Source of the DNA: Rhodothermales bacterium | Lineage (GTDB): Bacteria; Bacteroidota; Rhodothermia; Rhodothermales; UBA10348 | Length of the DNA stretch: 64,000 nucleotides | Direction: 5' to 3' | Assembly: GCA_029249345.1 (NCBI GenBank) | Contig: JAQWHM010000011.1 | Coordinates: 25,916-89,915 of the forward strand | Shown here: one piece after another, positions 1 through 64,000 of the stretch | Numbering within the stretch: the first letter of the stretch is position 1 | Layout of the letters: each line of letters starts with the position of its first letter | Notes under the pieces: generated by a model | What the model was told of the DNA's origin: nothing | What the model saw: only the letters and a program-made list of their open reading frames with translations | Database searches by the model: none | Position numbers and translations under genes: made by a program

Positions 1-1250
1 TTTGAACGCGTAATACCCAGCTCATAAAATGTGGTAGCTGAAAGCGTGTGAGTCAGTTTCAAAAACGTTGTAAACGCATCCTTCTGCTCATTTCTTCTCC
101 ACTCCGGCATGAATGTCATTTCCTGAATTCCACGTCCACCGTTGAAGGATTCTGTGGATCCAATACCCGTTAAAGCAACCTTGAAATTCCCTTGCTTCCA
201 AGTGAGCTTAGCCTGGCCACTAGACTTCTGATAGGGGTTCATGGATACGAAACTGGAATCTCCGCTTCCACCCGCATTAAGCACGTCGAGTCTTCCGGTT
301 GGGTCTACTCCAACATCTTCAGGTTCAAAAACACTGCGCCCATAAAGATGACCGTCATTCGAGAAGTGTCTTCCGGAAACGTTGAAGAACAACTTATCTC
401 GCTTAATGGGACCTGAAAAATCAGCCTCAAAATTGGAAACAGCCGATGGGTTAAGGTCATCAATATTCCAAAACACATCGTCTGAGCTTGAGACATAGTC
501 TCCGAGAAAGGTCTTCACGCCCCCCGAATACGTATTCTTTCCGTCCCTGGTGACAATGTTCACAATACCGGACATCGCCTGACCGTATTCCGCGTTGAAG
601 GCACCCGTCACAACCTGGACTTCTTCTACCATGTTATTTTCAACAGCGACGCCAAGGCTACCATCAAAAACGTCGGTAACCGGCATGCCATCGACCCAGT
701 AGCCTACCTCCCCAGAACGTCCGCCCCGGAAATGCCCATCCACTACACCCGCTTGTAGGGCCACTACCTGACCGAAGTCCTCAACCGGAAGGGAGCGGAT
801 CTGCTCACCAGTCACAATGGCCGTTGTCGCCGTTAAGTCCTTTTGAACTCTAGGTTTTTCAGCGACCACGACAATCTCCTCACCCTCAAACACTTCTTCC
901 CGCAACGTGAAATCAATCTCTACGGTTAGACCTGCATTTACTTGAACGTTTTCGGTTCGCTGGGTCGCAAATCCGATGAAAGAAGCAATGAGTGTGTACG
1001 TCCCAGGAGGGACACCAATGATGACATATTCACCGTCCATATTAGTCGCGGTGCCCTGGGTCGTGCCTTCAATGAACACGTTAACACCAGGAAGTCCGGT
1101 GCGGGAATCAACATCTATGACTATACCTGCGATCTTACCCGTTGTCTGAGCATGAGCTTGCGTCACCCATCCCGTCATAATTACCAGGGCCAGCCCCATC
1201 GAGAGAAGGGACTTGTCTAATCGCAAGCTTCTGAAAGTGATTCGTTGCAT
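1..1250 (-). CDS. TonB-dependent receptor, N-terminal part (signal peptide, carboxypeptidase-regulatory-like domain, plug); runs off the window edge
   Basis: Manual translation from ATG at 1250: MQRITF...AHAQTTGKIAGIV...LPGVNVFIEGTTQGTATNMDGEYVIIGVPPGTY...HFRGGRSGEV...GAFNAEYGQAMSGIVNIVT. Absent from the ORF track because its stop lies outside the window. Confidence 0.9.
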   Translation of the reverse strand, partial: MQRITFRSLRLDKSLLSMGLALVIMTGWVTQAHAQTTGKIAGIVIDVDSRTGLPGVNVFIEGTTQGTATNMDGEYVIIGVPPGTYTLIASFIGFATQRTENVQVNAGLTVEIDFTLREEVFEGEEIVVVAEKPRVQKDLTATTAIVTGEQIRSLPVEDFGQVVALQAGVVDGHFRGGRSGEVGYWVDGMPVTDVFDGSLGVAVENNMVEEVQVVTGAFNAEYGQAMSGIVNIVTRDGKNTYSGGVKTFLGDYVSSSDDVFWNIDDLNPSAVSNFEADFSGPIKRDKLFFNVSGRHFSNDGHLYGRSVFEPEDVGVDPTGRLDVLNAGGSGDSSFVSMNPYQKSSGQAKLTWKQGNFKVALTGIGSTESFNGGRGIQEMTFMPEWRRNEQKDAFTTFLKLTHTLSATTFYELGITRS

Positions 1251-1259
1251 AACGCTATA

Positions 1260-2297
1260 TCAAGAAGCGGTTTCCAAATTGTGAACGGTTTCACGTCGTG
1301 TGGTCTGACGTTCAATCAGACTTGGAGCGAATACGGTATGAGCAACCGGAGTATCAGGCCGCTGAATTCGCTCGATAAGAAGGTCAAAGGCACGACTTCC
1401 AATGTCATGCATAGGCTGACGCAGTGTGGTCAGTCCTAGGTGCCTTGACATCGGAAGATCATCGAATCCAATAATCTGAATATCTTCTGGCACATTTAGG
1501 CCGGCTTCGCGCACCGCCTGCATAGCACCGATCGCTTGAATATCTGAGGTCGCAAACACAGCATCTGGCTTTTCATCCCGTTTCAAAAACTCTTTCATTC
1601 CACTGTAACCACATGCCTCAGAAAACCCATCAAACTCTGCAGAGCGCGATGCAACAGACACCATATCCGGACTAAAGGTGCGACCGGACGCTTCATAGGT
1701 GCTGCGAAATCCTTCCAGGCGCTGGCTTGCTGGGATAGAATCCGGACTGGCCATGAGAACAACAGGGCGCTGAACGTCCGAGGAGAGGATAAATTCAGCG
1801 GCGGCTGTTCCCCCTCGGCGGTTATCGGTTGAAATAGAATCAAATGCGTGATGGTACGAATCCACCAATACCACGGGTTGGCCCCCCTTACTCATTTGTA
1901 CTTCCATTCCGTTTTGGACTGGAGCAGAAAAAAGAAGCACGCCCGCGGATCGTCCACGGTGCATTGCTTTTTCTAGTAGCGGACGTACATCTTCGAGAGT
2001 CGGGGCTGAAAAAACGAGTAAATCGTATGTCGATGTGGACATACGATCCTGCAATCCCTTAAGAACTTCAGCAAAGAAGTTGTTTGAGATCATGGGAATA
2101 ACGGCAGATATCGTCTCTGTTTGCCGTCGTGCAAGGCTCCTAGCAGATGCGTGAGGCTGATATCCTAGTTCTTCGGCAACCCGCAGAACTGTCTCCCGTG
2201 TCTCCTTTGAAACGCGTGGCTTGGCATTAAAAACCCGAGAAACGGTGGCAATAGAGACGCCTGCCCTCTCTGCAATATCGTAGATTGTGATGCCCAA
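1260..2297 (-). CDS. LacI-family transcriptional regulator
   Basis: N-terminal HTH TIYDIAERAGVSIATVSRV, sugar-binding-like domain, GFDD and LTTLRQP motifs; TTG start. Confidence 0.95.
   Translation of the reverse strand: MGITIYDIAERAGVSIATVSRVFNAKPRVSKETRETVLRVAEELGYQPHASARSLARRQTETISAVIPMISNNFFAEVLKGLQDRMSTSTYDLLVFSAPTLEDVRPLLEKAMHRGRSAGVLLFSAPVQNGMEVQMSKGGQPVVLVDSYHHAFDSISTDNRRGGTAAAEFILSSDVQRPVVLMASPDSIPASQRLEGFRSTYEASGRTFSPDMVSVASRSAEFDGFSEACGYSGMKEFLKRDEKPDAVFATSDIQAIGAMQAVREAGLNVPEDIQIIGFDDLPMSRHLGLTTLRQPMHDIGSRAFDLLIERIQRPDTPVAHTVFAPSLIERQTTRRETVHNLETAS
1280..1293. promoter_or_regulatory. Possible auxiliary LacI operator inside the 3' end of lacI
   Basis: TGTGAACGGTTTCA matches TGTAAGCGCTTACA at 10/14 with the central CG kept; 30 bp upstream of the TBDR start. 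Confidence 0.4.
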
Positions 2298-2312
2298 GTA
2301 TAAATTCAGGTG

Positions 2313-2326
2313 TGTAAGCGCTTACA
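2313..2326. promoter_or_regulatory. LacI-family operator (perfect palindrome)
   Basis: TGTAAGCGCTTACA, 14-bp perfect palindrome with CG centre, about 15 bp upstream of the lacI start. Confidence 0.85.
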
Positions 2327-2471
2327 TGACGGGCTAAAGAGTAGGGTATCGCGCTCAAAACGTCAAGGATGTTTTAGTGAATCTTTAATTTTGTCAATGG
2401 AGTTGGTAGGCCGTACTGTACTACAGAAACTGTAATACAGAAGATTGAAGTATCCAGAGAAGCAAAGGTCC

Positions 2472-3620
2472 ATGCAGGAAAAGAAGTCGTACGATATTGT
2501 GTTTGCCATCACGGGAGACTTGCATCGCAATATCCGGGCTTTGAAGCAACTTAGGTCCCTATCTGAGTCTGACTTTACGGTGTTTGTTCTTCATCTCGGT
2601 GGAAATACGCCTCCTTCAAAGTTGCCTAAAGGCGTTACCGAAAAGACGGTTCGGCTTACAGACGGAAGCGGCCCTCGGTATTTCCGGAGGCTCTCAAATG
2701 CCTTTAAAAAGGCAATGGTGGACATTCCAGCTCGCGTTTATCACGCATCTGACCTGTACACACTCAGGGCCTGTGCTACCATTTCAGCCAATCACTCAGC
2801 TGTGTATACCTTTGACTCTCGGGAATATTACGCTCATGTCTCGGCCACAACGGGACGTCCCTGGGTGCGGTGGTGGTGGAATATGGAGCAGCGCCAATTC
2901 CTACGTGGTGCTGCAGGTATCTGTACCGTTAGCGAGAGTATTGCAAACGCGCTCAGTAAAGATTTCTCCATTCCCAAGCCTGTAATTGTTGAGAACACAC
3001 CAGAAGCCACCGGTACAGAAGACGGACTCTCCATCCGTGAAATGCTAGCTGAACGAGGTATTGAGGATAACGGAGACCTCATTGCTCATATTGGACAAAT
3101 GAAAAAGGACCGCGGATGCGAACAACTCGTACTTTCGATGAAACAGGTGCCAGATGCTCATTTAGTATTCTTAGGATACGGTCCGATTCAACCCGAGCTT
3201 GAACGACTCACGGCAGAGCATAATCTCTCAGAACGTATTCACTTTTTGCCTCCTGTCCCACCGCGAGCCATCCAAAACGCATTGGTTGGAGTCTCGATTG
3301 GAATCACCATGCTGCTGGACACCTGTCTCAACCATCGGTATGCCCTTCCCAACAAGCTATTCGATTACATCCGAGCAGGCGTTCCTGTCCTGGGAGCTGA
3401 TCTTGTAGAGATGCGTCGCGTGATAAAGACGTTCGATATTGGGCAAACAGCGGACTCTAATGATCCGAATCAGATTTCAAAAGCGCTCAAATCCATGTTG
3501 AATTCGGAAGATCTCAGTAAGTGGTCTGCAAATGCCATGACTGCCACTGAAACATTTACATGGTCAAACGCATCTCAGCGATTCCTAGGTCTGATTAATC
3601 AGGCCGTGCCTAAACAGTGA
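2472..3620 (+). CDS. Glycosyltransferase family 4 (GT-B)
   Basis: YHASDLYTL, YDS/FDSRE, HIGQMKKDRGCEQL, ALPNKLFDYIRAGVPV motifs; the ORF track starts at TTG 2445, ATG 2472 preferred. Confidence 0.88.
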   Translation: MQEKKSYDIVFAITGDLHRNIRALKQLRSLSESDFTVFVLHLGGNTPPSKLPKGVTEKTVRLTDGSGPRYFRRLSNAFKKAMVDIPARVYHASDLYTLRACATISANHSAVYTFDSREYYAHVSATTGRPWVRWWWNMEQRQFLRGAAGICTVSESIANALSKDFSIPKPVIVENTPEATGTEDGLSIREMLAERGIEDNGDLIAHIGQMKKDRGCEQLVLSMKQVPDAHLVFLGYGPIQPELERLTAEHNLSERIHFLPPVPPRAIQNALVGVSIGITMLLDTCLNHRYALPNKLFDYIRAGVPVLGADLVEMRRVIKTFDIGQTADSNDPNQISKALKSMLNSEDLSKWSANAMTATETFTWSNASQRFLGLINQAVPKQ

Positions 3621-3636
3621 ATCGCTTTAGATCAGA

Positions 3637-4185
3637 ATGCGTCTACGGATCCAACATATTTTTCCTGTCTCTGCCATCGCCTTGATTTCGGTCATGCTGG
3701 CCCAGCCTCTTTTTGCTCAGGCAACAGAAGGTGTGACCCAGACTGCCCAGGAGCTGGCGCCTCAAATAGAATGGCCAGGATTTAACGATGCGTTCACGGC
3801 AGCTATAGAAAGCGAAAAACTGGTCGTTATTGACGTCTGGTCTCCAACCTGCGGATGGTGTCGAAAGCAGCAGGCCGAGGTCTATACTCAGCCAGATCTA
3901 CAGCGTTTTCTATTTGACAATTTTGAACTAGGGCGGATCAACCTAGATGTAACCGACGATACACTGACGTTCAGAGGGTACACGCTGAGCTCACAAATGC
4001 TGGCAGGAGGACTTGGTGCGACGGGCACCCCAACGACCATATTCATGGAGCCTGACGGAGCGTACATCACGAGGCTGCAGGGATACCACGCCTATGAAGA
4101 CTTTTACGATGTGCTTCGATTCATTGGAACTGAGTCGTTCCGCGATATGTCCTTTGAGGACTTTCTCAAAACGGAAGAAGAGTAA
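3637..4185 (+). CDS. Exported thioredoxin-fold protein (SoxW-like)
   Basis: Signal peptide, CGWC active site, GTPTTIF cis-Pro loop. Confidence 0.85.
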   Translation: MRLRIQHIFPVSAIALISVMLAQPLFAQATEGVTQTAQELAPQIEWPGFNDAFTAAIESEKLVVIDVWSPTCGWCRKQQAEVYTQPDLQRFLFDNFELGRINLDVTDDTLTFRGYTLSSQMLAGGLGATGTPTTIFMEPDGAYITRLQGYHAYEDFYDVLRFIGTESFRDMSFEDFLKTEEE

Positions 4186-4209
4186 GCCGAACTGTCTAGG
4201 GAAACGTGC

Positions 4210-4653
4210 TTAATCTCGCTTTAATCCAGAGCGGTCTTGGGCAAATGCCGAGCGAACTTTGTAGGATGTTTCTCTTTGTGCCAACACGGGATGCTCACCA
4301 TTGTAAGATCCATCTCCCGCTTCCGTCGTTGGGGTTGATGGAGCATCCGAAAGGTCACTCTCATTGCTGAAATCTTTCAGATTGCAGCGAGCTTGGAGCT
4401 CAAACTTCCAAAGCGCAGCGCTCTCAATAATCATATCGATTTCAGTACCGTCAGTCAGCCCAATAGCCAAAAGATCTGAGGACCAACGTATCTCCTGAAT
4501 TTCGTCTAACCGTACAATCTGTTTGAAGCCTAGACCCTTCAAAATGATACAGTTTGGAAGCAAACGCGCCCGACCAAAGAACACCCTGTCGTGCTCAAAC
4601 TTGAACTTAGATTTCAGAATCACCACCTGATCCACTTTCCCTCTTCTCGGCAT
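4210..4653 (-). CDS. Hypothetical protein (beta-rich N-terminal domain, disordered C-terminal tail)
   Basis: 147-aa ORF 11 bp downstream of the C-N hydrolase on the same strand. Confidence 0.6.
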   Translation of the reverse strand: MPRRGKVDQVVILKSKFKFEHDRVFFGRARLLPNCIILKGLGFKQIVRLDEIQEIRWSSDLLAIGLTDGTEIDMIIESAALWKFELQARCNLKDFSNESDLSDAPSTPTTEAGDGSYNGEHPVLAQRETSYKVRSAFAQDRSGLKRD

Positions 4654-4664
4654 CTGAATGTAAC

Positions 4665-5507
4665 CTAGTCCGTTTTATTATTTAGACGCACAGCCTGTTC
4701 TATGTACTCCGACGGGCGTCGATGTTTCAAGAACATTGTGCGTGCCGGCGACTCGGCAACAGCATGATAATCCAGATCGGCGTACAGGATAGCATCCTGA
4801 CCTCCTGGGGCTTGAGCGATAATCTGCCCTCGCGGATCTGTAATGAATGACTCTCCGGCGAACGTGAGCACATCTTCTTCTCCTACCCTATTAGATAGAG
4901 CCATGAAAAAGCCATGCTGAAATGAACCCGCTTGAAGCTCGGCTTCAAAGACGCCCTCAGGCCACTCACCAGCCGCACCCGCTTGTGGGATCACTACTAC
5001 ATCAGCTTCTTGTAAGGCCATGGATCGCAGATGCTCGGGGTAGTGCCTATCGTAACAAATTGATACGCCAATTCGACCATGAGCCGTATCGTAGACAGGA
5101 GCTCCCGTGTTTCCGGGATCGTAGTAATCCTGCTCAAAAAACGATTCGTACTGCGTGATGTGCATCATCCGGGTTACCCCTAGAATAGTGCCATCGGCAT
5201 CGATCACAGGAGAGGAATCGTAGGCGCAATCACCGTCCCGCTCATACAGATTTAGTACAATGACAACGCCTTCCTTTCGGGCCAAATCAACAAACACATC
5301 GGTTGTTGGGCCAGGAACAGGTTCTGCTAGATCAAATCGGTCGCCTTCCAAACGCTTCTGCGGGAAAAACGTGGAAAAAGCCAGTTCGGGGAAAACGATA
5401 ATTTTTGCACCATTCTCAATGGCCGCACGTGCGTTTTCTAGACCTTTTTGCAGGTTTGCTTTCGAATCTGCTGATGCAGACTGCTGAATCAGTGCGATTC
5501 TAGGCAT
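4665..5507 (-). CDS. Carbon-nitrogen hydrolase (nitrilase superfamily, N-carbamoylputrescine amidase-like)
   Basis: FPEL (catalytic Glu), ICYDRHYPE (catalytic Cys), NRVGEE, FAGESFITDP; the usual catalytic Lys position reads TRMMHI. Confidence 0.88.
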   Translation of the reverse strand: MPRIALIQQSASADSKANLQKGLENARAAIENGAKIIVFPELAFSTFFPQKRLEGDRFDLAEPVPGPTTDVFVDLARKEGVVIVLNLYERDGDCAYDSSPVIDADGTILGVTRMMHITQYESFFEQDYYDPGNTGAPVYDTAHGRIGVSICYDRHYPEHLRSMALQEADVVVIPQAGAAGEWPEGVFEAELQAGSFQHGFFMALSNRVGEEDVLTFAGESFITDPRGQIIAQAPGGQDAILYADLDYHAVAESPARTMFLKHRRPSEYIEQAVRLNNKTD

Positions 5508-5574
5508 GAGTATTCAGAAATTGGGGGGATTCCGATTAAAATAAATGTAGACATAAACGAGTTACCATTCTTGC

Positions 5575-6279
5575 CTAAAGAGCGGTAGTCGGAGTAGACG
5601 TAGGCGTGGGTCCAAATGAACCCGCAAGTAACGTGAGTGCAAACAATACCACCACCAAAATACCACCAGCTTTCATCGCACCGCGCAGTCCGGTGTTAGC
5701 GCGTTTGGAGTCTTCCGTAGAAAGATCACTGATCAGCGTGGCATAGGTCTCCTTATCGAGTTCATGGACATATTGAGCATCCACCCCAGTAGCAATCTCG
5801 TTAGCCAGCTGCTCAAGCCAGTACAATCCAATAAGATTATCCATAGGCCTTGTTTGGCCCGATATGCGCTGAAACGTCCCTTTAATCTGAACAAACACGG
5901 ATTCATCGCGCTCTTCAGCATTTATGGCCACTTTCATGAGCAAGTTATCCAAGTCTGGAACATGAGCCAGGGTATCTGCCAGCGCTTGTTGAACAGTACT
6001 AACAGACACCTAATCTGTTTGAACTAGACCTATACGATCGTTGGCCAGAGTAATAGAAAAATTGGAAGAGATGAGAGCCGAAGTCGCCTGGTCAACGATA
6101 TCTATTCGGTCAGCCATAGAAGTGAATGCGACCGACTCAACAGAGCTTCGCACGGGCGATGGCGTGGATATATACCGAGGCTGTGCACATCCTGCGATGA
6201 GCAAACTCCAGGATAGCAATCCTGAGATCCAAACTAATTTTCGACTTCTATACACTATAAAATGGTGTTTAACCTTCAA
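5575..6279 (-). pseudogene. Lipoprotein gene interrupted by one in-frame TAG at 6010-6012
   Basis: ORFs 6010-6279 and 5575-6009 are in the same frame with zero gap: ...GLVQTD-TAG-VSVSTV...; lipobox LIAGC, C-terminal TM helix. Confidence 0.7.
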
Positions 6280-6360
6280 CTAGGTGATCGACCCCTATGG
6301 TGGGTGCTTAAGCCTCGGCTTTGCTAACACTGCCGATAATGCTAACCTCGTCAACCTTGC

Positions 6361-7311
6361 TCAGTCAACTTCAGCAACAACGATTCGTTCTCGATTCGAC
6401 AAGTCGTGTATTATTTCCGTGTTGCGCAAGCCCGAATGTACAAACATCTCTAGAACGTCCGAACCAAAGTCAGCGTGAACCTCTACGGCTATTTTACCCG
6501 CTTTTTTAAGTACCAGAGGGGCTAACTCAGCAATTTTTCTGTAGAAAAGCAGCGGATCTGTACCGCAAAAAAGTGCCAATCCCGGTTCGTGGTCTCTGAC
6601 TTCCGTAGACAACGTCACGCTTTCACTATCCGGAATGTACGGGGGGTTAGAGATCAGCACATCAAACGGCACGTCAAGCTCCGATACGAAGGACTCAGAA
6701 AACAGGTCTAATTGCGAAAAACGGACCGAAGCTCCCAACGATGTGGCATTGAGCCGTGCTACTTCTAAAGCATCAGCAGATAGGTCTATTCCTGAACACG
6801 CTATTTCGCTGTTCTGTAAAGCAACTGTAATTGGAATACACCCTGAACCGGTACCAATATCTAGGAGTTTTGCACCAGGAGGCAGATTAGACTGCTCAAG
6901 CACCCATTCTACCAGAAGCTCTGTTTCCGGCCTTGGAATCAATACCGCTGAGTTCACTCGGAAGGTATAGCCAAAAAAGGAGGCTTCTCCCAAGATGTAC
7001 TGCACCGGTTCTCCAGCCATCCTTCTCTCACACATTTCCAAAAAGCGATTTCGGGATGCGGTATCGATTGTTGCATCTGGCTGGGACAACCGCGCCAACC
7101 TTGTCAGTCCCGTAGAAGCTTCAAACATCCACTCAAATTCTCTGGAAGATGGCTTTTCCTTCCGAGTACGCGCAACGTCCAGGGCTTCTTTAAGAATGTG
7201 CTCTGCAGAAAAGGATTTCAAGAAAAAGGTAGATGAAGGTAAAAAAGCAAGATAGATCCGACAAAGGCAGTCGAATTGCGAACGAGATCTACGTATATTT
7301 GCCCCGCTCAA
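6361..7311 (-). CDS. prmC: Release factor glutamine methyltransferase PrmC/HemK (true start probably TTG near 7221)
   Basis: GEPVQYILG, VLIPRPETE, LDIGTGSGCI and SNPPY motifs. Confidence 0.93.
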   Translation of the reverse strand: MSGANIRRSRSQFDCLCRIYLAFLPSSTFFLKSFSAEHILKEALDVARTRKEKPSSREFEWMFEASTGLTRLARLSQPDATIDTASRNRFLEMCERRMAGEPVQYILGEASFFGYTFRVNSAVLIPRPETELLVEWVLEQSNLPPGAKLLDIGTGSGCIPITVALQNSEIACSGIDLSADALEVARLNATSLGASVRFSQLDLFSESFVSELDVPFDVLISNPPYIPDSESVTLSTEVRDHEPGLALFCGTDPLLFYRKIAELAPLVLKKAGKIAVEVHADFGSDVLEMFVHSGLRNTEIIHDLSNRERIVVAEVD

Positions 7312-7386
7312 GCGCGCTTTAACCCTTCGAGCGGCATAGCGATCCTCCCGACCGTCAAAACGGGCGGGATTTTTTCTGGATCGCCA

Positions 7387-7400
7387 TGTAAGCGTTTACA
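7387..7400. promoter_or_regulatory. LacI-family operator upstream of glgP
   Basis: TGTAAGCGTTTACA, 13/14 identical to the palindrome at 2313-2326; 31 bp upstream of the glgP ATG. Confidence 0.8.
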
Positions 7401-7431
7401 CAGAACGACCTCGGACCTCAATATCTCTTTC

Positions 7432-9465
7432 ATGACTACTCGCGAACAATTACACGAAATCAGCCGAAATCTCTGGTGGAGCTGGCACCCAGAAGCCCTC
7501 ACCCTTTTTCAACGACTGAATCGAGACGCATTTCAGGCTTCGGGAAATAATCCGAACATTGCCCTGAAACTCGCTCGTGCAGACGTGCTTACCGACCCTC
7601 AGGTTCAGGCGGAAGTGGATTCGGTGTACCGCAGTTTCAAAGAATACATGGAGTCGCCGGGTGAAAACCAAGATGCACCCAAAACGGCGTATTTCTGTAT
7701 GGAATACGGACTGCACGAAAGCCTCCCGTTGTATTCTGGAGGCCTAGGCATACTTGCCGGGGATCACGTCAAGGCGGCCTCGGACGTCGGGCTTCGCTTT
7801 ACCGCCGTAGGCTTGTTTTTAAGAGATGGGTATTTCAGGCAGTATTTCGACCCAAAAGGTCTTCAGCACGATGATTACCCAGCCATTGATTCTACCGAGC
7901 AACCCGTTGAGCTGGTTGTGGACGAAGACGGCGCACCCATCACGGTTACCGTACACACGGGGCATCAGCCTATCCACCTCAGAGCATGGAAAGTGTGTGT
8001 TGGAAAGACGGCATTGTACCTCCTGGATACCGACTTCGCTGCAAACCCGTACGAAATACGCTTCTTAACTCGCCGTCTGTATCAGGGAAATCGATACACA
8101 CGTATCCAGCAAGAAATCATTCTTGGTATTGGCGGACTACGGTTTTTACGGGCTATTGGCGAATCATTCGATGTGCATCACATGAATGAAGGTCATTGTG
8201 CTTTTCTAACACTCGAAATGGTCCGCGAGCACCTAGCAGCAGGCTTATCTCGGCAAGAAGCTGAAGAAGCAACTCGCGCATCCTGTGTATTCACTACACA
8301 TACCCCTGTCATTGCTGGTCACGATCGATTCGAACCCAACCTGTTTACTTCCACATTAGCAGGATTTCGAGATGAAATTGGGTTTTCCGAATACGATATG
8401 CTGTCGTACGGCCGAGTACATCCCGAGGATGGAGGTGAAGAATTTACCATGACTGTCTTGGGGCTGAAATTATCGAGATCAGCCAATGGGGTTTCCGAGT
8501 TACACGGAAAGGTGGCGAGACATCAGTGGAACCACCTATTTGCGGATCTCGCCCCTGCAGAGGTGCCAATCACTCATATCACCAATGGCATCCATCTCCC
8601 CACCTGGGCCGCTCCCGCATCGCGCTCCTTCCTAGACGTACATCTTGGATCCTGGACCGCCGACAGAGAAAACCAGGCTACTTGGGATCGCATTGATCAG
8701 GTTTCTGATCGGGCCATTTGGGAATACAGAAACCGACTCCGATCCAGCCTTATTTCGTTTGTTAACGCACACATCCGCACACAGACCATGTCGCAGGATG
8801 CTATGCTGAACAGAGACGCCTTGACGATCGGTTTTGCGCGTCGATTTGCGACGTATAAGCGGGCCCCTCTTCTGTTTTCTGATATCGAACGTATCACCCA
8901 ATTATTTCAGCATTCAGATCGTCCGATACAAGTTATTTATGCTGGCAAAGCCCATCCCCAAGACGAAGGTGGCAAAGCGTTCATTCAGAAAATCTATGAG
9001 TTGTCCCATCGGTCAGCATTCAATGGCCGCTTGATATTTCTGGAAAACTACAACATGGAGATTGGTCGCAAGCTCATTTCTGGATGCGATGTCTGGCTGA
9101 ATAACCCGCGCCGCCCGATGGAAGCGAGTGGAACAAGTGGACAAAAAGTGGCCATTCACGGTGGCCTAAACTTGTCTATTCCGGACGGTTGGTGGCCAGA
9201 GGGCTACAACGGCACGAATGGTTGGTCCATCGGAGACAATGCTTCGCATGAGTATGAAGACCCATCTGTTCAGGATCCAAGAGATGCCGAACTGCTTTAC
9301 GACCTTTTGGAAAACGCTGTTATTCCGTTGTTCTATTCACGAGGCGAAAAAGGGAGACCCGACGAATGGATTGCAATGATCCGATCCGCCATGAAAGGAT
9401 TAACCTACAAGTTCAGCGCGCACCGCATGTTGCTGGAATACATCGAGAAAATATATTCCGTCTAG
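7432..9465 (+). CDS. glgP: Alpha-glucan (glycogen/maltodextrin) phosphorylase
   Basis: NLWWSW, YFCMEYGL, YSGGLGILAGDH, HMNEGH, GFARRFATYKR, EASGTSGQK (PLP lysine); ATG 7432 preferred over 7276. Confidence 0.95.
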   Translation: MTTREQLHEISRNLWWSWHPEALTLFQRLNRDAFQASGNNPNIALKLARADVLTDPQVQAEVDSVYRSFKEYMESPGENQDAPKTAYFCMEYGLHESLPLYSGGLGILAGDHVKAASDVGLRFTAVGLFLRDGYFRQYFDPKGLQHDDYPAIDSTEQPVELVVDEDGAPITVTVHTGHQPIHLRAWKVCVGKTALYLLDTDFAANPYEIRFLTRRLYQGNRYTRIQQEIILGIGGLRFLRAIGESFDVHHMNEGHCAFLTLEMVREHLAAGLSRQEAEEATRASCVFTTHTPVIAGHDRFEPNLFTSTLAGFRDEIGFSEYDMLSYGRVHPEDGGEEFTMTVLGLKLSRSANGVSELHGKVARHQWNHLFADLAPAEVPITHITNGIHLPTWAAPASRSFLDVHLGSWTADRENQATWDRIDQVSDRAIWEYRNRLRSSLISFVNAHIRTQTMSQDAMLNRDALTIGFARRFATYKRAPLLFSDIERITQLFQHSDRPIQVIYAGKAHPQDEGGKAFIQKIYELSHRSAFNGRLIFLENYNMEIGRKLISGCDVWLNNPRRPMEASGTSGQKVAIHGGLNLSIPDGWWPEGYNGTNGWSIGDNASHEYEDPSVQDPRDAELLYDLLENAVIPLFYSRGEKGRPDEWIAMIRSAMKGLTYKFSAHRMLLEYIEKIYSV

Positions 9466-9472
9466 ATCAACT

Positions 9473-10303
9473 TTAGGCAGCCAGACCTTGCTTGGAACTC
9501 CAGAAGCGAAATTCGTCGACCAGTTGATCGAATGAGTCCAGTGCAAAAAGAGTTGGCTGTAGATTCCAGACTTCGTATTCCTGTTGGATTACTGTCTCCA
9601 GCGAGAAGGGGATGACTTCAACTTCGTCGGAAAGAGCGTGAAGCGCTTCTTCTTTCGAGGACATGATGCCTGCGCCAAATACGCGTAGCCCTTCTGCCTG
9701 ACGAATCAATCCAAACTCAATTGTGAACCAATGCAGTCTCTCTAAATGGGTCCGCTGCATGCCGGTAGCATGAAGCGCGGATTGGCCAAACATCTGATAG
9801 AAATCGGCTACCGAAGGCTGTGCGAGCATCGGCATGTGGCCGAACATATCATGAAAACAGTCTGGAGCCGGTGTGTAATCCAGCTCATTTTCTTCACGGA
9901 TGTAGTCGGTAGAAGGGAAAATACGCTTAGAAATCAGATCGAAAAAGTCTTTTTCGTGCAATAGACCTGGAATTCGACCTACCTGCCATCCCGTGGCACT
10001 ATTCAATGCGTTACTCAAGTCAGCAAGAGCAGGAATCCCGCCATCGTTCATGCCCATCAAATGGACTCCGTGCATGTACGCCTCACCCGCCCGACCAGGA
10101 AGCAAATCCATCTGCCGATTGAAGAGATGCTTCCAATTCTCGTTATGCTGATCCGAATACACCGGTTTAACGATGTCTGAGCCTACCGGCACCGGGCCAT
10201 CGAGGTACTGCGGAATACAACGAGGATCCACTCCTTCTTCTGCCGCCTTCTCGTAAGCAGACAATGGCGCAGTAGGGTGTAGTTCGTTTAGAGAGTCTTT
10301 CAT
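9473..10303 (-). CDS. phhA: Phenylalanine 4-monooxygenase
   Basis: YTPAPDCFHDMFGHMPML iron-ligand motif, WFTIEFGL, GAGIMSS. Confidence 0.92.
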   Translation of the reverse strand: MKDSLNELHPTAPLSAYEKAAEEGVDPRCIPQYLDGPVPVGSDIVKPVYSDQHNENWKHLFNRQMDLLPGRAGEAYMHGVHLMGMNDGGIPALADLSNALNSATGWQVGRIPGLLHEKDFFDLISKRIFPSTDYIREENELDYTPAPDCFHDMFGHMPMLAQPSVADFYQMFGQSALHATGMQRTHLERLHWFTIEFGLIRQAEGLRVFGAGIMSSKEEALHALSDEVEVIPFSLETVIQQEYEVWNLQPTLFALDSFDQLVDEFRFWSSKQGLAA

Positions 10304-10426
10304 GTTTCGGTCGTAAGGGCCTAAGCTGGGCGGGGATCACAGAACTTAACACTGTTATGTTCTCGTCGCAATCAGGTTTCAGTTCAATTCACAATACATT
10401 GGAATGAGACCTACTGCCCGACCCAA

Positions 10427-11857
10427 TTACATGACCAGACCCGCTATTAAAAACGCAACGACCGTACATCCTGCGAGGGACAACGCATAGGGAAGTTGCG
10501 TGTTAATATGGTCCACATGATCACTTGCAGCCGACATGCTCGCAATCAACGAGGTGTCGGAAAGGGGTGAAGCGTGATCTCCGAATACACCGCCAGCCAA
10601 TACTGCTCCCAACATGAGGGGCATTGAAAGCCCCAGACCCTCAGCCAAAGGAAGCGCGATGGGAATCAGTATGGCGAAACCCGTCCATGAGGACCCAAGC
10701 GTGAATGAAATAAAAGAACCCACTATAAAGATGAGAGCGGGCAGCCACCAAGTTGGCCATTCTGTTCCGACTACACTGATGATATAGGGCCCCATTTCAA
10801 GTGCCCTGGAAACCTGACCTAAAGCAAAGGCGAGCGCAACAAGCACAACCATTCCGATCAAACCACCGGATCCTTTCAACACTAAGGCCATGGAGTCGCG
10901 TGGATTCATGAGCGCTGCACCGTCCTTACCAGATCCTGGCAAAGCGTACATTACCATCGCTATGCCCACGGCGGCGATAACCGCCCATAACACCGATGTA
11001 GACCCACTTCCTTGCATGATGACTCCTTCTCCAGTCACATAGAGGCCAAAGAAAATGGTGCCCACCATGACCAATATGGGTACGATCAGATGCCGAGCCT
11101 TGCTGCCAGAGGTTGGAACAGGCTCCAGCTCAACGATTTCCGCAGCCACTAAAGGGACCGCCCCATCGCGAATCAAAGCACCCGTTTCCAGGGCTCTCAT
11201 TTCGGCCCTCTTCATACCCCCAAAACTCCAACCCGTCAGCGCCAGTACAAGCGAAAAAACGATGGCAAAAATCGCGTAAAAATTCAGCACGAGCGATGAA
11301 GCCAAGAGACCAACGGCACCATCTGTAACTCCCTGAGCGGCTATAAGTCCTAGCACGAAAGCCCCCCATCCATTGAGTGGGATAGACATACATACAGGAG
11401 CACTGGTTGAATCGCAGTAGAAGGCCAGTTTTTCCCGAGGGATTTTCAGGCGGTCAAACAGAGGTCTGTTAACCGCTCCAACAATGAGACACGTGATGGA
11501 AGACTCAACAAAAATGACCATTCCAATCATCCAGGCCAGAAGTTCTGCTCCCCTTTTCGTTTGTCCCCAGCCCCTACTGGATGCCCACTCAATAAATCCG
11601 TTGACGCCGCCGGAAGCTTGCACCAACGCGATGAGACCACCGACCAACAAGCTGAATAACAAAATGCGCGTATTACTCGGGTCCTCGAATACAGCTACAA
11701 GTTGATCAATCAACTCGCGCATACCCATTAGCGGGTTACCCCCAACAAGAATGGTGGTGCCCAGCCATAGACCAGCCAAAAGAGATAGATAGACCTCTTT
11801 GGTCCACAAGGCGAGGCCAATGGCCAAAATAGGCGGAAGCAGTACGATCCAATCCAT
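10427..11857 (-). CDS. Na+/H+ antiporter NhaC-family transporter
   Basis: Multi-TM protein; CDSTSAPVC, GSSWTGFAILIP, FGDHASPLSDTS motifs. Confidence 0.85.
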   Translation of the reverse strand: MDWIVLLPPILAIGLALWTKEVYLSLLAGLWLGTTILVGGNPLMGMRELIDQLVAVFEDPSNTRILLFSLLVGGLIALVQASGGVNGFIEWASSRGWGQTKRGAELLAWMIGMVIFVESSITCLIVGAVNRPLFDRLKIPREKLAFYCDSTSAPVCMSIPLNGWGAFVLGLIAAQGVTDGAVGLLASSLVLNFYAIFAIVFSLVLALTGWSFGGMKRAEMRALETGALIRDGAVPLVAAEIVELEPVPTSGSKARHLIVPILVMVGTIFFGLYVTGEGVIMQGSGSTSVLWAVIAAVGIAMVMYALPGSGKDGAALMNPRDSMALVLKGSGGLIGMVVLVALAFALGQVSRALEMGPYIISVVGTEWPTWWLPALIFIVGSFISFTLGSSWTGFAILIPIALPLAEGLGLSMPLMLGAVLAGGVFGDHASPLSDTSLIASMSAASDHVDHINTQLPYALSLAGCTVVAFLIAGLVM

Positions 11858-11965
11858 ATGCGCTCAGAGTATTGAGTTGAAGGCTACCGAATCTACGAGT
11901 TAGATTGTGTGATTAAAATATTGCACCCAACAGAACTCCGCTGCGTATAGCGCGCAGACACCCCA

Positions 11966-13081
11966 TTGAATTCAGAAAAGATGAACGAGACGAAAGAAAA
12001 ATTTAAAGAAACAGTCGACAATGCGTCTCGCTTTACGCGATCCATGCTAGATGACCTAGGCACCAGCGAAATCCCTTCTACGTTAAAAAGAGACATGAAG
12101 GAGTCCTATGACTTCTTTTTAGATGAGGACGAACGTCAACATTTGACGACTAAGGGTTCGATGATGCGCAGTATTCTCATCACCTGGTACATGGCGCGGA
12201 GCTTATTTTTAAAATTGACCCCCGTCCGGCGAATTATTTTGTTGGTAGGTGTACTTCTTGCCATTCAGGGTAATTCTAATGACGACTTACAAGTCATTGC
12301 CGGGATTCTGAGTCTTCTTTTTGTGCTGGGCCTCGAATTGAAGGATAAGATCACGGCCAAAGATGAGCTAAATGAAGGTCGCGCAGTGCAGTTGGCGATT
12401 ATGCCCGCCGATACGCCAGAACTTGAAGGCTGGGAGATTTGGATGCATTCCCGGCCGGCCAATGAAGTGGGCGGTGATTTAATTGATCACCTGACCACTT
12501 CGCAAAACCGACTCGCTCTTTCTCTTGGCGACGTAGCTGGGAAAGGATTACCAGCCGCGCTGATGGCAGCAAAAATGCAGGCTACACTCAGGGCCATTGC
12601 CACGGAATACGACGACCTGGCTCCCAGAACAGATCGCCTTAATCAGATTGCAATGCGCGATGGACTGCCCAGTCGATTTGCCTCTCTGATCCACGTAGAA
12701 TTGAATTCAGAATCTGGGGAAGTCACGTTCGTGAATGCTGGCCACCACCCTCCTATTCGCATCAACCAAGATGGGTTCGAAGAATTCAAGCAAAGTGGCC
12801 CAGCCATCGGGTTAACCCGTAGTGCTTCGTTCGAAAAAGCATCCGTCTCTTTGAGTGACGACGACCTTTTCATTCTCTATTCGGATGGTGTACCGGAGGC
12901 TCGTAATGAAATTGGCAGGTTTTATTCCGATGAACGCTTTTTTGATCTCGTCAAATACACGCATGGAATGAGTGCACGCTCCGTGGGTGAACGCATCGTA
13001 CAATCCGTAGATGAATTTGTCCGGACCGCGAGACAAAGCGACGATCTATCTATCATTATCATCCGCCGACTCCCAGTATAA
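11966..13081 (+). CDS. Membrane-anchored PP2C/SpoIIE (RsbU-like) serine phosphatase
   Basis: [33 protein letters not shown] and DDLS motifs; two TM helices. Confidence 0.9.
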
Positions 13082-13112
13082 AATGGGGGACGTTTTCCTC
13101 TTCTTTGCAACT

Positions 13113-13499
13113 ATGAAAAGAGAAACCTTTAGCTCCGGGGCACCCTGGGAATCACGAGTCGGATACTCCCGCGCCGTTAGAACAGGACCCTTTGTGTTCG
13201 TCTCTGGCACCACGGCCACGAATGAAGAGGGTCATATTGTGCACGCTGACAATGCCTATGGACAAACCGTGCAGATCTTCAGTAACATCAAAAAGGCGCT
13301 GGAAATGGCAGGAGCCGATTTGACTCAGGTCGTTCGAACACGCATGTTTGTGACGAACATCGACGATTGGGAAGCAGTTGGCCGCGCCCATGGGGAGGTT
13401 TTCAGCGACATCCGACCGGCATCAACCATGGTGGAAGTATCAAAACTAATCCATCCGGAAATGTTGGTTGAAATAGAAGTTGATGCCGTATCTCCCTAA
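13113..13499 (+). CDS. RidA/YjgF/YER057c superfamily protein
   Basis: [36 protein letters not shown]. Confidence 0.9.
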
Positions 13500-13635
13500 A
13501 TCCCGTAGGATAAATTCACTTTTAAAACGAGACCCGTAGTACACATACGTATTGACCTCGCCACCCAAAGGGACTATCTTCCCACTCTTGTACCTACCCG
13601 CACATTGCCTTCTTATTAAGGCTGTCTCTCAGACC

Positions 13636-14613
13636 ATGTCCAAAACACGCACCTACACCTTTGACGAACGAACATGCTCGTTCATAGAGGTTCAGGAATC
13701 TAAAAAACGCATTGCGTATTGGGCTCTTGCGATAGGTTTGTTTGCACTGGTTGCTGCATCGGTCGTTACCTGGGGATTCGATCAGGTCATACAGACCCCT
13801 CAGGAATTGGCTTTGCAGGATGAAAACGAGGCGCTTCAGCGTCAACTACGATCCGTTACCGGTAGGATCGATGTAGTCACGGACGAATTGGCCTTACTCC
13901 AGAACATGGACAAGGAATTCTACCGAACGCTTCTGAACGCGGGAGATTTATCCGAAGACGTGCTTCAGGTTGGTGTTGGGGGAAGCGACCCATATCCTGA
14001 GTTTAGCCGTTTTAGTGTGCCCACATCTTCCATTTTGACGGAAACAGCATCGAAGATTGATCGACTTGAACGTCAACTTCTCTTGCAGAATGAAAGCTAC
14101 CGTGAGCTCGCCGGATTGGCTGCCTCGCAACAGGTAGAATTGAACGAAATGCCTGCAATACTCCCGGTAAACGGTCGCATAACTTCTGGATTTGGCATTC
14201 GATTCCATCCCGTACTCAAAATTTCACGCATGCATCCCGGTTTAGATTTCCATGCGCCCGTTGGGACTCCGGTTTATGCGACAGGAGATGGAATCATTTT
14301 GGAAGCTAAATCCGGAGCCGGATTAGGCCGCTATATCAAGGTCAAGCATGAGACGGCTGGCTACATAACAGTCTTTGCTCACCTGTCTAAAATTGAAACT
14401 GGCATCCGAAAAGGACGAGCTGTTAAAAGAGGAGACCTAATAGGTTACAGTGGGAATACCGGCCTTTCAGAGGCCCCTCACCTCCATTATGAAGTTCGGG
14501 ACCTGCAGAATCGTAAATTAAATCCTTTGTTTTTCTTTGCACCGTCTGTAACACCCGCAGAATACGAGCGTTTGTTGGCCCAGTCAGAAAACACTACCCT
14601 TATTTTCGACTAA
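13636..14613 (+). CDS. M23 family metallopeptidase (TM anchor, coiled coil)
   Basis: HPGLD (HxxxD) and HLH (HxH) zinc motifs. Confidence 0.92.
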   Translation: MSKTRTYTFDERTCSFIEVQESKKRIAYWALAIGLFALVAASVVTWGFDQVIQTPQELALQDENEALQRQLRSVTGRIDVVTDELALLQNMDKEFYRTLLNAGDLSEDVLQVGVGGSDPYPEFSRFSVPTSSILTETASKIDRLERQLLLQNESYRELAGLAASQQVELNEMPAILPVNGRITSGFGIRFHPVLKISRMHPGLDFHAPVGTPVYATGDGIILEAKSGAGLGRYIKVKHETAGYITVFAHLSKIETGIRKGRAVKRGDLIGYSGNTGLSEAPHLHYEVRDLQNRKLNPLFFFAPSVTPAEYERLLAQSENTTLIFD

Positions 14614-14683
14614 ACCTGAAGCTAACCGGTACCTGACTTTAGAAACCTAAAGCTCCCTCAGGCTACTTAACTCAATTCTTCCC

Positions 14684-14712
14684 TTGCAATTTACCCGTTG
14701 GCAACCTATCGT
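14684..14712 (+). promoter_or_regulatory. Sigma70-like promoter for the DUF2795 operon
   Basis: TTGCAA-17 bp-TATCGT, 38 bp upstream of the ATG. Confidence 0.4.
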
Positions 14713-14750
14713 CCTGCGAACGGTCATTTTGAACTGTTAGATACGAATCG

Positions 14751-14969
14751 ATGTACTGGACCTTAGATCTTGCCTCACATCTCGAAGACGCTCCCTGGCC
14801 TGCAACACGGTTGGAGTTGATCGACTATGCCGATCGCATAGGCGCACCCCTGGAAGTCGTAGAAAACTTGCAGGCTATGGAAGACGATGGTGAGCCTTAC
14901 GAAAGTATCGAAGAAGTATGGCCCGACTTTCCCACACAAGACGACGACTTCTACTACGAGGAAGAGTAG
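14751..14969 (+). CDS. DUF2795 domain small acidic protein
   Basis: MYWTLDLASHLEDAPWPAT...GAPLEVVENLQ, recognised as the Bacteroidota-type family. Confidence 0.85.
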   Translation: MYWTLDLASHLEDAPWPATRLELIDYADRIGAPLEVVENLQAMEDDGEPYESIEEVWPDFPTQDDDFYYEEE

Positions 14970-17425
14970 TGACCAGGCGGGCAACGCTACCAAAACGGTG
15001 CGTGATTTTTGCCCTCTGCCTTCTCGGTATCCTGGTGTCGCTTTTGCCATCGGACGCCCTGGCACAGGACTTTGCGCAAAATGATAACCTTCTCGTAACG
15101 GACGTCACCTTTACGGGCGATCCGTTTTTCCCCGACGACCAACTCAAGTTATACATTCGTACCCGTCGCAATAGGCGGTTAATCGGAATCCCAGGTGTTC
15201 ATTGGTGGCGCTGGCTCTATAATCTGGGTGACCAGAAACTAGAGGGCGGATTTTTCGGTCGTATGTTCATGGGAATCGGCGAACCGCCGGCCCTTTTTGA
15301 TTCTGTCGTGTTCGCCACAGATATCGAACAACTCCGACTTTTCTACCAGCGAGAAGGATTTAGGAGCGCGGATATAGTGGCCAGTCTAGCCTCGGATACC
15401 ACAAAAGGAGAAGTCAGCGTCAACTTTCAAATTACCGCTGGCCACCCTACCCACGTTCGAACATTCAAATTCAATGGCCTAGACGTATTAACGGCTTCCG
15501 AAAAATCGGACATTACCAGCAACTCACTCGTTTCCTCTGGAACCGTAACGAGCGATGATTCACTGACTTGGAAGCCCCGGAATATGCGCTACTCTGAGCC
15601 TATTCTGGCCGAAGAGCGTCGCCGAATCATGACGTATTTACGCGAAAGAGGGTTCGCCTTTGTGGGTAGAGATTCCATTCACGCCGTAGTCTATCCCGTG
15701 TTGGCTGATTCGTTTGATGTGACCATGGATGTGAAGCTGGGCCCACGATTCAGGTTTGGTGACCTGCATTACGAAGTCACGGGCCCAGAGCCCCCAGTCT
15801 CGATCCGAACGGATAGTCTATATCTCGCTTCTTCCTCTTCAGATAATGCAGGCGGTGCCATTACTTCGCGCATGCAGGGAGAAGAAAAACTGGATTTCGA
15901 TCTCCTAACGAGAACGCTTCAATTCAGGCCCGGAGATCGCTATGATCAATCTCGCCTGATCGCGACCAAACGCCGTCTCGATGCCACCGGTGTGTTCTCC
16001 TTCACAGCTATTGATGCCCAGATTCCCGACTCATCGGATGTACGTCTATCACATGTGTTGAATCTTCAGACTCGAGTCCGACACCAAATTCGGTTTGAGA
16101 CCTTCATGCAGCAACGCAGTGGAGCCCTCGCAGATACGGAAAACGAACTGGGCGCCGGTCTCGGAGTCACCTACTCCAATGTAAATCTATTTGGCGGAGG
16201 TGAATCCTTCCGAATCCGATCTACGGGAAGTTTAGCCGCCGACATTGGGGGTTTCGGAGGATTCACCTCCGCCCAGTGGGAATCCAGTGCAAGTTTGTCG
16301 TATCCATACCTGACGTTTCCATTTGGACGTTTGGACCGATTTTCAAGACTCTACGATGCAAGGAGCCAGGTATCTCTTAGCCTTCTTGCCGCTAGGCGCG
16401 ATGCCCTAAAGCTGACTCTCAGGGGACGAGGCGGAGCCCGTTACAGATTCGAGCTCCGGCACACCGAGTCCCTGACATCCATCATAGATCTGGTAGATAT
16501 CACCGTTTCCAATCCTGACACGCTAACTGGATTCAAGGATATATTTCTAGATGATGTACTCGACGCTGTTGGGGACGCTGTCCAACGGGCCCAGATCATC
16601 GAAGACTACACCCGACCGCAGTTTAATAATGCGCTTCGATACACATTGAGGTCGGCTACGTCCGATCCGTTTCGAAGGGATAGCGGACACTTCAGAGAGG
16701 TCTCTGCCGAAGTGGGTGGCAACATGGGACGTATCCTAGATGACTTTGTCTTTACCCCTTCTAGGGTAGAAGGAAGTCTGCCGGGTCTCGGTGTTTTTGG
16801 GGGTAGTGGCAGCGGTGGCCGAATGATCTATCGCCAGTACCTGCGCTTTTCAGCAGATATCCGGAGATATCATTCCCTCAATAATCGGAATGTATTTGCT
16901 TGGAAGTTTTTCACCGGTGTCGCACATCCCACGGGCAAGTCGGACATCGTTCCGTTCGATCGACGCTTTTATTCGGGAGGAGCCAACTCGGTACGGGCTT
17001 GGCGTTTGCGAGAATTAGGGCCAGGATCGGCTCGATTTACATCTGATTCAGACTCTCTGGTGGCCGAAACCGACGGATCCAACATTCTAGGTGGCGATAT
17101 CAAAATTGAAATGTCTGCCGAGCTGCGAACGATTGCCCTTCGAAATCTGTTCTCTGCAAACTGGATTTTAGCCGTCTTTGCGGATGCCGGAAACGTATGG
17201 TTAGGCCCCCGTAATCCGGGCAGTTCCGATGGAAGATTCAGAATTGGTGACTTTCCCGGAGAACTTGGAGTCGGCGCAGGCATTGGACTGCGGCTTGGTT
17301 GGGAGTATATCATCGTGCGGTTGGACGTGGCCTATAAAGTCCATGACCCCCGCCGCCAAGGTGATTTCATGCCAGACCAATTCTCTAAACCGGTACTACA
17401 GTTTGGCATCGGACACACATTCTGA
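14969..17425 (+). CDS. Omp85 family outer-membrane protein (TamA/BamA-like, POTRA domains plus barrel)
   Basis: RFYSGGANSVRAW loop-6 motif, POTRA segments, C-terminal LQFGIGHTF; GTG 14969 overlaps the upstream TAG and begins a signal peptide. Confidence 0.9.
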   Translation: MTRRATLPKRCVIFALCLLGILVSLLPSDALAQDFAQNDNLLVTDVTFTGDPFFPDDQLKLYIRTRRNRRLIGIPGVHWWRWLYNLGDQKLEGGFFGRMFMGIGEPPALFDSVVFATDIEQLRLFYQREGFRSADIVASLASDTTKGEVSVNFQITAGHPTHVRTFKFNGLDVLTASEKSDITSNSLVSSGTVTSDDSLTWKPRNMRYSEPILAEERRRIMTYLRERGFAFVGRDSIHAVVYPVLADSFDVTMDVKLGPRFRFGDLHYEVTGPEPPVSIRTDSLYLASSSSDNAGGAITSRMQGEEKLDFDLLTRTLQFRPGDRYDQSRLIATKRRLDATGVFSFTAIDAQIPDSSDVRLSHVLNLQTRVRHQIRFETFMQQRSGALADTENELGAGLGVTYSNVNLFGGGESFRIRSTGSLAADIGGFGGFTSAQWESSASLSYPYLTFPFGRLDRFSRLYDARSQVSLSLLAARRDALKLTLRGRGGARYRFELRHTESLTSIIDLVDITVSNPDTLTGFKDIFLDDVLDAVGDAVQRAQIIEDYTRPQFNNALRYTLRSATSDPFRRDSGHFREVSAEVGGNMGRILDDFVFTPSRVEGSLPGLGVFGGSGSGGRMIYRQYLRFSADIRRYHSLNNRNVFAWKFFTGVAHPTGKSDIVPFDRRFYSGGANSVRAWRLRELGPGSARFTSDSDSLVAETDGSNILGGDIKIEMSAELRTIALRNLFSANWILAVFADAGNVWLGPRNPGSSDGRFRIGDFPGELGVGAGIGLRLGWEYIIVRLDVAYKVHDPRRQGDFMPDQFSKPVLQFGIGHTF

Positions 17426-17473
17426 TATCATGCTCCCCTGCTCGGACACCACCAACAACCCGGAGTTAGCGCG

Positions 17474-18871
17474 TTGAAAAAAGGCTCAATAGTCGAACTG
17501 GAAATCGAGAAGTTTGCAGATAAGGGTAAATCCCTCTCACGTCTGGACGGTTACGTGGTTTTTGTAGCGGGCGCTGTTCCCGGAGACAAAATCACAGCCC
17601 GGGTATTCAAGAAGCGGAAGAAATTTGCTGAAGCCGCCCTGGTCGACATTTTGGAACCCAGTCCGCTCCGGACCGATCCCAAATGCAAGTATTTCCTGAC
17701 CTGCGGAGGCTGCAAGTGGCAGCATGTGGACTATCAAGCACAGCTCGATGCCAAACGACAATCCGTTCAGGATGCTTTTGAGCATCATGGTGGGTTTGAG
17801 TCTGTAGAAGTATTAGGTACGATTGGCGCCGAAGAGACCTATTACTACCGAAACAAAATGGAATTCAGCTTCAGCGCAGGTCGCTGGTTGACTCCAGACG
17901 AGATTTCATCCGGAGATGAATTTGATACCTCTTTCGCGTTGGGTCTCCATGTCCCCGGTAACTTTGCAAAAGTTCTTGATCTAACCGAGTGCCACCTACA
18001 GTCCGAGTTGAGTGCCTCGATTGTGAATGGAGTCCGTGCATTCGCGTTAAAGAAAGACTGGAAGCCATGGCATCCCCGCAAGCATGTGGGTTACCTCAGA
18101 CACCTCGTGATACGTGAAGCTCGTAATACCGACGAGTTGATGATTAATCTGGTCACGAGCCACTACGATATCGACCGAATCAAAGTATTTTCGAAATTCC
18201 TGAAGAAGGAATTCCCGCAGGTCACCACACTGGTTAATACGATCAACTCTACTCCTGCCCAAACGGCCTTCGGTTCAGAGATGCACACTGTTTTCGGAGA
18301 CGGAGTCATTCACGATCGGATTGGAGATGCGACGTTTGAAATTGCCTCTAATGCCTTCTTCCAGACCAATACGGTACAGGCAGAAATACTGTACAAAGTG
18401 GCAGCCGAATTTGCAGAGCTAAAGCCCGACGATCTCGTTTACGACCTGTATAGTGGGGCAGGCACCATTACGTGCTACCTAGCTCCGCACGTTAAGCATG
18501 TAGTTGGCGTTGAGCTTATTGAAGAGGCTGTCCAGAATGCGCGTCGAAATGCAGAAGACAATAAAATTGAAAATGTGAGCTTTGTAACGGGGGACATGCT
18601 GCGTCTATTCAATTCCTCGTTCATCGCCAAACACGGCACGCCCGATGTATTAATTGTAGATCCACCTCGTGCGGGCCTGCATCCTAAAGTCGTTGCCCAG
18701 ATCGCGGCCTTAGCACCTGATCGCTTCGTTTACATATCGTGTAACCCTCTGACACAGGCCCGCGACTTGGCCATGATGAGTGAAGTGTATGACGTAGAAA
18801 AAGTGCAGCCTGTGGACCTCTTTCCACACACCCATCATATTGAATCTGTCGCTCTACTGAGGAAAAAGTGA
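17474..18871 (+). CDS. rlmD: 23S rRNA (uracil1939-C5)-methyltransferase with TRAM domain
   Basis: C-x5-CGGC Fe-S motif, YRNKMEF, FFQTN, DLYSGAGTI, VDPPRAG, YISCNP, DLFPHTHHIE. Confidence 0.95.
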   Translation: MKKGSIVELEIEKFADKGKSLSRLDGYVVFVAGAVPGDKITARVFKKRKKFAEAALVDILEPSPLRTDPKCKYFLTCGGCKWQHVDYQAQLDAKRQSVQDAFEHHGGFESVEVLGTIGAEETYYYRNKMEFSFSAGRWLTPDEISSGDEFDTSFALGLHVPGNFAKVLDLTECHLQSELSASIVNGVRAFALKKDWKPWHPRKHVGYLRHLVIREARNTDELMINLVTSHYDIDRIKVFSKFLKKEFPQVTTLVNTINSTPAQTAFGSEMHTVFGDGVIHDRIGDATFEIASNAFFQTNTVQAEILYKVAAEFAELKPDDLVYDLYSGAGTITCYLAPHVKHVVGVELIEEAVQNARRNAEDNKIENVSFVTGDMLRLFNSSFIAKHGTPDVLIVDPPRAGLHPKVVAQIAALAPDRFVYISCNPLTQARDLAMMSEVYDVEKVQPVDLFPHTHHIESVALLRKK

Positions 18872-19866
18872 TTCTGCCCGACTCATCCTTACATGATTCA
18901 ACGGTCTTCCTCACCGGAGGAACTGGATTCGTAGGAAGTCATCTAGCTGAACGCCTGTTATCGGTAGGATGCAGGGAAGTCCGATGCCTCGTTCGTACGG
19001 ATGAAAAGTGGCTTTCTGGTCTAAACATAAAAGTGGTTCGCGGAACGCTGGCAGATAGTGCCGTTCTGGAAGCCGCCATGAAAGACGTAACCCACGTCTT
19101 TCATGTGGCAGCATTAACCCGCGCAAGGGACTGGAATGATTTCTATGAGGCGAATGTGCTGGGTACGGACCGACTCATCCGCTTAGCGCGGAAGTCATCA
19201 ACCCTGAAACGCATCGTACTGACCAGTAGCCTCGCTGCTATTGGAGAGGCACCCGGCGCAGTTGCCAACGAATCCACTCCGTTCAACCCAGTGAGTCAGT
19301 ATGGGAGAAGTAAGGCGGAAATGGAGCAAGTCGCTGCAGGGCATGATTTTCCAATAACAATCCTGCGTCCCCCGGCGGTGTATGGCCCCAGAGAAACCGA
19401 CATCTTTACATTTTTCAAAACCCTTTCCTCCGGCCTGTGCCCAGTTGTTGGGTCCGCCAAAACAACGGCGCTGAGCCTCGTACACGTAGATGACCTCGTG
19501 ACGGGAATGATTCAAGCCGCCTTCCACCCGGAAGCCGAAGGTAAAACCTTTTTCTTGGGTGGCGAGCAGGATTATTCCTGGGGAGAAATCAGAGACGCAG
19601 CCAAGACAGCGTTGAACAGAAATGTATTGACCCTTCCCATCCCACCGGCGTTGGTCCCAGCTATCGGCAACGTAGCAGAAACGATTGGAAACATATTTGG
19701 GTTTTATCCGCCATTGAACAAAGAAAAGGCCCGTGAAATAGTGAGGGCAACGCTTCGTTGTGATAGTTCATTGGCCCAATCAACGTTTGGATATGCCCCG
19801 GAAAAGGACCTAGGCACCGGAATTACCGAGACCATTTCATGGTATCGCGAACGAAAATGGTTGTAA
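18868..19866 (+). CDS. NAD-dependent epimerase/dehydratase
   Basis: TGGTGFVGS Rossmann motif, YGRSK, RPPAVYGP; GTGA overlap with rlmD. Confidence 0.9.
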   Translation: MILPDSSLHDSTVFLTGGTGFVGSHLAERLLSVGCREVRCLVRTDEKWLSGLNIKVVRGTLADSAVLEAAMKDVTHVFHVAALTRARDWNDFYEANVLGTDRLIRLARKSSTLKRIVLTSSLAAIGEAPGAVANESTPFNPVSQYGRSKAEMEQVAAGHDFPITILRPPAVYGPRETDIFTFFKTLSSGLCPVVGSAKTTALSLVHVDDLVTGMIQAAFHPEAEGKTFFLGGEQDYSWGEIRDAAKTALNRNVLTLPIPPALVPAIGNVAETIGNIFGFYPPLNKEKAREIVRATLRCDSSLAQSTFGYAPEKDLGTGITETISWYRERKWL

Positions 19867-19985
19867 ACGCTTTGAATCTTTGCTGAATCTCGCAATATCA
19901 TCTCGTTGGGTGAATCAGTTTAAAACCGGTATCGTTGACCGACTCCCTTATTTTTATCCCTTAACGCCACCAGCACACCGAAACC

Positions 19986-22900
19986 GTGAGCACATTAGGC
20001 TTTAACACAGGCTACATCGAAGAACTTTACCGTCAGTATCTACAAGATCCTGACAGTGTAGGCGAAAGCTGGAAAGAGTTCTTTCAGGATTTTACTCCCG
20101 ACGAAGGGTTCATAGCAGTTACCGAAGCACGGGCTGTTCCAACAGAACCGACCCCGGATGCAAAGGCAGAGCCGAAGTCCAAGCCGGTTTCCGAGGATTA
20201 TGCGAGTGAAAAGCCCATTAGAGGCCCCTCAGCAACAATCGTTGAGAATATGCAGGCGAGCCTCGAAGTACCAACGGCTACCTCGGTTCGAACCGTCCCC
20301 GTAAAGCTCATGGCAGAAAACCGGACGCTGATCAACGAGCATCAGCGTCTAGTGGGTGGAAATAAGGTGTCTTTTACACACCTCATCGCTTGGGCTATCG
20401 TGCAGGCGATGAAAAAATTCCCGTCCATGAATACGACATATCGGGAAGGCGATGACGGGCACATACATGTCGTACCGCATGCCGTGAACCTGGGGCTTGC
20501 CATTGATATTGAGCGCCGCGGTAGGCGTACGCTTTTGGTACCGAATATCAAGAGCGCCGACTTGATGAACTTTGCCCAGTTACTTGGCACGTACAACGAC
20601 ATCGTAAAGCGAGCCCGAGACAACAAACTTACCATTGCTGATTTCCAGCACACGACCGCCACGCTTACCAATCCCGGAATGATTGGTACCAATCTAAGTG
20701 TGCCACGCCTCATGCCCGGCCAAGGGGTTATTGTCGGAGTCGGCGCCATTGGATATCCCTCTGAATACTATGCTTTCCCTCCTGAGGTAATCAGTCAGAC
20801 CGGGATTTCTCAGGTTATGACGATCACATCGACGTACGACCACCGAGTGATTCAGGGCGCAGAAAGTGGGGCCTTCTTGGCACACATCGAGCAACTGCTC
20901 CGTGGTGAGCACGGATTCTACTCAGAAATTTTTGCTGACCTCGCTGTTCCTTATCAGCCGTGGACCTTGGCCACAGATACGACACCGCGAGTAGGCACGA
21001 GCGGGAAGCTTTCCGAGATCGATGTCATCCATAAGGAAGCAAGTGTCCTTCAGTTAATCCGGGCTTTCCGCGTTCGAGGCCATTTGCAGGCCGATGTGAA
21101 TCCTCTAGGTTACGCCTGGGTTGCCCATCCTGAATTGGATCCAGCCACTTACGGACTGACCATTTGGGACCTGGACCGAAAGTTTGTGACCGGCGGACTA
21201 GGAGGCAAAGACATGCTTCCTCTCAGAGGCATTCTGGATATTCTTCGGCGAACCTACACGCGGCAAATCGGAGTTGAGTTCATGCACATCTCTTCACCAG
21301 AAGAGAAAAAGTGGATTACAGAACGTATTGAACCGGGTGAAACGGATTTTGCGACATCCGACGAAGAGAAGCGCCGAATGCTGCAGAAACTGAATGCCGC
21401 AGAGGCATTTGAAACGTTCCTACATACGAAGTATATCGGGCACAAGCGTTTCTCTCTGGAGGGATCGGAAACCGTAATCCCTATGCTGGACCGCATCCTC
21501 TCAGATGCCGCAGAAAAAGGAGTAGGAGGCGTTGTGATGGGAATGGCACATAGAGGAAGACTCAATGTGCTGGCCAACATCATGAACAAACCCTATGAGG
21601 TCATCTTCTCAGAGTTCGAGGGGAATCTGGATCCTACAACTACACAAGGCTCAGGTGATGTCAAGTACCACCTAGGCTCCTCGAGCGAACACGAAGCTCC
21701 TGATGGCCATAAAATCGGAGTGGTGCTGGCCTCCAACCCAAGCCATCTGGAGGCCGTTAACCCGGTTGTAGAGGGCATGGTACGAGCCAAGCAAGAGGCT
21801 AGGCGGCATGCACCGGACAATCCGGACAATGATTACCTGGATTCCGTCATTCCGATGCTGATCCACGGAGATGCAGCGTTTGCCGGACAGGGCGTGGTGG
21901 CTGAGACGCTACACCTAAGCCAACTACCCGGATACCGAACTGGCGGCACGATTCATATCGTTATTAACAACCAGATTGGATTTACAACGGGTCCTTCAGA
22001 TGCCAGAAGTTCTCAATACGCGACGGATAGTGCACGTATGATTCAGGCACCTATTTTCCATGTGAATGGAGATGACCCTGAAGCCTGTACGAGAGTGGCT
22101 CGTCTTGCGTTGGAATACCGCCAAGCCTTTAACAAGGATGTGGTAATTGACATGTTGTGCTACCGCGTCCGCGGTCATAATGAAGGGGACGAACCAACCT
22201 ACACGCAGCCCCTTCTCTACAAGAAGATCGAGGCCAAACGGTCTCCTCGAAAAATGTACACTGAGCTGCTACTGCGGCGAGGAGACATGACGCCGGAAGA
22301 AGCGGAAAGCATATTGGACGATTATCGTTCACGTCTGCAGGAAGCATTTGAACGCACCAAAGAAATTAGCGACCGGGAGGCTCCTTCTTCCGAGGACCTG
22401 ATCAAATCGAAAGTACAGAAGTCTTTACCTGTGGTGGAAACGGCCGTACCAGAAGAGAATCTGGAAGCCATCGTACGTGCCTTGACCAATCACCCAATGG
22501 AATTTAATGTCCATAAAAAACTCACTCGACAGTTCTCCCGGAGGGAAAAGCTGTATTTCGATGAGAAACGAATTGATTGGGGATTTGCCGAAGCATTGGC
22601 CTTCGGAAGTATTCTTCTAGACAATACCGAAATCCGCATTAGTGGTCAGGATTCCAGACGAGGAACGTTCTCACATCGTCATGCCGTTCTGTACGACCAA
22701 CAAGATGGCAGCGAGTACATTCCGCTAAATCACATCCAACCGACACAGGAGTCGCTTGGGATTTACGATTCACTGCTTTCAGAATACGCAGTTTGTGGAT
22801 TCGAATACGGTTACTCGGTAGCTCATCCAAATGCACTAGTCGTTTGGGAAGCTCAGTTCGGAGATTTTGCGAATGGTGCCCAGATCATTTTTGATCAATT

Positions 22901-23603
22901 CCTATCCGCTGCAGAGGAAAAATGGGGCCAGACAAGCAGTCTGACCTTGCTACTGCCGCACGGATTTGAGGGCCAGGGACCGGAGCACTCCTCTGCGCGT
23001 CTCGAACGCTTCTTACAGTTGTGTGCTGAGAACAACATGATTGTCTGTTCTTTCTCGACTCCAGCCAACCTGTTTCATGGACTGCGACGCCAGGCGGATA
23101 ACTCCATTCGGAAGCCGCTCGTCGTTATGTCACCAAAATCCCTGTTGCGGCATCCCGACGTTATTTCAACGCCGGAAGATCTTTATGATGGCCGATTCCA
23201 AGAGGTCATTCCTTCTGCTGATGCTTCAGCCGTACGAAAACTCGTCTTTTGCAGCGGCAAAATGTATTACGACGTCAAGCAAGCTGTAGAAGCCGAAGGC
23301 AAACAGGACGAAATTGCCGTCACACGCCTCGAGCAGTTCTATCCATTCCCGTCGGCAGAGGTAAAAGCTGAACTGGAACGATTCGGCGCTGCGCAGGAGG
23401 TGGTTTGGGTACAGGAAGAGCCTGCCAACATGGGTGCATGGACGTTCGTTCGAGACTTTTTCGATAACGAACTTGAGACGGCTACCTGCGAAGCCAATCG
23501 AATCCGTTACATCGGGCGCACGGCAGCGGCCTCTCCCGCTACCGGATCGGCACAAGTTCACCAGGCTGAACAGACTTCCATTCTGAACGTCGTTACCGGA
23601 TAA
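19986..23603 (+). CDS. kgd: Multifunctional 2-oxoglutarate decarboxylase/dehydrogenase (Kgd type: E2-like domain fused to E1)
   Basis: E2-like YDHRVIQGAESG, then E1 motifs KRFSLEG, GMAHRGRLNVL, SHLE, HGDAAFAGQG...NNQIGF, WEAQFGDF, PEHSSARLER. Confidence 0.92.
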   Translation: MSTLGFNTGYIEELYRQYLQDPDSVGESWKEFFQDFTPDEGFIAVTEARAVPTEPTPDAKAEPKSKPVSEDYASEKPIRGPSATIVENMQASLEVPTATSVRTVPVKLMAENRTLINEHQRLVGGNKVSFTHLIAWAIVQAMKKFPSMNTTYREGDDGHIHVVPHAVNLGLAIDIERRGRRTLLVPNIKSADLMNFAQLLGTYNDIVKRARDNKLTIADFQHTTATLTNPGMIGTNLSVPRLMPGQGVIVGVGAIGYPSEYYAFPPEVISQTGISQVMTITSTYDHRVIQGAESGAFLAHIEQLLRGEHGFYSEIFADLAVPYQPWTLATDTTPRVGTSGKLSEIDVIHKEASVLQLIRAFRVRGHLQADVNPLGYAWVAHPELDPATYGLTIWDLDRKFVTGGLGGKDMLPLRGILDILRRTYTRQIGVEFMHISSPEEKKWITERIEPGETDFATSDEEKRRMLQKLNAAEAFETFLHTKYIGHKRFSLEGSETVIPMLDRILSDAAEKGVGGVVMGMAHRGRLNVLANIMNKPYEVIFSEFEGNLDPTTTQGSGDVKYHLGSSSEHEAPDGHKIGVVLASNPSHLEAVNPVVEGMVRAKQEARRHAPDNPDNDYLDSVIPMLIHGDAAFAGQGVVAETLHLSQLPGYRTGGTIHIVINNQIGFTTGPSDARSSQYATDSARMIQAPIFHVNGDDPEACTRVARLALEYRQAFNKDVVIDMLCYRVRGHNEGDEPTYTQPLLYKKIEAKRSPRKMYTELLLRRGDMTPEEAESILDDYRSRLQEAFERTKEISDREAPSSEDLIKSKVQKSLPVVETAVPEENLEAIVRALTNHPMEFNVHKKLTRQFSRREKLYFDEKRIDWGFAEALAFGSILLDNTEIRISGQDSRRGTFSHRHAVLYDQQDGSEYIPLNHIQPTQESLGIYDSLLSEYAVCGFEYGYSVAHPNALVVWEAQFGDFANGAQIIFDQFLSAAEEKWGQTSSLTLLLPHGFEGQGPEHSSARLERFLQLCAENNMIVCSFSTPANLFHGLRRQADNSIRKPLVVMSPKSLLRHPDVISTPEDLYDGRFQEVIPSADASAVRKLVFCSGKMYYDVKQAVEAEGKQDEIAVTRLEQFYPFPSAEVKAELERFGAAQEVVWVQEEPANMGAWTFVRDFFDNELETATCEANRIRYIGRTAAASPATGSAQVHQAEQTSILNVVTG

Positions 23604-23641
23604 CCGGGACAGAACCGACGGAATTGTTTAGGGCAAAAGAA

Positions 23642-23670
23642 TGGGGGCGCGTCCAACGGACGCGCCCCCA
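23642..23670. terminator. Intrinsic terminator between convergent kgd and rpsU
   Basis: 13-bp perfect stem TGGGGGCGCGTCC-AAC-GGACGCGCCCCCA with a T-rich tail on the minus strand. Confidence 0.8.
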
Positions 23671-23771
23671 TCAACCTCTCTGATGAATCAGACCGACAGG
23701 GATTTAGCAAACGCTAAAATCCACGTGGGAGAGTCGGAACGATTCTCTAAACTTCTATAATCGCAGACGCG

Positions 23772-23963
23772 CTAGTAGCGCGGGCGACGGCGGGAATTAC
23801 GAGCTGCTTTCTGGCGTGCAAGACGACGCTCTTCTGAAGGCTTCGTATATGCCATGTTGCCACGGAAAATGCGGAGAATGCGACTACGGTTTACTGAACG
23901 CTTAAATCTGCGCAGTGCGCGGTCAATTGACTCGTTATCCCTTACTTTGATACCTACTGGCAC
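23772..23963 (-). CDS. rpsU: 30S ribosomal protein S21
   Basis: ESIDRALRRFKR...YTKPSEERR. Confidence 0.95.
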   Translation of the reverse strand: MPVGIKVRDNESIDRALRRFKRSVNRSRILRIFRGNMAYTKPSEERRLARQKAARNSRRRPRY

Positions 23964-24044
23964 TTTAGATCACTCTTGGAGAGGTTTGAAATTTCTGAAC
24001 AGACCAGCAATATACTACCCAACCATCGTACGAATCAACCTTCC

Positions 24045-24656
24045 ATGCCTTCAGCCGAACGTCATAACCTGGTTATCTCGACTAGAAACCCCAATAAGGT
24101 GCGAGAAATTCAGGCTATTCTGACCGACATCCCTGTAAAACTCATCACATTGGCTGATTTTCCAGATGCTCCCGAAGTGATTGAAGACAAAGAAACGCTA
24201 GATGAAAATGCGTCCAAGAAAGCTCAAGTCCTGTTTGCACACACAGGAATCGCGACAATGGCAGACGATACGGGCCTTGAGGTGATGGCCTTACATGGCG
24301 CACCAGGCGTCCATTCGGCACGGTATGCAGGAACGAATCCCACTCAAGCTGACAACCGCGCGCACCTAATCGAACAGTTAAAGGGAATAGACGACCGCCG
24401 CGCTCAATTTAGAACATCCATTGCCTTTACAACCGCATCCGGTACCTATCTGTTTGAAGGTATTTGTAAAGGGCGGATCCTCTCGAAAGAACGAGGAGAT
24501 GGCGGCTTCGGGTATGACTCTCTCTTTGTACCTGACGGGTTCGAAGACTCTTTTGCCGAAATGAATGCAGAAGACAAGAATGCTATCTCTCACCGGGGAA
24601 GGGCACTCAAACGATTTGCTTCCTACCTCACTGGCCTTTTGGCTTCAAACGAATGA
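24045..24656 (+). CDS. rdgB: Non-canonical purine NTP pyrophosphatase (RdgB/HAM1)
   Basis: TRNPNKVREI, ADDTGL, GAPGVHSARY, GFGYD, ISHRGRAL. Confidence 0.95.
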   Translation: MPSAERHNLVISTRNPNKVREIQAILTDIPVKLITLADFPDAPEVIEDKETLDENASKKAQVLFAHTGIATMADDTGLEVMALHGAPGVHSARYAGTNPTQADNRAHLIEQLKGIDDRRAQFRTSIAFTTASGTYLFEGICKGRILSKERGDGGFGYDSLFVPDGFEDSFAEMNAEDKNAISHRGRALKRFASYLTGLLASNE

Positions 24657-25102
24657 AAGTACTCATCCAACGAGTAAAGAGAGCTCAAGTCACGGTGGAT
24701 GGCCGCTCCACGGGCTCTATAAAAGAAGGTCTGCTCATTCTGCTCGGCGTGCACACAACGGATACGAGCTCGCTCATCCCTTGGCTTGTTGGAAAGTGTG
24801 TACATCTTAGAATTTTTCCGGATGATGCCGGGAAAATGAATCGATCGGTCCTCGATCACGGAGGCGATATTTTGGTGGTTTCACAATTCACGCTGTATGG
24901 AAACGCTGCAAAAGGAAACCGCCCCTCATTCATCGAATCCGCTCGACCCGAGCTGGCTGAACCGCTGTACGAATCCTTCTGCGAACAATGTGCTGACCTT
25001 CTTGGAAAACCCATTCAAACTGGCGAGTTCGGCGCTATGATGGACGTAGAACTGCTCAACTGGGGACCCGTCACATTGGATATAGAAAAACGGAACTCCT
25101 AA
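24653..25102 (+). CDS. dtd: D-aminoacyl-tRNA deacylase
   Basis: LIQRV, VSQFTL, GEFGAMMDV, NWGPVT (Gly-cisPro motif). Confidence 0.95.
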   Translation: MKVLIQRVKRAQVTVDGRSTGSIKEGLLILLGVHTTDTSSLIPWLVGKCVHLRIFPDDAGKMNRSVLDHGGDILVVSQFTLYGNAAKGNRPSFIESARPELAEPLYESFCEQCADLLGKPIQTGEFGAMMDVELLNWGPVTLDIEKRNS

Positions 25103-25146
25103 TCATTCAACGCCGTTTTGACAGACCTACAAAAATTGGCATTCTC

Positions 25147-26805
25147 ATGAAAATGCGCCTTCTACTTCTTACCGTTTTTGTTTTTCTAATTGGCTGCGAC
25201 GCACCTGTAGTGGACGAAGACTCCTACATCCTTTCCGATGCTGTCATTTACACCATGGACGAAGATATACCTGAAGCGGAAGCGATGGCAGTTATCGACG
25301 GCAAGGTCGTTATGGTAGGCCACGCTGACGACGTTACTGAATCCTATCCAGACCTGCGAGTACTTAGCGCTAGCGGAAAAACGATCCTTCCTGGATTCAC
25401 CGACGGACATGGACACTTCATGGGGCTTGGCATGGAAAAACTCCAGGTCGACCTACGAGGTACCCATTCAATAGAAGAAGTCATTCAACGAATGAAAGAC
25501 TTCTCTGGAGACATAGAGAAAGGTGCGTGGATCCTAGGACGCGGTTGGAATCAGGTTTTGTGGCCAGATCGCGAATTTCCCACCCGATATGATCTGGACA
25601 TGCACTTTCCGGATAACCCTGTCTGGTTGAGGCGGGTTGATGGGCATGCGGGCTGGGCAAATACGGCCGCCATGGAATTAGCAGGAATCGATTCCATCCG
25701 CACTATGGAAGACCCGCAGGGAGGAACCGTGTTGCGCGATGCAATGGGTGAGCCTACCGGAATATTCGTAGATGCTACCATGGGAACGATCTCCAGTCTC
25801 ACCCCTGATTTTACTGATGAGGATCTAGATCGCGCTTTGCAACTAGCCCTTGAAGAAGCTGCTGAGATGGGGCTTACCGGCATCCATGACGCTGGTGTTG
25901 GCATGAACACCATTGAGCGCTATAAGAAATTTATTGATGAAGACCGCTTTACCGTCCGAATGTATGCGATGGTAGGGGGAACGGGTGCCACATTCGATGC
26001 GCTCTGTAATAACCACATTTTAGACTACGGTGACCACTTAACGGTTCGCTCGGTTAAACTCTACTTAGATGGGGCACTCGGAAGCAGGGGTGCGGCTCTC
26101 CTAAATGAATACACCGATGACCCAGGCAACAAAGGTCTCATCCGGACTTCAGTCGAAGATTTCAACGGAGTAGTAAAGCGAGCTCTAGACTGTGGCTACC
26201 AAATTAACACGCACGCGATTGGCGATAGAGCCAATCGCGTATTACTCGAAGGATACGAGGCAGCTGGGGCCACACCAGCAGGCCGTCATCGTGATGAACA
26301 CACCCAGATCGTTGCTCTTGAGGACATACCCCGATTCCAGAAACTCGGTATCATTGCCTCCATGCAACCAACACACGCTACGAGCGATCTAAACATGGCC
26401 GAAGACCGTCTAGGTCCGCATCGGATTAAAGGAGGATATGCCTGGCGAACGCTCAAGGATGCTGGTATTCCGCTTGCATTCGGATCTGACTTCCCTGTTG
26501 AAAAATCAAACCCATTAGATGGCTTTTTTGCTTCGGTCACCAGACAAACCCAAGACTTACTGCCTGAAGGTGGATGGTATCCTGAAGAACGTCTCACTCG
26601 AGAAGAAACGTTAGCTGCATTTACCAAGGACAACGCGTTCGCCGCGTTTCAGGAAAACCAACTCGGCTCTCTTTCTCCTGGGAAATATGCCGATTTTGTG
26701 GTGTTATCATCAGACATTATGACTATCCCCTCTCCTCAGATCCTCGAGGCCACCGTCGTAGCCACATTCGTGGGTGGGGAAATGATCTATGGCTCACTCA
26801 ATTAA
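25147..26805 (+). CDS. Amidohydrolase family 3 (YtcJ-like), probable lipoprotein
   Basis: Lipobox LIGC, PGFTDGHGH, DGALGSRGA, HAIGDRA, GSDFPV. Confidence 0.9.
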   Translation: MKMRLLLLTVFVFLIGCDAPVVDEDSYILSDAVIYTMDEDIPEAEAMAVIDGKVVMVGHADDVTESYPDLRVLSASGKTILPGFTDGHGHFMGLGMEKLQVDLRGTHSIEEVIQRMKDFSGDIEKGAWILGRGWNQVLWPDREFPTRYDLDMHFPDNPVWLRRVDGHAGWANTAAMELAGIDSIRTMEDPQGGTVLRDAMGEPTGIFVDATMGTISSLTPDFTDEDLDRALQLALEEAAEMGLTGIHDAGVGMNTIERYKKFIDEDRFTVRMYAMVGGTGATFDALCNNHILDYGDHLTVRSVKLYLDGALGSRGAALLNEYTDDPGNKGLIRTSVEDFNGVVKRALDCGYQINTHAIGDRANRVLLEGYEAAGATPAGRHRDEHTQIVALEDIPRFQKLGIIASMQPTHATSDLNMAEDRLGPHRIKGGYAWRTLKDAGIPLAFGSDFPVEKSNPLDGFFASVTRQTQDLLPEGGWYPEERLTREETLAAFTKDNAFAAFQENQLGSLSPGKYADFVVLSSDIMTIPSPQILEATVVATFVGGEMIYGSLN

Positions 26806-27811
26806 GCCTGTGCTTCCAAAAACATCTCCCATACTGACCGATACGTTTGGTAGACAACACAGCTACCTTAGAATCTCGTTAACGGAGCGTTGCAACCTGC
26901 GCTGCACGTATTGCATGCCGGCCGAAGGCGTAGACCTCAAGCCACGTAACCACCTGCTAACGTACGAGGAGATCGTTCGGATTTCTGAAATGTTCGCTAG
27001 CCTCGGCGTCACCAAAATTCGCCTGACGGGTGGTGAACCGCTAATTCGAAAAGACATTGAGCTCCTTTCGGCTAGACTCGCTGGACTACCGGGCATTGAA
27101 TCATTGGCCATCACAACCAATGGACTTCTGCTAGCTAGAAAGCTACGCGGACTCAAGTTAGCCGGTGTGGACACGTTCAACATCTCGCTGGACACTTTGA
27201 AAAGGGATCGATTCAAAGAAATCACCAGACGGGATGAACTCGACACCGTGCTAGACTCCATTCAACTGGCTATTGATGCGGGATACGATCCAGTCAAAAT
27301 CAATGCGGTGATCATTCGGGGATTCAACGACGATGAACTTGTCGACTTCGTAGAAATGACCCGAAATATGCCCGTCGAAATTCGTTTTATTGAATACATG
27401 CCGTTCGATGGAAATGCTTGGAGCGACACCAAATTCCTGCCCTACACGGACATGCTATCTACCATTCAGAAGGATTATCCCTCGTTTGAACGACTAGCAG
27501 ACGGTCCTCATGAAACCTCGAAAACCTGGCATATCCCAGGATTTCGTGGTCGCATTGGCTTTATCACCTCCATGAGTGAGCATTTTTGCTCAGGATGTAA
27601 TCGAATCCGAATTACTGCCGACGGCCAATTCAAGGTATGCCTATTCGGCGCAATGGAAATCAACCTTCGGGATATGATGCGCGCAGGTGCCTCAGACGAA
27701 GAATTACAAGCGGCCATCAAGGGAGCGATAAGCAGAAAGAAGGCCTCACACGATGGGATGTACGAAATAGCAAAGTCCGACAATCGCCCCATGATTCTGA
27801 TTGGTGGTTAA
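26789..27811 (+). CDS. moaA: GTP 3',8-cyclase (radical SAM)
   Basis: CNLRCTYC, FCSGCNR...CLF second cluster, C-terminal GG. Confidence 0.96.
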   Translation: MAHSIKPVLPKTSPILTDTFGRQHSYLRISLTERCNLRCTYCMPAEGVDLKPRNHLLTYEEIVRISEMFASLGVTKIRLTGGEPLIRKDIELLSARLAGLPGIESLAITTNGLLLARKLRGLKLAGVDTFNISLDTLKRDRFKEITRRDELDTVLDSIQLAIDAGYDPVKINAVIIRGFNDDELVDFVEMTRNMPVEIRFIEYMPFDGNAWSDTKFLPYTDMLSTIQKDYPSFERLADGPHETSKTWHIPGFRGRIGFITSMSEHFCSGCNRIRITADGQFKVCLFGAMEINLRDMMRAGASDEELQAAIKGAISRKKASHDGMYEIAKSDNRPMILIGG

Positions 27812-27894
27812 CTCATCTCAGTTTGAACCGCTTGTGGTTTGAATCGTTTGCACCCACTACTATCCGAATCCCGTTTCATTTCCCCGTTTATTGC

Positions 27895-28380
27895 ATGTCT
27901 TCATTCACTCACGTACATCCTGACGGCGGCGTTCACATGGTGGACGTTTCCAGAAAACCCGATACCGTTAGAACGGCCGTTGCGGTCGGGCGAGTCATGT
28001 TGGGCGAAACGGCGTTTCAAGCAGTCAAAGAAAATTCCATCCAGAAAGGCGATGTGCTTTCAATTTCCCAGATTGCAGGGATTATGGGTGCCAAACAGAC
28101 TTCCCGCTTGATTCCTCTTTGCCATGACGTTCAGGTCTCAGGAATTGACGTGGATCTTTCGTTGCTAGAAACAGACCATGCCATAGAGATCAGGGGCTTT
28201 GCGAAAAGCATTGGTCCAACGGGTGTCGAGATGGAAGCACTAACCGCTGTATCGATCGCTGCACTAACGGTTTACGACATGTGTAAAGCGATCTCAAAAG
28301 ACATTAGAATTGAACAAATTCACTTGCTAGCCAAAACGGGCGGCGCGAGTGGAGACTATCGGAAACAAGAGGCTGAATAA
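27895..28380 (+). CDS. moaC: Cyclic pyranopterin monophosphate synthase
   Basis: FTH...[32 protein letters not shown]. Confidence 0.95.
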
Positions 28381-28382
28381 CT

Positions 28383-29369
28383 ATGGACGCATTTTTGACC
28401 ACGTCGGGCGTATTGGCGATTGGCATCATTTTGATGGCGCTGATCATCTTTCTGTACTTCATTCCAGTCGGCCTTTGGGTAACGGCGTTTTTCTCCGGAG
28501 TTAAGATCAAGCTCGTGCGGGATCTTATGGGAATGAGACTGCGAAAAGTGCCTCCGGTAGCCATAGTGAGACCTCTGATTACCTCTCATAAGGCAGGAAT
28601 CTATCTAGATGCCTCTCAATTGGAAGCCCACTTTTTGGCGGGTGGACAAGTTCAAAAGGTCGTTAATGCCTTAATTTCGGCAGATAAGGCTAACATTGAT
28701 CTGAATTTTGAACGCGCCACGGCTATTGACCTTGCGGGTCGAGATGTATTTGAAGCCGTTCAAGTCTCGGTCAACCCAAAAGTGATTGAAACACCGCCGG
28801 TTTCCGCTGTGGCCAAAGACGGAATCCAGGTACGAGCTATTGCTCGCGTTACGGTTCGGGCCAACATTGAACGCTTGGTGGGTGGAGCCGGAGAAGAGAC
28901 CATCATTGCTCGTGTTGGCGAGGGGATTGTTTCAACAATTGGTTCTTCCGCGACGCACAAGGCGGTTCTCGAAAACCCAGATTCTATTTCAAAAGTAGTA
29001 TTGGCTAAGGGTCTTGACTCCGGTACCGCATTTGAAATCTTATCTATTGATATTGCCGATGTAGATGTAGGCGAAAACATCGGTGCGAAACTGCAAACGG
29101 ATCAGGCGGATGCGGATCTGAAGATTGCCCGGGCCAAAGCTGAAGAGCGCCGCGCAGCAGCTGTCGCCATGGAGCAGGAAATGAAAGCAGTAGTTCAAGA
29201 GCAGCGAGCCAAAGTCGTTGCAGCCGAAGCAGAAGTCCCGCTTGCGATGGCCGACGCATTCAGAAATGGTCGTCTAGGTGTGATGGACTATTACAACATG
29301 CAAAACGTAGAAGCAGACACGCAGATGAGACGCTCCATCGGGGGTCCGGACGAAACGAAAAAAGACTAG
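28383..29369 (+). CDS. floA: Flotillin-like protein FloA (YqfA/UPF0365)
   Basis: [52 protein letters not shown]. Confidence 0.92.
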
Positions 29370-29390
29370 TCTAATTCAGCAGGTAGAAAA

Positions 29391-30671
29391 TCAGATCTGG
29401 TGCGCATCCCGCTGACGAGTGATGCGCACCATGTCGATGCGATTTGCGGTAGCTCTAAGAATAGCAAACCGAAATCCATCCAGTTCGAACTCATCGCGTA
29501 CGTCTGGAATGGCACCGAGCCGTTCCAGAAGGTATCCAGCGAGTGTTTCATAGTCGCCATCTGGAAGATGAATACCGGTTTTTTCGGCCAATTCGTCAAC
29601 TTCCAAGCGCCCAGCTGCAATAACTGACTCTTCGTTTATAATGCGAAGCGTATTCTCTTCCGTATCAAATTCATCCTGGATATCACCGAAAATCTCCTCG
29701 AGGAGATCCTCGCTGGTGACCAAACCAGCCGTCCCACCATATTCGTCAATTACGATGGCAATGGATGTGTTGGTCGCCAGAAATTCCCGCAGCAGTTCTT
29801 TAGAGAGCTTAGTTTCCGGGACATAGGTCCCAGGCCGCAACATGTCCTCAAGACTCTTGGGATCATTAAACAAGTCGTAAGCAAAGGCGATGCCAACAAT
29901 TTGGTCGATGTTATCCTTATAAATAGGAATCTTTGAGTGGCCCGATGCCACAAAGGACTGCCTGAGATCTTCGATAGAAGTGCCTTCTTCCAGGGCCATG
30001 ATATCCGTTCGGGGACACATGGACTCCTTCACCCGAATCGTGCTCATGGCAAATACATTGCTTAGCAGGGTGCTTTCTTCTTCATCGAGGTCTAATTCAC
30101 CCGTCTTTTTGCTTTCCTCGATCATCAATTCGAAGTCACGGCGCATAAACTGAGAGAAGGACCCGGAAGGTGCTTTGATCAACTTCATCAGTAGCGTCGC
30201 CGTCCAGCGAGCAATCAAGATCATCGGAAACAGAACGACGTAGGTAATCCTCAACGGGATAGCCAATGCAAAAACAGCGCGATTGGCGATTTCACGCATG
30301 ACCGATTTCGGAATGACCTCACCAATAATCAACACAACTAACGAAGCCAGAATGGTCTGAGTAGTTAAGGTCAGAATTCCTACCCCGGATGCGTCCAACC
30401 CCAAGACATTTCCGAAAAACGTATTGAGTGGCGACTCCAAATAAAGCGCAACAAGCGTTGAGTACACCACAAGTGCCAGGTTATTACCGACAAGGGTGGT
30501 GGTGAGTAGCGTATCCGGTTCTTCTAAAAACCGAGAGACCAAACGTCCAACCATACCTCCGCGACGCGCAAAAACTTCGACCTTGAGCCGATTGGCCGCC
30601 ACGAAAGCGATCTCCGATCCGGAGAAAAATGCGCTCAGGAGAAGCGCGATCAAAATTAGGGTGAGTTCCAT
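29391..30671 (-). CDS. Hemolysin-family CNNM/CBS/CorC-HlyC transporter-associated protein
   Basis: SAFFSGSEIA, TTLVGNN, GEVIPKS, VIDEYGGTAGLVT, ETLAGY. Confidence 0.92.
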   Translation of the reverse strand: MELTLILIALLLSAFFSGSEIAFVAANRLKVEVFARRGGMVGRLVSRFLEEPDTLLTTTLVGNNLALVVYSTLVALYLESPLNTFFGNVLGLDASGVGILTLTTQTILASLVVLIIGEVIPKSVMREIANRAVFALAIPLRITYVVLFPMILIARWTATLLMKLIKAPSGSFSQFMRRDFELMIEESKKTGELDLDEEESTLLSNVFAMSTIRVKESMCPRTDIMALEEGTSIEDLRQSFVASGHSKIPIYKDNIDQIVGIAFAYDLFNDPKSLEDMLRPGTYVPETKLSKELLREFLATNTSIAIVIDEYGGTAGLVTSEDLLEEIFGDIQDEFDTEENTLRIINEESVIAAGRLEVDELAEKTGIHLPDGDYETLAGYLLERLGAIPDVRDEFELDGFRFAILRATANRIDMVRITRQRDAHQI

Positions 30672-30699
30672 CTTGGGGGGAGTTACGCTGAATTAGGGT

Positions 30700-31482
30700 C
30701 TACTTCCCCTTAAATACGGCCTTCCTTTTTCCAAGAAATGCATCGACCCCTTCCTGGAAGTCGTCTGTTCCACACGCTTGCCCGAACAAATCGGCCTCTT
30801 TCTGAAGACCCTCTGCCTGGGGCAGATCAGCGTACTGAAGTGCTTCTAAGCTGAAAGCAACCGCGATGGGTGCCTTGGAAATAATGGTACCGATCAATTT
30901 CCGAGCACCTGGGAGGAGTTCTTCAGACGTATAAACATGATTAACCAGTCCAATGGCATGGGCCCGCTCGGCATTTACCATATTACCCGATAGAATCAAC
31001 TCCGTGGCAATCCCTTTCCCCACAATCCGGGGAAGCCTTTGTGTCGCACCATATCCGGGAAGGATACCGAGGTTAACCTCTGGCTGGCCAAATAGGGCAT
31101 TATCACTGGCTACACGCATGTGGCAAGCCAAGGCCAATTCGCTACCGCCACCTAATGCAAAACCGTTAACGGCAGCCACAACAGGTTTGGCTGATCCTTC
31201 AATTTTGTTGAATACCCCTTGCCCGTAATCGGCAAACGCTTTCCCTTCGACAGGACCCAATTCCTTGAACTGGGAAATATCCGCACCTGCAACAAACGCC
31301 TTGGGCCCGGCTCCAGTTAGGATGATACCTTTGACGGCCGAATCGGTAGCTGCAGAGGTAAACCAATCATCTAAATCCGCAAGCACTTCAGCATTGAGCG
31401 CATTCAGCTTAGTGGGTCTATTGATAGTAACGACTGCGATTCCTTCTGAATCAACTTCGACGAGAAGCGTAGAGTACGACAT
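30700..31482 (-). CDS. Enoyl-CoA hydratase/crotonase family protein
   Basis: AFVAGADI, GFALGGGSELALACH, GQPEVNLGILPGYGATQRL. Confidence 0.93.
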   Translation of the reverse strand: MSYSTLLVEVDSEGIAVVTINRPTKLNALNAEVLADLDDWFTSAATDSAVKGIILTGAGPKAFVAGADISQFKELGPVEGKAFADYGQGVFNKIEGSAKPVVAAVNGFALGGGSELALACHMRVASDNALFGQPEVNLGILPGYGATQRLPRIVGKGIATELILSGNMVNAERAHAIGLVNHVYTSEELLPGARKLIGTIISKAPIAVAFSLEALQYADLPQAEGLQKEADLFGQACGTDDFQEGVDAFLGKRKAVFKGK

Positions 31483-31531
31483 GCGGGTATGTAATGAAGT
31501 GGGCGTGACTGCACGCGGGAAATTCGACGGA

Positions 31532-32404
31532 CTATTCTTGTACACGCGTACCGATCGAGGAGGATTCCTCGCTTAATGGATCTTCAAACGTATCCATTTC
31601 GGTTAGCAGATCGAGAGGATTGGCAAATACTTCTTCCATTTCCTCAACGGATGCCTGTGTTTCTTCAACTTCGGTCAGCAAGGTATCGAGCTGGAATGAA
31701 ATCTCTTCTGGATTACGCAGCGTGAGCGACTGTTCGTGGATGTATTTAACCACATCCTCAACTGTTTCGAGTTGAGCCTCAATGATTTCTAAATTCTCTT
31801 GTCCTTTTTTGGACCGATCTAGACGCTGCTCTAAAATACGCAGTCGTCGAGCCTTGATGGCGCGCACTCTCGGGGAGTCGTCCTCCATATCCACCCGTAA
31901 ATCCTCAATAGAGCGTATAACCTCCATCTCGGTGCCCGACTGAACAGAATACTCATACCGCTCTTTCTGGTAGAGTAACTTCATGTACGACTCGAGTAGT
32001 CCGTCAATTTTTTTCAGATGAGAATCCAACATACCCTGCGAGGCATAGCTCAATTTCCGGTAGTTGGTCCGGATAGACTTTTCGACCTTGCGCAACCCTA
32101 CGTAGCGCCGTCTGTCTGGAGCGGCAAGGTTCTGATACAGTTCTTTTTGGGATGGTGGCTTGGCGTACTCCGCAGATACACGCGAGCGAACCGCTTTTCT
32201 AAATCGTGGATCGCGCGGCATCATTCCTAACAAAGCCAACTCCGTCCCTGCCGTAAATATGAGCGCGGCATCAAAAAACCAAGCTGGAGCACCCGTCAAG
32301 CTGACCCCAAAGGCTACCATCATAGCCATAATAAGGAATGTAAGATTCCACGGATGTAGAAATGCTTCCTTCGTGTAGTTGATATCCTGATGTATGGGCT
32401 TCAA
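31532..32404 (-). CDS. Hypothetical membrane protein (2 TM helices, long coiled coil), PspA-operon partner
   Basis: N-terminal hydrophobic hairpin, heptad-rich cytoplasmic part; third gene of the pspA operon. Confidence 0.8.
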   Translation of the reverse strand: MKPIHQDINYTKEAFLHPWNLTFLIMAMMVAFGVSLTGAPAWFFDAALIFTAGTELALLGMMPRDPRFRKAVRSRVSAEYAKPPSQKELYQNLAAPDRRRYVGLRKVEKSIRTNYRKLSYASQGMLDSHLKKIDGLLESYMKLLYQKERYEYSVQSGTEMEVIRSIEDLRVDMEDDSPRVRAIKARRLRILEQRLDRSKKGQENLEIIEAQLETVEDVVKYIHEQSLTLRNPEEISFQLDTLLTEVEETQASVEEMEEVFANPLDLLTEMDTFEDPLSEESSSIGTRVQE

Positions 32405-32438
32405 TCTAGTCTCTGATCTTCCTCTTAGCGACAGCCGA

Positions 32439-32897
32439 TTAAGGCTTCATTCTTCCGATAGTTTTTTCTGGAAGGGGCTTCTCTTCCGATTTGGTATCAA
32501 TTGGACTCGGTTCGGAAGTAGGTGCATTCTTCTGCTGAACGGCACCCGTTTCCTGCTTCATCTGATTGATTAGGTCCCTAGCTCTCGCCTTTTTCTGTTC
32601 CTCTTCCAATTTCGCCAACTCCGCCGCGTCCTGAGCCTCAGACACTTCTGAGTTCATCTCAACAGAGTCCAGTGCCACTTCCATGCGAGCCTCTGACAAG
32701 GCTGAATCCATTTGAAGGCGCTCGATCATCTGACCATGCTCATCGAATAGATCCTGCATATCCGTAGCCATACCAGTCACCGCTTTCGTGACCGACGACT
32801 TTCTAGATGCCGAACGTTGCGCCTTTTTAAGATCTCTGATCTTACGAAGATGCTCTTTTTCGGCTTCTTTTAATTTCTGATACTCTTCAGGTGTCAT
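32439..32897 (-). CDS. Truncated PspA paralog (C-terminal-region homolog)
   Basis: ALSEARMEVALDSV against ALNEARMEMALDSV in the adjacent PspA; shared KTIG tail. Confidence 0.8.
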   Translation of the reverse strand: MTPEEYQKLKEAEKEHLRKIRDLKKAQRSASRKSSVTKAVTGMATDMQDLFDEHGQMIERLQMDSALSEARMEVALDSVEMNSEVSEAQDAAELAKLEEEQKKARARDLINQMKQETGAVQQKNAPTSEPSPIDTKSEEKPLPEKTIGRMKP

Positions 32898-32906
32898 GAT
32901 CGAATC

Positions 32907-33677
32907 TTATTGACCCTTTGTACGCTGTTTTCCAATGGTCTTATAACCCGTCTCAGCTTCTTGCTCTGAAATATCGAGTTGCGGCTCTTCGGCTGATCCA
33001 CTCGTATCACCTACGCCCATTTCAAGTTTGAACTGCTTGACCAGTTCTGAAGCACGAATCTGCTGCGCGTCTTCCTCGATTTTGAGCGTTTCTGTGTCCA
33101 CAGAATCCAACGCCATTTCCATGCGAGCTTCATTGAGTGCAGTTTGTTCTTGGATACGATTGAGCATTTCGTCGTGGGTCTGATCGATGCCAGCAACCTC
33201 AAAGGACTCGAGTGTATCCGCAACTTTGGCCTGCCACTTGGCACGTTCGTGGGCACGCAATGCATCTTTCGCTTCTGCAATCTTACGTTCTTTCTCCCGC
33301 ATGAACGCTTTTTTGACCTGAAGAGCCTTGTCGTATGCCGCAGATGCATACTTGAGTTGCTCTTTAGCCGATGATACATTTTCTCTGACCGACTCTAGTC
33401 GCATTGCGTATCGCTCAGCAATGTCATCGCGTCCAGCCTGAATTCCAGCTTTTACTTTGGAAGTAACGTCAGCCAGTTCCTTCTCATACTTTCGTACTTC
33501 TTTCTGAAGCATCATCACGTTGGCTTTCACCGTTGCGATGTTTTCGTTCATTTTCGGGACCTGATCGTTGAGCTCCCTAATGTTCTGCTCGAGGATCAAC
33601 TTGGGATCTTCGAGAGCGGAAATTGCACCGCCGAAAACAGATTTAACAAATCGCGTGAAACGTGACCAGATGGACAT
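32907..33677 (-). CDS. pspA: PspA/IM30 family protein (bacterial ESCRT-III)
   Basis: MSIWSRFTRFVKSVFG amphipathic helix 0, EDPKLILEQNIREL, long coiled coil. Confidence 0.9.
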   Translation of the reverse strand: MSIWSRFTRFVKSVFGGAISALEDPKLILEQNIRELNDQVPKMNENIATVKANVMMLQKEVRKYEKELADVTSKVKAGIQAGRDDIAERYAMRLESVRENVSSAKEQLKYASAAYDKALQVKKAFMREKERKIAEAKDALRAHERAKWQAKVADTLESFEVAGIDQTHDEMLNRIQEQTALNEARMEMALDSVDTETLKIEEDAQQIRASELVKQFKLEMGVGDTSGSAEEPQLDISEQEAETGYKTIGKQRTKGQ

Positions 33678-33831
33678 GGCTTTCTAAATGTTAGTTAACG
33701 GGAATTCATTTCCCGTATCAAATATAGTAATGATGCGGATTCAATCATCAAACTGAAGAAAAAACGGCACGTTTCTCTTCAACTTACACCGGAATTTCCA
33801 GCTCGTGAAACCTTACTACGTAAAGAGTCTG

Positions 33832-35157
33832 CTACGGATTCACCCAACGGCCATTCTGATACTTTGAAAGTAGACGACTCCCCTCTTTTGGGGTCTCCTC
33901 GTCAAACTTAAAGGCGGCCATCATTACGGGAATAGTACGTTCAATGTGTGCATTCGTAGACGCCTGAATCAGAGCAATAGACTCTCCTATCTGAACGGTA
34001 TCCCCCGGCTTCACCGTAAGGATGATACCTGCCAAAGGATCTACACTATCCTCTTTGGTGGCTCTCCCGGCGCCTAAGACCACAGAAGCACGACCGATAT
34101 CTCTGGAGTCAATCCACTTTATGACGCCCGATTGGCTAGCATGAACAACCACTTCGACCCGATTTTCATTTCTGGATGCTGGATCTCGAATGGCCTGAGC
34201 ACTGCCCCCTTGAACCTCAACCATCTCAACAAACTTTTCGAACGCTCGGCCAGAAGAAATAGCAGAATTACACAGCTCTTTCGCTTCTTCTTGTGACGAT
34301 GCGACCTTTCCAGCAAGTAACATCTCAACGGCTAGCGCGATAGTCACTTCCATGACATCATCTGGTCCGTTTCCGTGCAAGCAGTCAATACACTCTACGA
34401 TTTCTGGCCAGTTGCCTGTAGCATGGCCCAGAGGATTGTTCATGTCCGTCAGAAAAGCAGTTGTCGGAGTACCGAAACTCTCAGCCAGGCGTGTCATCGT
34501 CTCGGCAAGTACTCGCGCATCCTGTTCGGACTGCATCATGGCTCCAGATCCGCATTTCACATCCAGAACCAATGCATCCGCACCCTCAGCTAGTTTTTTC
34601 GAAAGAATGGAGGCGGCAATAAATGGGATGTATTCGACTGTACCGGTTGCATCTCGCAACGCATACATTTTTTTATCAGCCGGAGCGATGTCTTTGGTCT
34701 GCCCGATCATAACCACGCCAATCTCTGCCAGCTGCTTGCGATAAACTGCTGTAGATACGGTCGTTTGAAATCCAGGTATAGATTCCAGCTTATCGAGCGT
34801 TCCACCTGTGTGCCCCAGACCCCTTCCCGATATCATGGGCACTTTTACACCGCAGGCCGCCACTAGAGGAGCCAATACGATTGATATTTTATCGCCAACT
34901 CCGCCGGTAGAGTGTTTGTCCACCTTAATCCCCGGAATCTCACTCAGATCCAACACTTCTCCAGAGTGAAGCATCGTTTCGGTAAGCGAAACCATCTCAG
35001 ATTCAGACAGCCCTTGAAGGAAGGATGCCATCATGAAGGCAGCCATCTGATAATCAGGAATAGAGCCATCTGTATATCCCTTTACGAGAAAAGAAATCTC
35101 TTCCCGAGAGAGTGCTCCACCGTTCCTTTTTTGGATGATCAGATCAATTGCATTCAT
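33832..35157 (-). CDS. pdp: Pyrimidine-nucleoside/thymidine phosphorylase
   Basis: DKHSTGGVGDK, SGRGLGHTGGTLDKLESIPG, LYALRD-like MYALRDAT, SILSKKLA. Confidence 0.93.
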   Translation of the reverse strand: MNAIDLIIQKRNGGALSREEISFLVKGYTDGSIPDYQMAAFMMASFLQGLSESEMVSLTETMLHSGEVLDLSEIPGIKVDKHSTGGVGDKISIVLAPLVAACGVKVPMISGRGLGHTGGTLDKLESIPGFQTTVSTAVYRKQLAEIGVVMIGQTKDIAPADKKMYALRDATGTVEYIPFIAASILSKKLAEGADALVLDVKCGSGAMMQSEQDARVLAETMTRLAESFGTPTTAFLTDMNNPLGHATGNWPEIVECIDCLHGNGPDDVMEVTIALAVEMLLAGKVASSQEEAKELCNSAISSGRAFEKFVEMVEVQGGSAQAIRDPASRNENRVEVVVHASQSGVIKWIDSRDIGRASVVLGAGRATKEDSVDPLAGIILTVKPGDTVQIGESIALIQASTNAHIERTIPVMMAAFKFDEETPKEGSRLLSKYQNGRWVNP

Positions 35158-35205
35158 GGAAATTCCAGATTGATGGATATGAACGTACAGAGCAAATCAG
35201 TTAAG

Positions 35206-36564
35206 TCAAACAGAATCGGTCGGGTTCGACTTCCCGCCTACCCACCGGAGGATGGAGTAGCCCAAAAGTCCGGCTAAAATGGAGGCAAACAAAATGCCGC
35301 TTTTCGCACGAGCCAAAATTTCAGGGTCGGAAAAAGACAGGCCACCAATGAAAAGGGACATCGTAAATCCTACACCAGAAAGTACAGCTACGCCGTAAAG
35401 ATGGCCCCATGTGACTCCTCGCGGTAGAGAGGCCCAACCTGTCCGTAGTGCTGCCCAAGAAAAAAGGACCACGCCCAATTGCTTCCCGATAAAGAGTCCT
35501 ACGATGATTCCTAATGCCACTGGGTGCACTAGGGCATCGAGTATAGACATACTTCGTAGATCCACACCGGAATTAGCCAACGCAAATACAGGCATGATGA
35601 AGAAAGCTACCCATCCATGCAGTGAATGCTCCATTCGGATGAGCGGAGTTTCCGCGTCTTTAGAAAGAACTTCCAAGGTATGCACCACATCATGGTTATT
35701 TGACTGCATTTCCTTTGTCTCTCCGTCCTTCTTATCTGTTTGTATAGAAGATAAAAAGGCTAATGCCTGCTCCTTGAAACTGGCTACATTAATGCGCGGT
35801 CTGGCTGGAATGGTGAGAGCAAGTAAAATACCTGCAATCGTTGCATGCACCCCGGATTTTAGAAACGCTACCCAAAGCACAATTCCCAGCAAGACGTAGA
35901 ATGATGTTTTTCGAATGCCGAGCGCGTTTCCAATTAGCGCCACTACCCATGTGCTCATACCCACGCCAAGTGCGATGAAGTTGAGCTTACTGGTGTAAAA
36001 AATGGCGATGACAAGAATGGCACCTAAGTCATCAATGATGGCCATAGCCGTCAGGAAAATCTTCAATGAGACGGGTGCACGAGTCCCTAGCAAGGCTAAA
36101 ATACCCAGGGCAAACGCAATATCTGTTGCCATGGGAATTCCCCATCCCGAAATAAAAGGCGTTCCTCCCGTAACCAACACATACAAGGCCGCAGGTACGA
36201 ACATCCCACCTATAGCTGCGAAAATGGGTAAAATCGCATCCTTAGGAGTTGATAACTCTCCAGTGAGCACTTCTCGTTTTAACTCAAGGCCTACCAAAAA
36301 GAAAAACAGAGCCATCAGCCCATCGTTTATCCACAGTAAAAGCGGCTTGGCAATGGTTAACGCCCCGAACCCAACTGTGACGGGAATCTCTAAAAGCTGA
36401 AAGTAGGCTGAGGAAAGCGGTGAATTGGCGAGGATCATCGCCAATACGGCCATCCCAATAAGTAGGATACCAGAAGAGGCTTCCAGCTTCATGAACTCCT
36501 GAATAGGGCGCAGTAACCCATCCACGGGCCGCGCTTCTAAAGGTCTAAAAGAATCGTTTTTCAT
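35206..36564 (-). CDS. nhaA: Na+/H+ antiporter NhaA
   Basis: WINDGLM, GWGIPMATDIAFA, AIIDDLGAI, GVGFTMSLFI. Confidence 0.96.
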   Translation of the reverse strand: MKNDSFRPLEARPVDGLLRPIQEFMKLEASSGILLIGMAVLAMILANSPLSSAYFQLLEIPVTVGFGALTIAKPLLLWINDGLMALFFFLVGLELKREVLTGELSTPKDAILPIFAAIGGMFVPAALYVLVTGGTPFISGWGIPMATDIAFALGILALLGTRAPVSLKIFLTAMAIIDDLGAILVIAIFYTSKLNFIALGVGMSTWVVALIGNALGIRKTSFYVLLGIVLWVAFLKSGVHATIAGILLALTIPARPRINVASFKEQALAFLSSIQTDKKDGETKEMQSNNHDVVHTLEVLSKDAETPLIRMEHSLHGWVAFFIMPVFALANSGVDLRSMSILDALVHPVALGIIVGLFIGKQLGVVLFSWAALRTGWASLPRGVTWGHLYGVAVLSGVGFTMSLFIGGLSFSDPEILARAKSGILFASILAGLLGYSILRWVGGKSNPTDSV

Positions 36565-36672
36565 AGAGTACCCTGACGATAGACAGTGACCTGTGAACGA
36601 GGATGGATCAACCAAATTCCATGAATTTCACTTCACAGAATGCCCGCTCGCTTCCGGAAATTGGGATAAAAA

Positions 36673-36705
36673 GAAAGGCGCATGTCCGAGGGACATGCGC
36701 CTTTC
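36673..36705 (-). terminator. Intrinsic terminator of rpmE
   Basis: 15-bp perfect stem GAAAGGCGCATGTCC-GAG-GGACATGCGCCTTTC followed by a T-run on the minus strand. Confidence 0.85.
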
Positions 36706-36753
36706 CAAATTCAAAGCCAGATAAGTCGAAGGGGGAAAAACCCCACCGGTGAC

Positions 36754-36960
36754 TTACTTCTTGGCGTAGCGGCGGTTGAACTTCTCAACACGACCGGCTG
36801 TATCGACAAACTGGCGTTTTCCGGTGTAGAAAGGATGATTGGTGGAATCAACCTCTGACGCGTACTCTTCACCTTTCATAGTCGAACGCGTCTGAAACTT
36901 CGTTCCGTCAGCTAAGGTGACCGTCATCATGTGGTATTCTGGATGGATATCCTTCTTCAT
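36754..36960 (-). CDS. rpmE: 50S ribosomal protein L31 (Cys-free, type B-like)
   Basis: MKKDIHPEY...HPFYTGK...[13 protein letters not shown]; contains no Cys. Confidence 0.95.
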
Positions 36961-37146
36961 ATCAAGCCTCGCGCGTGGCGGGGGAATTTTTTCAATTAGT
37001 TACACGCAATACTCATGCGCGCTCTTCAGGGAGTCGGGAAATATACGACTATTTTTAGCCCATACCAACCCTACAGCCAGCTACCGGTTAGTTTACAGAG
37101 GATTCACAGTCCCTAAAATGGCCCTATAAAGCCCAAAAGGGCCTCT

Positions 37147-38343
37147 TTAGCTTACCTCCCAAGTATCTCCTTCCTCCAGGAGCTGCTTCAACGATCCTTT
37201 TCCAGAACGCTCGATGACCGCATTGATCTGCTCTCGAACCTGGACATCGTATGCCGGACGTTCCTCTCGATAAAAGATTCCGAAGGGCTGCGGTAGATCT
37301 TCTTTCCAGTACACTCGCGAAAGGATGCCAGCCAGTTCCCGACTCGTTTCGTCGTAAACCAAACAGTCATCTATTCCGAATTCTCCAGATTCCAAATCAA
37401 CCGTCTCGAGGTGAAATCCTTCAAGCCTCAAGCCCTTCGTGCCGCCCGCATACACTAACGGTTTCCCGTGCTCAATGAAAATGGCCCTATCAGATTTAGT
37501 CGCCTTTTCGGTGTACTGAAAGAAAGCACCATCATTAAAAATATTGCAGTTCTGGTAGACCTCTACAAATCCCGTTCCCTGATACGCATGAGATGCCTTG
37601 AGCATTTTCTTCATGTGTTTGGGGTCCCGGTCCATAGATCGCGCCACGAACGATGCATCGGCGCCCAAGACGAGGGCTATCGGGTTAAATGGATGATCCA
37701 GTGAACCAAATGGAGTTGATTTGGTGATCTTGCCCTTCTCTGAAGTAGGACTGTACTGCCCCTTCGTCAATCCGTATATCTGGTTATTGAACATGATAAC
37801 CTGCATGTTCACATTACGACGCATCAAGTGAATAATGTGATTGCCACCGATGGACAGGCTATCCCCATCGCCGGTAATCATCCACACATCCAGATCCGGA
37901 CGCGCCGTTTTGAGGCCTGTCACAATCGTAGGTGCACGTCCGTGAATAGAGTGCATACCGTAGGTGTTCATGTAATAGGGAAAACGACTCGAGCAGCCAA
38001 TTCCCGATATAAACACCAGTTTTTCTCTGGGCACACCCAATTCGGGCATCAACCGCTGAACAGTCGCAAGAATGGCATAATCGCCACACCCAGGACACCA
38101 GCGCACATCCTGATCTGACGAAAAGTCAGCTCGGCTGAGGGCACCATCTCCTCCCGGTCCTGGTGGCCTTGCACCCGGTGGACCTTTGGGTCCTGGAGGC
38201 CTGGCTCCCGGCGGGCCTTTCGGTCCAGGAGGTCTAGCTCCTGGCGGGCGTGAGGGTGGCATCTTGGGGCCTGCTCCCGGTGGACGAGTAGGTTTCCGTC
38301 CCGGTGGCAAATTCGATTTGGATTCGTTGTCTGACATATCCAC
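37147..38343 (-). CDS. korB: 2-oxoacid:ferredoxin oxidoreductase beta subunit with Pro-rich N-terminal extension
   Basis: WCPGCGD, SGIGCSSRFPYY, HGRAP, GDGDSLSIGGNH, NNQIYGLTKGQYSPT. Confidence 0.93.
   Translation of the reverse strand: MDMSDNESKSNLPPGRKPTRPPGAGPKMPPSRPPGARPPGPKGPPGARPPGPKGPPGARPPGPGGDGALSRADFSSDQDVRWCPGCGDYAILATVQRLMPELGVPREKLVFISGIGCSSRFPYYMNTYGMHSIHGRAPTIVTGLKTARPDLDVWMITGDGDSLSIGGNHIIHLMRRNVNMQVIMFNNQIYGLTKGQYSPTSEKGKITKSTPFGSLDHPFNPIALVLGADASFVARSMDRDPKHMKKMLKASHAYQGTGFVEVYQNCNIFNDGAFFQYTEKATKSDRAIFIEHGKPLVYAGGTKGLRLEGFHLETVDLESGEFGIDDCLVYDETSRELAGILSRVYWKEDLPQPFGIFYREERPAYDVQVREQINAVIERSGKGSLKQLLEEGDTWEVS
38149..38247 (-). repeat. Three 33-bp coding tandem repeats (PPGARPPGPKG)
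   Basis: Units CCGCCAGGAGCTAGACCTCCTGGACCGAAAGGC / CCGCCGGGAGCCAGGCCTCCAGGACCCAAAGGT / CCACCGGGTGCAAGGCCACCAGGACCGGGAGGA. Confidence 0.9.
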
Positions 38344-38367
38344 TTCTGAAAGTTTTAGATCCGGGGC

Positions 38368-40221
38368 CTAGCCCACTAATTCGGCTACTTTTTCTGCGAT
38401 TTCGGAGGGACCAAAAGGTCGTCCCTGAACTTTATTGAACGCCTCAAAGGGAAGCAGATACTCATCCCTTAGCACGCGTACGAGTTGACCGTTATTCAAT
38501 TCAGGTACCAAAAACTGTTTGAATTGACTAAACACTTCCGTGAGATCTCCCGGTAACGGGCTAATAAAACGAAGGTGAATAGAGGCAACTTTCAAGCCAG
38601 CAGCGATCGATCGGGTTACCCCTGCCTCGATAGCACCTCGAGTTGAGCCCCAGCCAACGATCAGCAAATCCGCATCTGGATCACCAAAAATTTCTGTCGC
38701 GGGAATCTCTTGCTGAATCCGCTTCACTTTTTCAAAGCGTAGCTGAGTCATCTTCTCATGATTCATTGAGTCATAAGAAACGTTGCCTGAACCATCCTCC
38801 TTCTCGAGACCACCGACGCGATGTTCGAGCCCCGCCGTTCCTGGCTTCGCCCAAGGGCGGGCCAACGTCTTTTCATCACGGAGATAAGGCCAAAACACGT
38901 CCTCACCATCCACTTTATGATTAGGCTTGTCTGCGAACGTTACATCAAACGCATTCAGAGAATCTGAATCTGGAATGAGCCATGGCTCCGAACCATTGGC
39001 CAAGTACCCATCTGAAAGAAGTAGCACCGGTGTCATGTACTTCACCGCAATCCGGCAAGCTTCGTAGGCAACCTCAAAACAGTCGCCTGGCGTACTGGCT
39101 GCAATCACCGGCATCGGAGCATCTCCGTTTCGACCGTAAAGTGCCTGCATCAAATCGGACTGCTCCGTTTTTGTAGGCAAACCAGTAGAGGGGCCTCCTC
39201 GCTGCACATTCACGATCACGAGAGGCATCTCCGTGATCATAGCGAGACCCATGGCCTCGCCTTTTAGGGCGATGCCGGGTCCTGAAGTACCGGTAATGCC
39301 CAAAGCACCACCAAAGCTGGCCCCAATAGCAACACCTACTGCCGCAATCTCATCTTCGGCCTGCACGGTAGCAATGCCATGATGTTTGTAGCGACTGAGC
39401 GTGTGCAAGATGTCTGAAGCGGGAGTGATCGGGTATGAACCGTATACGATCTCAAGTCCGCTCTTGTCGGCTGCTGCAACGAGTCCCATAGCTAGCGCTT
39501 GGACGCCGACAACAGCACGATACCTTCCTGGAGCCAGCTTCGCTGGCTCCACTTCGTAGCGGGTGACAAACTGCTCTGTCGTCTCACCAAAATGGTATCC
39601 TTTTTTGAGCAGCTCAAGGTTAGCATCCTTGATATCCGGCTTTTTGGCGAACTTCTTAGATATCCAATTTCTTGCCGGCTCCACAGGACGTGAATACAGC
39701 CAGAGCGCGAGCCCCAAGGCAAACATATTCTTGGATCGGTCAATCTCTTTTTGATTGAGCGACGATTCCTTGAGGGTTTCCCTGGTTAGACGCGTAAGCT
39801 CAACCTGAATCACCCTGTATTTATCGAGCGACCCATCTTCCAGCGGATTGGAATCCATATTAGCCAGATCAAAGTTTCGCTTTTCAAAAGCGTTACTGTT
39901 CACCAGAATGGTTCCGCCCGTCTTCACTCGATCCACGTTAACTTTCAGAGCGGCCGGATTCATGGAGACTAATAGGTCAACCTTGTCTCCCGGCGTCCGA
40001 ATGTCTACGGATCCGAAATGGAGCTGAAATCCACTTACCCCATAGGTAGTACCAATGGGAGCACGAATTTCAGCTGGAAAATCGGGAAGTGTCGCCAGGT
40101 CATTCATGGCGTACGCAGTGGCGAGCGTGAACTGCGTACCAGTAAGCTGCATTCCATCACCAGAGTCACCCGCAAAGAGTATTGTGGCCTCTGGTAGCTT
40201 TTCGACAGTTTTATTGGCCAT
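38368..40221 (-). CDS. korA: 2-oxoacid:ferredoxin oxidoreductase alpha subunit (gamma-alpha fusion)
   Basis: GDSGDGMQL, FPAEIRAP, YPITPAS, QAEDEI, QRGGPSTGLPTKTEQ. Confidence 0.94.
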   Translation of the reverse strand: MANKTVEKLPEATILFAGDSGDGMQLTGTQFTLATAYAMNDLATLPDFPAEIRAPIGTTYGVSGFQLHFGSVDIRTPGDKVDLLVSMNPAALKVNVDRVKTGGTILVNSNAFEKRNFDLANMDSNPLEDGSLDKYRVIQVELTRLTRETLKESSLNQKEIDRSKNMFALGLALWLYSRPVEPARNWISKKFAKKPDIKDANLELLKKGYHFGETTEQFVTRYEVEPAKLAPGRYRAVVGVQALAMGLVAAADKSGLEIVYGSYPITPASDILHTLSRYKHHGIATVQAEDEIAAVGVAIGASFGGALGITGTSGPGIALKGEAMGLAMITEMPLVIVNVQRGGPSTGLPTKTEQSDLMQALYGRNGDAPMPVIAASTPGDCFEVAYEACRIAVKYMTPVLLLSDGYLANGSEPWLIPDSDSLNAFDVTFADKPNHKVDGEDVFWPYLRDEKTLARPWAKPGTAGLEHRVGGLEKEDGSGNVSYDSMNHEKMTQLRFEKVKRIQQEIPATEIFGDPDADLLIVGWGSTRGAIEAGVTRSIAAGLKVASIHLRFISPLPGDLTEVFSQFKQFLVPELNNGQLVRVLRDEYLLPFEAFNKVQGRPFGPSEIAEKVAELVG

Positions 40222-40408
40222 TTAGAAAGTCTTTTATAGAGATCTGTCTAGGCTTTGGGTAATAAATCTGCGCTAATGTAGCCTATACCAGAATCTTTTG
40301 CCCTATTTCCGGCATAATTGATCCATGTATATTGGTCCAAACGGTTTTACGTTGCTTTCTAGAAGAGGCCTCGTATTATATTGAACCTTCAAAAACACGC
40401 CCGGCATC

Positions 40409-40792
40409 ATGATCCCATACCACGCCATCACCCGTGACATTCAGGTCACCGTTCGCCCCGTGTATCTCGATGGCCAATCGGACGTGCTTTCGAAAAGGTT
40501 CGTATTTGGGTATTTCGTCCGAATTGAAAACCATGGTCCAGAAGACATTCAGCTTCTACGCCGCCACTGGTACATAACTGACGCAAAGGGTAGCGTTCAG
40601 GAAGTGGAAGGTGAGGGAGTTATTGGAAAACAGCCCATCATCGGACCGGGTGAAGTACACGAGTACAATAGCTACTGTGTACTAGAAACGTTCACAGGGC
40701 ACATGGAAGGCACATACACCATGGAGAAGGCCCACGGTGAGCGCCTGAAAGTAGATATCCCCCGATTTGATCTGAAGGCTGCCGCTAACTAA
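40409..40792 (+). CDS. apaG: ApaG (Co2+/Mg2+ efflux-associated) protein
   Basis: QLLRRHWYITD, VEGEGVIGKQP, GHMEGTY, DIPRFDL. Confidence 0.95.
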   Translation: MIPYHAITRDIQVTVRPVYLDGQSDVLSKRFVFGYFVRIENHGPEDIQLLRRHWYITDAKGSVQEVEGEGVIGKQPIIGPGEVHEYNSYCVLETFTGHMEGTYTMEKAHGERLKVDIPRFDLKAAAN

Positions 40793-41109
40793 ATCATTTC
40801 TACCGTGATCATGCGTTCCACGGTCTTGAATTCAATAGCTTGCTTCTCTTTGATCAGGGTATAATCAAGGATTTCCTCGGGAATCATGTCACGTGGCGTA
40901 TCCATGTGAAATAGAGTGTCAGCTACAACATGCCAGTCTTCTGCCGTCAAATAGACGGTAGCCACTCCACTTTCCTCCACCATCGGAGCATAGCCCAACA
41001 CCTTATTCATGTGATTGATGCCCTGCTTTTGATGCAAATTCGGATCGATGTTCATGGGTAGGATGCGTAGATTGCGTATTGATTCGAAAATCGTCTTTTC
41101 CGGTGCCAT
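40789..41109 (-). CDS. Small hypothetical protein (start possibly ATG 41053)
   Basis: Fills the apaG-thyA gap with protein-like composition; 4-bp stop overlap with apaG. Confidence 0.6.
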   Translation of the reverse strand: MAPEKTIFESIRNLRILPMNIDPNLHQKQGINHMNKVLGYAPMVEESGVATVYLTAEDWHVVADTLFHMDTPRDMIPEEILDYTLIKEKQAIEFKTVERMITVEMI

Positions 41110-41146
41110 CTATACCGGTCCGACCTAAAAGATCCTTGACCTGAAC

Positions 41147-41941
41147 ATGAAGCAATATCTCGATCTTCTCCGCCACGTACGAGACAATGGACTCCAAAAG
41201 GAAGATCGCACCGGCACGGGAACGCGGTCTGTGTTTGGATACCAGATGCGTTTTGACCTTCAGGAAGGCTTTCCTTTGGTCACTTCCAAGAAAGTCTACT
41301 TCAAGGGCCTTGCCGTTGAAATGCTTTGGTTTCTCAAGGGAGGTACCAACACTGACTACCTCGTGAACAACAATGTGCACATTTGGGATGCTTGGGCAAA
41401 AGAAGATGGAAGCCTAGGCCCCGTGTACGGAAAACAATGGGTTCGCTGGGCTGGTCAGAATGGAGAAGAAATAAATCAGATCCAGCGTGTCATTGATTCG
41501 ATCAAGACCAATCCGGACTCCCGGCGACATATAGTAAATGCATGGAACGTTTCGGACTTGGACCAGATGGCCTTGCCACCCTGCCATATGTTCTATCAGT
41601 TCTGGGTAGGAGACGGCAAACTATCTTGTCATCTGTACATCCGCTCGAACGACCTTTTCTTGGGAGCACCATTCAATATTGCAGAATATGCACTCTTGAC
41701 GCATATGGTCGCGCAACAATGTGACCTCGAAGTTGGGGAACTGGTATATACCATTGGAGATGCCCACATTTATTTGAATCATCTAGACCAGATAGAAGAG
41801 CAGCTAGCGCGCTCCACGTTTCCGCTATGCCAATTAAAGATCAATCGCCGGCCAGAATCCATATTTGATTACGCATACGAAGACTTTGAGCTGGTGAACT
41901 ACCAGTTTCACCCCAGTATCAAAGCACCGGTAGCCGTCTAA
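41147..41941 (+). CDS. thyA: Thymidylate synthase
   Basis: [38 protein letters not shown]. Confidence 0.97.
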
Positions 41942-42444
41942 TGAATCGTCCCGAGCTAGTTATCATCTCCGCGATTGGTACAAAAACCAGGGTTATCGGA
42001 AAGGGCATGAACTTGCCTTGGCACATTTCTGAGGACTTAAAGCGATTTAAGGCACTCACGTCGGGCTTTCCAGTAGTTATGGGTAAACGAACGTTTGATT
42101 CGTTGATTCATCAACTTGGCAAACCACTTCCCGGCCGACGCAACATTGTCCTATCTCATCACGAGATCTCGTTTCCTCAGTGGGATAATGCAGAGGTGTT
42201 CAATTCAATAGAAAAAGTACTGGACTCAATTGCAGATGCCGAGCGGGTTTTTATTACGGGCGGTGCCACGATCTATGCTGCCTTTCTAGAACAGGTTGAT
42301 CGTCTCGAACTTACCTTAGTCGATGGTGATCATGAAGGGGATGTATTCTTTCCACCGTACGAGCATCTCATCGGAACGATGTACAAAGAAACCGCCCGTG
42401 ACGAGCACGACGGGTTCGCCTTTGTGACGTATGAGCGCATCTGA
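41941..42444 (+). CDS. folA: Dihydrofolate reductase
   Basis: IGKGMNLPWHISEDLKRFK, MGKRTF, PLPGRRNIVLS, ITGGATIY; TAATG coupling to thyA. Confidence 0.95.
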   Translation: MNRPELVIISAIGTKTRVIGKGMNLPWHISEDLKRFKALTSGFPVVMGKRTFDSLIHQLGKPLPGRRNIVLSHHEISFPQWDNAEVFNSIEKVLDSIADAERVFITGGATIYAAFLEQVDRLELTLVDGDHEGDVFFPPYEHLIGTMYKETARDEHDGFAFVTYERI

Positions 42445-42605
42445 GGCGCACTCTTTCCGGTTGTCGTTTTATTTCGCCGTTGATCGAGACTCATATGCTA
42501 TTGGTCTCATCCTGCTCGGGGATTGTTGTGTTGTGCCGTTGTTTTGGGCCAACAACAAGACGCCGCCGCGTTGAAATAGCGCGGTACTAACAAAACTCTA
42601 GTATC

Positions 42606-43118
42606 ATGAAAACGCTATTCAACTTTCTTCTCCCTGTCTTTCTCGCCGTAGCAGTAGTGGGCTGCGATGGAAATGACAATTCAAAAGACGACAGTGCGCC
42701 GTCGTTAAACATCGTAGAAACGGCGGTATCAGCCGGTACATTTGATACCCTCGTAGCTGCAGTTACAGCCGCAGACCTCGTCAGCGTGCTTTCAGGTCCC
42801 GGACCATTCACCGTTTTTGCTCCAACGGAAGCCGCATTTGCTGCGCTGCCCGCAGGAACAGTAGAAACATTGCTCTTGCCCGAAAACAAGGATCAGCTGA
42901 TCGCCGTGCTTACGTACCACGTCGTATCAGGAGCCGTCACATCTGAGCAGGTTGTAGGCCTGACCAGTGCGCCCACCGTGCAGGGTAGCAGTGTCAATAT
43001 CCGAGTCGAAGGCGGCGTAGTGTACATCAACGATGCAGCGGTGACCCAAGTGGATATCGAAGCCTCCAACGGTGTAATCCACGTGATCGATCAGGTCTTG
43101 CTACCTCCAGCAAACTAG
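42606..43118 (+). CDS. Fasciclin (FAS1) domain lipoprotein
   Basis: Lipobox VVGC, FTVFAPTEAAF, LTYHVV, NGVIHVIDQVL. Confidence 0.95.
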   Translation: MKTLFNFLLPVFLAVAVVGCDGNDNSKDDSAPSLNIVETAVSAGTFDTLVAAVTAADLVSVLSGPGPFTVFAPTEAAFAALPAGTVETLLLPENKDQLIAVLTYHVVSGAVTSEQVVGLTSAPTVQGSSVNIRVEGGVVYINDAAVTQVDIEASNGVIHVIDQVLLPPAN

Positions 43119-43136
43119 GTCCTCCTCCGATCTGTG

Positions 43137-43175
43137 AAGGGCGCTTTTCGAGAAATCGAAAAGCGCCCTTTTTTT
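43137..43175 (+). terminator. Intrinsic (probably bidirectional) terminator
   Basis: 15-bp perfect stem with GAAA loop followed by a T-run. Confidence 0.9.
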
Positions 43176-43209
43176 ATGTCTTTACTCGCCGACTGCCTAC
43201 GCCTTGAGA

Positions 43210-44088
43210 TCACGGAAGGAGGGTAGCTACCGAATGCACTTCAAGACCTGAGTCGCCGAGCCCTTGAACAACCTGCTTTACATTCAATAATTGAATAACG
43301 TCTGCAGCGACTAGGCCAGCCGTCGAAGCCACTCCTTCAAGGACGACCATATCCTGAACATTGTAATTAAGAATGATATCCAATCCCGAAGAAGCCGTTA
43401 GTACGGAGGTGAGAAGCGTGAGAGCGGGATTGGTCATAAATGCATTGAATGGGTAAAACACCATAATAGGCCGGACCGGATCTACCCATGTTTCAAGAAA
43501 GGTTATACGCGCCGGATTTGATGGTCGAGTAGCGGTCAGGGTATTCGTGTCAAGATCATACCACTGGAAACCCGACCCCACCTGAATAAGCTTGTCGCCA
43601 CGTTGCATCCCATTATTGCTCACTAATGCGACCCGCACCACATGATCTTGACTATCGACGGTGATATCAAAATCCATGTACGCAAAAATGACCACCATAT
43701 GCTCTGACTGTCCGCCTGGACGAGAGGTGTCGAATGAGGGCGTTGACACAATCGCGAGCTGAGTCGCAAAATCAAATGGGAAGGTCGTTGCATTAGCAGG
43801 AGCAATATCAGGACGAGCCTCTCCAAAGATCACGATGCCTTCGTCCGGCACGCCTGAAATGGCGAATAGCAACGAAACGGCTTCGCCAGATACGTTTGTT
43901 GGTGTTAAAAAGACATTTGCCCCATCCGACTTCGCACTTCTAGCTGCTGATTTACCAGAACTCAGCGTTGAGCTGGTCATCACCGTGTGCGCTTCGAGCT
44001 CAATGTTGGAGTTGTCTTTCGTTCCGTCAGAATCACATCCCGTGACAGATGCGACAATGAAGAGGAGTACGAGAACACGATTTGTCAT
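43210..44088 (-). CDS. Hypothetical lipoprotein
   Basis: Lipobox VTGC, 292-aa ORF, no family recognised. Confidence 0.75.
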   Translation of the reverse strand: MTNRVLVLLFIVASVTGCDSDGTKDNSNIELEAHTVMTSSTLSSGKSAARSAKSDGANVFLTPTNVSGEAVSLLFAISGVPDEGIVIFGEARPDIAPANATTFPFDFATQLAIVSTPSFDTSRPGGQSEHMVVIFAYMDFDITVDSQDHVVRVALVSNNGMQRGDKLIQVGSGFQWYDLDTNTLTATRPSNPARITFLETWVDPVRPIMVFYPFNAFMTNPALTLLTSVLTASSGLDIILNYNVQDMVVLEGVASTAGLVAADVIQLLNVKQVVQGLGDSGLEVHSVATLLP

Positions 44089-44158
44089 GGGAATACCCTC
44101 GAATATGATATCCCACTGTAGTGATGCAGTAACCGAAAATCAAGTTCAACCGATAAGA

Positions 44159-45451
44159 CTAGAGTCCTACTCGGGCTAAAATGGCGTCAATGCGCCTGAG
44201 ATGATATTCATCGTCAAAGCAACTCCTGACCTCTTCTTCGCTCATGTACTCGCGGATCGGAGCAGACTCTAGAACTAGATCTACAAACTGACGCTCCGTT
44301 TCCCAGGCTAACATCGCCGGAGGCTGTACGCGATCATACGCATCTTCGCGCATCAGACCTTTCTCGATGAGCGCATTTAGGAGTCGCTGGCTGTTATAAA
44401 GCCCGAAAGTCCGCTGCATGTTGCGGCGCATGTTGTTCGGATAAACGGTTAGATTGTCAATCACCGTCGCGAATCGACTTAGCGCATAATGAAGAATGGT
44501 GCTAGCATCAGGCAAGATGACTCGCTCAGCAGAAGAATGCGAAATATCGCGTTCGTGCCAGAGAGGAACGTTTTCATAGGCCGTCACCATGTAGCCACGC
44601 AGCATTCGCGCGCAGCCCGTGATATTCTCACTGCTCACTGGATTTCTCTTGTGTGGCATACTCGAAGAGCCTTTCTGTCCTTTGCGGAACGCTTCTTCTA
44701 CTTCGCGGACTTCAGATTTCTGCAAGCCACGAACCTCGACAGCCATCTTCTCTAGCGTGGACCCGATGAGGGCCAGCACACCGACGTAATGCGCATGTCG
44801 ATCTCGCTGTAGAACTTGCGTCGACACCGGAGCCACATCCAATCCTAGAAACTCACACGTGTATTGCTCGACTTCCATCGGAAGGTGGGCAAACGTACCC
44901 ACAGATCCAGATACCTTTCCAACCCGCATGCCTTCTGCCGCAGCTACGAAGCGCTCACGGTTGCGACGCATTTCGTCATAGTAAAGAGCAAACTTTGCGC
45001 CCAGCGTTGTCGGCTCAGCGTGGATACCATGCGTTCGGCCCATCATCAAGGTGTGACGGTGCTCGTCCGCTCGGCGCGCCAACACAGCAATCATTCGATC
45101 AATTTCTGTGAGAATCAGTGCATTAGCTTTTTTCAGCCTCACCGACCATGCGGTATCGACCACGTCCGAAGACGTCAGGCCGTAATGGATCCACTTTCGC
45201 TCATCGCCCAAAGATTCGGACACAGAGCGAGTAAAGGCCACCACATCATGCCGCGTAATTTCTTCGATTTCGTGTATGCGATCCACGTCGAACTTCGCGT
45301 TTTTACGAATCAGTTCTACATCTTTCGCTGGAATAACTCCCAGCTTTGACCACGCCGCACAGGCTTCAATTTCAACTTCAAGCCAAGCATCAAACTGGGC
45401 TTCTTCGCTCCACAGAGCGGTCATTTCAGGACGAGAATAGCGTGCGATCAT
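44159..45451 (-). CDS. purB: Adenylosuccinate lyase
   Basis: [43 protein letters not shown]. Confidence 0.96.
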
Positions 45452-45587
45452 CAGCGTGCAGGGTCTAACGGTTCGGAAAGCTTTAAGATACTAATTCTAC
45501 TCTCCTTTCAGGATGAATCACGCGGGAAAACCTGTTTCCGAAGGGCAAGATAGACTGAATCTCTACGCTCTTTTGGCATCAACTCAC

Positions 45588-46724
45588 TTAAGTCTGCATT
45601 GTAAACATGCGAGCAAAATAGGTGCTCAATGGGCGACGGAGAATGGTACGGGCTGCCACCCTTTTAATTCCATGCAACAGTCCCGCGAGACCGATCCACA
45701 TATTAAACTCGGCTCGCCTGCGAGCCGAACGCGCTGCGTTTCTACGGCTCTTCGAGTAACCTCGAAAAAGGGCTTCTTGCGAGTCAGGACGCTCCAGCGC
45801 TCCGGCCATAGCCTGGGCAGCTTCGACCGCATCGAGCCAACCAAGATTCATACCCTGCCCTCCAATAGGGCTTACTACATGAGCCGCATCACCGGCTAGC
45901 AAGACCCGACCTTGATGCATTGTTTCTACTAAAACATGTGATGGCGAAAACAAGCTAGTCATCGAGCACGTCTCATGGTCTATTTCATGACCGGTTCGAC
46001 TACGAATAGTATCACAAAGCATCTGCGAGCTTTCGTCCACTGAATCAGTTAACACTACCCAGCGACGCTGTCCATCCGGAAGCGGAAAGGACTCGACTAC
46101 ACCATCCTTACTCAAAAAAATGGCAGCATCCGAAGCGAACGTAGTCGTGTCAGCAAAATCTCCCATTAAATAGGAAACTGGGTAGTCGCCTGATCCAACC
46201 GGGATACCTAATTGAGTTCGCAGACCACTTCTCGCGCCGTCACATATGGCAACATATTGCGCCCGAAAGACCTGACCATCTTCGGTCGTGAGCGCAACAC
46301 CATTTGACTCCTGTTCAATCGTCTTTGCGAAAACTCCTGTATGCAATCTTCCCGGGGCGAGTTCATTGAACCGGGCGACCAGCAACGCCTCTGTTTCAAA
46401 CTGGGGAATACTCAACACGTGCTGGAACGGTGGTGGGCAGTCCGAGAACGACAATTTCCCCAAGAACGTTGGGCCATCAAAAACGAGTCCATTTTCAATA
46501 ACAACCGCTTTCGAAGAAACACTCTCGGCCAATCCAATCTTCTCAAGCGAACGAAGGGCCGGCGGATGAATGCCAATCGATCGGGAATGAAGAGAACGCT
46601 CCGTCCGTCGCTCAAGAATGCAACATTCAATTCCCTTTTGGGCCAAAAGGCATCCCAGATATAGGCCGACCGGTCCGCCGCCTACAATCAACACATCCGA
46701 CTTGGTTTCTGTCATTTTTGCCAT
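45588..46724 (-). CDS. FAD-dependent monooxygenase (UbiH/PheA-like)
   Basis: GGGPVGL, CDGARSGLR, GDAAHVVSPIGGQGMNLG. Confidence 0.9.
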   Translation of the reverse strand: MAKMTETKSDVLIVGGGPVGLYLGCLLAQKGIECCILERRTERSLHSRSIGIHPPALRSLEKIGLAESVSSKAVVIENGLVFDGPTFLGKLSFSDCPPPFQHVLSIPQFETEALLVARFNELAPGRLHTGVFAKTIEQESNGVALTTEDGQVFRAQYVAICDGARSGLRTQLGIPVGSGDYPVSYLMGDFADTTTFASDAAIFLSKDGVVESFPLPDGQRRWVVLTDSVDESSQMLCDTIRSRTGHEIDHETCSMTSLFSPSHVLVETMHQGRVLLAGDAAHVVSPIGGQGMNLGWLDAVEAAQAMAGALERPDSQEALFRGYSKSRRNAARSARRRAEFNMWIGLAGLLHGIKRVAARTILRRPLSTYFARMFTMQT

Positions 46725-47404
46725 GTTAATAGATTTCTAAATAGGGGCATACTTTTGGCGTTCCATCCATCTGGAGCCAGACGAGAGAGTTCGGATGGAA
46801 GATAGGAACGACGTATTGAACGAAGTCCATCCGTCAGGATGAACGAACGTCTAAACATGAGGCCGATGGGAATAAACCCAATAAAAGCAACGTCATCTCT
46901 ACGAATATCGTTGTGAACAACAAGGCGCTTTGCCAACCGTTGAGATTGTTCTAGGAAGGCGTGGATCTCGTTTTCAGCTAAATGGTGTAAAAGGTGATTA
47001 GAGACCACGATATCGAACGATTCTCCGCTTTGGATGAGGCTAGTGGTATCCGCCTGGCGAAACGAAACGGTTTCAGGGAAAGCAACTTTAGAAAGGTATT
47101 CAAATGCATTTGGATCCGGATCTGCGCCCACAATCTCCACGTCGAGGCCATCTGCGGCTGCCCATGCTGACAGCTTGAGAAGCAAGTCTCCCCCGCCACA
47201 GCCGATATCCAAAATAGACTTAGATCCACGTAACAGCTCGGGCCGAATCCACTGCGTGTATACCCTGTGTGCACCCGAAAGCAGTCGATTTACATGATGG
47301 AAATGTCGATACGTATTATTTAACAGCTCCGGATCACAATTCGGATCATCCATGAGCTCAATGAGGTCGCCACGTCGATGTCGAAGAATGAACGCTGGCA
47401 TCAC
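46712..47404 (-). CDS. Class I SAM-dependent methyltransferase
   Basis: ELMDDP, LDIGCGGGD, FDIVVSNHLLHHL, DGLRSIRRSY. Confidence 0.9.
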   Translation of the reverse strand: MMPAFILRHRRGDLIELMDDPNCDPELLNNTYRHFHHVNRLLSGAHRVYTQWIRPELLRGSKSILDIGCGGGDLLLKLSAWAAADGLDVEIVGADPDPNAFEYLSKVAFPETVSFRQADTTSLIQSGESFDIVVSNHLLHHLAENEIHAFLEQSQRLAKRLVVHNDIRRDDVAFIGFIPIGLMFRRSFILTDGLRSIRRSYLPSELSRLAPDGWNAKSMPLFRNLLTWQK

Positions 47405-48504
47405 ACTCTCGTCAGAAGGGCACTTTCAACGGTCAGTCCGGGGCCAAAGGCCATGGCTAGAATCGGTTCTGGACGACCAGACGCAGGGCTCCGCCTGATG
47501 TGATCGAGGACAAACAAGATGGTAGCGCTACTCATATTCCCATAATCTCTCAACACGGCTCTCGAGGCTGTGAGGTCCTCTGCGCCCAGCTCAAGACCTT
47601 GCTCAACCTTATCCAGAATGGCCCGTCCTCCTGGATGAATCGCCCAATGCTCAATGTCTGCTCTCTGGGCATCATTCTCGCTAAGTAACCCATCAACGAT
47701 TTCCGCCACGTTCGCCTCTAGAATGCGTGGAACGTACGTAGATAGAATCATGTCGAATCCATGATCACCAATTGTCCAGGCCATATCTCCTTCGCTATCG
47801 GGAGCAATCGTTGAGTTCAAAGAATCCATCCGAAAAGAGGTGCCAGGCGCTTCATTTCTTGAGGATACTATGGCGCCAGATGCTCCGTCACCGAAAACTG
47901 AAGTAGCCAGAATATCATCGATTTCTTCCGATGGCTCCAGATGCAAGGAGCACAATTCAAGACATACCACAAGCACGACGGCCTCCGGTTCTGCCTCACA
48001 AAATGCTTTCGCCATTTTCAAGGCCGGAAAGGCTGCATAACAGCCCATAAATCCAATATGAAAACGCTTGGTACTCGGATTAAGACCTAGATCCTTCACG
48101 ATATAAAAATCAGGACCTGGCGCAAAAAAGCCGGTGCAAGAAACGGTGATGACGTGAGTTATATCACTCTTTTCTATCCCAGGACATTCGCCTACCAGTC
48201 GCTCGGCGGTTGCCGAAAACATAACTCGGGCTTCCTTTGAATAAAGGTCATTCCTTTCACCAGTGGACGGTGATAAGAACTTCTTCGTGTCAAAGTCGAA
48301 CAACAAGGGGGCATCTGCTCCTTCTCGAAAATCAGGAAGGACACTATGTCGCGTTTCAATTCCTGAATGAGCGTAGATACGTCTCGTCAATCGAGCTGCA
48401 CGACTTCCCTCTTCGAACTTGTGAAGCATGGTTTTTCCCGCTTCATCCTGCGTGTAGGCTGTTTGAGGAACCGTTGTCGTGATGTGATTTAGAAATACGG
48501 GCAT
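47401..48504 (-). CDS. Type III polyketide synthase (chalcone synthase-like)
   Basis: Catalytic triad GFMGCYAA (Cys), IHPGG (His), YGNMSS (Asn); FGDGA, FGPGLTVE. Confidence 0.94.
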   Translation of the reverse strand: MPVFLNHITTTVPQTAYTQDEAGKTMLHKFEEGSRAARLTRRIYAHSGIETRHSVLPDFREGADAPLLFDFDTKKFLSPSTGERNDLYSKEARVMFSATAERLVGECPGIEKSDITHVITVSCTGFFAPGPDFYIVKDLGLNPSTKRFHIGFMGCYAAFPALKMAKAFCEAEPEAVVLVVCLELCSLHLEPSEEIDDILATSVFGDGASGAIVSSRNEAPGTSFRMDSLNSTIAPDSEGDMAWTIGDHGFDMILSTYVPRILEANVAEIVDGLLSENDAQRADIEHWAIHPGGRAILDKVEQGLELGAEDLTASRAVLRDYGNMSSATILFVLDHIRRSPASGRPEPILAMAFGPGLTVESALLTRV

Positions 48505-48578
48505 ATGACCACCTTTAAGGGATCTCATACAACGGACGGAACTCAAAGAAGTGCCAACTCTCTACTACGTGATTGAGG

Positions 48579-51239
48579 TTAACGCGCAGTCGAATCAACG
48601 ACCTCCCTCACGACGCTATTGAAGTTGGTGATCACTTCTAGGCGATTGGTAAAAAACTCCTTATTGACGGCCTCTTGTAAAAGGACGTCCCCTCGACTTA
48701 GCACCCGATATTCAAGTCCAGAAATGTTTACGTAAGGTCCCTCAAACAGATAACGAGGCGTTCCAAAAACGGGAGGATCGGTTTCATATGACACGCTGAA
48801 CCAGGCCCCTTTCCCTCTAAAAATCAACTCGTTCGTGTCTTCCCTCCACTCAGGTTCTTCGCCAATTCCAGAAGAAACATTCCAGCGCTGTTTGGTTGGG
48901 GGAAAGGGTTCAACAAACACTTCTGACCCTTGGCCGGCAATATGGGTGTAGGCGATCAAAGAATCATCGGGGGAAAACTTCCCACTCCATGCGCGTCCCT
49001 CTAGTTCAATAATAGTTGTACTCGTGGAGTCCATCGTGTCCAACACTCCTAGTCGACTAAAAGAACCTATAGTTTGCGAGTAGATCAGAAATCGATTGTC
49101 GCTTGACCAATCCGAGGGAGTTAGATTTCCTTGACCTGTTAATAAAACCTCTGAACCCCTGGATGAGTTCACCTCACGGGTCATTACAGAGCTACTGTCA
49201 CCTTCGGTATGTGAATAAGTGATGGCCGTCCCACCCTCATTCCAAATTGCGCCATAAATATTCGATTCTTGCAGAAAAGGAGTAGCAGTCTGACGTTCTA
49301 GATCATACACCATGAGCCGATCGGTTCCATCCAGATAATGGACGGCTATTTTACTTCCGTCTCTGGTTGCGTCCATGTGACCGTGCGATTGCGCTTCAAA
49401 AGGTAACGTCTGTATTTCACCGTTTGGAGACCGTACAACCAGCCGAGTAAGGCCTGCCTGTTTTCCGAGGGCGTACATGAGCGTTCCATCGTCTGAAACA
49501 GCAAAGTGAGCTCGCTGCCCAATAGAACTGGTTCTCACATCTGATAAAACTACTTTACCGAGATCAACTTCATCGGTTTGCTCTATAAACGCGATCCCTC
49601 CTGCAATTAGGGATCCTGTACCAACGGATACCATGTATTTTGAGTCAACTACAATGGAATTGACTCCAATATGCTTCGTTTGATTTGTCTCTCCGTTCGC
49701 CGATATGTGGAAGGCACCATTAATTCCAGAAACCAACACATCGCCGTACTCAATCCCTTGAGATATATTATAGCACCGACATATATCGGCTGCAATAATT
49801 TTGGAGTCCAGATTGCCCGACGGTGTGATGCGCTGAACGACAAGTCCTTGTTGATTGGACCAATAGATCCAGTTGTCATCTGACCAATACAGACCCATGG
49901 CATCTGATGTCGAAGTCAGTGGGATGGGTCTTCCGGATTCAAAGCCCACAGTGTAAATGGTTTCATTTGCCAGATAAGCGATACTACTACCATCCGGAGA
50001 GAATACCGGGTAATAGGCGTTAAATGTACTTGGAAGAACCTTGAACTCTTTCGATCCCATCTCATGCGAAACCAAAACGGACGTCCCAGCCGAATCGGCA
50101 ACGTAGACCATTTTTTCGCCGTCTCGTGAAAGAGCAAAAGCAGGGACTTCTAGTCCCAAGCCGTCTCCGCCAAAATATGAGAGTTGCAGGTCCTCGGGAA
50201 GCTCGAGCGAAAGCCGCATGTTCGTGCCGGCTGGCGGCACAGGAGTCGTGTTTCCTATCAGCATCCAGATCACCAGCGCTCCCAATAGCGATCCTGCAAT
50301 CCCCGTTCCTATCAGCAGGTAGTTATTTTTTGTAGTCCTCACTGCCCCAGGTACCGCTCTGCGAACGGATTGGGTAGACAGGGTCGAAACCCGGGTTGTC
50401 GAGGCATCCTTCAAGGCTGAGAGATCGGCCATAAGATCCGATGCGCTTTGAAAACGATGCTTCCTGTCCTTGGAAAGCAATTTATTGACTACATACTCTA
50501 AGTCCATCGGGACCCCGCTACGCAGGGCGGTGAGGGGTTCAGGATCTTCATTGAGGATGCTGTACACGGCAGCCTGCTCATATTCAGCCGTGAAGGGAAG
50601 TTTCCCAGCGATCATCTCATAAATGACAATTCCGAGAGACCATAGATCAGATCTTGCGTCCACTTCTTCGCCGCGAGCTTGCTCCGGGCTCATATAGGCT
50701 ACCGTACCCATCGTCGAACCCATTCGGGTCAGCATAGTAGAGTGCGCCGTCTTGGCTAGTCCAAAGTCCAATACCTTGGCCTCGCCTTTACCCGTGAGCA
50801 TTACGTTGGCCGATTTGATATCTCGGTGCACAATGTCTTTATCGTGAGCAGCTTCCAGCGCACTAGCAATTTGGCCTGCCAGTTTAATCACTTCATCCAA
50901 CTTGAGCGGCGCACGCTTTATATGCTCTTCAAGCGGCTGCCCATCGATGTATTCCATCGCGATGAACGGGCTGGGCTGCGTACCATGAGGGGCGTCACTC
51001 GGAACGGCTTCATCAATCTGGTGAATCGCCGCAATGTTGGGGTGATTGAGTGCCGCCGCGGCTTTGGCCTCTCGGTAAAAACGCGCGCGGTCCTCTTGGC
51101 TAGCCAAGGCAGCCGACGGCAAAACCTTGATAGCAACGTCCCGATCCAACTTGGTATCTCGCGCCTTGTAGACAATGCCCATACCGCCGCGACCAAGCTC
51201 GGCGGTGATTTCGTAATGGGATAAAGTAGTGCCGATCAT
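48579..51239 (-). CDS. Hanks-type Ser/Thr kinase with TM helix and TolB-like beta-propeller
   Basis: GRGGMGIVY, VAIK, HRDIKSAN, DFGLAK, YMSPEQ; PD40-like repeats (PVFSPDG, FSPDD). Confidence 0.93.
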   Translation of the reverse strand: MIGTTLSHYEITAELGRGGMGIVYKARDTKLDRDVAIKVLPSAALASQEDRARFYREAKAAAALNHPNIAAIHQIDEAVPSDAPHGTQPSPFIAMEYIDGQPLEEHIKRAPLKLDEVIKLAGQIASALEAAHDKDIVHRDIKSANVMLTGKGEAKVLDFGLAKTAHSTMLTRMGSTMGTVAYMSPEQARGEEVDARSDLWSLGIVIYEMIAGKLPFTAEYEQAAVYSILNEDPEPLTALRSGVPMDLEYVVNKLLSKDRKHRFQSASDLMADLSALKDASTTRVSTLSTQSVRRAVPGAVRTTKNNYLLIGTGIAGSLLGALVIWMLIGNTTPVPPAGTNMRLSLELPEDLQLSYFGGDGLGLEVPAFALSRDGEKMVYVADSAGTSVLVSHEMGSKEFKVLPSTFNAYYPVFSPDGSSIAYLANETIYTVGFESGRPIPLTSTSDAMGLYWSDDNWIYWSNQQGLVVQRITPSGNLDSKIIAADICRCYNISQGIEYGDVLVSGINGAFHISANGETNQTKHIGVNSIVVDSKYMVSVGTGSLIAGGIAFIEQTDEVDLGKVVLSDVRTSSIGQRAHFAVSDDGTLMYALGKQAGLTRLVVRSPNGEIQTLPFEAQSHGHMDATRDGSKIAVHYLDGTDRLMVYDLERQTATPFLQESNIYGAIWNEGGTAITYSHTEGDSSSVMTREVNSSRGSEVLLTGQGNLTPSDWSSDNRFLIYSQTIGSFSRLGVLDTMDSTSTTIIELEGRAWSGKFSPDDSLIAYTHIAGQGSEVFVEPFPPTKQRWNVSSGIGEEPEWREDTNELIFRGKGAWFSVSYETDPPVFGTPRYLFEGPYVNISGLEYRVLSRGDVLLQEAVNKEFFTNRLEVITNFNSVVREVVDSTAR

Positions 51240-51405
51240 ACGAGTGTCCGAGTTAGATTCCTTAAGATTGACTGTTTATAGCTGAAAAGCAAAGTTTTGG
51301 GACGTTTGTAGGCGCTAAATTGTCTCATAGGCTATCTCAGCAATACGATCCTGAAAGCATTACGACACGTCGCTTCCCGGACTAACTGTTTTATACCCTC
51401 AAAAC

Positions 51406-51954
51406 ATGACCCATCAATACGTTCTATCAGCCACACGACAATGGGTCGAATCATTTGTGATCGGGCTGAATCTATGCCCGTTTGCAAAAAAAGAGTTGGT
51501 CCAAAACCGAATCCGATTTAGCATAACCGAAGCAACAACCGAAGTAGACCTTTTGGTCACCCTGAAAAAGGAGCTGGAAATACTAGAAGGGGATAAGGCA
51601 ATTGAAACGACGTTGCTGATTCATCCTGGTGCATTAGATGCCTTTACAGACTACAACCAATTCCTAGGCCGTGTGGATGAACTATTAGTCAGCCTCGAAC
51701 TCGAAGGGGTTTTCCAGGTGGCTAGTTTTCATCCTAATTATCAGTTTGCTGGCACTCATCCCGACGATCCTGAAAACTTTACAAATCGGTCACCTTATCC
51801 AACGCTACATATTATTCGCGAAGAGAGTTTGGAGCGAGCCATTGAGCAATACCCTGATGTCGGGCACATTCCAGAGCGCAACATCGAGCTCATGAATCAG
51901 ATGGGCGTGGAAAAGCTGAGCGCGATGCTCAAGAGCATGTATTTGGCCGAATAA
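51406..51954 (+). CDS. DUF1415 family protein
   Basis: VIGLNLCPFA, QVASFHP, NRSPYPTLHIIRE. Confidence 0.88.
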   Translation: MTHQYVLSATRQWVESFVIGLNLCPFAKKELVQNRIRFSITEATTEVDLLVTLKKELEILEGDKAIETTLLIHPGALDAFTDYNQFLGRVDELLVSLELEGVFQVASFHPNYQFAGTHPDDPENFTNRSPYPTLHIIREESLERAIEQYPDVGHIPERNIELMNQMGVEKLSAMLKSMYLAE

Positions 51955-51960
51955 TATGAT

Positions 51961-53505
51961 CTATGACGATAAAAACAGACGATAAGCTGGGTTGTCAGAC
52001 TCTGACCGGTACCGGAATCCGACTTTCTCTAAATATGATTCCAATCGTTTAGGATGGCCAGATGTACCCTGAATGCCTACCAATACATCTCCATAATCCG
52101 AGCCTGTAGCACGATAATGAAAGAGGCTGATATTCCATTTCGAAGGAATATTGGATAGGAAACTCATCAAAGCACCGGGACGCTCAGGAAACTCGAATCG
52201 ATACAACAGCTCATCTTCTGCATGTGCAGATTTCCCGCCCACCATGTGTCGGAGGTGCGTTTTCGCCATTTCATCTCCTGATAAATTAATGGTCTTGAGC
52301 CCTGCACTATTGAATTGGCTTTCAAGAGCCAATCCATCTTCAATTCCATGTGTATTAAGGCCCACAAGAATGTGTGCTTCCCGCTGGTCTGAAATGCGGT
52401 AATTAAATTCGGTCACGCTGTGATTGCCAATCAATTCGCACAGATCTCGGAATGCCCCTCGCTCTTCCTGAATAGTTATTGCAAACAAGGCTTCTTTGTG
52501 CCGCCCCACTTCGGCTCGCTCTGAGACATGTCGAAGACGGTTGAAATTCATATTTGCGCCGCAAGCGACAGAAACTAACGTCTTGCCCGTACAGCCCGTT
52601 TGCCGGGTCCACTTTTTGAGGCCAGCTAAAGAAAGCGCCCCAGCGGGTTCTAAAATACTTCGAGTGTCGATATAGACATCACTGATGGCAGCGCAGATTT
52701 CGTCCGAGCTCACCGTGATCATCTCGTCAACCACTTCCCGACACAAAGCTAGCGTTTGGCTACCCACCTGCTTAACGGCAGTACCATCTGAAAAAAGACT
52801 AACCTGTTCGAGCATCACCGCTTGATCTTGATTTAAGGACTGGGTCATCGCTGTTGACCCCTCAGCCTGCACGCCAATAAGTCGGATATCCGGACGGATA
52901 GACTTCACAAATGCACCGATGCCGGCAATTAATCCACCACCACCTACGGCAACGAAAATCGCATCAATGGTCTCCGGGTATTGGTCGAGGATTTCCTTTC
53001 CAATCGTACCCTGACCTGCCACCACCAATGGATCATCAAATGGATGAATAAACGTTTTTCCAGTTTGCTCTTCGATCTCACTGGCTCGGGCATGGGCATC
53101 ACTGTACGATTCGCCATGCACCTCAATTTTAACCCATTTCTTTCCGTAACCACGTACCGCATCAATCTTGACCTGAGGTGTTGTCACAGGCATCACTATG
53201 GTGGCGTGGCACCCAAGTTTTGCAGCAGCAAGGGCCACTCCTTGCGCATGATTTCCTGCTGATGATGCGATCACGCCTTGGCTAAGCTGCTCCCTGGAGA
53301 GGTGAGCCATCTTGTTGTAAGCACCCCGAACCTTAAAGGAAAAACTGATCTGCTGATCTTCTCTTTTGAGCAGAATGGTGTTTTGCAATCTGCCCTCAAG
53401 TTGTTGCAGTGCAAGTAGATCGGTTTTGTGAGCCAGCTCATAAACCCGGGAGGAGGTTATACGTTTTGCGTACTCAGACAACATAGATAGCGAGGATTGA
53501 GTCAA
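51961..53505 (-). CDS. ilvA: Biosynthetic threonine dehydratase (long form with two regulatory domains)
   Basis: SFKVRGAYN (PLP Lys), SAGNHAQGVA, GGGGL, EFNYR, FEFPERPGAL, DNPAYRLFL. Confidence 0.95.
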   Translation of the reverse strand: MTQSSLSMLSEYAKRITSSRVYELAHKTDLLALQQLEGRLQNTILLKREDQQISFSFKVRGAYNKMAHLSREQLSQGVIASSAGNHAQGVALAAAKLGCHATIVMPVTTPQVKIDAVRGYGKKWVKIEVHGESYSDAHARASEIEEQTGKTFIHPFDDPLVVAGQGTIGKEILDQYPETIDAIFVAVGGGGLIAGIGAFVKSIRPDIRLIGVQAEGSTAMTQSLNQDQAVMLEQVSLFSDGTAVKQVGSQTLALCREVVDEMITVSSDEICAAISDVYIDTRSILEPAGALSLAGLKKWTRQTGCTGKTLVSVACGANMNFNRLRHVSERAEVGRHKEALFAITIQEERGAFRDLCELIGNHSVTEFNYRISDQREAHILVGLNTHGIEDGLALESQFNSAGLKTINLSGDEMAKTHLRHMVGGKSAHAEDELLYRFEFPERPGALMSFLSNIPSKWNISLFHYRATGSDYGDVLVGIQGTSGHPKRLESYLEKVGFRYRSESDNPAYRLFLSS

Positions 53506-53547
53506 AAAAACGGCAGAATACGCGCTAGGCTCGATGCATTATCCAGC

Positions 53548-54159
53548 CTACATAATGTGACGTTTGTCACGAAGGAATTTGTACATCTGAGCACGGGCGC
53601 GAAAAATATGAGCTTTAACCGTGCCTAGGGGAAGGTCTAGCTCCATCGCAATCTCTTCGTACGATTTTTCCTGCTGGTGACGCATCACGATGACCCGATG
53701 ATATTTCCCGGGTAGCTGCTCGATAGCGGCTTGAATGAGTTCACGTCGCTGATCTTCCACAATATGACGGTCAGGACGATAAGTCGAGTCTGGTAACTCA
53801 TACTCGACTTCTCCATCTCTTGTATTGATGGGCTTATCAATCGACATCGTGTGGAGCTTCTTCTTGCGAAGAAAGTCAATCGTATGATTCGTGGCAATCT
53901 TATAGAGCCACGTTGAAAAGGCGTAGTCTGTGGAATAGGACTTGAGAGCGGAAAAGGCCTTGATAAAGCACTCTTGGACGAGATCATCAACCTCACCTTG
54001 GCGACGCACCATCTTCTGTACGTGGCGCGTAAGCGCGCCACGATACTTCTCCATCAACTCCTGATAGGCAAGTTGATCCCCCTCAAGGGCTCGACCAACA
54101 AGAACGCGGTCCTGCTGGCTCGATTGAGACGGCTTTTTGTCTTGACTGCCCTTGGGCAT
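53548..54159 (-). CDS. ECF RNA polymerase sigma factor (RpoE/SigW-like)
   Basis: DDLVQECFIKAF, FSTWLYKIATN, SYEEIA...LGTVKAHIFRAR. Confidence 0.93.
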   Translation of the reverse strand: MPKGSQDKKPSQSSQQDRVLVGRALEGDQLAYQELMEKYRGALTRHVQKMVRRQGEVDDLVQECFIKAFSALKSYSTDYAFSTWLYKIATNHTIDFLRKKKLHTMSIDKPINTRDGEVEYELPDSTYRPDRHIVEDQRRELIQAAIEQLPGKYHRVIVMRHQQEKSYEEIAMELDLPLGTVKAHIFRARAQMYKFLRDKRHIM

Positions 54160-54367
54160 CCGATGCGTGTTCTGATGAGTGATTCCGCTCTCAGGATCAA
54201 AATAGTAATCCTAGAACAAAGCGCCTCTTAGAATCTTTCCTGATGAAGGAATGATTCGTTCTGCATTCAAAACGGAAACCCGATATGTATGTTGCGTTTG
54301 GGTCCTAAATATGCACCAATTACCGTTTTTGAGCATATATTTTATATTCTCATTTTATAGAAGAAAT

Positions 54368-55166
54368 ATGAAAGTATACAACGAGAAAGAAATCGGCTCT
54401 ATTCTCACCCGAGCTACTAAGCTATCGCAAGACGATGCCAGTCGGGATTCTATGGGATTATCGCTCGAAGAGTTGGAGCAGCTAGGCCGGGAAGCGGGCA
54501 TCCCTCCAGATCTCATCCGAAAAAGCGGCAGCTGAAATGGGCGTCTCTCGCGCCCGTCGAAAAGAGAAAAACTGGTTCGGTGGTCCAGTCTCTTATTCGA
54601 ATGAACTGATTATAGATGGCGAAATATCCCCAGATGATTGGGAAGAGATGCTACTAGAACTCCGGAACACCTTTAAAGAACCGGGAGCAGTCACCACGAG
54701 AGAGAACACGTACGAATGGACTATCCAGAGCGCGGCCGTAAAGGCACAGGTAACTGCTCGAACGGATGAAGGTAAAACTAAAATTAACGTATTCTGGGCC
54801 GAACCAACGGCGCCGACTCCGTTTTACATTCCAACCATTATTGGCACCATCATCTCACTACCCATTTCATTTGAAGCGTTGGGATTAAGCGCCTTTCCGG
54901 GCTTATTCGTTGTTCTTGCAACGATGTTGACCATGGTGATGTTGGGACGTTTCGGAGTTTCATCGTACACAGAGCGAAAAGCACGCAATTTGGACCAAAT
55001 GATGACAGCCATCGAACTCATCGGTGTCAAAGGCCAGCGCCCTTCCACGTCACGATCGAAACCATTGACCGCAGAGAAGGCCGCTCCTAAACGTATACCA
55101 TTGGATGGAACGGAGGACGCGGAAGAAGCGGAGCGGAGTCCGATTAGAAACCAAAATCGGGCCTAA
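54368..55166 (+). pseudogene. Membrane protein gene split by one extra A in the A5 run at 54520-54524
   Basis: Removing one A gives ...PDLIRKAAAEMGVSRAR..., fusing ORFs 54368-54535 and 54537-55166 into a protein of about 265 aa with two TM helices. Confidence 0.75.
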
Positions 55167-55444
55167 AACGAGTAATAAGCGGCAATAAGTGTGCGCAGGT
55201 TGGTTATTGCATTATCATTCGCACCAAAGACTGGGGCGTAATGAGAGTCAAAGGATGAACCGTAGCTGACAGACGTTGCCTCGACCTCAAACGCAATCCT
55301 CAGGTTCTGAATCTCGGCACTGACCCGTGGTGCAATGCGCCACATCTGATCAATATTTCCAGCTCTTTCAAACGTACTTTCAATAGGGGCTGTAAGGGCG
55401 TCACTGGTTCCAAGATTTACGTGGAAACTACACCCTTGGATCAC
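55163..55444 (-). pseudogene. Probable C-terminal remnant of an outer-membrane beta-barrel (porin-like) gene
   Basis: Amphipathic beta-strands ending LRTLIAAYYSF; no signal peptide; in-frame TAA upstream at 55505-55507. Confidence 0.5.
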
Positions 55445-55474
55445 ACTAACCCCTTCTTTTGTAGCTCTGTTAGG

Positions 55475-55506
55475 GGGGATGGCGCAGCCATCCCCTCCCT
55501 TTTTTT
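55475..55506 (+). terminator. Intrinsic terminator
   Basis: GGGGATGGC-GCA-GCCATCCCC then TCCC and T7. Confidence 0.6.
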
Positions 55507-55601
55507 ATATCCTAGCCACAGTTTCAGCACGATAATGTGACGTTTTCGAGACATCTTCAGCACCATGCCTGCCGTCTAATGATCACAACTTAACCGAGTA
55601 C

Positions 55602-56078
55602 ATGATCATGAAATCTTTGAAACAACACCTTCTTCTTTCTGCCTTGTTGCTCCTCTTTTCGGGAGCGGCATCGGCACAAACGACAACCCAAGAACGTGCA
55701 GAGGAGCCTGAAATGGCAGCCGATACGAGAGAGCGCCCCATGAGGCATAGCATAGAACAACGACGGGGGGAGCACCTGCAACGCTTAGAGCGTGGACGAC
55801 GTCCGACTGTCAGGCAACGTCCCACTCTCAGGCAACGGCGAGTAAAAGCGCATCGCCCGGGAATTAAAGCGGCTCAGAACCCGAGAATCGCAAAAAAAAC
55901 AGCACAACGCGTCGTCAAGATGCGAAAAATGCAGTTTCGCACGCAGAAATTAAAAGCTCAGACGGCCAAACTCGAGCTTCGAACGGCTAAAGTGAGATCA
56001 CGGAATATGAAACACCTACGAGCTCATCAGGCTGCCCGATCCACGTGTGCTTCCAAAACACCGGAATCAGTGCAGTAA
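55602..56078 (+). CDS. Exported Arg/Lys-rich low-complexity protein
   Basis: Clear signal peptide (AASA-Q), followed by a terminator. Confidence 0.7.
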   Translation: MIMKSLKQHLLLSALLLLFSGAASAQTTTQERAEEPEMAADTRERPMRHSIEQRRGEHLQRLERGRRPTVRQRPTLRQRRVKAHRPGIKAAQNPRIAKKTAQRVVKMRKMQFRTQKLKAQTAKLELRTAKVRSRNMKHLRAHQAARSTCASKTPESVQ

Positions 56079-56135
56079 ACTGTGGTTTAGACGCTGTAAC
56101 CTTGGTAGGTAAGGGCAAAAATATGAGTTTAACGC

Positions 56136-56171
56136 AAGCGGGGCGGTGGACAAAAGTCCACCGCCCCGCTT
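56136..56171. terminator. Bidirectional terminator between the exported protein and glnA
   Basis: 16-bp perfect stem AAGCGGGGCGGTGGAC-AAAA-GTCCACCGCCCCGCTT. Confidence 0.8.
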
Positions 56172-56202
56172 TACGATCTTGCGTAGAGAACAAGAAGTCG
56201 CC

Positions 56203-58386
56203 CTATTTCACGAACAGGATATCGCGATACGTTGGTAGGGGCCAAAGATCTCCGGCCGTGATTCGCTCGAGACGGTCTGTTGCATGTCTGACCTTCATCA
56301 TGGCAGGAATCACATTGTCTAGCATGTGATGTGCTTTTTCGTGGACCGAATCGCCACCAAGCTCCTTATTCTGATCGATTAGTTCGCCAAGCGCAACCTG
56401 AAGCTCATCTACATAAGCTGCAGCGTGGTCAGCTACGAGCTTCACACCTTTGGTTGAAACCCCTGCCTTCTTGCCTTTCTGGATGGTGTCCACCAAGCTA
56501 TCAAGATATCGGGTGGCTGCCGGCATGACCATCGTGCGGGCCATGTGCTCAGTCGTTTCCGCTTCAATGTTGATACTCAGAAAGTACTGTTCAACCCAGA
56601 TGTCCTCGCGACTGCGAAGCTCTGCTTCCGAGAGCACTCCATAGGTCTCAAAAAGCTTGATATTCTTTTCAGAAACCAGCGTCTCGAGCGCATCGACCGT
56701 GGTTTTCAGATTCAACAGACCACGACGCTCAGCTTCTTCGTGCCATTCGTCCGTGTAGTTATCACCACCAAATAGGATATCCTTTGATTCGTGCACGGTT
56801 TCGCGGACAACCGCAGCAACCGCCATTTCCAGATCGGCACCATCAGCCAATTTCGATTCCAAGATGTCTGACATCTCGTCGAGAGCCTCGGCGGCTATCG
56901 TGTTCAACACCACATTGGCGAACGATACACTCTGACTAGATCCGACAGCACGGAATTCAAATTTATTACCCGTGAAAGCAAAAGGCGAAGTTCGATTTCT
57001 GTCACCCGCATGACGCGGAAGATCGGGAAGAACCGGCGTTCCTAATCCCAAAAGCCCGCCTTGTTTACTTTTTGTTGCCGCTCCCGACTCAATCTGATTG
57101 AACACATCTTCTAACTGCTCACCCAGAAAAATGGAAATGATAGCCGGAGGAGCCTCATTGGCACCAAGTCGATGATCATTGGCAGCAGATGCTACAGAGA
57201 CACGCAGCAGGTCTTGGTGGCGGTACACCGCTTTGATTACCGCAGCACAGAAGAACAAAAATTGCAGATTGTCATGCGGGTTGTCTCCAGGCTCAAGCAA
57301 ATTAAGTCCGGTGTCCGTACCCAGTGACCAGTTGTTGTGCTTTCCGCTTCCGTTAACACCTTTGAACGGCTTTTCATGAAGCAAACACACCATTCCGTAG
57401 TTACGAGCAATACGCTGCAACGTAATCATGATCAACTGCTGATGATCGCACGCAATGTTAGTATTCTCATATAGAGGAGCCAGCTCATACTGGCTCGGAG
57501 CGACCTCATTGTGGCGTGTCTTAACCGGAATACCAAGGCGATAAAGTTCTTTTTCTGTTTCGAGCATGCAGCTCAACACACGATCCGGGATAGAACCGAA
57601 GTAATGGTCATCCAATTCCTGCCCACGTGGCGGCTTCGCGCCTACGAGTGTACGTCCCGTAATCATGAGATCTGGACGACGGAAGTAATATTGTTCATCG
57701 ATCAAAAAATACTCTTGCTCCACACCCACTGTCGAAGCCACTTTGGTTATTCCCTGATGACCAAATAGCTCAAGGGCACGAAGAGCCTGCTTGTTGATCG
57801 CCTCCATAGAGCGCAGTAACGGCGTTTTGGCATCTAGTGCTTCTCCACTCCAAGAAGCAAAGGCCGTCGGGATTGCCAAGTAGGAGCCGTTCGCATTCTC
57901 AACAATGAAGGCTGGAGATGTTGGGTCCCAAATCGTATATCCACGAGCTTCAAAAGTCGCGCGAAGACCTCCACTTGGAAAACTGGAAGCATCGGGCTCG
58001 CCTTGAATCAACTCCTTACCTGAAAAGCGAGCAATCGCTCCGCCACCCTTATTAGGAGTGATGAACGAATCATGCTTTTCAGCGGTAGATCCGGTCAGGG
58101 GCTGAAACCAGTGAGTGAAATGCGTAGCACCGCGCTCCACAGCCCACTCCTTCATGGCCAAAGCCACGACGTCCGCAATGGTAGGATCTAACGTGTGCCC
58201 TTTATCTATAGTGGCTCGCAAGCTTTTGTAGATCTCCTTTGGAAGACGGTTTTCCATCTCTTCCATTCCGAAAGCATTCTCTCCGAAAATGCGCTCGATA
58301 TCCATTGGACCGGCTTTTTTGCCGCTTCCATTTGGGGAAAATTTAGTAGCTGCTACCAGATTGTAGTCTGACTCGTGGCGACTCAT
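56203..58386 (-). CDS. glnA: Glutamine synthetase type III
   Basis: [72 protein letters not shown]. Confidence 0.96.
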
Positions 58387-58426
58387 TGGTGTATATGAGG
58401 TGTTGGTGTGGTGTACTTATTTACGT

Positions 58427-58906
58427 TCAGTCGGTCGATTCCAAAATCATGGGTTGAACCGGAACGCTTCGAGTGTCTTTGTAGCTGGATAAAACGATTG
58501 AAGTTGATGTGCCATGTACGCCCGGCCATCCCTGAATAGTCGAAAGCATTTTTTCGAGCCCGGAAGTATTACTGATCAGGACCCGGAGAATATGTGAACC
58601 TTCTCCCGTGATCGAGTGCACTTCCTGAACCTGCTCCATCTGGCTGGCGCGTTTCACAAACGTGTCGTAATGCTTCGAACCGTCGACCATTACGCGAATA
58701 AATGCCGAGATGTCATATCCCGTTATCCGGGGATTGACCACAGCATGATATCCGTCAATAACGCCGCGTTCTTGAAGCTTCTTCATCCTTTCGCTGACTG
58801 AGGGCACAGACAGTCCCACATCTTCAGCGATTTCATTTCTCTTTATGCGGCCTCTTTCCTGCAGAAGCTGCAGAATGCGCACATCAATGTCATCAATTCG
58901 ATTCAT
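58427..58906 (-). CDS. Lrp/AsnC family transcriptional regulator
   Basis: DDIDVRILQLLQERGR...VGLSVPSVSERMKKL, VHSITGEGSHIL; ends 40 bp before glnA. Confidence 0.93.
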   Translation of the reverse strand: MNRIDDIDVRILQLLQERGRIKRNEIAEDVGLSVPSVSERMKKLQERGVIDGYHAVVNPRITGYDISAFIRVMVDGSKHYDTFVKRASQMEQVQEVHSITGEGSHILRVLISNTSGLEKMLSTIQGWPGVHGTSTSIVLSSYKDTRSVPVQPMILESTD

Positions 58907-58973
58907 CCCTGCCTTAAATAATTTAGGTGATAATATAAGTTTGCCTTTTTTATCGATCAAGATTTATTAAAAA

Positions 58974-58988
58974 TGAATTATTAATTCA
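58974..58988. promoter_or_regulatory. Putative Lrp-type operator
   Basis: AT-rich inverted repeat TGAATTA-T-TAATTCA upstream of the lrp-glnA operon. Confidence 0.45.
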
Positions 58989-59137
58989 AGTACTCTATCA
59001 TATCGGTACCCAAGGCGCAACCCGCAACCCCGTGTGCTGCATAGCTATCCGACCAGCCTGAACCAAGTACTTACCAGCCCCATTGGGGCGATCAATGATG
59101 CCTAAGAGAGATTTCGCATCAGATTCTCTGTATCCCT

Positions 59138-59170
59138 TTTGAACGAGTTTATCACAAGTGCGTATCTTTG
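59138..59170 (+). promoter_or_regulatory. tRNA promoter
   Basis: TTTG-21 bp-TATCTTTG (Bacteroidota -33/-7 consensus); also reads as TTGAAC-18 bp-TATCTT. Confidence 0.55.
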
Positions 59171-59211
59171 CGCCCAATCCCGTGCTCGCTTTCCGGTGAA
59201 CGCGTTGTTTT

Positions 59212-59284
59212 GGGCCCGTAGCTCAGTGGTCAGAGCTGTCGACTCATAATCGATAGGTCGCAGGTTCAAGTCCTGCCGGGCCCA
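59212..59284 (+). tRNA. tRNA with CAT anticodon, most likely tRNA-Ile2 (lysidine-modified); CCA not encoded
   Basis: Cloverleaf GGGCCCG/CGGGCCC-A; anticodon arm GTCGA-CTCATAA-TCGAT; TTCAAG T-loop; C4-G69 and C5-G68 TilS determinants; resembles E. coli ileX. Confidence 0.93.
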
Positions 59285-59288
59285 CTAG

Positions 59289-59328
59289 AACCCCATGTAT
59301 GCCAGAGGCCTACATGGGGTTTTGTTTT
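59289..59328 (+). terminator. Terminator after the tRNA
   Basis: AACCCCATGTA...TACATGGGGTT followed by TTGTTTT. Confidence 0.75.
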
Positions 59329-59697
59329 ACGGACGATAATTACCCAAGATTTGACTCACTTAGAGACGACGGTAAAAGGTAGCGCGAGAACTAAATGCTC
59401 CATCCCCTCACTGCCTTCGTCTCGGTCATTCCGAGCAGTCAGGATTATAAAAGAATTATCATCCCTAGACGCTACTAACTGCAGCAGAAGGAAGGCTTGG
59501 GCTACCAATAACACGTCAGCTTGCAGGAGCGCAGAGTAAAAACCAACTCGCACGGCCTAATATTTACCTGTATGCGTATCGTGGGGATCACTTATCTCTC
59601 TAAAACCCGAATCCGAAAAATAATATGATGTGAATTATGTATAATGATAAGGATACATACTCCTATATCCGTAATGATCCTTTTCGAGGCATTATCA

Positions 59698-60246
59698 ATG
59701 AAAACAATTCTTCCTGTACTCGCCTTTACGGCATTTTTCGCCGGCTGCCAGATGGCAGAAGCCCCCGCAGAAGAGGCCCAAGACCCTGTAGAACCCACTA
59801 CTACAGATGCCTCCTTTGATGCCATAAAATCGTTGGAAGGCACGTGGAACGGAACCATGGCATTCGACGACGGCCGCGAAGATGTATCCATCTTAAGTGA
59901 ATTCAAAGTGGTCTCGGGTGGCAATACGGTCATCGAGAAATGGATCGAAGACGGTGTGGAGATGGCGACGACCTTTACCATGGAAGATGGTAGAATGCTC
60001 ACCAAACATTATTGTGTTCTTGGGACTGAGCCTTCGTTTCAAAGTACCATGAGCACGGACGGAACTATCGACTTTACGCTACGTGACGACGTCCCATACG
60101 AAATGGGCGTAAACGACTTCTTGGCCAGTATGTCATTCGACCTCTCAGAAGTCGAATCAAATTCAATGAGCCGTAGTGGGGTCGTCTCAGTTGGCGGCGA
60201 AGACATAACCTCCTCAGCAGTACTGACAAGAACAACGGACGAATAG
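59698..60246 (+). CDS. Hypothetical lipoprotein (probable beta-barrel/lipocalin-like fold)
   Basis: Lipobox FAGC; FDAIKSLEGTWNG and LTKHYCVLG motifs. Confidence 0.8.
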   Translation: MKTILPVLAFTAFFAGCQMAEAPAEEAQDPVEPTTTDASFDAIKSLEGTWNGTMAFDDGREDVSILSEFKVVSGGNTVIEKWIEDGVEMATTFTMEDGRMLTKHYCVLGTEPSFQSTMSTDGTIDFTLRDDVPYEMGVNDFLASMSFDLSEVESNSMSRSGVVSVGGEDITSSAVLTRTTDE

Positions 60247-60270
60247 CCCCATGGCGCAAATGTAATTGCG

Positions 60271-60307
60271 AAAGCCTCGCTAGTCTTGGACTAGCGGGGC
60301 TTTTTTT
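60271..60307 (+). terminator. Intrinsic terminator
   Basis: AAAGCCTCGCTAGTC-TTG-GACTAGCGGGGCTTT with a T7 run. Confidence 0.85.
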
Positions 60308-60465
60308 GTGTTAAACATGTCGCTCAACTAAGTACATCCATTCATACGAATAGAGAGGCCTGAAAATTAGGGGTTCTCAGACACGACTGTTATTCTAATA
60401 AGCCCCTAAAAACCGTAGGACTTTGATCTCGCTTCCAACAACTTATAATTAACCACCCAACCAGA

Positions 60466-60957
60466 ATGTCAGATACACTTTCAAAAACCTGCTCTCTCTT
60501 CTTCATTGCTCTTCTTATATCCGGAAATGCGGTGAACGCGCAAGAAGCCGATCCAAGTGACGTTAGTTCAGTTGATGCCATTATTCAGGCTTATTACGAA
60601 GTCGTTTCTGGTCCTGCGGGTGAAATTCCTGACATAATGAGGGATAAAACGCTTCATCACCCTAGTGCATGGATTGCGATTGCTGGAACCGATGACGAAG
60701 GAAACCCTGTTGTTCAGACAATGGACCTGGATGGTTTTTATGGTGAAAATGCGCCCCGCACCGAAGGTTTTTTCGAGTGGGAAACCGATCGGCAAATCCG
60801 TCGATCAGGCAATATGGTCAGTGTATGGAGTAGCTATGCCACGTCTCTAACCGAAGGTGGTGAGCCGTACACTCGTGGCGTAAACACCATCACGCTGTGG
60901 TTTGATGGAAACCGATGGTGGGTGATGAATTGGATGTTTGATACGACCGACGGCTAG
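60466..60957 (+). CDS. Exported NTF2/SnoaL-like fold protein
   Basis: Signal peptide; DVSSVDAIIQAYYEVVSG, VWSSY, RGVNTITL, RWWV. Confidence 0.75.
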   Translation: MSDTLSKTCSLFFIALLISGNAVNAQEADPSDVSSVDAIIQAYYEVVSGPAGEIPDIMRDKTLHHPSAWIAIAGTDDEGNPVVQTMDLDGFYGENAPRTEGFFEWETDRQIRRSGNMVSVWSSYATSLTEGGEPYTRGVNTITLWFDGNRWWVMNWMFDTTDG

Positions 60958-61014
60958 CACGCATTGCTCATAGTATCGATAAGCCGCAGACTTGCGTCCT
61001 GCGAACCTTACTAA

Positions 61015-61057
61015 ACCTAGAAGCCCCGATTGCGATACGCAATCGGGGCTTCTAGGT
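61015..61057. repeat. 20-bp perfect inverted repeat between convergent genes
   Basis: ACCTAGAAGCCCCGATTGCG-ATA-CGCAATCGGGGCTTCTAGGT. Confidence 0.85.
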
Positions 61058-61074
61058 AACAACCAATAGCGAGA

Positions 61075-61275
61075 TTAACCGCCAATTTCGCAGGTCATGT
61101 CGTCGCCACAGCACATGGGCGATTTAACCTTGCCATGACCATCCGGACACTGAGATACTGCCACTTGAGCGCCTGAGCCGGTCGTAATGGTAGAATGAAC
61201 GAGTTCTTTATTGCAATGTCCACAGGTCATTGAACCCACACTCATTCCGCATTTTCCGCATGAATATGCTGCCAT
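61075..61275 (-). CDS. 66-aa Cys-rich metal-binding protein (desulforedoxin-like ends)
   Basis: MAAYSCGKCGMSV...CGHC...CPDGH...PMCCGDDMTC; 8 Cys, 3 His; ATG 61275 inside the longer ORF-track call. Confidence 0.8.
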   Translation of the reverse strand: MAAYSCGKCGMSVGSMTCGHCNKELVHSTITTGSGAQVAVSQCPDGHGKVKSPMCCGDDMTCEIGG

Positions 61276-61406
61276 CGAACTTCCTCTGATTTGAGATTGA
61301 ATTTTTGCTGCTTTAAATCTAACACTTGCAGCGCTATGAGTCGAGTCGCTTGTTCTTTTAACAGTGTGGAGGCGTAGTTTCCGACACCTAAAACCAAGAC
61401 CCTCGA

Positions 61407-62579
61407 ATGCAAAGACCATTTATTCGCCCCATGCCGGGTAGGGACATCACTGAATCCCACCGACCGGCCACTCCACTTGAGTTATTTTTTGATCTCGTTT
61501 GCGTTATTGCGATCGCTAGCGCTGCCGCAGGTTTACATCATGCAATCGCTGAAAATCACATAGGAATAGGAATTCTGACCTTTACCTACGCTTTTGGATC
61601 CATTTGGTGGGCGTGGATGAACTTCACTTGGTTCGCCTCAGCCTATGATAATGATGACATCCCCTATCGAATTGCCGTGTTTGTGATGATTGGTGGCGCG
61701 ATGCTTATCGCTGCCGGAATCCCAGCCATGATGGTCGATCAGGACTCTACCCTTGGATTGACGGGCTACATTATTATGAGGTTAGCGCTCGTCTCGCTTT
61801 GGCTTCGTGCAGGCAAACATGACCCCTCCAGACGAACTACGGCCATCCGATATGCTGTCGGCATTTCTATGTGCCAGACCCTTTGGATAGTCGGTGTCTT
61901 ATTCGTCCCAGCTGAATTTTTCTTCTGGTTTTTTCCGTTCGCATTCATTTGTGAATGGGCCGTTCCATGGTATGCAGAAAAGGCAGCCGGTACCCCTTGG
62001 CATAAAGGTCATATTGCAGAACGATATGGTCTACTTACGATAATCGTCCTAGGCGAGTCATTACTTGCGCTCTCCATGGCCATTTCTGCTTCTGGAGAAA
62101 TTGGTTCCTGGAGTTTCGAACAACACATGCTCATTTTGAGTGGCTTAATCATTGTCTTCTCTATGTGGTGGTTGTATTTCAGCGAGTCTGAGCACCTAGC
62201 ACTAGACCGCACCGAATCCGGATTTATTTGGGGCTACGGCCACTTGGTTGTATTTGGGTCTGCAGCGGCTGTTGGAGCCGGCCTCGCTTTAAACGTAGAT
62301 GTGTTATCGGGACATGCCCATGTTGAAGGTTTCATCTCCAATGCGGCTCTTACCATTCCGTCCGCCCTCTTTTTGTTCGGACTCTGGATTGTCCATGACC
62401 AATTCAATCACAAAAAAGGATTCCTTAGATATCTGGTCCCTATCACAGCCCTCTTACTACTAGGGGCCACGTACGTCCCGTTTGCCCCAGCTGCAACGGC
62501 GTTATTACTTACCGGCTGCCTGATGGTCCGTCTCAAACAAGCGTCCTTCATTGACGACTCACATCCCACTGTATCCTAA
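61407..62579 (+). CDS. ltrA: Low temperature requirement protein A family membrane protein
   Basis: TPLELFFDL, IWWAWMNFTWFASAYD, HIAERYGLLTIIVLGES, WWLYF. Confidence 0.9.
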   Translation: MQRPFIRPMPGRDITESHRPATPLELFFDLVCVIAIASAAAGLHHAIAENHIGIGILTFTYAFGSIWWAWMNFTWFASAYDNDDIPYRIAVFVMIGGAMLIAAGIPAMMVDQDSTLGLTGYIIMRLALVSLWLRAGKHDPSRRTTAIRYAVGISMCQTLWIVGVLFVPAEFFFWFFPFAFICEWAVPWYAEKAAGTPWHKGHIAERYGLLTIIVLGESLLALSMAISASGEIGSWSFEQHMLILSGLIIVFSMWWLYFSESEHLALDRTESGFIWGYGHLVVFGSAAAVGAGLALNVDVLSGHAHVEGFISNAALTIPSALFLFGLWIVHDQFNHKKGFLRYLVPITALLLLGATYVPFAPAATALLLTGCLMVRLKQASFIDDSHPTVS

Positions 62580-63937
62580 TGTTCATTAGCGCACTCGATT
62601 TGTTTAAAGTCGGGATTGGCCCCTCCAGCTCCCACACCATGGGTCCCATGGTTGCCGCATTTCGCTTTCGAGAAGAGACCTCGGATCGACTGGGACCCGG
62701 TATGCGGATTCAGTGTCTACTCAAAGGCTCCTTGGCATACACCGGGAAAGGTCACGCCACAGACCGAGCCGTCGTCTTGGGCCTCAATGGGTATGCACCC
62801 GTTGAGTTAATTGATACGGACGTTGCGTGCCTATTAGGCGACCTCTGGGACAAAGAAACCCTTCGGATCGGTGACCAGAAAGTGTCCTTTGAGCCTTCGG
62901 CCGATGTGATTTTCGACCGAGATCATCCACTGCCAGAACACCCCAACGCGATGCTGTTCAGGCTCTTAGGTAAAAATGACGCCGTGATATTCGAAAAAGC
63001 GTTCTTTTCCATTGGAGGAGGATTCATTTCAACGAGAGAAGATATCGGATCTCTTGAGGCCCCTTTGGTCATGGAAGACGCAGCCCCCTTTACTTTTCCG
63101 TTCGAATCGGGCCTAGATATGCTCGACATGTCGGAAGCCAGCGGTTTAACTATTGCAGGCATGAAACGCGAAAACGAACATCTACATCACGGCGATGTAG
63201 AGCTAGACCGCGGCCTCGATACGGTGTGGACAGCCATGAAAAAGTGCGTCGAGAACGGACTCGAATCAGAAGGAACGCTACCAGGCGGGTTAAACGTTCA
63301 GCGCCGGGCGTGTGATCTGTACGAGCAACTAAAGGCTGATTCAATGGCGACACTCAATGACTGGCTCTGCGCGTACGCTATGGCAGTTAATGAAGAGAAC
63401 GCTGCTGGTCATATGGTCGTAACGGCTCCTACGAACGGTGCAGCCGGGGTCATTCCGGCTGTATTGTACTACCTCGTAAAGCATGAGAACATCTCACTGG
63501 ATCAAGTACATGACTTCTTGCTCACGTCGGCTGCCATAGGCGGATTGATTAAACATCGGAGTTCAATATCCGGCGCCGAGGTAGGCTGCCAGGGCGAAGT
63601 AGGCTCGGCCTCTGCCATGGCAGCAGCTGGGTTATGCGCGGTGCGTGGTGGATCTGTAATTCAAGTTGAAAACGCAGCTGAAATCGCACTCGAGCACCAC
63701 CTTGGATTAACATGCGACCCTGTAGCAGGGCTAGTTCAAGTGCCCTGCATCGAGCGAAACGGATTCGGTGCTATCAAAGCGTTTACCGCAGCTTCTCTAG
63801 CCCTGCGTGGTAGTGGACAACATATCATGACGCTGGATGCGTGCATACTTGCCATGAAACAGACCGGCGAGGAAATGTCGCACAAGTTCAAAGAAACCTC
63901 TTTGGGTGGATTAGCCGTCAGCATGACGGAGTGCTAA
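62579..63937 (+). CDS. sdaA: L-serine ammonia-lyase, Fe-S dependent, single chain
   Basis: KVGIGPSSSHTMGPM, GSLAYTGKGH, APTNGAAG, GCQGEVG, CDPVAGLVQVPCIERN, KFKETSLGGLA. Confidence 0.95.
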   Translation: MFISALDLFKVGIGPSSSHTMGPMVAAFRFREETSDRLGPGMRIQCLLKGSLAYTGKGHATDRAVVLGLNGYAPVELIDTDVACLLGDLWDKETLRIGDQKVSFEPSADVIFDRDHPLPEHPNAMLFRLLGKNDAVIFEKAFFSIGGGFISTREDIGSLEAPLVMEDAAPFTFPFESGLDMLDMSEASGLTIAGMKRENEHLHHGDVELDRGLDTVWTAMKKCVENGLESEGTLPGGLNVQRRACDLYEQLKADSMATLNDWLCAYAMAVNEENAAGHMVVTAPTNGAAGVIPAVLYYLVKHENISLDQVHDFLLTSAAIGGLIKHRSSISGAEVGCQGEVGSASAMAAAGLCAVRGGSVIQVENAAEIALEHHLGLTCDPVAGLVQVPCIERNGFGAIKAFTAASLALRGSGQHIMTLDACILAMKQTGEEMSHKFKETSLGGLAVSMTEC

Positions 63938-64000
63938 GTCTTTCTTTTTGCTTCTGAGAACGCTCTTGAATGGTTTCGGTACACGCCGTACCCACTTTTT

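Follow-up and report, generated by a model that had tools for sequence, protein, structure and literature searches.

One LacI-type repressor very probably links starch uptake to alpha-glucan phosphorolysis through two matching operators in a Rhodothermales bacterium

In Streptococcus pneumoniae and other Firmicutes, the mal regulon is controlled by MalR, a LacI-type, autoregulated and maltose/maltodextrin-responsive regulator that acts at CG-centred palindromes and governs both uptake and a phosphorylase (PMC4451989, PMC4052901), the latter encoded in malMP, which MalR controls together with transport genes (PMC4451989). Autoregulation is frequent in this family, with 72% of LacI-family factors autoregulated (PMC4052901). 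In the Proteobacteria, a maltose-induced TonB-dependent receptor (TBDR) locus with a LacI-type repressor is described from Xanthomonas, and the maltodextrin CUT locus of Xanthomonas campestris (TBDR XCC2469) and the MalA locus of Caulobacter both combine a TBDR, a sugar transporter, GH13-type enzymes and a LacI-type repressor (PMC1790865).

The locus analysed here resembles each of these systems in part. As in the mal regulon, where the phosphorylase belongs to a malM/malP pair, a LacI-type protein with a presumed maltodextrin-type effector and CG-centred palindromes occur with uptake and phosphorylase genes, but uptake in the mal regulon is by a Gram-positive ABC system, as opposed to a TBDR and an MFS transporter, with T9SS-secreted amylases, in the source genome. 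The two regulators are moreover non-orthologous (the repressor studied here reached no equivalog cut-off among the NCBIfam models), and malQ stands outside the regulon of the source genome. The likeness to the CUT and MalA loci, which belong to another phylum, is one of locus content: here too, a TBDR, an inner-membrane transporter, carbohydrate-active enzymes and a regulator lie in one locus. The paper on those loci describes no terminator-operator module, and no phosphorylase that is unlinked yet part of the regulon (PMC1790865).

With the Sus system and other polysaccharide utilization loci (PULs) of Bacteroides, the locus shares TonB-dependent outer-membrane capture of starch fragments, surface or secreted amylases, and starch-binding modules. 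However, it does not qualify as a Bacteroidota-type PUL with a SusC/SusD pair: the TBDR scored 56.9 bits against TIGR04056 (SusC/RagA), far under the cut-off of 368, no match to the SusD family was found in any operon protein, and the regulator is of LacI type rather than SusR or a hybrid two-component system. The E. coli lac operators provide a further comparison, since lac O1, the primary operator, follows closely on the transcription start, as the operator before lacI appears to do in the source genome (relative to a predicted start), and lacO2, within lacZ, has its counterpart in a perfect operator inside the malQ coding sequence of three relatives (G012, G016 and G022). Unlike O1 and O2, the two operators of the source genome are 5 kb apart and belong to separate transcription units. 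Looping between them is not expected, as no tetramerisation heptad is evident at the repressor C-terminus.

The repressor gene, lacI, is the first of an operon on the minus strand of the window, i.e., the whole 64,000-nucleotide stretch of DNA that was analysed (Table 1), and its start position is kept among orthologs. The product carries a LacI HTH domain (PF00356, 68.8 bits, residues 4-48) and a C-terminal, periplasmic-binding-protein-like effector domain (PF13377, 97.7 bits; also PF00532), and aligns full-length with the CcpA, PurR, RbsR and LacI structures. Together with a hinge helix and CG-centred palindromic operators near promoters, these features are those of the LacI/GalR family, whose operators are palindromes of 14-20 bp. 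The nearest solved structures are those of Bacillus CcpA (1zvv and 1rzr, 162.7 bits), with an almost identical recognition helix (VSIATVSRVFN in the repressor vs. VSMATVSRVVN in CcpA) and hinge (ARSLA aligned to ARGLA). It is established from the DNA complexes of PurR, LacI and CcpA that the hinge-helix leucine enters the operator at its central CpG, and the palindrome found here equals the idealised (optimal) CcpA cre site. CcpA itself is a global regulator with many sites and HPr-Ser-P as corepressor, whereas only two sites in the genome are predicted for the repressor studied here, which is encoded inside the operon that it would control; an assignment as CcpA was also rejected by its score against TIGR01481 (173.3 bits vs. 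a cut-off of 442).

Table 1. Positions of the features discussed, numbered from the first nucleotide of the window
Feature	Position	Strand	Basis
TonB-dependent receptor (TBDR) gene	3..1250 (part in window)	-	CarboxypepD_reg, Plug and TonB beta-barrel domains
lacI, LacI-family repressor gene, 345 aa, TTG start	1260..2297	-	PF00356, PF13377
O-lacI operator, TGTAAGCGCTTACA	2313-2326	.	perfect palindrome
Putative sigma-70-type promoter, lacI operon	2338..2366	-	read from sequence
Conserved (C)GTATATT box, -10-like	7294..7299	+	conservation before glgP; orientation inferred
Terminator-like hairpin and T-run	7346..7375	+	terminator scan
O-glgP operator, TGTAAGCGTTTACA	7387-7400	.	13/14 palindrome match
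Alpha-glucan (maltodextrin-type) phosphorylase gene (glgP), GT35, 677 aa	7432..9465	+	TIGR02094; DUF3417 and Phosphorylase Pfam domains

The second gene of the operon, 9 nt past the lacI stop, encodes the TBDR, whose full 910 aa extend beyond the window (G000:C4:24433-27165). The operon continues on the same strand past the window with genes for a 1213-aa protein (no family match), a PorV/PorQ-family protein, a CBM20 protein, a GH13, an MFS/GPH transporter and a second GH13, and a T9SS tail is found on both the CBM20 protein and the first GH13. This combination of PorV-like and CBM20 proteins, two GH13 amylases and an MFS transporter designates the operon as an alpha-glucan utilisation locus, and so supports the alpha-glucan substrate that a preliminary description of this DNA had predicted for the TBDR. 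Upstream of lacI, the putative promoter consists of a -35 TTGACG (2366-2361), a 17-nt spacer and a -10 TACTCT (2343-2338). A scan with a stricter promoter consensus did not flag it; the pattern TTGACn-17-TAnnnT precedes the operator at lacI in about 20 genomes, and TTGACn-16/18-TAnnnT with the operator 10-13 nt downstream (11 nt from the -10 end in the source genome) recurs at about 18 orthologous loci. O-lacI would lie at about +4 to +17 of the transcription start. Across at least 26 related genomes, an operator with at most two changes stands 11-92 nt upstream of the lacI ortholog, and this nearly constant placement shortly after a conserved -10 box agrees with the autoregulation proposed earlier.

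The two 14-mers named in the preliminary description were both found, at the positions given in Table 1: O-lacI, 15 bp upstream of the lacI TTG start (2297, minus strand), and O-glgP, which differs from it by a single change (C9 to T). Allowing up to two mismatches, these are the two matches seen in the window, against 0.17 expected, and besides O-lacI and O-glgP no site within one mismatch turns up anywhere in the 2.87 Mb genome. When the whole genome was scanned with a PWM built from orthologous sites, O-lacI scored best (26.6 bits) and O-glgP second (23.9 bits), with the next position at 13.5 bits. Of 35 family genomes, 12 carry the exact glgP variant, each as a single copy; its reversed control pattern has 0 occurrences in the 35. 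A chance origin of the two sites is excluded.

The gene that follows O-glgP encodes the sole phosphorylase of the genome (one match). By its family models, this is a member of the TIGR02094 "alpha-glucan family phosphorylase" subfamily (765.8 bits, cut-off 191.7, residues 86-676), nearest to archaeal maltodextrin phosphorylase, although its 641.8 bits against the Thermococcales maltodextrin phosphorylase model fall under the cut-off of that equivalog. Classical GlgP/MalP was rejected (TIGR02093, 63.6 bits vs. a cut-off of 552.9), which qualifies the previous label of glycogen phosphorylase. Since the genome also encodes GlgA, the enzyme may serve internal glycogen too. The longest open reading frame begins at TTG 7276 and would enclose O-glgP, but ortholog alignments begin at ATG 7432, 31 bp past the end of the operator, which places O-glgP upstream of the gene, as first described.

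Conservation was evaluated across 41 related genomes, 29 with an ortholog of the LacI protein and 12 without. The motif (at most one mismatch) is present in 29/29 genomes with the ortholog vs. 3/12 without, for about 0.4 matches per genome to a reversed-pattern control. Among ortholog-bearing genomes, 14 of 27 have a site with at most two mismatches before glgP, as against 0 of 7 that lack the regulator; the 14-mer is identical to O-glgP in 12 family genomes plus G034 and G038, and variants with up to two mismatches occur in G011, G026, G027, G031 and G032. This identity is retained even though the phosphorylases are 60-70% identical and the flanks unalignable, and a site is kept where glgP lies 2.0-2.2 Mb from lacI (G026, G032) or on another contig, at least 30 kb away (G027, G038). 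The expectation of a site upstream of orthologous glgP genes is however only partly borne out, as the site is absent from the other 13 of the 27 and from all five other species of the genus, two of which retain the regulator. These absences indicate that the link between regulator and glgP is evolutionarily labile. The sites predicted before GH13, malQ or glgX genes were likewise not found in the source genome, where malQ and three other GH13 genes carry none, but relatives have sites before TBDR, GH13 and GH97 genes and within malQ (GH77). Taken together, regulator co-occurrence, the glgP sites and the operon content support the coupling of alpha-glucan uptake to phosphorolysis by one regulator that had been put forward; one LacI-type repressor very probably controls both the starch-uptake operon and the sole alpha-glucan phosphorylase via two matching sites.

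The glgP leader contains further conserved elements. A hairpin (5' arm 7346-7354, 3' arm 7361-7369) runs directly into a T-run (7370-7375) and is preceded by a conserved GATCC(T/A)CCCG. Thirteen genomes share hairpin and T-run; folding energies range from -5 to -19 kcal/mol, with both-sided changes at 6/8 stem pairs. With the alignment fitted to the model, covariation was 0.343 vs. 0.160 in shuffles (0/500 shuffles reached it) and the best register was slide 0. The element thus shows the sequence features of an intrinsic terminator, namely a GC-rich hairpin, an immediate U-tract and covariation. The operator stands downstream of this terminator-like hairpin, which is a non-classical position. 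About 90 nt upstream of O-glgP, the TATATT box is found before glgP in nearly all relatives, also in those without the operator or the regulator, with no clear -35 seen; it is a candidate promoter for glgP or for a short leader RNA. The gap from T-run to operator is 10-13 nt in the 13 genomes (mean 10.8, sd 0.95; 11 nt in the source genome), whereas the operator stands anywhere from 6 to 104 nt before the glgP ATG, and loop lengths vary as well. This unexpected spacing suggests that repressor roadblock and termination may be coupled.

It is thus possible, if doubtful, that the leader works as a composite attenuator, in which a repressor bound past a leaky terminator would halt RNA polymerase while its active centre is over the U-tract; the roadblock would make the terminator efficient, and the inducer would lift it and allow read-through into glgP. 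The tight T-run-operator gap, which presumably matches the polymerase footprint, and the compensatory stem changes are consistent with such a device, as is the concerted absence of both hairpin and operator from G002 and G005, two genomes in which the regulator persists. The TATATT box conserved at all glgP loci would fit a promoter before the terminator, and in G007, G019 and G041 just 6-9 nt separate operator and ATG, so that the promoter must be located upstream of the operator. On the other hand, the -10 box and operator of lacI are likewise spaced by 10-13 nt, and the T-run could therefore be part of a promoter instead. In addition, G013 retains hairpin and T-run with a merely degenerate operator, the glgP operators of other families lack a hairpin of this kind, the one in G026 overlapping a TTGACA promoter. 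Such an attenuator would extend the best explanation without contradicting it. If real, it would be a terminator controlled by a DNA-binding protein in bacteria; a single literature search for a natural bacterial precedent found none. Reb1/TTF-I with a T-rich release element, in eukaryotic Pol I transcription, is formally similar.

The same equality of spacing at lacI and glgP would also be consistent with a reading in which the hairpin terminates a separate sRNA of ~65-75 nt, transcribed from the TATATT box, with the glgP promoter at the T-run and operator and occluded by the repressor. The layout, with a -10-like box, a conserved TTCAAC 6-8 nt on, a conserved single-stranded CCGATCC and a terminator, is typical of an sRNA. 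We nevertheless consider this unlikely: the hairpin has no -35 at the right distance, while lacI promoters of the same genomes show a clear TTGACn, the TATATT box persists before glgP without the hairpin, as a glgP promoter would, and the element is single-copy, invariably attached to glgP and without a match to any Rfam family.

It is also very improbable that another LacI-family paralog, or a global CcpA-like regulator, occupies the two sites in place of the adjacent LacI. The motif is a generic cre/LacI-family consensus and two more LacI-family proteins are encoded in the genome (C3:83276-84253 and C8:21860-22798); yet two genome sites fit a global regulator poorly, the motif follows the ortholog of the adjacent LacI and is fixed to the lacI promoter across the order, and neither paralog has such a site upstream of its own gene. 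Finally, that O-glgP is a non-functional chance near-copy is hardly credible and already contradicted by the conservation data, since even if 2/100 window shuffles reached at least two matches with up to two mismatches, only ~0.46 sites with at most one mismatch are expected genome-wide, both real sites are intergenic and 5 kb apart, and the identical 14-mer precedes glgP in 14 genomes whose flanks do not otherwise align.

We therefore return to the two-operator reading, and consider it highly likely that the LacI-family protein acts as a local repressor of an alpha-glucan (starch/maltodextrin) regulon, with exactly two operators in the source genome. Bound at O-lacI, the repressor would block output of the TTGACG-17-TACTCT promoter from lacI through the second GH13 and, because this operon includes lacI, would regulate its own synthesis. 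Cre sites located downstream of promoters function as roadblocks, and O-glgP, 5 kb away in the phosphorylase leader, would most probably act as a barrier to polymerases that start further upstream, where the TATATT box at 7294 is the candidate promoter. The likely inducer is an imported malto-oligosaccharide or a product of one. Induction would jointly start capture at the outer membrane, hydrolysis, import across the inner membrane and phosphorolysis in the cytoplasm, an ordinary regulatory design, here in a bacterial order where it was previously undescribed.

The preliminary description had placed a LacI-type operator before lacI and a near copy before glgP, the phosphorylase gene ~5 kb away, and both 14-mers were confirmed in the sequence at those positions (O-lacI and O-glgP in the table). 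If the longest frame of the phosphorylase gene were used (TTG start at 7276), O-glgP would fall inside it; the phosphorylase orthologs align from the ATG at 7432, and the stretch upstream of it is not conserved as protein. Across the 2.87 Mb assembly holding the window (24 contigs, hereafter G000), the motif at ≤1 mismatch occurs as one exact and one single-mismatch copy, i.e., these two sites, and 2-mismatch copies number only six (simple arithmetic gives ~0.46 sites expected at ≤1 mismatch for 2.87 Mb). When scored with a position weight matrix built from 42 orthologous sites, O-lacI and O-glgP reached 26.6 and 23.9 bits, the next best among 2.87 million positions being 13.5. A literature search for the exact 14-mer returned no match.

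To evaluate the link between regulator and motif, we searched 40 related genomes of the same genus, family and order (G numbers below) with the LacI protein, the motif at ≤1 mismatch and the phosphorylase. Clear LacI orthologs (44–68% identity, or fragments at contig ends) were detected in 29 genomes, G000 included, and all 29 carried at least one site, which in at least 26 genomes lies 11–92 nt upstream of the lacI ortholog. Among the 12 genomes lacking an ortholog, nine had no site and three had one or two (a reversed-pattern control gave ~0.4 matches per genome). In the 350-nt regions preceding 36 phosphorylase orthologs, the glgP site (≤2 mismatches) was found in 14 of 27 regulator-bearing genomes vs. 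none of seven genomes without the regulator, where the best matches had 5–6 mismatches, i.e., background. The operator–glgP link is labile: the other five species of the genus to which G000 belongs lack the glgP site, among them G002 and G005, which retain the regulator and the gene order.

Where it is retained, the site accompanies glgP irrespective of the gene's distance from lacI: it is kept 2.0 and 2.2 Mb from lacI in G026 and G032, and on a separate contig, at least 30 kb from lacI, in G027 and G038, and in G011 lacI and glgP are divergently oriented, each with its own operator. Exact TGTAAGCGTTTACA occurs once per genome in 12 of 35 family genomes, before glgP wherever checked. Given that the phosphorylases of these genomes share only 60–70% identity and that the flanking intergenic DNA is unalignable, the 14-mer must be under strong constraint.

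The lacI product (345 aa) combines a LacI HTH domain with one resembling periplasmic binding proteins, and its closest solved structures are CcpA–DNA complexes (1zvv and 1rzr, 162.7 bits). Both the recognition helix (VSIATVSRVFN vs. VSMATVSRVVN in CcpA) and the hinge (ARSLA vs. ARGLA) are nearly identical; in CcpA, the hinge leucines insert at the central CpG of the operator, and the idealised cre site is this same palindrome. The protein is not CcpA, as it scores far under the equivalog cut-off and has two sites instead of a global regulon. A search of a genome-contig collection with the LacI protein recovered only distant LacI proteins (Chloroflexi, Actinobacteria, Spirochaetes) and no close relatives, and the motif is absent upstream of the genes of the two other LacI paralogs of this genome. 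Two intergenic perfect CG-centred palindromes, TGAAAACGTTTTCA and TGGAAGCGCTTCCA, are candidate operators of these paralogs.

Because the window cuts the gene of the TonB-dependent receptor (TBDR), 20 kb upstream of the window were added. Downstream of lacI, the same (minus) strand carries seven more genes, which run off the window (see table). The 1213-aa protein among them has no Pfam or NCBIfam match and may bind glucan at the cell surface or act as a SusD/E/F-like component; the probable ortholog of its gene in G002 has a second operator 246 nt upstream. The PorV/PorQ gene beside two T9SS-tailed proteins suggests a dedicated T9SS shuttle for secreted amylases. By its gene content, the operon belongs among starch or maltodextrin utilisation loci of the CUT type and is not a SusC/SusD PUL.

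Features of the lacI and glgP regions and of related loci (window positions unless a genome, contig (C) or fetched locus (L) is named)
Feature	Position	Strand	Remarks
lacI	1260–2297	−	
O-lacI, TGTAAGCGCTTACA	2313–2326		perfect palindrome; 15 nt upstream of lacI TTG start (2297, minus strand)
lacI promoter (putative)	−35 TTGACG 2366–2361; −10 TACTCT 2343–2338	−	11-nt gap to O-lacI
GT4-family glycosyltransferase	2445–3620	+	divergent from lacI, 118 nt from O-lacI; same neighbour in G009
TBDR, 910 aa		−	first after lacI, 9-nt gap; CarboxypepD_reg, Plug, barrel; far below SusC/RagA cut-off
1213-aa protein	L001:12815–16456 = G000:C4:20814–24455	−	between TBDR and PorV-like gene
PorV/PorQ-family gene	L001:11782–12810	−	third gene after lacI
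738-aa CBM20 protein	in L001:6367–11645	−	T9SS sorting tail
1010-aa GH13	in L001:6367–11645	−	T9SS tail
MFS/GPH transporter		−	after 1010-aa GH13
491-aa GH13		−	last of the seven genes
prmC	6361–7224	−	PrmC_N and methyltransferase domains; divergent from glgP
(C)GTATATT box	7294–7299		module part 1
TTCAAC	6–8 nt after TATATT box		module part 2; conserved in most genomes
GATCC(T/A)CCCG into GC-rich hairpin	7346–7369		module part 3
Run of 4–7 T	7370–7375		module part 3, after hairpin
O-glgP, TGTAAGCGTTTACA	7387–7400		module part 4; 3' end 31 nt before phosphorylase ATG (7432)
glgP	7432–9465	+	
Weak site TGTAAACGCTTTGA	19862–19875		12.7 bits; 110 nt before 2-oxoglutarate dehydrogenase
2-oxoglutarate dehydrogenase, 1205 aa	19986–23603	+	E2-type acyltransferase fused before E1 domains, Kgd/OdhA-like
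TGAAAACGTTTTCA	G000:C12:24513–24526		150 nt before gene
TGGAAGCGCTTCCA	G000:C16:42561–42574		55 nt before gene
Second alpha-glucan cluster	G000:C19:250900–255962		two GH13 and malQ; no operator
malQ	G000:C19:254265–255962		no site
GlgA-type glycogen synthase	G000:C7:77049		
Further GH13 genes	G000:C8:234363; G000:C3:292097		
PPIC-type genes preceded by operator	G012:C13:15915 (L091); G027:C9:22265 (L098)		
Perfect TGTAAGCGCTTACA within malQ	G012:C22:14150–14163 (L090); G016:C6:15947–15960 (L092); G022:C1:929047–929060 (L094)		

A strict sigma-70 scan found no promoter in the lacI or glgP intergenic region, and the lacI promoter is visible only through comparison of orthologous regions: aligned lacI upstream regions share a sigma-70-type promoter (TTGACn, 16–18 nt, TAnnnT) whose −10 box ends 10–13 nt before the operator. 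Counted from the start site predicted for this promoter, O-lacI would span roughly +4 to +17, where primary operators of LacI-family repressors classically lie.

Sites had also been predicted before GH13, malQ and transporter genes, which proved correct for relatives with orthologous regulators but not for G000, where there are two operators only and neither malQ nor the other GH13 genes carry a site. The LacI regulon thus leaves out most of this genome's alpha-glucan genes. Three further candidate members (window 19862, C12:24513 and C16:42561; 12–13.5 bits) were rejected as too weak and unrelated to alpha-glucans, or as different palindromes, the site before the 2-oxoglutarate dehydrogenase gene probably being a chance match. 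In relatives, sites at ≤1 mismatch precede TBDR genes (G013, G016, G036, G037), GH13 genes (G027, G030, G034) and a GH97 gene (G026). A PPIC-type peptidyl-prolyl isomerase (SurA-like) gene with an operator was seen in two families, in G027 directly after lacI, and may be a chaperone member of the regulon. The perfect palindrome within the malQ (GH77) coding sequence of three relatives falls on homologous codons encoding (D/G)-VSAYK, ~310–440 nt after the start (RVIPFK and no site in G000), and by analogy may be an intragenic operator like lacO2.

At glgP, the conserved C9-to-T asymmetry of the operator was considered as an extended −10 element (TGT-AAGCGT) and rejected, because in G016 that position is occupied by its exact mirror image, TGTAAACGCTTACA. 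This mirror-image site argues against a promoter element embedded in the glgP site, and argues that the conserved trait is a palindrome one step short of full symmetry, which may serve as a purposely weaker operator.

When glgP leaders were aligned by their operators, a conserved four-part module emerged in 13 genomes (G000, several species each from three further genera of its family, and G034, which belongs to another family). Both-sided changes affect six of eight pairs of the hairpin stem (structure-fitted alignment, related sequences), with compensatory forms CCCGaCCG/CGGgCGGG, CCCGaTACG/CGTAcCGGG, CCCGGCC/GGCCGGG, CCCGGTC/GACCGGG, CCCGAC/GTCGGG and CTCCCG/CGGGAG. Covariation was 0.343 vs. 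0.160 in shuffles, a value reached by none of 500 (again with a structure-fitted alignment of related sequences), and the true stem register beat every slid register (model-fitted alignment). The end of the T-run lies 10–13 nt from the operator (mean 10.8, sd 0.95); the operator-to-ATG distance ranges from 6 to 104 nt and hairpin loops from 3 to 23 nt. The terminator-like element is single-copy in G000, an Rfam search of the leader gave nothing near gathering scores, and, of 151 genomes across the order, a hairpin-plus-operator model reached ≥46 bits only in this family and in G034. A CGATCC/GGATCG pairing (before the hairpin and after the T-run) exists in G000, G007 and G043, and was rejected as a general feature as it is not consistent outside these three. 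In G013 (C241, L059), the leader keeps hairpin and T-run with a degenerate operator 12 nt downstream (TGCAGGCGTTCAAA, 5 mismatches), as if the operator were decaying and the terminator had been kept.

The TATATT box is the best candidate for the glgP promoter, since it also precedes glgP in genomes with neither operator nor hairpin. In G007, G019 and G041 the operator is only 6–9 nt from the ATG, so that the promoter must be upstream of it there. In several relatives the ATG of the divergent gene is only 10–20 nt from the box; in the window, the longest prmC frame (TTG 7311) is probably over-extended, a TTG near 7224 better suiting the domain start.

The best-supported reading of these sequences is one of two blocks: the repressor would occlude or trap polymerase at the lacI-operon promoter, and at glgP would block polymerases arriving from an upstream promoter, imported malto-oligosaccharide relieving both. 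The fixed terminator–operator juxtaposition suggests a tighter coupling of block and termination. An elongating bacterial polymerase covers DNA ahead of it over a stretch of the order of 10–13 nt, so that one meeting the repressor 10–13 nt past the U-tract would be positioned with its active centre at or close to that tract, favouring hairpin-driven release. That a repressor-stalled polymerase is released by the hairpin in this way is a possibility which we consider rather unlikely, and a literature search found no example of a natural bacterial terminator–operator module. The main alternatives are that the hairpin terminates a separate small RNA, or that the T-run belongs to a promoter; at lacI, the −10 box and the operator are likewise 10–13 nt apart, but the T-run is not supported as a −10 box for glgP, no −35 being seen at 16–18 nt.

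The phosphorylase (677 aa, GT35) matches the TIGR02094 "alpha-glucan family phosphorylase" at 765.8 bits. It lies closest to the model for the Thermococcales maltodextrin phosphorylase and falls far short of the one for classical GlgP/MalP. The genome encodes no other phosphorylase, and the regulon marks this one as the catabolic MalP-type step. Given the GlgA-type glycogen synthase, this single enzyme may in addition degrade glycogen inside the cell, and the products released could then act back on the repressor, a feedback known from E. coli.

LacI-family factors are mostly local and 72% autoregulated, and maltose or maltodextrin use is controlled by at least eight non-orthologous LacI-family groups (PMC4052901). 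MalR of S. pneumoniae controls malMP, phosphorylase included, plus transporter genes (PMC4451989), and in Xanthomonas maltose induces a TBDR whose locus, a relative of the MalA locus of Caulobacter, also encodes GH13-type enzymes, an MFS transporter and a LacI-type repressor (PMC1790865). The design described here mirrors MalR and MalT regulons and proteobacterial CUT loci, and will not surprise a specialist; particular to this system are the T9SS-secreted amylases, the non-SusC TBDR and the TIGR02094 phosphorylase. We found no published regulon with such parts and no regulon reconstruction for this lineage, which the 2014 LacI-family survey does not mention (PMC4052901).

The analysis yields a first operator motif, together with a predicted regulon of two units, for a LacI-family regulator of starch or maltodextrin use, and this regulon makes alpha-glucan oligosaccharides the probable substrate of the non-SusC TBDR and of the 1213-aa protein, in which no known domain is recognised. 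The fixed terminator–operator pairing is the part that could matter more: if the repressor does enforce termination, it would represent an unusual and easily testable regulatory mechanism, as well as a compact part for synthetic biology.

Follow-up and report, generated by a model that had tools for sequence, protein, structure and literature searches.

A conserved Rhodothermales operon of a divergent PspA, a truncated PspA paralog and a two-TM helical protein co-occurs with an unlinked Cdc48-like AAA+ ATPase

Three closely spaced genes encoding a divergent PspA/IM30 protein, a truncated PspA paralog and a membrane protein lie on the reverse strand of a 64,000-nucleotide stretch of Rhodothermales DNA, referred to here as the window. 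The open reading frames agree exactly with the coordinates and spacing in the preliminary description, with gaps of 9 bp between pspA and the 152-aa gene and of 34 bp between the 152-aa and 290-aa genes. The features of the locus are as follows.

33699-33752, reverse strand: promoter-like region within the 154-bp gap upstream of pspA
32907-33677, reverse strand: pspA, encoding a divergent PspA/IM30 protein of 256 aa
32439-32897, reverse strand: gene for a truncated PspA paralog of 152 aa
31532-32404, reverse strand: gene for a membrane protein of 290 aa, with a TTG start codon and two transmembrane (TM) segments
30700-31482, reverse strand: gene for an enoyl-CoA hydratase/isomerase (ECH; PF00378, E = 1.3e-63)
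29391-30671, reverse strand: gene for a CNNM/CorC-type (DUF21-CBS-CorC) membrane protein (PF01595, PF00571, PF03471)

The operon is flanked by genes for thymidine phosphorylase and the hydratase, neither of which is a regulator. Further downstream, 49 bp separate the 290-aa gene from ECH, and the CNNM gene, a conserved neighbour by synteny, lies 28 bp beyond ECH. As read from the sequence upstream of pspA, a TTTG element (33752-33749) is separated by 22 nt from TATATTTG (33726-33719), and next comes an inverted repeat, CGGGAA-N5-TTCCCG (33715-33699). Of 10 related loci, 8-9 keep the CACTATATT box and an inverted repeat of the form GGGA...TCCC. We take this region to be a putative promoter of the Bacteroidota -33/-7 type.

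The identification of the first gene as pspA holds. Its 256-aa product matches PF04012 (PspA_IM30) with 69.7 bits (E = 3.5e-19) against a cut-off of 33.9 bits, covering profile positions 1-207 of 220, and is the only match to this family in the genome. A phmmer search against PDB sequences places residues 1-238, including helix alpha0, colinear with solved Vipp1/PspA chains. Among the matches are chains of Vipp1 sll0617, for example 8qfv_0 and 7o3w_D (E = 3.7e-6 to 7e-6), and the 6zvr_B sequence group (E = 2.9e-4), deposited under both names, Vipp1 and PspA. The protein carries an N-terminal amphipathic helix, MSIWSRFTRFVKSVFGG, and the C-terminal tail motif KTIGKQR. Identity is 44% to the PspA encoded in an operon from another phylum that also encodes a TM protein and an AAA+ ATPase, versus 24-32%, over partial length only, to canonical Bacteroidota PspA. 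PspA proteins of the kind found here form a separate clade, and the KT[IV]G tail is absent from the canonical Bacteroidota proteins.

The second gene does encode a truncated PspA paralog, as had been proposed. The 152-aa protein has no Pfam match of its own, but it aligns to PspA residues 127-250 with 33% identity (BLASTP, E = 4e-14), and hhalign comparison of the two families gives a probability of 99.4% (E = 6.7e-22). Measured against PspA, it spans residues ~115-256, retaining approximately alpha3-alpha5 and the tail, whereas alpha0 and the alpha1/alpha2 hairpin are missing. Its last residues are PEKTIGRMKP, and the motif KT[ILV]G[KR] in the tail is conserved among 70 or more orthologs.

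Neither the 290-aa protein nor 18 relatives match any Pfam or NCBIfam family, yielding only sub-threshold coiled-coil noise. The family is large, with 767 close homologs and 910 clusters (50% identity) that match its profile; a further homolog search with a profile of distant members scored 16 proteins. The N-termini of homologs are consistent with the TTG start. A conserved N-terminal motif, NYTKEAFLHPWNL, assigned to the cytoplasm, precedes hydrophobic segments at residues ~21-41 and 44-62, as judged by hydropathy. Together they make up a two-TM hairpin (~21-62), whose TM2 carries the near-invariant Glu55. Beyond the hairpin come a basic PRxxRFRR juxtamembrane helix, a helical domain of ~190 aa and finally an acidic, disordered tail with xTRVxE at its end; residues 63-100 hold 11 K/R. 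In AF2 models the protein is helical throughout and its helices are long (pLDDT 74.7 and 77.8, pTM 0.65). The protein had been proposed to be the anchor or sensor of the system. A membrane-anchor role is plausible, whereas a periplasmic sensor role is unlikely because the inter-TM loop comprises only a few residues.

Like the E. coli PspABC-F, B. subtilis LiaIH and PspA-YdjGHI, and M. tuberculosis ClgR-PspAMN systems, the operon places PspA beside a small integral membrane partner expected to recruit it. However, PspB, PspC, LiaI, YdjG/H and PspM have no sequence relation to the 290-aa protein, and the operon differs from these systems in carrying no dedicated regulator. The earlier statements that the partner is not PspB, PspC, LiaI or PspM, and that pspB, pspC and lia genes are missing from the operon and the window, are both correct. 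A classical Psp system, with PspB and PspC encoded alongside PspA, was rejected since PspB was not found genome-wide and the two PspC-domain genes both lie away from the operon, on contig C18. A Lia system (LiaIH-LiaGFSR) was likewise rejected, as the operon contains no Lia components and the single Toastrack/DUF4097 gene of the genome resides elsewhere, on contig C3.

The preliminary description was wrong, on the other hand, in matching the operon to no described architecture. The layout is catalogued by Ravi et al. (2024, mSystems, Table S3), a paper that devotes one table row and one sentence to the Rhodothermales triad. That locus comes from an organism of the same order and has the same three families in the same gene order, preceded by thymidine phosphorylase and ribosomal protein L31 and with MoaC farther along; the window is an ortholog with no essential difference. 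Ravi et al. label the 152-aa protein 'Rmar_0091 coiled-coil' and the 290-aa protein 'SIG+TM+Snf7', a membrane-anchored divergent Snf7. They also describe operons combining PspA, a 'divergent Snf7' and inactive-AAA/active-AAA genes with an ABC transporter and PBPB-OmpA, for example that of OGG56892.1 from Ca. Handelsmanbacteria, and on the basis of gene neighbourhoods they suggested that PspA, TM-Snf7 and AAA+ remodel membranes in an ATP-dependent manner. The triad is not tied to an AAA+ protein in that work, which gives no co-occurrence statistics and leaves the shared KTIG tail unremarked. A literature search with the Rhodothermus and Salinibacter locus tags of this locus found no citing papers.

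A fourth component, encoded elsewhere in the genome, was overlooked in the preliminary description.

C12:26970-28859, unlinked to the operon: gene for a two-domain classical AAA+ ATPase of 629 aa (PF00004 at residues 375-500)

The Pfam matches of this ATPase are limited to AAA and a weak, sub-threshold AAA_lid_3 (E = 0.0024; 17.8 bits, cut-off 27.2 bits), and no MIT domain was detected. The PDB entries most closely related to it are VAT, Cdc48 and p97, so an assignment as Vps4, which has an MIT domain and a single meiotic-clade AAA domain, was rejected. The ATPase is 41-43% identical to the operonic ATPases of the other phylum. The system of this genome shares with OGG56892.1-type operons an orthologous AAA+ protein as well as the same PspA clade (at the 44% identity given above) and the same two-TM helical family. 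It differs from them in lacking the ABC transporter and SBP-OmpA genes, in having the AAA+ gene on another contig and in the insertion of the truncated PspA paralog. In line with the modules defined by Ravi et al., the operon encodes, after pspA, a TM-anchored helical protein of this family, and the genome contains a ~600-aa ATPase in which a single classical AAA domain is recognisable, at the C-terminus.

To quantify co-occurrence, the 290-aa family, PspA and the AAA+ ortholog were profiled in one set of 401 Bacteroidota genomes. Of these, 100 contain the 290-aa family, 149 contain PspA (including all 100 just named) and 99 contain the AAA+ ortholog, all within the same 100. One genome (G421) has the 290-aa gene without the AAA+ gene, and G482, the one class member without a 290-aa gene, has none of the three. 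In 99 of the 100 genomes, the pspA start lies 837-1494 bp upstream of the 290-aa gene on the same strand. The triad recurs, moreover, in essentially all 80 Rhodothermales loci fetched, and these two observations place the arrangement far beyond chance. The tight operon is therefore a conserved unit, and the neighbourhood survey suggested in the preliminary description finds PspA in every profiled Bacteroidota genome with the 290-aa family, with recurrence in a second phylum. There, 49 of 87 genomes carry the family, the 290-aa homolog lies in a PspA/SBP-OmpA/ABC operon in 20 of 20 loci examined, and the AAA+ gene directly follows this homolog in 18 of the 20; other loci inspected show the same junction, with 6 bp spacing or a 14 bp overlap. 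The ATPase gene that is unlinked here is also found within the cluster in sister orders, which carry thymidine phosphorylase, PspA, the short paralog, the 290-aa protein, ECH, CNNM and AAA+ on one strand, the ATPase gene coming directly after CNNM.

Following Ravi et al., the 290-aa protein might be read as a divergent, membrane-tethered Snf7-like ESCRT-III subunit that co-polymerizes with PspA, making the system a strict bacterial ESCRT-III/Vps4-like machine. The tight coupling of its family to a classical AAA+ ATPase is in keeping with this reading. The post-TM PRxxRFRRxV segment also resembles PspA alpha0 in the best hhalign alignment, and Snf7 (PF03357) matches weakly in 2 of 19 family members (E >= 0.24) and in one relative (E = 0.06). 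CdvB2 also figures in both Foldseek lists, though far down (28th and 45th). However, among 121 Rhodothermales genomes none (0/121) contains a Snf7 match above the Pfam cut-off, and the 290-aa protein of the window has no Snf7 or PspA match in Pfam. The Snf7 profile does give recurrent weak matches in these genomes, in frames of ~310 aa, and of ten such loci checked only one (L088) falls inside the 290-aa gene. In hhalign comparisons with three PspA profiles the 290-aa family obtains probabilities of 2-12%, which is not significant; reversed controls reach 0.4-0.9% and a positive control 97.5%. With narrow and broad alignments of the family as queries, profile searches of PDB sequences hit FleN, BLOC1S2 and designed helical proteins but not one ESCRT-III, PspA or Vipp1 chain. 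Foldseek searches of the PDB with a full-length model and a soluble-domain model produced nothing below E = 0.1. Their top matches are generic long-helix proteins. The Snf7/ESCRT-III label is thus irreproducible by standard profile and fold searches (Pfam, hhalign and Foldseek) and should be used with caution. Because the 290-aa protein could not be shown to be ESCRT-III-like, its co-polymerization with PspA is unsupported, and we regard the strict ESCRT-III/Vps4-like reading as possible but doubtful.

The linkage might alternatively reflect inherited synteny, with the 290-aa protein acting alongside ECH and CNNM/CorC in lipid or ion homeostasis and having no direct PspA role. The whole block from thymidine phosphorylase through CNNM is indeed syntenic across the class. 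The 290-aa gene is followed by ECH in most Rhodothermales loci, in sister orders and in some Bacteroidia metagenome-assembled genomes (MAGs), where no PspA is nearby. A 79-107-aa protein encoded upstream of the 290-aa homolog in these MAGs was considered as an equivalent of the short paralog and rejected (hhalign probability <0.1%). Yet the homologs in the other phylum keep PspA and AAA+ without hydratase or CNNM, and eight Rhodothermales loci (L042, L044, L048, L064, L074, L075, L077 and L078) have lost ECH/CNNM while keeping the triad. Furthermore, the phyletic profile of the 290-aa family matches exactly those of the divergent PspA and, the single genome noted above aside, the AAA+ ATPase. 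Synteny without a PspA role is consequently very improbable. ECH is a conserved neighbour whose membership of the system is uncertain.

The truncated paralog is the least conserved of the three proteins (29-52% identity across loci versus 64-92% for PspA). Judging from spacing, about 95 of 99 genomes carry its gene; it is missing at L076, L080, L111 and L112, and these four lineages indicate that it is dispensable. That it is a functionless, decaying remnant of a tandem pspA duplication, as this low conservation, its patchy loss and the missing N-terminal half of PspA might suggest, is scarcely credible given an intact frame in about 75 of 80 loci across at least two orders, a strongly conserved central EARxExALxS block and PEKTIGR tail, and tight spacing to both neighbours.

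We favour instead, with a probability of roughly 0.6, the reading that the operon forms the heart of a conserved module of four components for inner-membrane remodelling or repair, built on a distinct PspA subfamily. The analysis establishes the identities of the genes, the paralogy, the membrane-anchor features and the conservation and joint occurrence of the four genes; all physical interactions within this module, as well as the direction of regulation, are inferred. PspA would be the polymer-forming effector of the ESCRT-III superfamily. The 290-aa protein would sit in the membrane as a two-TM hairpin with both ends cytoplasmic, its helical cytoplasmic domain providing a fixed platform or nucleator for PspA assembly. 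C-terminal helices in PspA/Vipp1 polymers dock onto neighbouring subunits. The 152-aa paralog keeps these docking helices without the hairpin backbone and membrane helix, and therefore probably modulates or caps the PspA assembly. The Cdc48/VAT-like two-domain AAA+ ATPase would remodel or disassemble this assembly, and may engage the conserved KT[IV]G[KR] tails shared by PspA and the 152-aa protein, or else the membrane protein's own tail. Counting against this reading, the AAA+ gene is unlinked in Rhodothermales and missing from G421, the short paralog is dispensable, and in some Bacteroidia MAGs the 290-aa homolog adjoins the hydratase gene, away from any PspA.

This architecture resembles the archaeal and eukaryotic ESCRT-III/Vps4 systems in pairing an ESCRT-III-superfamily polymer (PspA) with a classical-clade AAA+ ATPase, and in short conserved C-terminal tail motifs after disordered linkers, which are formally MIM-like. 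It differs in an ATPase nearest to VAT/Cdc48/p97 with no detected MIT domain, and in a membrane partner that is integral. Reviews describe bacteria as lacking ESCRT-III and Vps4 systems (PMC10936438, PMC7619361). A bolder and improbable extension is that several bacterial phyla run a full ESCRT-III-like cycle, in which a two-TM nucleator acts on a dedicated PspA clade, a hairpin-less paralog caps or times the polymer and a Cdc48-like AAA+ ATPase recycles it through the KT[IV]G[KR] tails. If true, recognition of these tails would be a bacterial functional analogue of MIM-Vps4 recognition.

The remodelling idea itself is not new, having been raised by Ravi et al. (2024). New here are the quantitative phyletic profile (PspA 100/100, AAA+ 99/100), the shared tail motif, the tie between the Rhodothermales triad and an unlinked ATPase through the in-cluster arrangement of sister orders, and the caution on the 'Snf7' label of the membrane protein. 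The gene set is compact and strictly co-inherited, joining a PspA clade to a membrane platform and a classical AAA+ ATPase, with the truncated paralog as an optional member, and it bears on the question of how bacterial PspA/Vipp1 polymers are targeted to membranes and disassembled. Cultivable relatives (Rhodothermus, Salinibacter and Roseithermus) exist, which makes this question directly testable.

Three minus-strand genes in the window form the tight set proposed in the preliminary description, with open reading frames placed exactly as reported there.

32907–33677, minus strand: PspA/IM30, 256 aa, PF04012
32439–32897, minus strand: short PspA paralog, 152 aa, 9 bp from pspA
31532–32404, minus strand: 290-aa membrane protein, TTG start, 34 bp after the short gene

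This triad is confirmed as an observation, and its earlier interpretation is supported in part. The 256-aa protein is the sole PF04012 match in the 2.87 Mb genome (Pfam, 69.7 bits, E 3.5e-19), and its residues 1–238 are colinear with solved Vipp1/PspA chains. The short protein matches no Pfam family and has neither the long hairpin nor the amphipathic helix of the PspA N-terminus. It aligns with PspA residues 127–250 at 33% identity (BLASTP, E 4e-14), and the two families match with 99.4% probability (hhalign, E 6.7e-22); the short protein is thus truly paralogous to the C-terminal half of PspA, as had been proposed. The helices that it keeps bind neighbouring hairpins in PspA/Vipp1 polymers (reviewed in PMC7619361). 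PspA and the short paralog also have a C-terminal motif in common, which follows an acidic or proline-rich linker and reads KT[ILV]G[KR]QR in PspA and PEKTIG[RK]M[KR] in the short paralog. The motif is near-invariant in about 75 orthologs of each protein and is recognisable as KTVGN, KTVGR or KTIA in other orders and another phylum, and the canonical Bacteroidota PspA proteins compared lack the KT[ILV]G tail.

Named homologs of all three proteins are from Rhodothermales. Among 80 loci of that order, all that include the upstream DNA have PspA, the short paralog and the 290-aa gene in succession, except for two (L076 and L080) from which the short gene is absent. Within the 401-genome Bacteroidota sample described below, the spacing between pspA and the 290-aa gene is too short for the paralog in four genomes, with absence confirmed at L111 and L112. 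The short paralog is dispensable in some lineages. Flanking genes are largely syntenic in Rhodothermales, with thymidine phosphorylase (TP) upstream, enoyl-CoA hydratase (ECH) and a CNNM/CorC membrane protein downstream, and a convergent FloA gene; at eight loci the downstream genes are gone and the triad is retained.

33832–35157, minus strand: thymidine/pyrimidine-nucleoside phosphorylase, adjoining pspA upstream in nearly all Rhodothermia loci
29391–31482, minus strand: ECH and CNNM/CorC genes, which sit between the 290-aa and AAA+ genes in sister orders
28383–29369, plus strand: FloA flotillin (PF12127, E 1e-159), convergent with the CNNM gene

Searched with its profile, the 290-aa family extends well beyond Rhodothermales: there are 910 matching clusters at 50% identity, 386 of which reach E ≤ 1e-10. 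Of 401 Bacteroidota genomes in a single fixed sample, 100 have it, nearly all class-level relatives. PF04012 is found in 149 genomes, including all 100; the other 49 carry no 290-aa family member. The PspA start lies 837–1494 bp upstream of the 290-aa gene on the same strand in 99 of the 100, and in the hundredth the genes are split between contigs. The family is also present in 49 of 87 genomes of a second phylum, that of locus L094, and at 20 of 20 loci examined there the 290-aa gene sits in an SBP/OmpA–PspA–SBP/OmpA–permease–ABC–290aa operon. PspA and the 290-aa gene clearly recur together in Bacteroidota and the second phylum, rather than failing to co-occur in other genomes.

An exception is found in some Bacteroidia metagenome-assembled genomes, in which the order is GltX, small protein, 290-aa homolog, hydratase, with no PspA within 6 kb.

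L092:5700–5951, L097:5596–5919, L098:5672–5911, L101:5400–5651: small protein, 79–107 aa, directly upstream of the 290-aa homolog

This small protein is conserved, with a basic N-terminus, motifs NEFGEI and DDKKFRG, and no Pfam family; hhalign finds no relation between it and the short PspA paralog, which rules it out as an equivalent. Many second-phylum genomes (G503–G558) hold an extra, weaker match to the 290-aa helical domain only (profile positions ~85–265; E 1e-6 to 1e-13), in frames of 248–422 aa, mostly 330–410; these may form a paralogous family that differs at the N-terminus.

Directly 3′ of distant 290-aa homologs lies a gene for a 590–622-aa AAA protein, separated by 6 bp (L096) or 48 bp (L094) or overlapping by 14 bp (L099). 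In the window's genome, an ortholog lies on a different contig.

C12:26970–28859: AAA+ ortholog, 629 aa, 41–43% identity, E 1e-139 to 1e-146

PF00004 is matched at residues 375–500, and the closest solved structures are VAT/Cdc48/p97. The ATPase occurs in 99 of the 401 Bacteroidota genomes, every one among the 100 with the 290-aa family, and the sole class member without the 290-aa gene (G482) also lacks PspA and the ATPase. Because sister orders (L108–L110) carry TP–PspA–short–290aa–ECH–CNNM–AAA+ on one strand, the ATPase probably belonged to the ancestral cluster and moved elsewhere in Rhodothermales. In the second phylum, AAA+ immediately follows the 290-aa gene at 18 of 20 loci. After AAA+, other-phylum operons (L094:8983–9957, L099:3136–4107) encode a protein of about 323 aa whose N-terminus resembles a signal peptide; it matches no Pfam family, and the window's genome lacks a homolog.

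The PspA of this proposed four-part module scores 54–79 bits against PF04012, compared with 103–187 bits for the canonical PspA of the other 49 genomes. It is 44% identical over its full length to the PspA of one other-phylum 290-aa/AAA+ operon, and only 24–32% identical, over partial length, to canonical Bacteroidota PspA. This score gap and identity pattern indicate that module PspA is a clade apart.

The 290-aa protein has no match in Pfam or NCBIfam. Hydrophobic segments at about 21–41 and 44–62, only a few residues apart, precede a strongly basic stretch (11 K/R in residues 63–100), beyond which lie a long stretch of helix and an acidic tail, according to sequence analysis and AF2 models. 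By the positive-inside rule, both termini would be cytoplasmic. The C-terminus differs from the PspA tail, ending in an acidic stretch and xTRVxE. Among 67 diverse family members Arg194 is invariant, and Ala14, Glu55 (inside TM2) and Glu216 are conserved in at least 90%.

Ravi et al. (2024, mSystems) label this protein a membrane-anchored divergent Snf7, a literature claim that standard profile and fold tools neither reproduced nor disproved here. Pfam Snf7 does not match the window protein and touches 2 of 19 relatives (E ≥ 0.24); across 121 genomes nothing exceeds the cut-off, with one weak match inside a 290-aa gene (E 0.06). Comparison of the family, either whole or restricted to its soluble part, with three PspA profiles gives hhalign probabilities of 2–12%, against 0.4–0.9% for reversed sequences and 97.5% for the positive control (canonical versus Rhodothermia PspA). 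Sequence-profile searches of the PDB return no ESCRT-III. Foldseek with AF2 models (full, pLDDT 74.7; soluble domain, pLDDT 77.8, pTM 0.65) finds nothing below E 0.1, listing mainly axonemal inner proteins, BAR domains and IncA; CdvB2 stands at positions 28 and 45. Proteins with long helices are difficult for both kinds of comparison. The best hhalign alignment pairs the juxtamembrane PRxxRFRRxV with the PspA α0 helix (WSRFTRFVKS), a detail suggestive of ESCRT-III likeness.

Several further features accompany the operon or its genome.

33699–33752: conserved CACTATATT(TG) box and GGGA-N8-10-TCCC inverted repeat upstream of pspA, the repeat between box and start codon
37147–38343, minus strand: 2-oxoacid:ferredoxin oxidoreductase beta subunit
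C18:18428–18865, own genome: two tandem PspC-domain genes (E 1e-21 to 1e-22)
C3:225039–225824, own genome: one Toastrack/DUF4097 gene

The CACTATATT box and repeat may act as a promoter combined with either an operator or a 5′-UTR hairpin. At the start of the oxidoreductase frame, before its conserved domain, stands a Pro/Gly/Arg-rich repeat, (PPGARPPGPKG)x3. PspB is absent from the genome. The association of TP with PspA crosses phyla without obvious rationale; the myxobacterium Archangium gephyra has TP→X→PspA→PBPB→TM+Snf7 (Ravi et al., Table S3). A hydratase also lies 3′ of the 290-aa homolog in the Bacteroidia genomes without adjacent PspA, and the ECH/CNNM neighbours may have a functional link with lipid or ion homeostasis. 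FloA, with MoaC upstream and no NfeD gene alongside, stands where sister orders have AAA+; in B. subtilis, PspA is known to have SPFH proteins among its partners (PMC8581546).

The suggestion that the operon matches no described architecture fails because Ravi et al. catalogued an identical set of genes, identically arranged. The flanks agree with their layout as well, with TP and L31 upstream and MoaC further out.

36754–36960: ribosomal protein L31, with NhaA between; MoaC lies beyond FloA

They also found the 290-aa-type protein alongside PspA, together with an ABC transporter, a PBPB-OmpA protein and a single ATPase that combines one inactive and one active classical AAA+ domain, and proposed ATP-dependent membrane remodelling for the PspA/TM-Snf7/AAA+ set. 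A literature search on Rhodothermus and Salinibacter locus tags found no experimental work on the triad genes. The window operon is orthologous to an architecture that has been catalogued by computation and is untouched by experiment.

In the mechanism that we propose, PspA would be the polymerising effector and the 290-aa protein a cytoplasmic platform, anchored by its hairpin, for localising or nucleating that effector. The tight, sometimes overlapping coupling of 290-aa and AAA+ genes suggests that the platform also positions the ATPase, which would remodel or recycle the assembly, possibly via the tail motifs. The hairpin-less short paralog could cap or tune PspA assembly. The sensor role once assigned to the 290-aa protein is unlikely if it is to face the periplasm; intramembrane sensing via the conserved TM2 glutamate is possible, as pure speculation. 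The 99-of-100 profile, the in-cluster ATPase of sister orders, the tail motif and the cultivable hosts make the published idea sharper and more testable.

Follow-up and report, generated by a model that had tools for sequence, protein, structure and literature searches.

Immediately downstream of the membrane-repair gene pspA, in the 64,000-nucleotide stretch of DNA from a Rhodothermales bacterium that we analysed (referred to below as the window), lies a short open reading frame that, as judged from sequence comparisons, is a functional gene and not a decaying copy. By the same comparisons it is a duplicate of the part of pspA that encodes approximately residues 118-256, namely the distal part of helix α3, helices α4 and α5, a linker and a C-terminal tail that bears the motif KTIG. 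Tentatively, and with a little less than even confidence, we propose that the encoded protein (here called the short protein) is a non-propagating accessory subunit (a cap, a decoy or an adaptor) of a class-specific module composed of pspA, the short gene and a third gene that we call TM290. The coordinates of the features discussed are collected in Table 1.

The assignment of the short gene as a copy of this particular segment was made because the segment mapping and the alignments cover that span. In a single BLASTP comparison with the neighbouring PspA, residues 14-149 of the short protein aligned with PspA residues 127-250 (33% identity, E = 4e-14). When profiles of 21 short proteins and of 21 PspA proteins were compared using hhalign, short residues 18-151 aligned with PspA residues 131-252 with a probability of 98.9% and an E value of 2e-17. 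(The input for the profiles was the three proteins of the module extracted from 20 genomes of the order Rhodothermales, and helices were assigned to segments through an alignment of PspA with Vipp1 together with the Vipp1 literature, PMC8281802.) The resemblance between the short protein and PspA, in both of these alignments, is far above chance. An earlier note on this DNA had described the open reading frame as a paralog that keeps only the C-terminal region of PspA; BLASTP recovered all three of the alignments that the note had quoted, and with hhalign it establishes a true paralog of the adjacent PspA in which only the C-terminal part (α3C-α4-α5 and the tail) was kept. The note had also stated that the amphipathic helix α0 and most of the hairpin are missing, with a short basic helix in their place. 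The absence of α0 and of the α1-α2 hairpin was borne out, because PspA residues 1-117 align to nothing in the short protein. The basic N-terminal helix is present too, but it is neither a replacement nor novel, because it is homologous to distal α3, on which the profile alignment begins (short residue 18). By eye, KEAEKEHLRKIRDLKKAQR of the short protein pairs with KAFMREKERKIAEAKDALR of PspA in distal α3, and the N-terminus of the short protein, MTPEEYQKLKEAEKEHLRK, is charged and aligns to distal α3 and not to the PspA sequence with which the presence of α0 was checked, MSIWSRFTRFVKSVFGGAIS.

Table 1. Features of the pspA-short-TM290 locus (positions in the window).
Feature	Position	Strand	Description
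FloA	28383-29369	+	Flotillin-like (PF12127, 1e-159); downstream gene
CNNM/CBS/CorC	29391-30671	-	Downstream gene
ECH	30700-31545	-	Downstream gene
TM290	31532-32404	-	290 aa; two N-terminal TM helices, conserved cytoplasmic (predicted) helical domain, acidic C-tail
Short PspA paralog	32439-32897	-	152 aa; ATG start, TAA stop
EKTIGR, short residues 144-149	32451-32468	-	Short linear motif [KR][TS][ILVM]G, common to PspA
Linker, short residues 120-143	32469-32540	-	Disordered, Pro/Ser/Glu-rich, variable length, relaxed selection
α5C-like segment, short residues 97-119	32541-32609	-	ARARDLINQMKQETG; RA...Q.K common to PspA
Acidic insert, short residues 80-96	32610-32660	-	In place of PspA α5N; variable length, not conserved
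α4-like segment, short residues 51-79	32661-32747	-	EARMEVALDS conserved in PspA and the short family
N-terminal helix, short residues 1-45	32763-32897	-	Net +6; homologous to distal PspA α3
PspA/IM30 (bacterial ESCRT-III), parent gene	32907-33677	-	256 aa; PF04012, 3.5e-19, 69.7 bits
PspA residues 118-256	32910-33326	-	Segment duplicated into the short gene
PspA tail motif, KTIGK, residues 246-250	32928-32942	-	
Tail-motif peptide sequences			LPEKTIGRMKP and GYKTIGKQRTKG

Domain libraries did not recognise the short protein: PF04012 gave no match at E ≤ 1 (the gathering cut-off is 33.9 bits, and the neighbouring PspA scored 69.7), and the best matches in a scan of NCBIfam were noise. Searches for a related structure or fold (phmmer, a profile search of the PDB and Foldseek) likewise returned no match; note that a fold search is uninformative for a protein predicted to be a single long helix. 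Specifically, AF2, run with a 30-sequence alignment, predicted one uninterrupted helix over residues 3-119 (pLDDT > 90) and then a disordered tail, with no hairpin and no strands. Within the linker the pLDDT fell below 50 over residues 121-138.

Conservation is concentrated in particular parts of the protein. The short family opens with a near-invariant motif, MTPEEYxxxKEAEKEHLRKL, of which K10, E13, K14, L17 and R18 are invariant and lie on one face of the N-terminal helix; in other orders of the class this motif has diverged to ERERLKEEYKDHYRR. The columns conserved in the short family and in PspA alike are EAR[LM]E.AL in α4, RA...Q.K in α5C, and KT.G in the tail. By BLASTP and hhalign, the helices that form the donor side in PspA (α4 and α5) are both represented in the short protein, with the exception that α5N, which holds the Interface-3 residues, is not conserved in the short family.

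Rates of substitution were estimated by the method of Nei and Gojobori from comparisons with three close relatives of metagenomic origin (92%, 82% and 69% identity). For the whole short gene dN/dS was 0.07-0.10 across the three relatives, and in the same comparison it was 0.02-0.05 for pspA and 0.01-0.03 for TM290. Segment by segment, ω was 0.01-0.06 for the N-terminal helix, 0.06 for α4-α5 (closest relative only, dS being saturated in the other two) and 0.35-0.6 for the linker; for the tail (residues 141-152) it was 0 against the two closest relatives, with two nonsynonymous changes against the third (L035). The earlier note had suggested dN/dS across orthologs as a check, with confinement to this genome and signs of decay as the outcome that would tell against it. 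What we found is purifying selection on a gene conserved across a bacterial class.

The breadth of that conservation was apparent in several searches. A protein search returned 192 homologs, all annotated as "hypothetical protein" and all from Rhodothermales or Bacteroidota, and when 1.84 billion cluster representatives were searched with a profile, 360 matched, 245 of them at E ≤ 1e-10. Named records in the family come from Roseithermus sacchariphilus, Rubrivirga litoralis, Rhodocaloribacter litoris, Salinibacter, Salinivenus and Longimonas. (Three family members that resembled domain fusions, P0286, P0315 and P0351, were set aside, as they look like chimeras of assembly or gene calling.) Both pspA and the short gene were present and adjoining in 40 of 41 relatives. 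The gene order PYNP-pspA-short-TM290, where PYNP denotes pyrimidine-nucleoside phosphorylase, was found in all 20 of the Rhodothermales loci sampled, and the same trio of pspA, short gene and TM290 occurs in the other orders of the class. When the class as a whole was searched, every one of 121 genomes matched and 111 (~92%) had at least two matches, corresponding to PspA and the short protein; among ~150 genomes of the rest of the phylum there was one weak match, and no genome had two.

A maximum-likelihood tree of 34 PspA C-terminal halves and 30 short proteins placed the two groups on either side of a single branch (SH-aLRT 99), with branches that were approximately five-fold longer among the short proteins. 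This topology agrees with a single old duplication. In two lineages (L041/L042 and L045/L046) the short gene has since been cleanly lost, and pspA there directly abuts TM290. We saw nothing convincing by way of compensation in PspA or TM290 in these two lineages, and nothing convincing that compensates for loss of the PspA tail motif where that has occurred; the short gene is therefore dispensable in the two lineages, having been lost there with no visible compensating change. In a further lineage, f22, inferred to be of Salinibacter type, the short protein is only ~120 residues long and has no α5, retaining the N-terminal helix, α4 and KTIG; these proteins match the family profile at 3e-15 to 4e-14.

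The C-terminus of the short family is near-invariant, (L)PEKTIGRM(K/R)(P/R), and PspA tails carry KT[ILV]G[KR], ending KT[ILV]G[KR]QRTQ, in 19 of 21 members of the order, with variants across the class. We searched 262 representatives of the family for [KR][TS][ILVM]G and compared the counts with those in composition-preserving shuffles. At least one copy was present in 252 of the 262, and 330 motifs were observed in all, versus 6.1 (maximum 13) in the shuffles. Sixty-seven representatives (26%) had two to four copies, all of them in the disordered tail (P0334, for example, has four and P0375 three), and position 2 was always Thr or Ser. PspA retains the motif even in lineages that have no short gene, and in the genome studied here the only genuine C-terminal tails that bear it are those of the short protein and PspA; the motif was found in none of 120 TM290 tails. 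Eight canonical PspA proteins of other classes that we inspected had no KTIG tail, and had neither a short gene nor TM290 nearby. Of note, two Rhodothermales PspA proteins without a KTIG tail (L019 and L021) adjoin short proteins that each have two copies of the motif; this pattern is not significant, because there are only two such cases and 26% of short proteins have at least two copies.

Taken as a conserved island within a disordered and fast-evolving region that recurs both within and between proteins, KTIG is, on the evidence of the alignments, a well-supported short linear motif common to PspA and its paralog. The suggestion that the tail resembles a recruitment motif, which the earlier note had put forward as conjecture, is strongly backed by these comparisons: the motif is near-invariant and often repeated, shows an ω of 0, lies in a disordered tail and is found on PspA too. 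Tails with several copies would be suited to avid binding of a repeated lattice or of an oligomer.

The parent protein is itself distinctive. The PspA of the window aligns over residues 1-238 to structures of Synechocystis Vipp1 (8qfv/7o3w, 4e-6). Throughout the class each genome has this PspA and no other, and the proteins form a divergent clade, scoring 55-74 bits against PF04012 versus 113-187 bits for the PspA proteins of the phylum's other classes; within the class it is very strongly conserved (64-91% identity, ω 0.02-0.05). Upstream of pspA are the genes for PYNP, NhaA and ribosomal protein L31. Downstream of the trio are those for an enoyl-CoA hydratase (ECH) and a CNNM/CBS/CorC transporter, and then a divergently oriented gene for the flotillin FloA; ECH comes after TM290 in 16 of 20 loci, and 11 of 20 have CNNM nearby. 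Associations of PspA with flotillins are known in other systems.

The short gene lies 3' of pspA, and its ATG is separated from the pspA stop codon by 9 nt (positions 32,898-32,906). Across 20 genomes the two genes are on the same strand with a gap of -1 to 124 nt, and we found no terminator-like sites on the minus strand between pspA, the short gene and TM290. In the window and in its closest relatives (L030, L031 and L033-L035) the 9-nt gap is in frame and contains no recognisable Shine-Dalgarno sequence. We entertained the possibility that read-through of the stop codon yields a fusion of PspA with the short protein and rejected it, because the length and the frame of the gap vary across the 20 genomes, with all three frames represented and often with further stop codons.

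TM290, the third gene of the module, has a helical domain of ~200 residues that is extremely conserved. It was present in 50 of 50 genomes of the class and in 0 of 151 from the rest of the phylum, and so co-distributes perfectly with this clade of PspA. AF2 modelled the protein as all-helical (pLDDT 76). A basic juxtamembrane stretch carries a net charge of +12, on account of which the large domain should be cytoplasmic, and the last 60 residues carry a net charge of -17; the basic tails, of +2 and +4, lie opposite this acidic C-terminus. TM290 has no Pfam match, and neither Pfam nor Foldseek revealed a recognisable peptide-binding fold. We also considered whether TM290 is a homolog of PspA or of Snf7; this was not confirmed, with Pfam, hhalign and Foldseek all falling short of significance: PF03357 (Snf7) matched 3 of 31 TM290 members, with a best E value of 0.24, and nothing in the genome at E ≤ 10; hhalign of TM290 against PspA gave a probability of 0.4%; and Foldseek returned nothing below E 0.2 (CdvB2, 9s99_B, 0.88; Vipp1, 8qbr, 1.5). 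By association, TM290 is nevertheless our best candidate for the receptor of KTIG, because of its perfect co-distribution, its predicted cytoplasmic domain and the acidic C-tail opposite the basic tails. (Two unusual loci should be mentioned. In one f22-family locus, L049, at G138:C1, ~4440-6341, two tandem TM290 paralogs follow the short gene, the second of which has diverged, E = 2e-44; and in a genome of another order, at G061:C1:2082567-2083321, the match to TM290 is split by a TAA codon and may represent a pseudogene or a sequencing error.)

How might such a protein act? In polymers of Vipp1 and PspA, α5N binds the hairpin in the next rung and α4 contacts α2, and removal of α5/α6 abolishes assembly (PMC8281802). 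By homology with Vipp1, the part of PspA retained in the short protein would be the donor at polymer Interfaces 1, 3 and 4. We envisage the following. A single duplication of the 3' part of pspA, at an early stage of the class Rhodothermia (which comprises Rhodothermales and the Balneola-type orders), gave a product consisting of one long helix (residues 3-119), built from the counterparts of distal α3, α4 and α5C, followed by a linker and between one and four motif copies. This product keeps the parts that a subunit gives to its neighbours (α4 and α5, which dock on a neighbouring hairpin) and also the tail motif; it lacks the membrane-binding α0 and the part that receives the next subunit. 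It would dock on the hairpins of PspA, on the receptor of KTIG (TM290 being the candidate), or on both. Docking would then limit, decorate or redirect PspA polymers. That the short protein binds, what it binds and how polymers would respond are things that we infer, and the capping or termination of PspA filaments that the earlier note had raised is speculation. Evidence from sequence argues against a strict cap based on α5 as the universal function of the family: α5N is unconserved in the short family, the f22 proteins have no α5 and the gene has been lost in two lineages. The accessory-subunit model also leaves the invariant N-terminal face and motif unexplained.

A different reading, which we regard as somewhat unlikely, is that the short protein is an adaptor or competitor that works through its tail: KTIG would compete with the PspA tail, or add valency to it, at a common receptor (TM290 or another protein), the helical part would be a coiled-coil scaffold only, and the N-terminal motif would bind a third partner. 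On this reading the conserved Thr/Ser could make the motif a phospho-switch, in keeping with its presence at position 2 in every copy. It is favoured by the fact that KTIG, the N-helix motif and the α4 motif are the only features present in every lineage, the α5-less f22 included, and it would fit the repetition of the motif in 26% of members, its retention by PspA where the short gene was lost, its restriction in this genome to the tails of the short protein and PspA, and the placement of basic tails (+2 and +4) facing an acidic TM290 C-terminus (-17). However, the conservation of EAR[LM]E.AL and of the α5C residues jointly with PspA is left unexplained by an adaptor of this kind, no receptor fold is recognised in TM290, and the genome has no MIT domain. 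The short protein could also be a holding factor, since paralogs that arise from a self-associating segment often bind their parent. In that scenario the long helix would pair with α3C-α5 or with the hairpin of unassembled PspA in a soluble heterodimer that blocks polymerisation until membrane stress, making the short protein an anti-assembly chaperone and not a component of the polymer. The single 117-residue helix predicted by AF2 is unlikely to be stable by itself, the close linkage of the genes suggests co-production, and there is a precedent in the C-terminal extension of Vipp1, which destabilises the hairpin-H5 interface (PMC7619361). Set against this, α4 and α5 touch hairpins, and not each other, in the known polymers of PspA and Vipp1, and a multivalent tail motif would be left without a role; we consider a holding factor quite improbable.

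The short protein might, finally, be a coiled-coil protein that is functionally unlinked to PspA and whose place beside it reflects nothing but descent; it could, for instance, have a structural or regulatory role directed at TM290, enoyl-CoA hydratase or CNNM/CorC. Neither Pfam, NCBIfam nor the PDB gave a match for it, and it is dispensable in some lineages, as one might expect of such a protein. We nonetheless judge this highly improbable in the face of the class-wide adjacency to pspA on the same strand and in the same order, the conservation of the α4, α5C and tail motifs jointly with PspA, and the finding that the short gene exists only where this clade of PspA exists. The accessory-subunit reading remains the one we prefer; jointly conserved columns, selection, synteny, gene linkage, co-distribution and the motif statistics, all of them drawn from sequence, support it. 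A more ambitious version, which strikes us as distinctly unlikely, would be a three-part bacterial ESCRT-III machine, parallel in its logic to the eukaryotic one, in which PspA forms the polymer, TM290 (possibly Snf7-like) is a partner anchored in the membrane, the dedicated hairpin-less paralog ends or decorates the polymer, and the multivalent KTIG, present on PspA and the paralog alike, wires the parts together as a bacterial counterpart of the MIM.

The existence of the gene, and a vague resemblance to PspA, are already on record. Ravi et al. 2024 (mSystems, PMC11237479, main text and Table S3) list an "Rmar_0091 coiled-coil" in the PspA neighbourhood of Salinibacter ruber M8, in the context PspA, coiled-coil, TM+Snf7, the last being their label for the counterpart of TM290. 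Their coiled-coil protein, encoded downstream of L31 and PYNP, belongs to the same family and lies in the same context, the order in the window being L31, NhaA, PYNP, PspA, short protein, TM290. That paper devotes one sentence and one table row to the gene and proposes no function for it; the partial duplication of PspA α3C-α5 and the tail, KTIG, the distribution, the selection and the losses are all absent from it. We found nothing further in the literature on truncated or hairpin-less PspA paralogs or on the locus tags. What appears to be new here, then, is the homology by partial duplication, the missing hairpin and the multivalent motif common to both proteins, together with the occurrence of the gene across the class, the selection on it and its loss in some lineages.

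If the three-part machine outlined above exists, the short protein would be the first natural "donor-only" subunit in the ESCRT-III superfamily, and KTIG the first recruitment code based on a tail motif to be defined for a bacterial PspA. What this family represents could be a trans-acting copy of α4-α5-tail, of natural origin, that one class has kept for hundreds of millions of years, and, together with the repeated motif, it would offer a handle on heteromeric control of bacterial ESCRT-III, on the roles of the PspA tail and on that of the TM partner. Even a protein that is only an adaptor would define a new family of PspA partners. Rhodothermus marinus (with genetic tools for strain PRI 493), Salinibacter ruber and Roseithermus are available as hosts that have been cultured and are partly tractable.

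PspA and Vipp1 of bacteria now count as ESCRT-III proteins and are thought to be mostly homopolymeric, unlike the eukaryotic and archaeal systems; the known paradigms for control of their assembly are PspF/B/C of E. coli and Lia of Bacillus. Heteropolymers have been expected only in the fewer than 10% of bacteria that have duplications of PspA, and the review that makes this point does not discuss a hairpin-less paralog (PMC7619361). With the PspA/Vipp1 (IM30)/LiaH family (PF04012) the short protein shares, by homology, distal α3, α4, α5C and the C-terminal tail. It differs in having neither α0 nor the α1-α2/3 hairpin, which in that family defines the fold, builds the protofilament and accepts α5, and in evolving approximately five times faster than PspA. 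A parallel in terms of gene arrangement is PspAA, which is likewise a small protein encoded directly beside pspA in a two-gene unit and consists of three helices together with a β-sheet of four strands (Ravi et al. 2024, PMC11237479). We rejected the idea that the short protein is PspAA, because PspAA contains a β-sheet whereas the short protein, which is homologous to PspA, is predicted to be strand-free, comprising a single helix and a tail.

MIM motifs in the tails of ESCRT-III subunits bind the MIT domain of Vps4. Like these motifs, and like α6 of Vipp1, KTIG is a short conserved element that ends a disordered tail of ESCRT-III type and is probably displayed outside the polymer. Unlike them, it has neither the amphipathic helix of MIM1 nor the proline-rich pattern of MIM2, occurs on a second protein too, and is often repeated. 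A MIM/Vps4-type reading of the tail was rejected: the motif fits neither MIM pattern, and the genome is without a MIT domain (PF04212, E ≤ 1). As for the helical part, ESCRT-III paralogs in eukaryotes and archaea are known to cap or remodel the polymer of another subunit, as Vps24/Vps2 do with Snf7, IST1 with CHMP1B, and CdvB1/B2 with CdvB. By analogy with Vps24/Vps2, IST1 and CdvB1/B2, the short protein, as a paralog of a polymer former, could alter the growth or shape of the polymer. All of those paralogs, however, have a complete hairpin core, whereas the short protein has none and therefore could only occupy sites, never extend the polymer.
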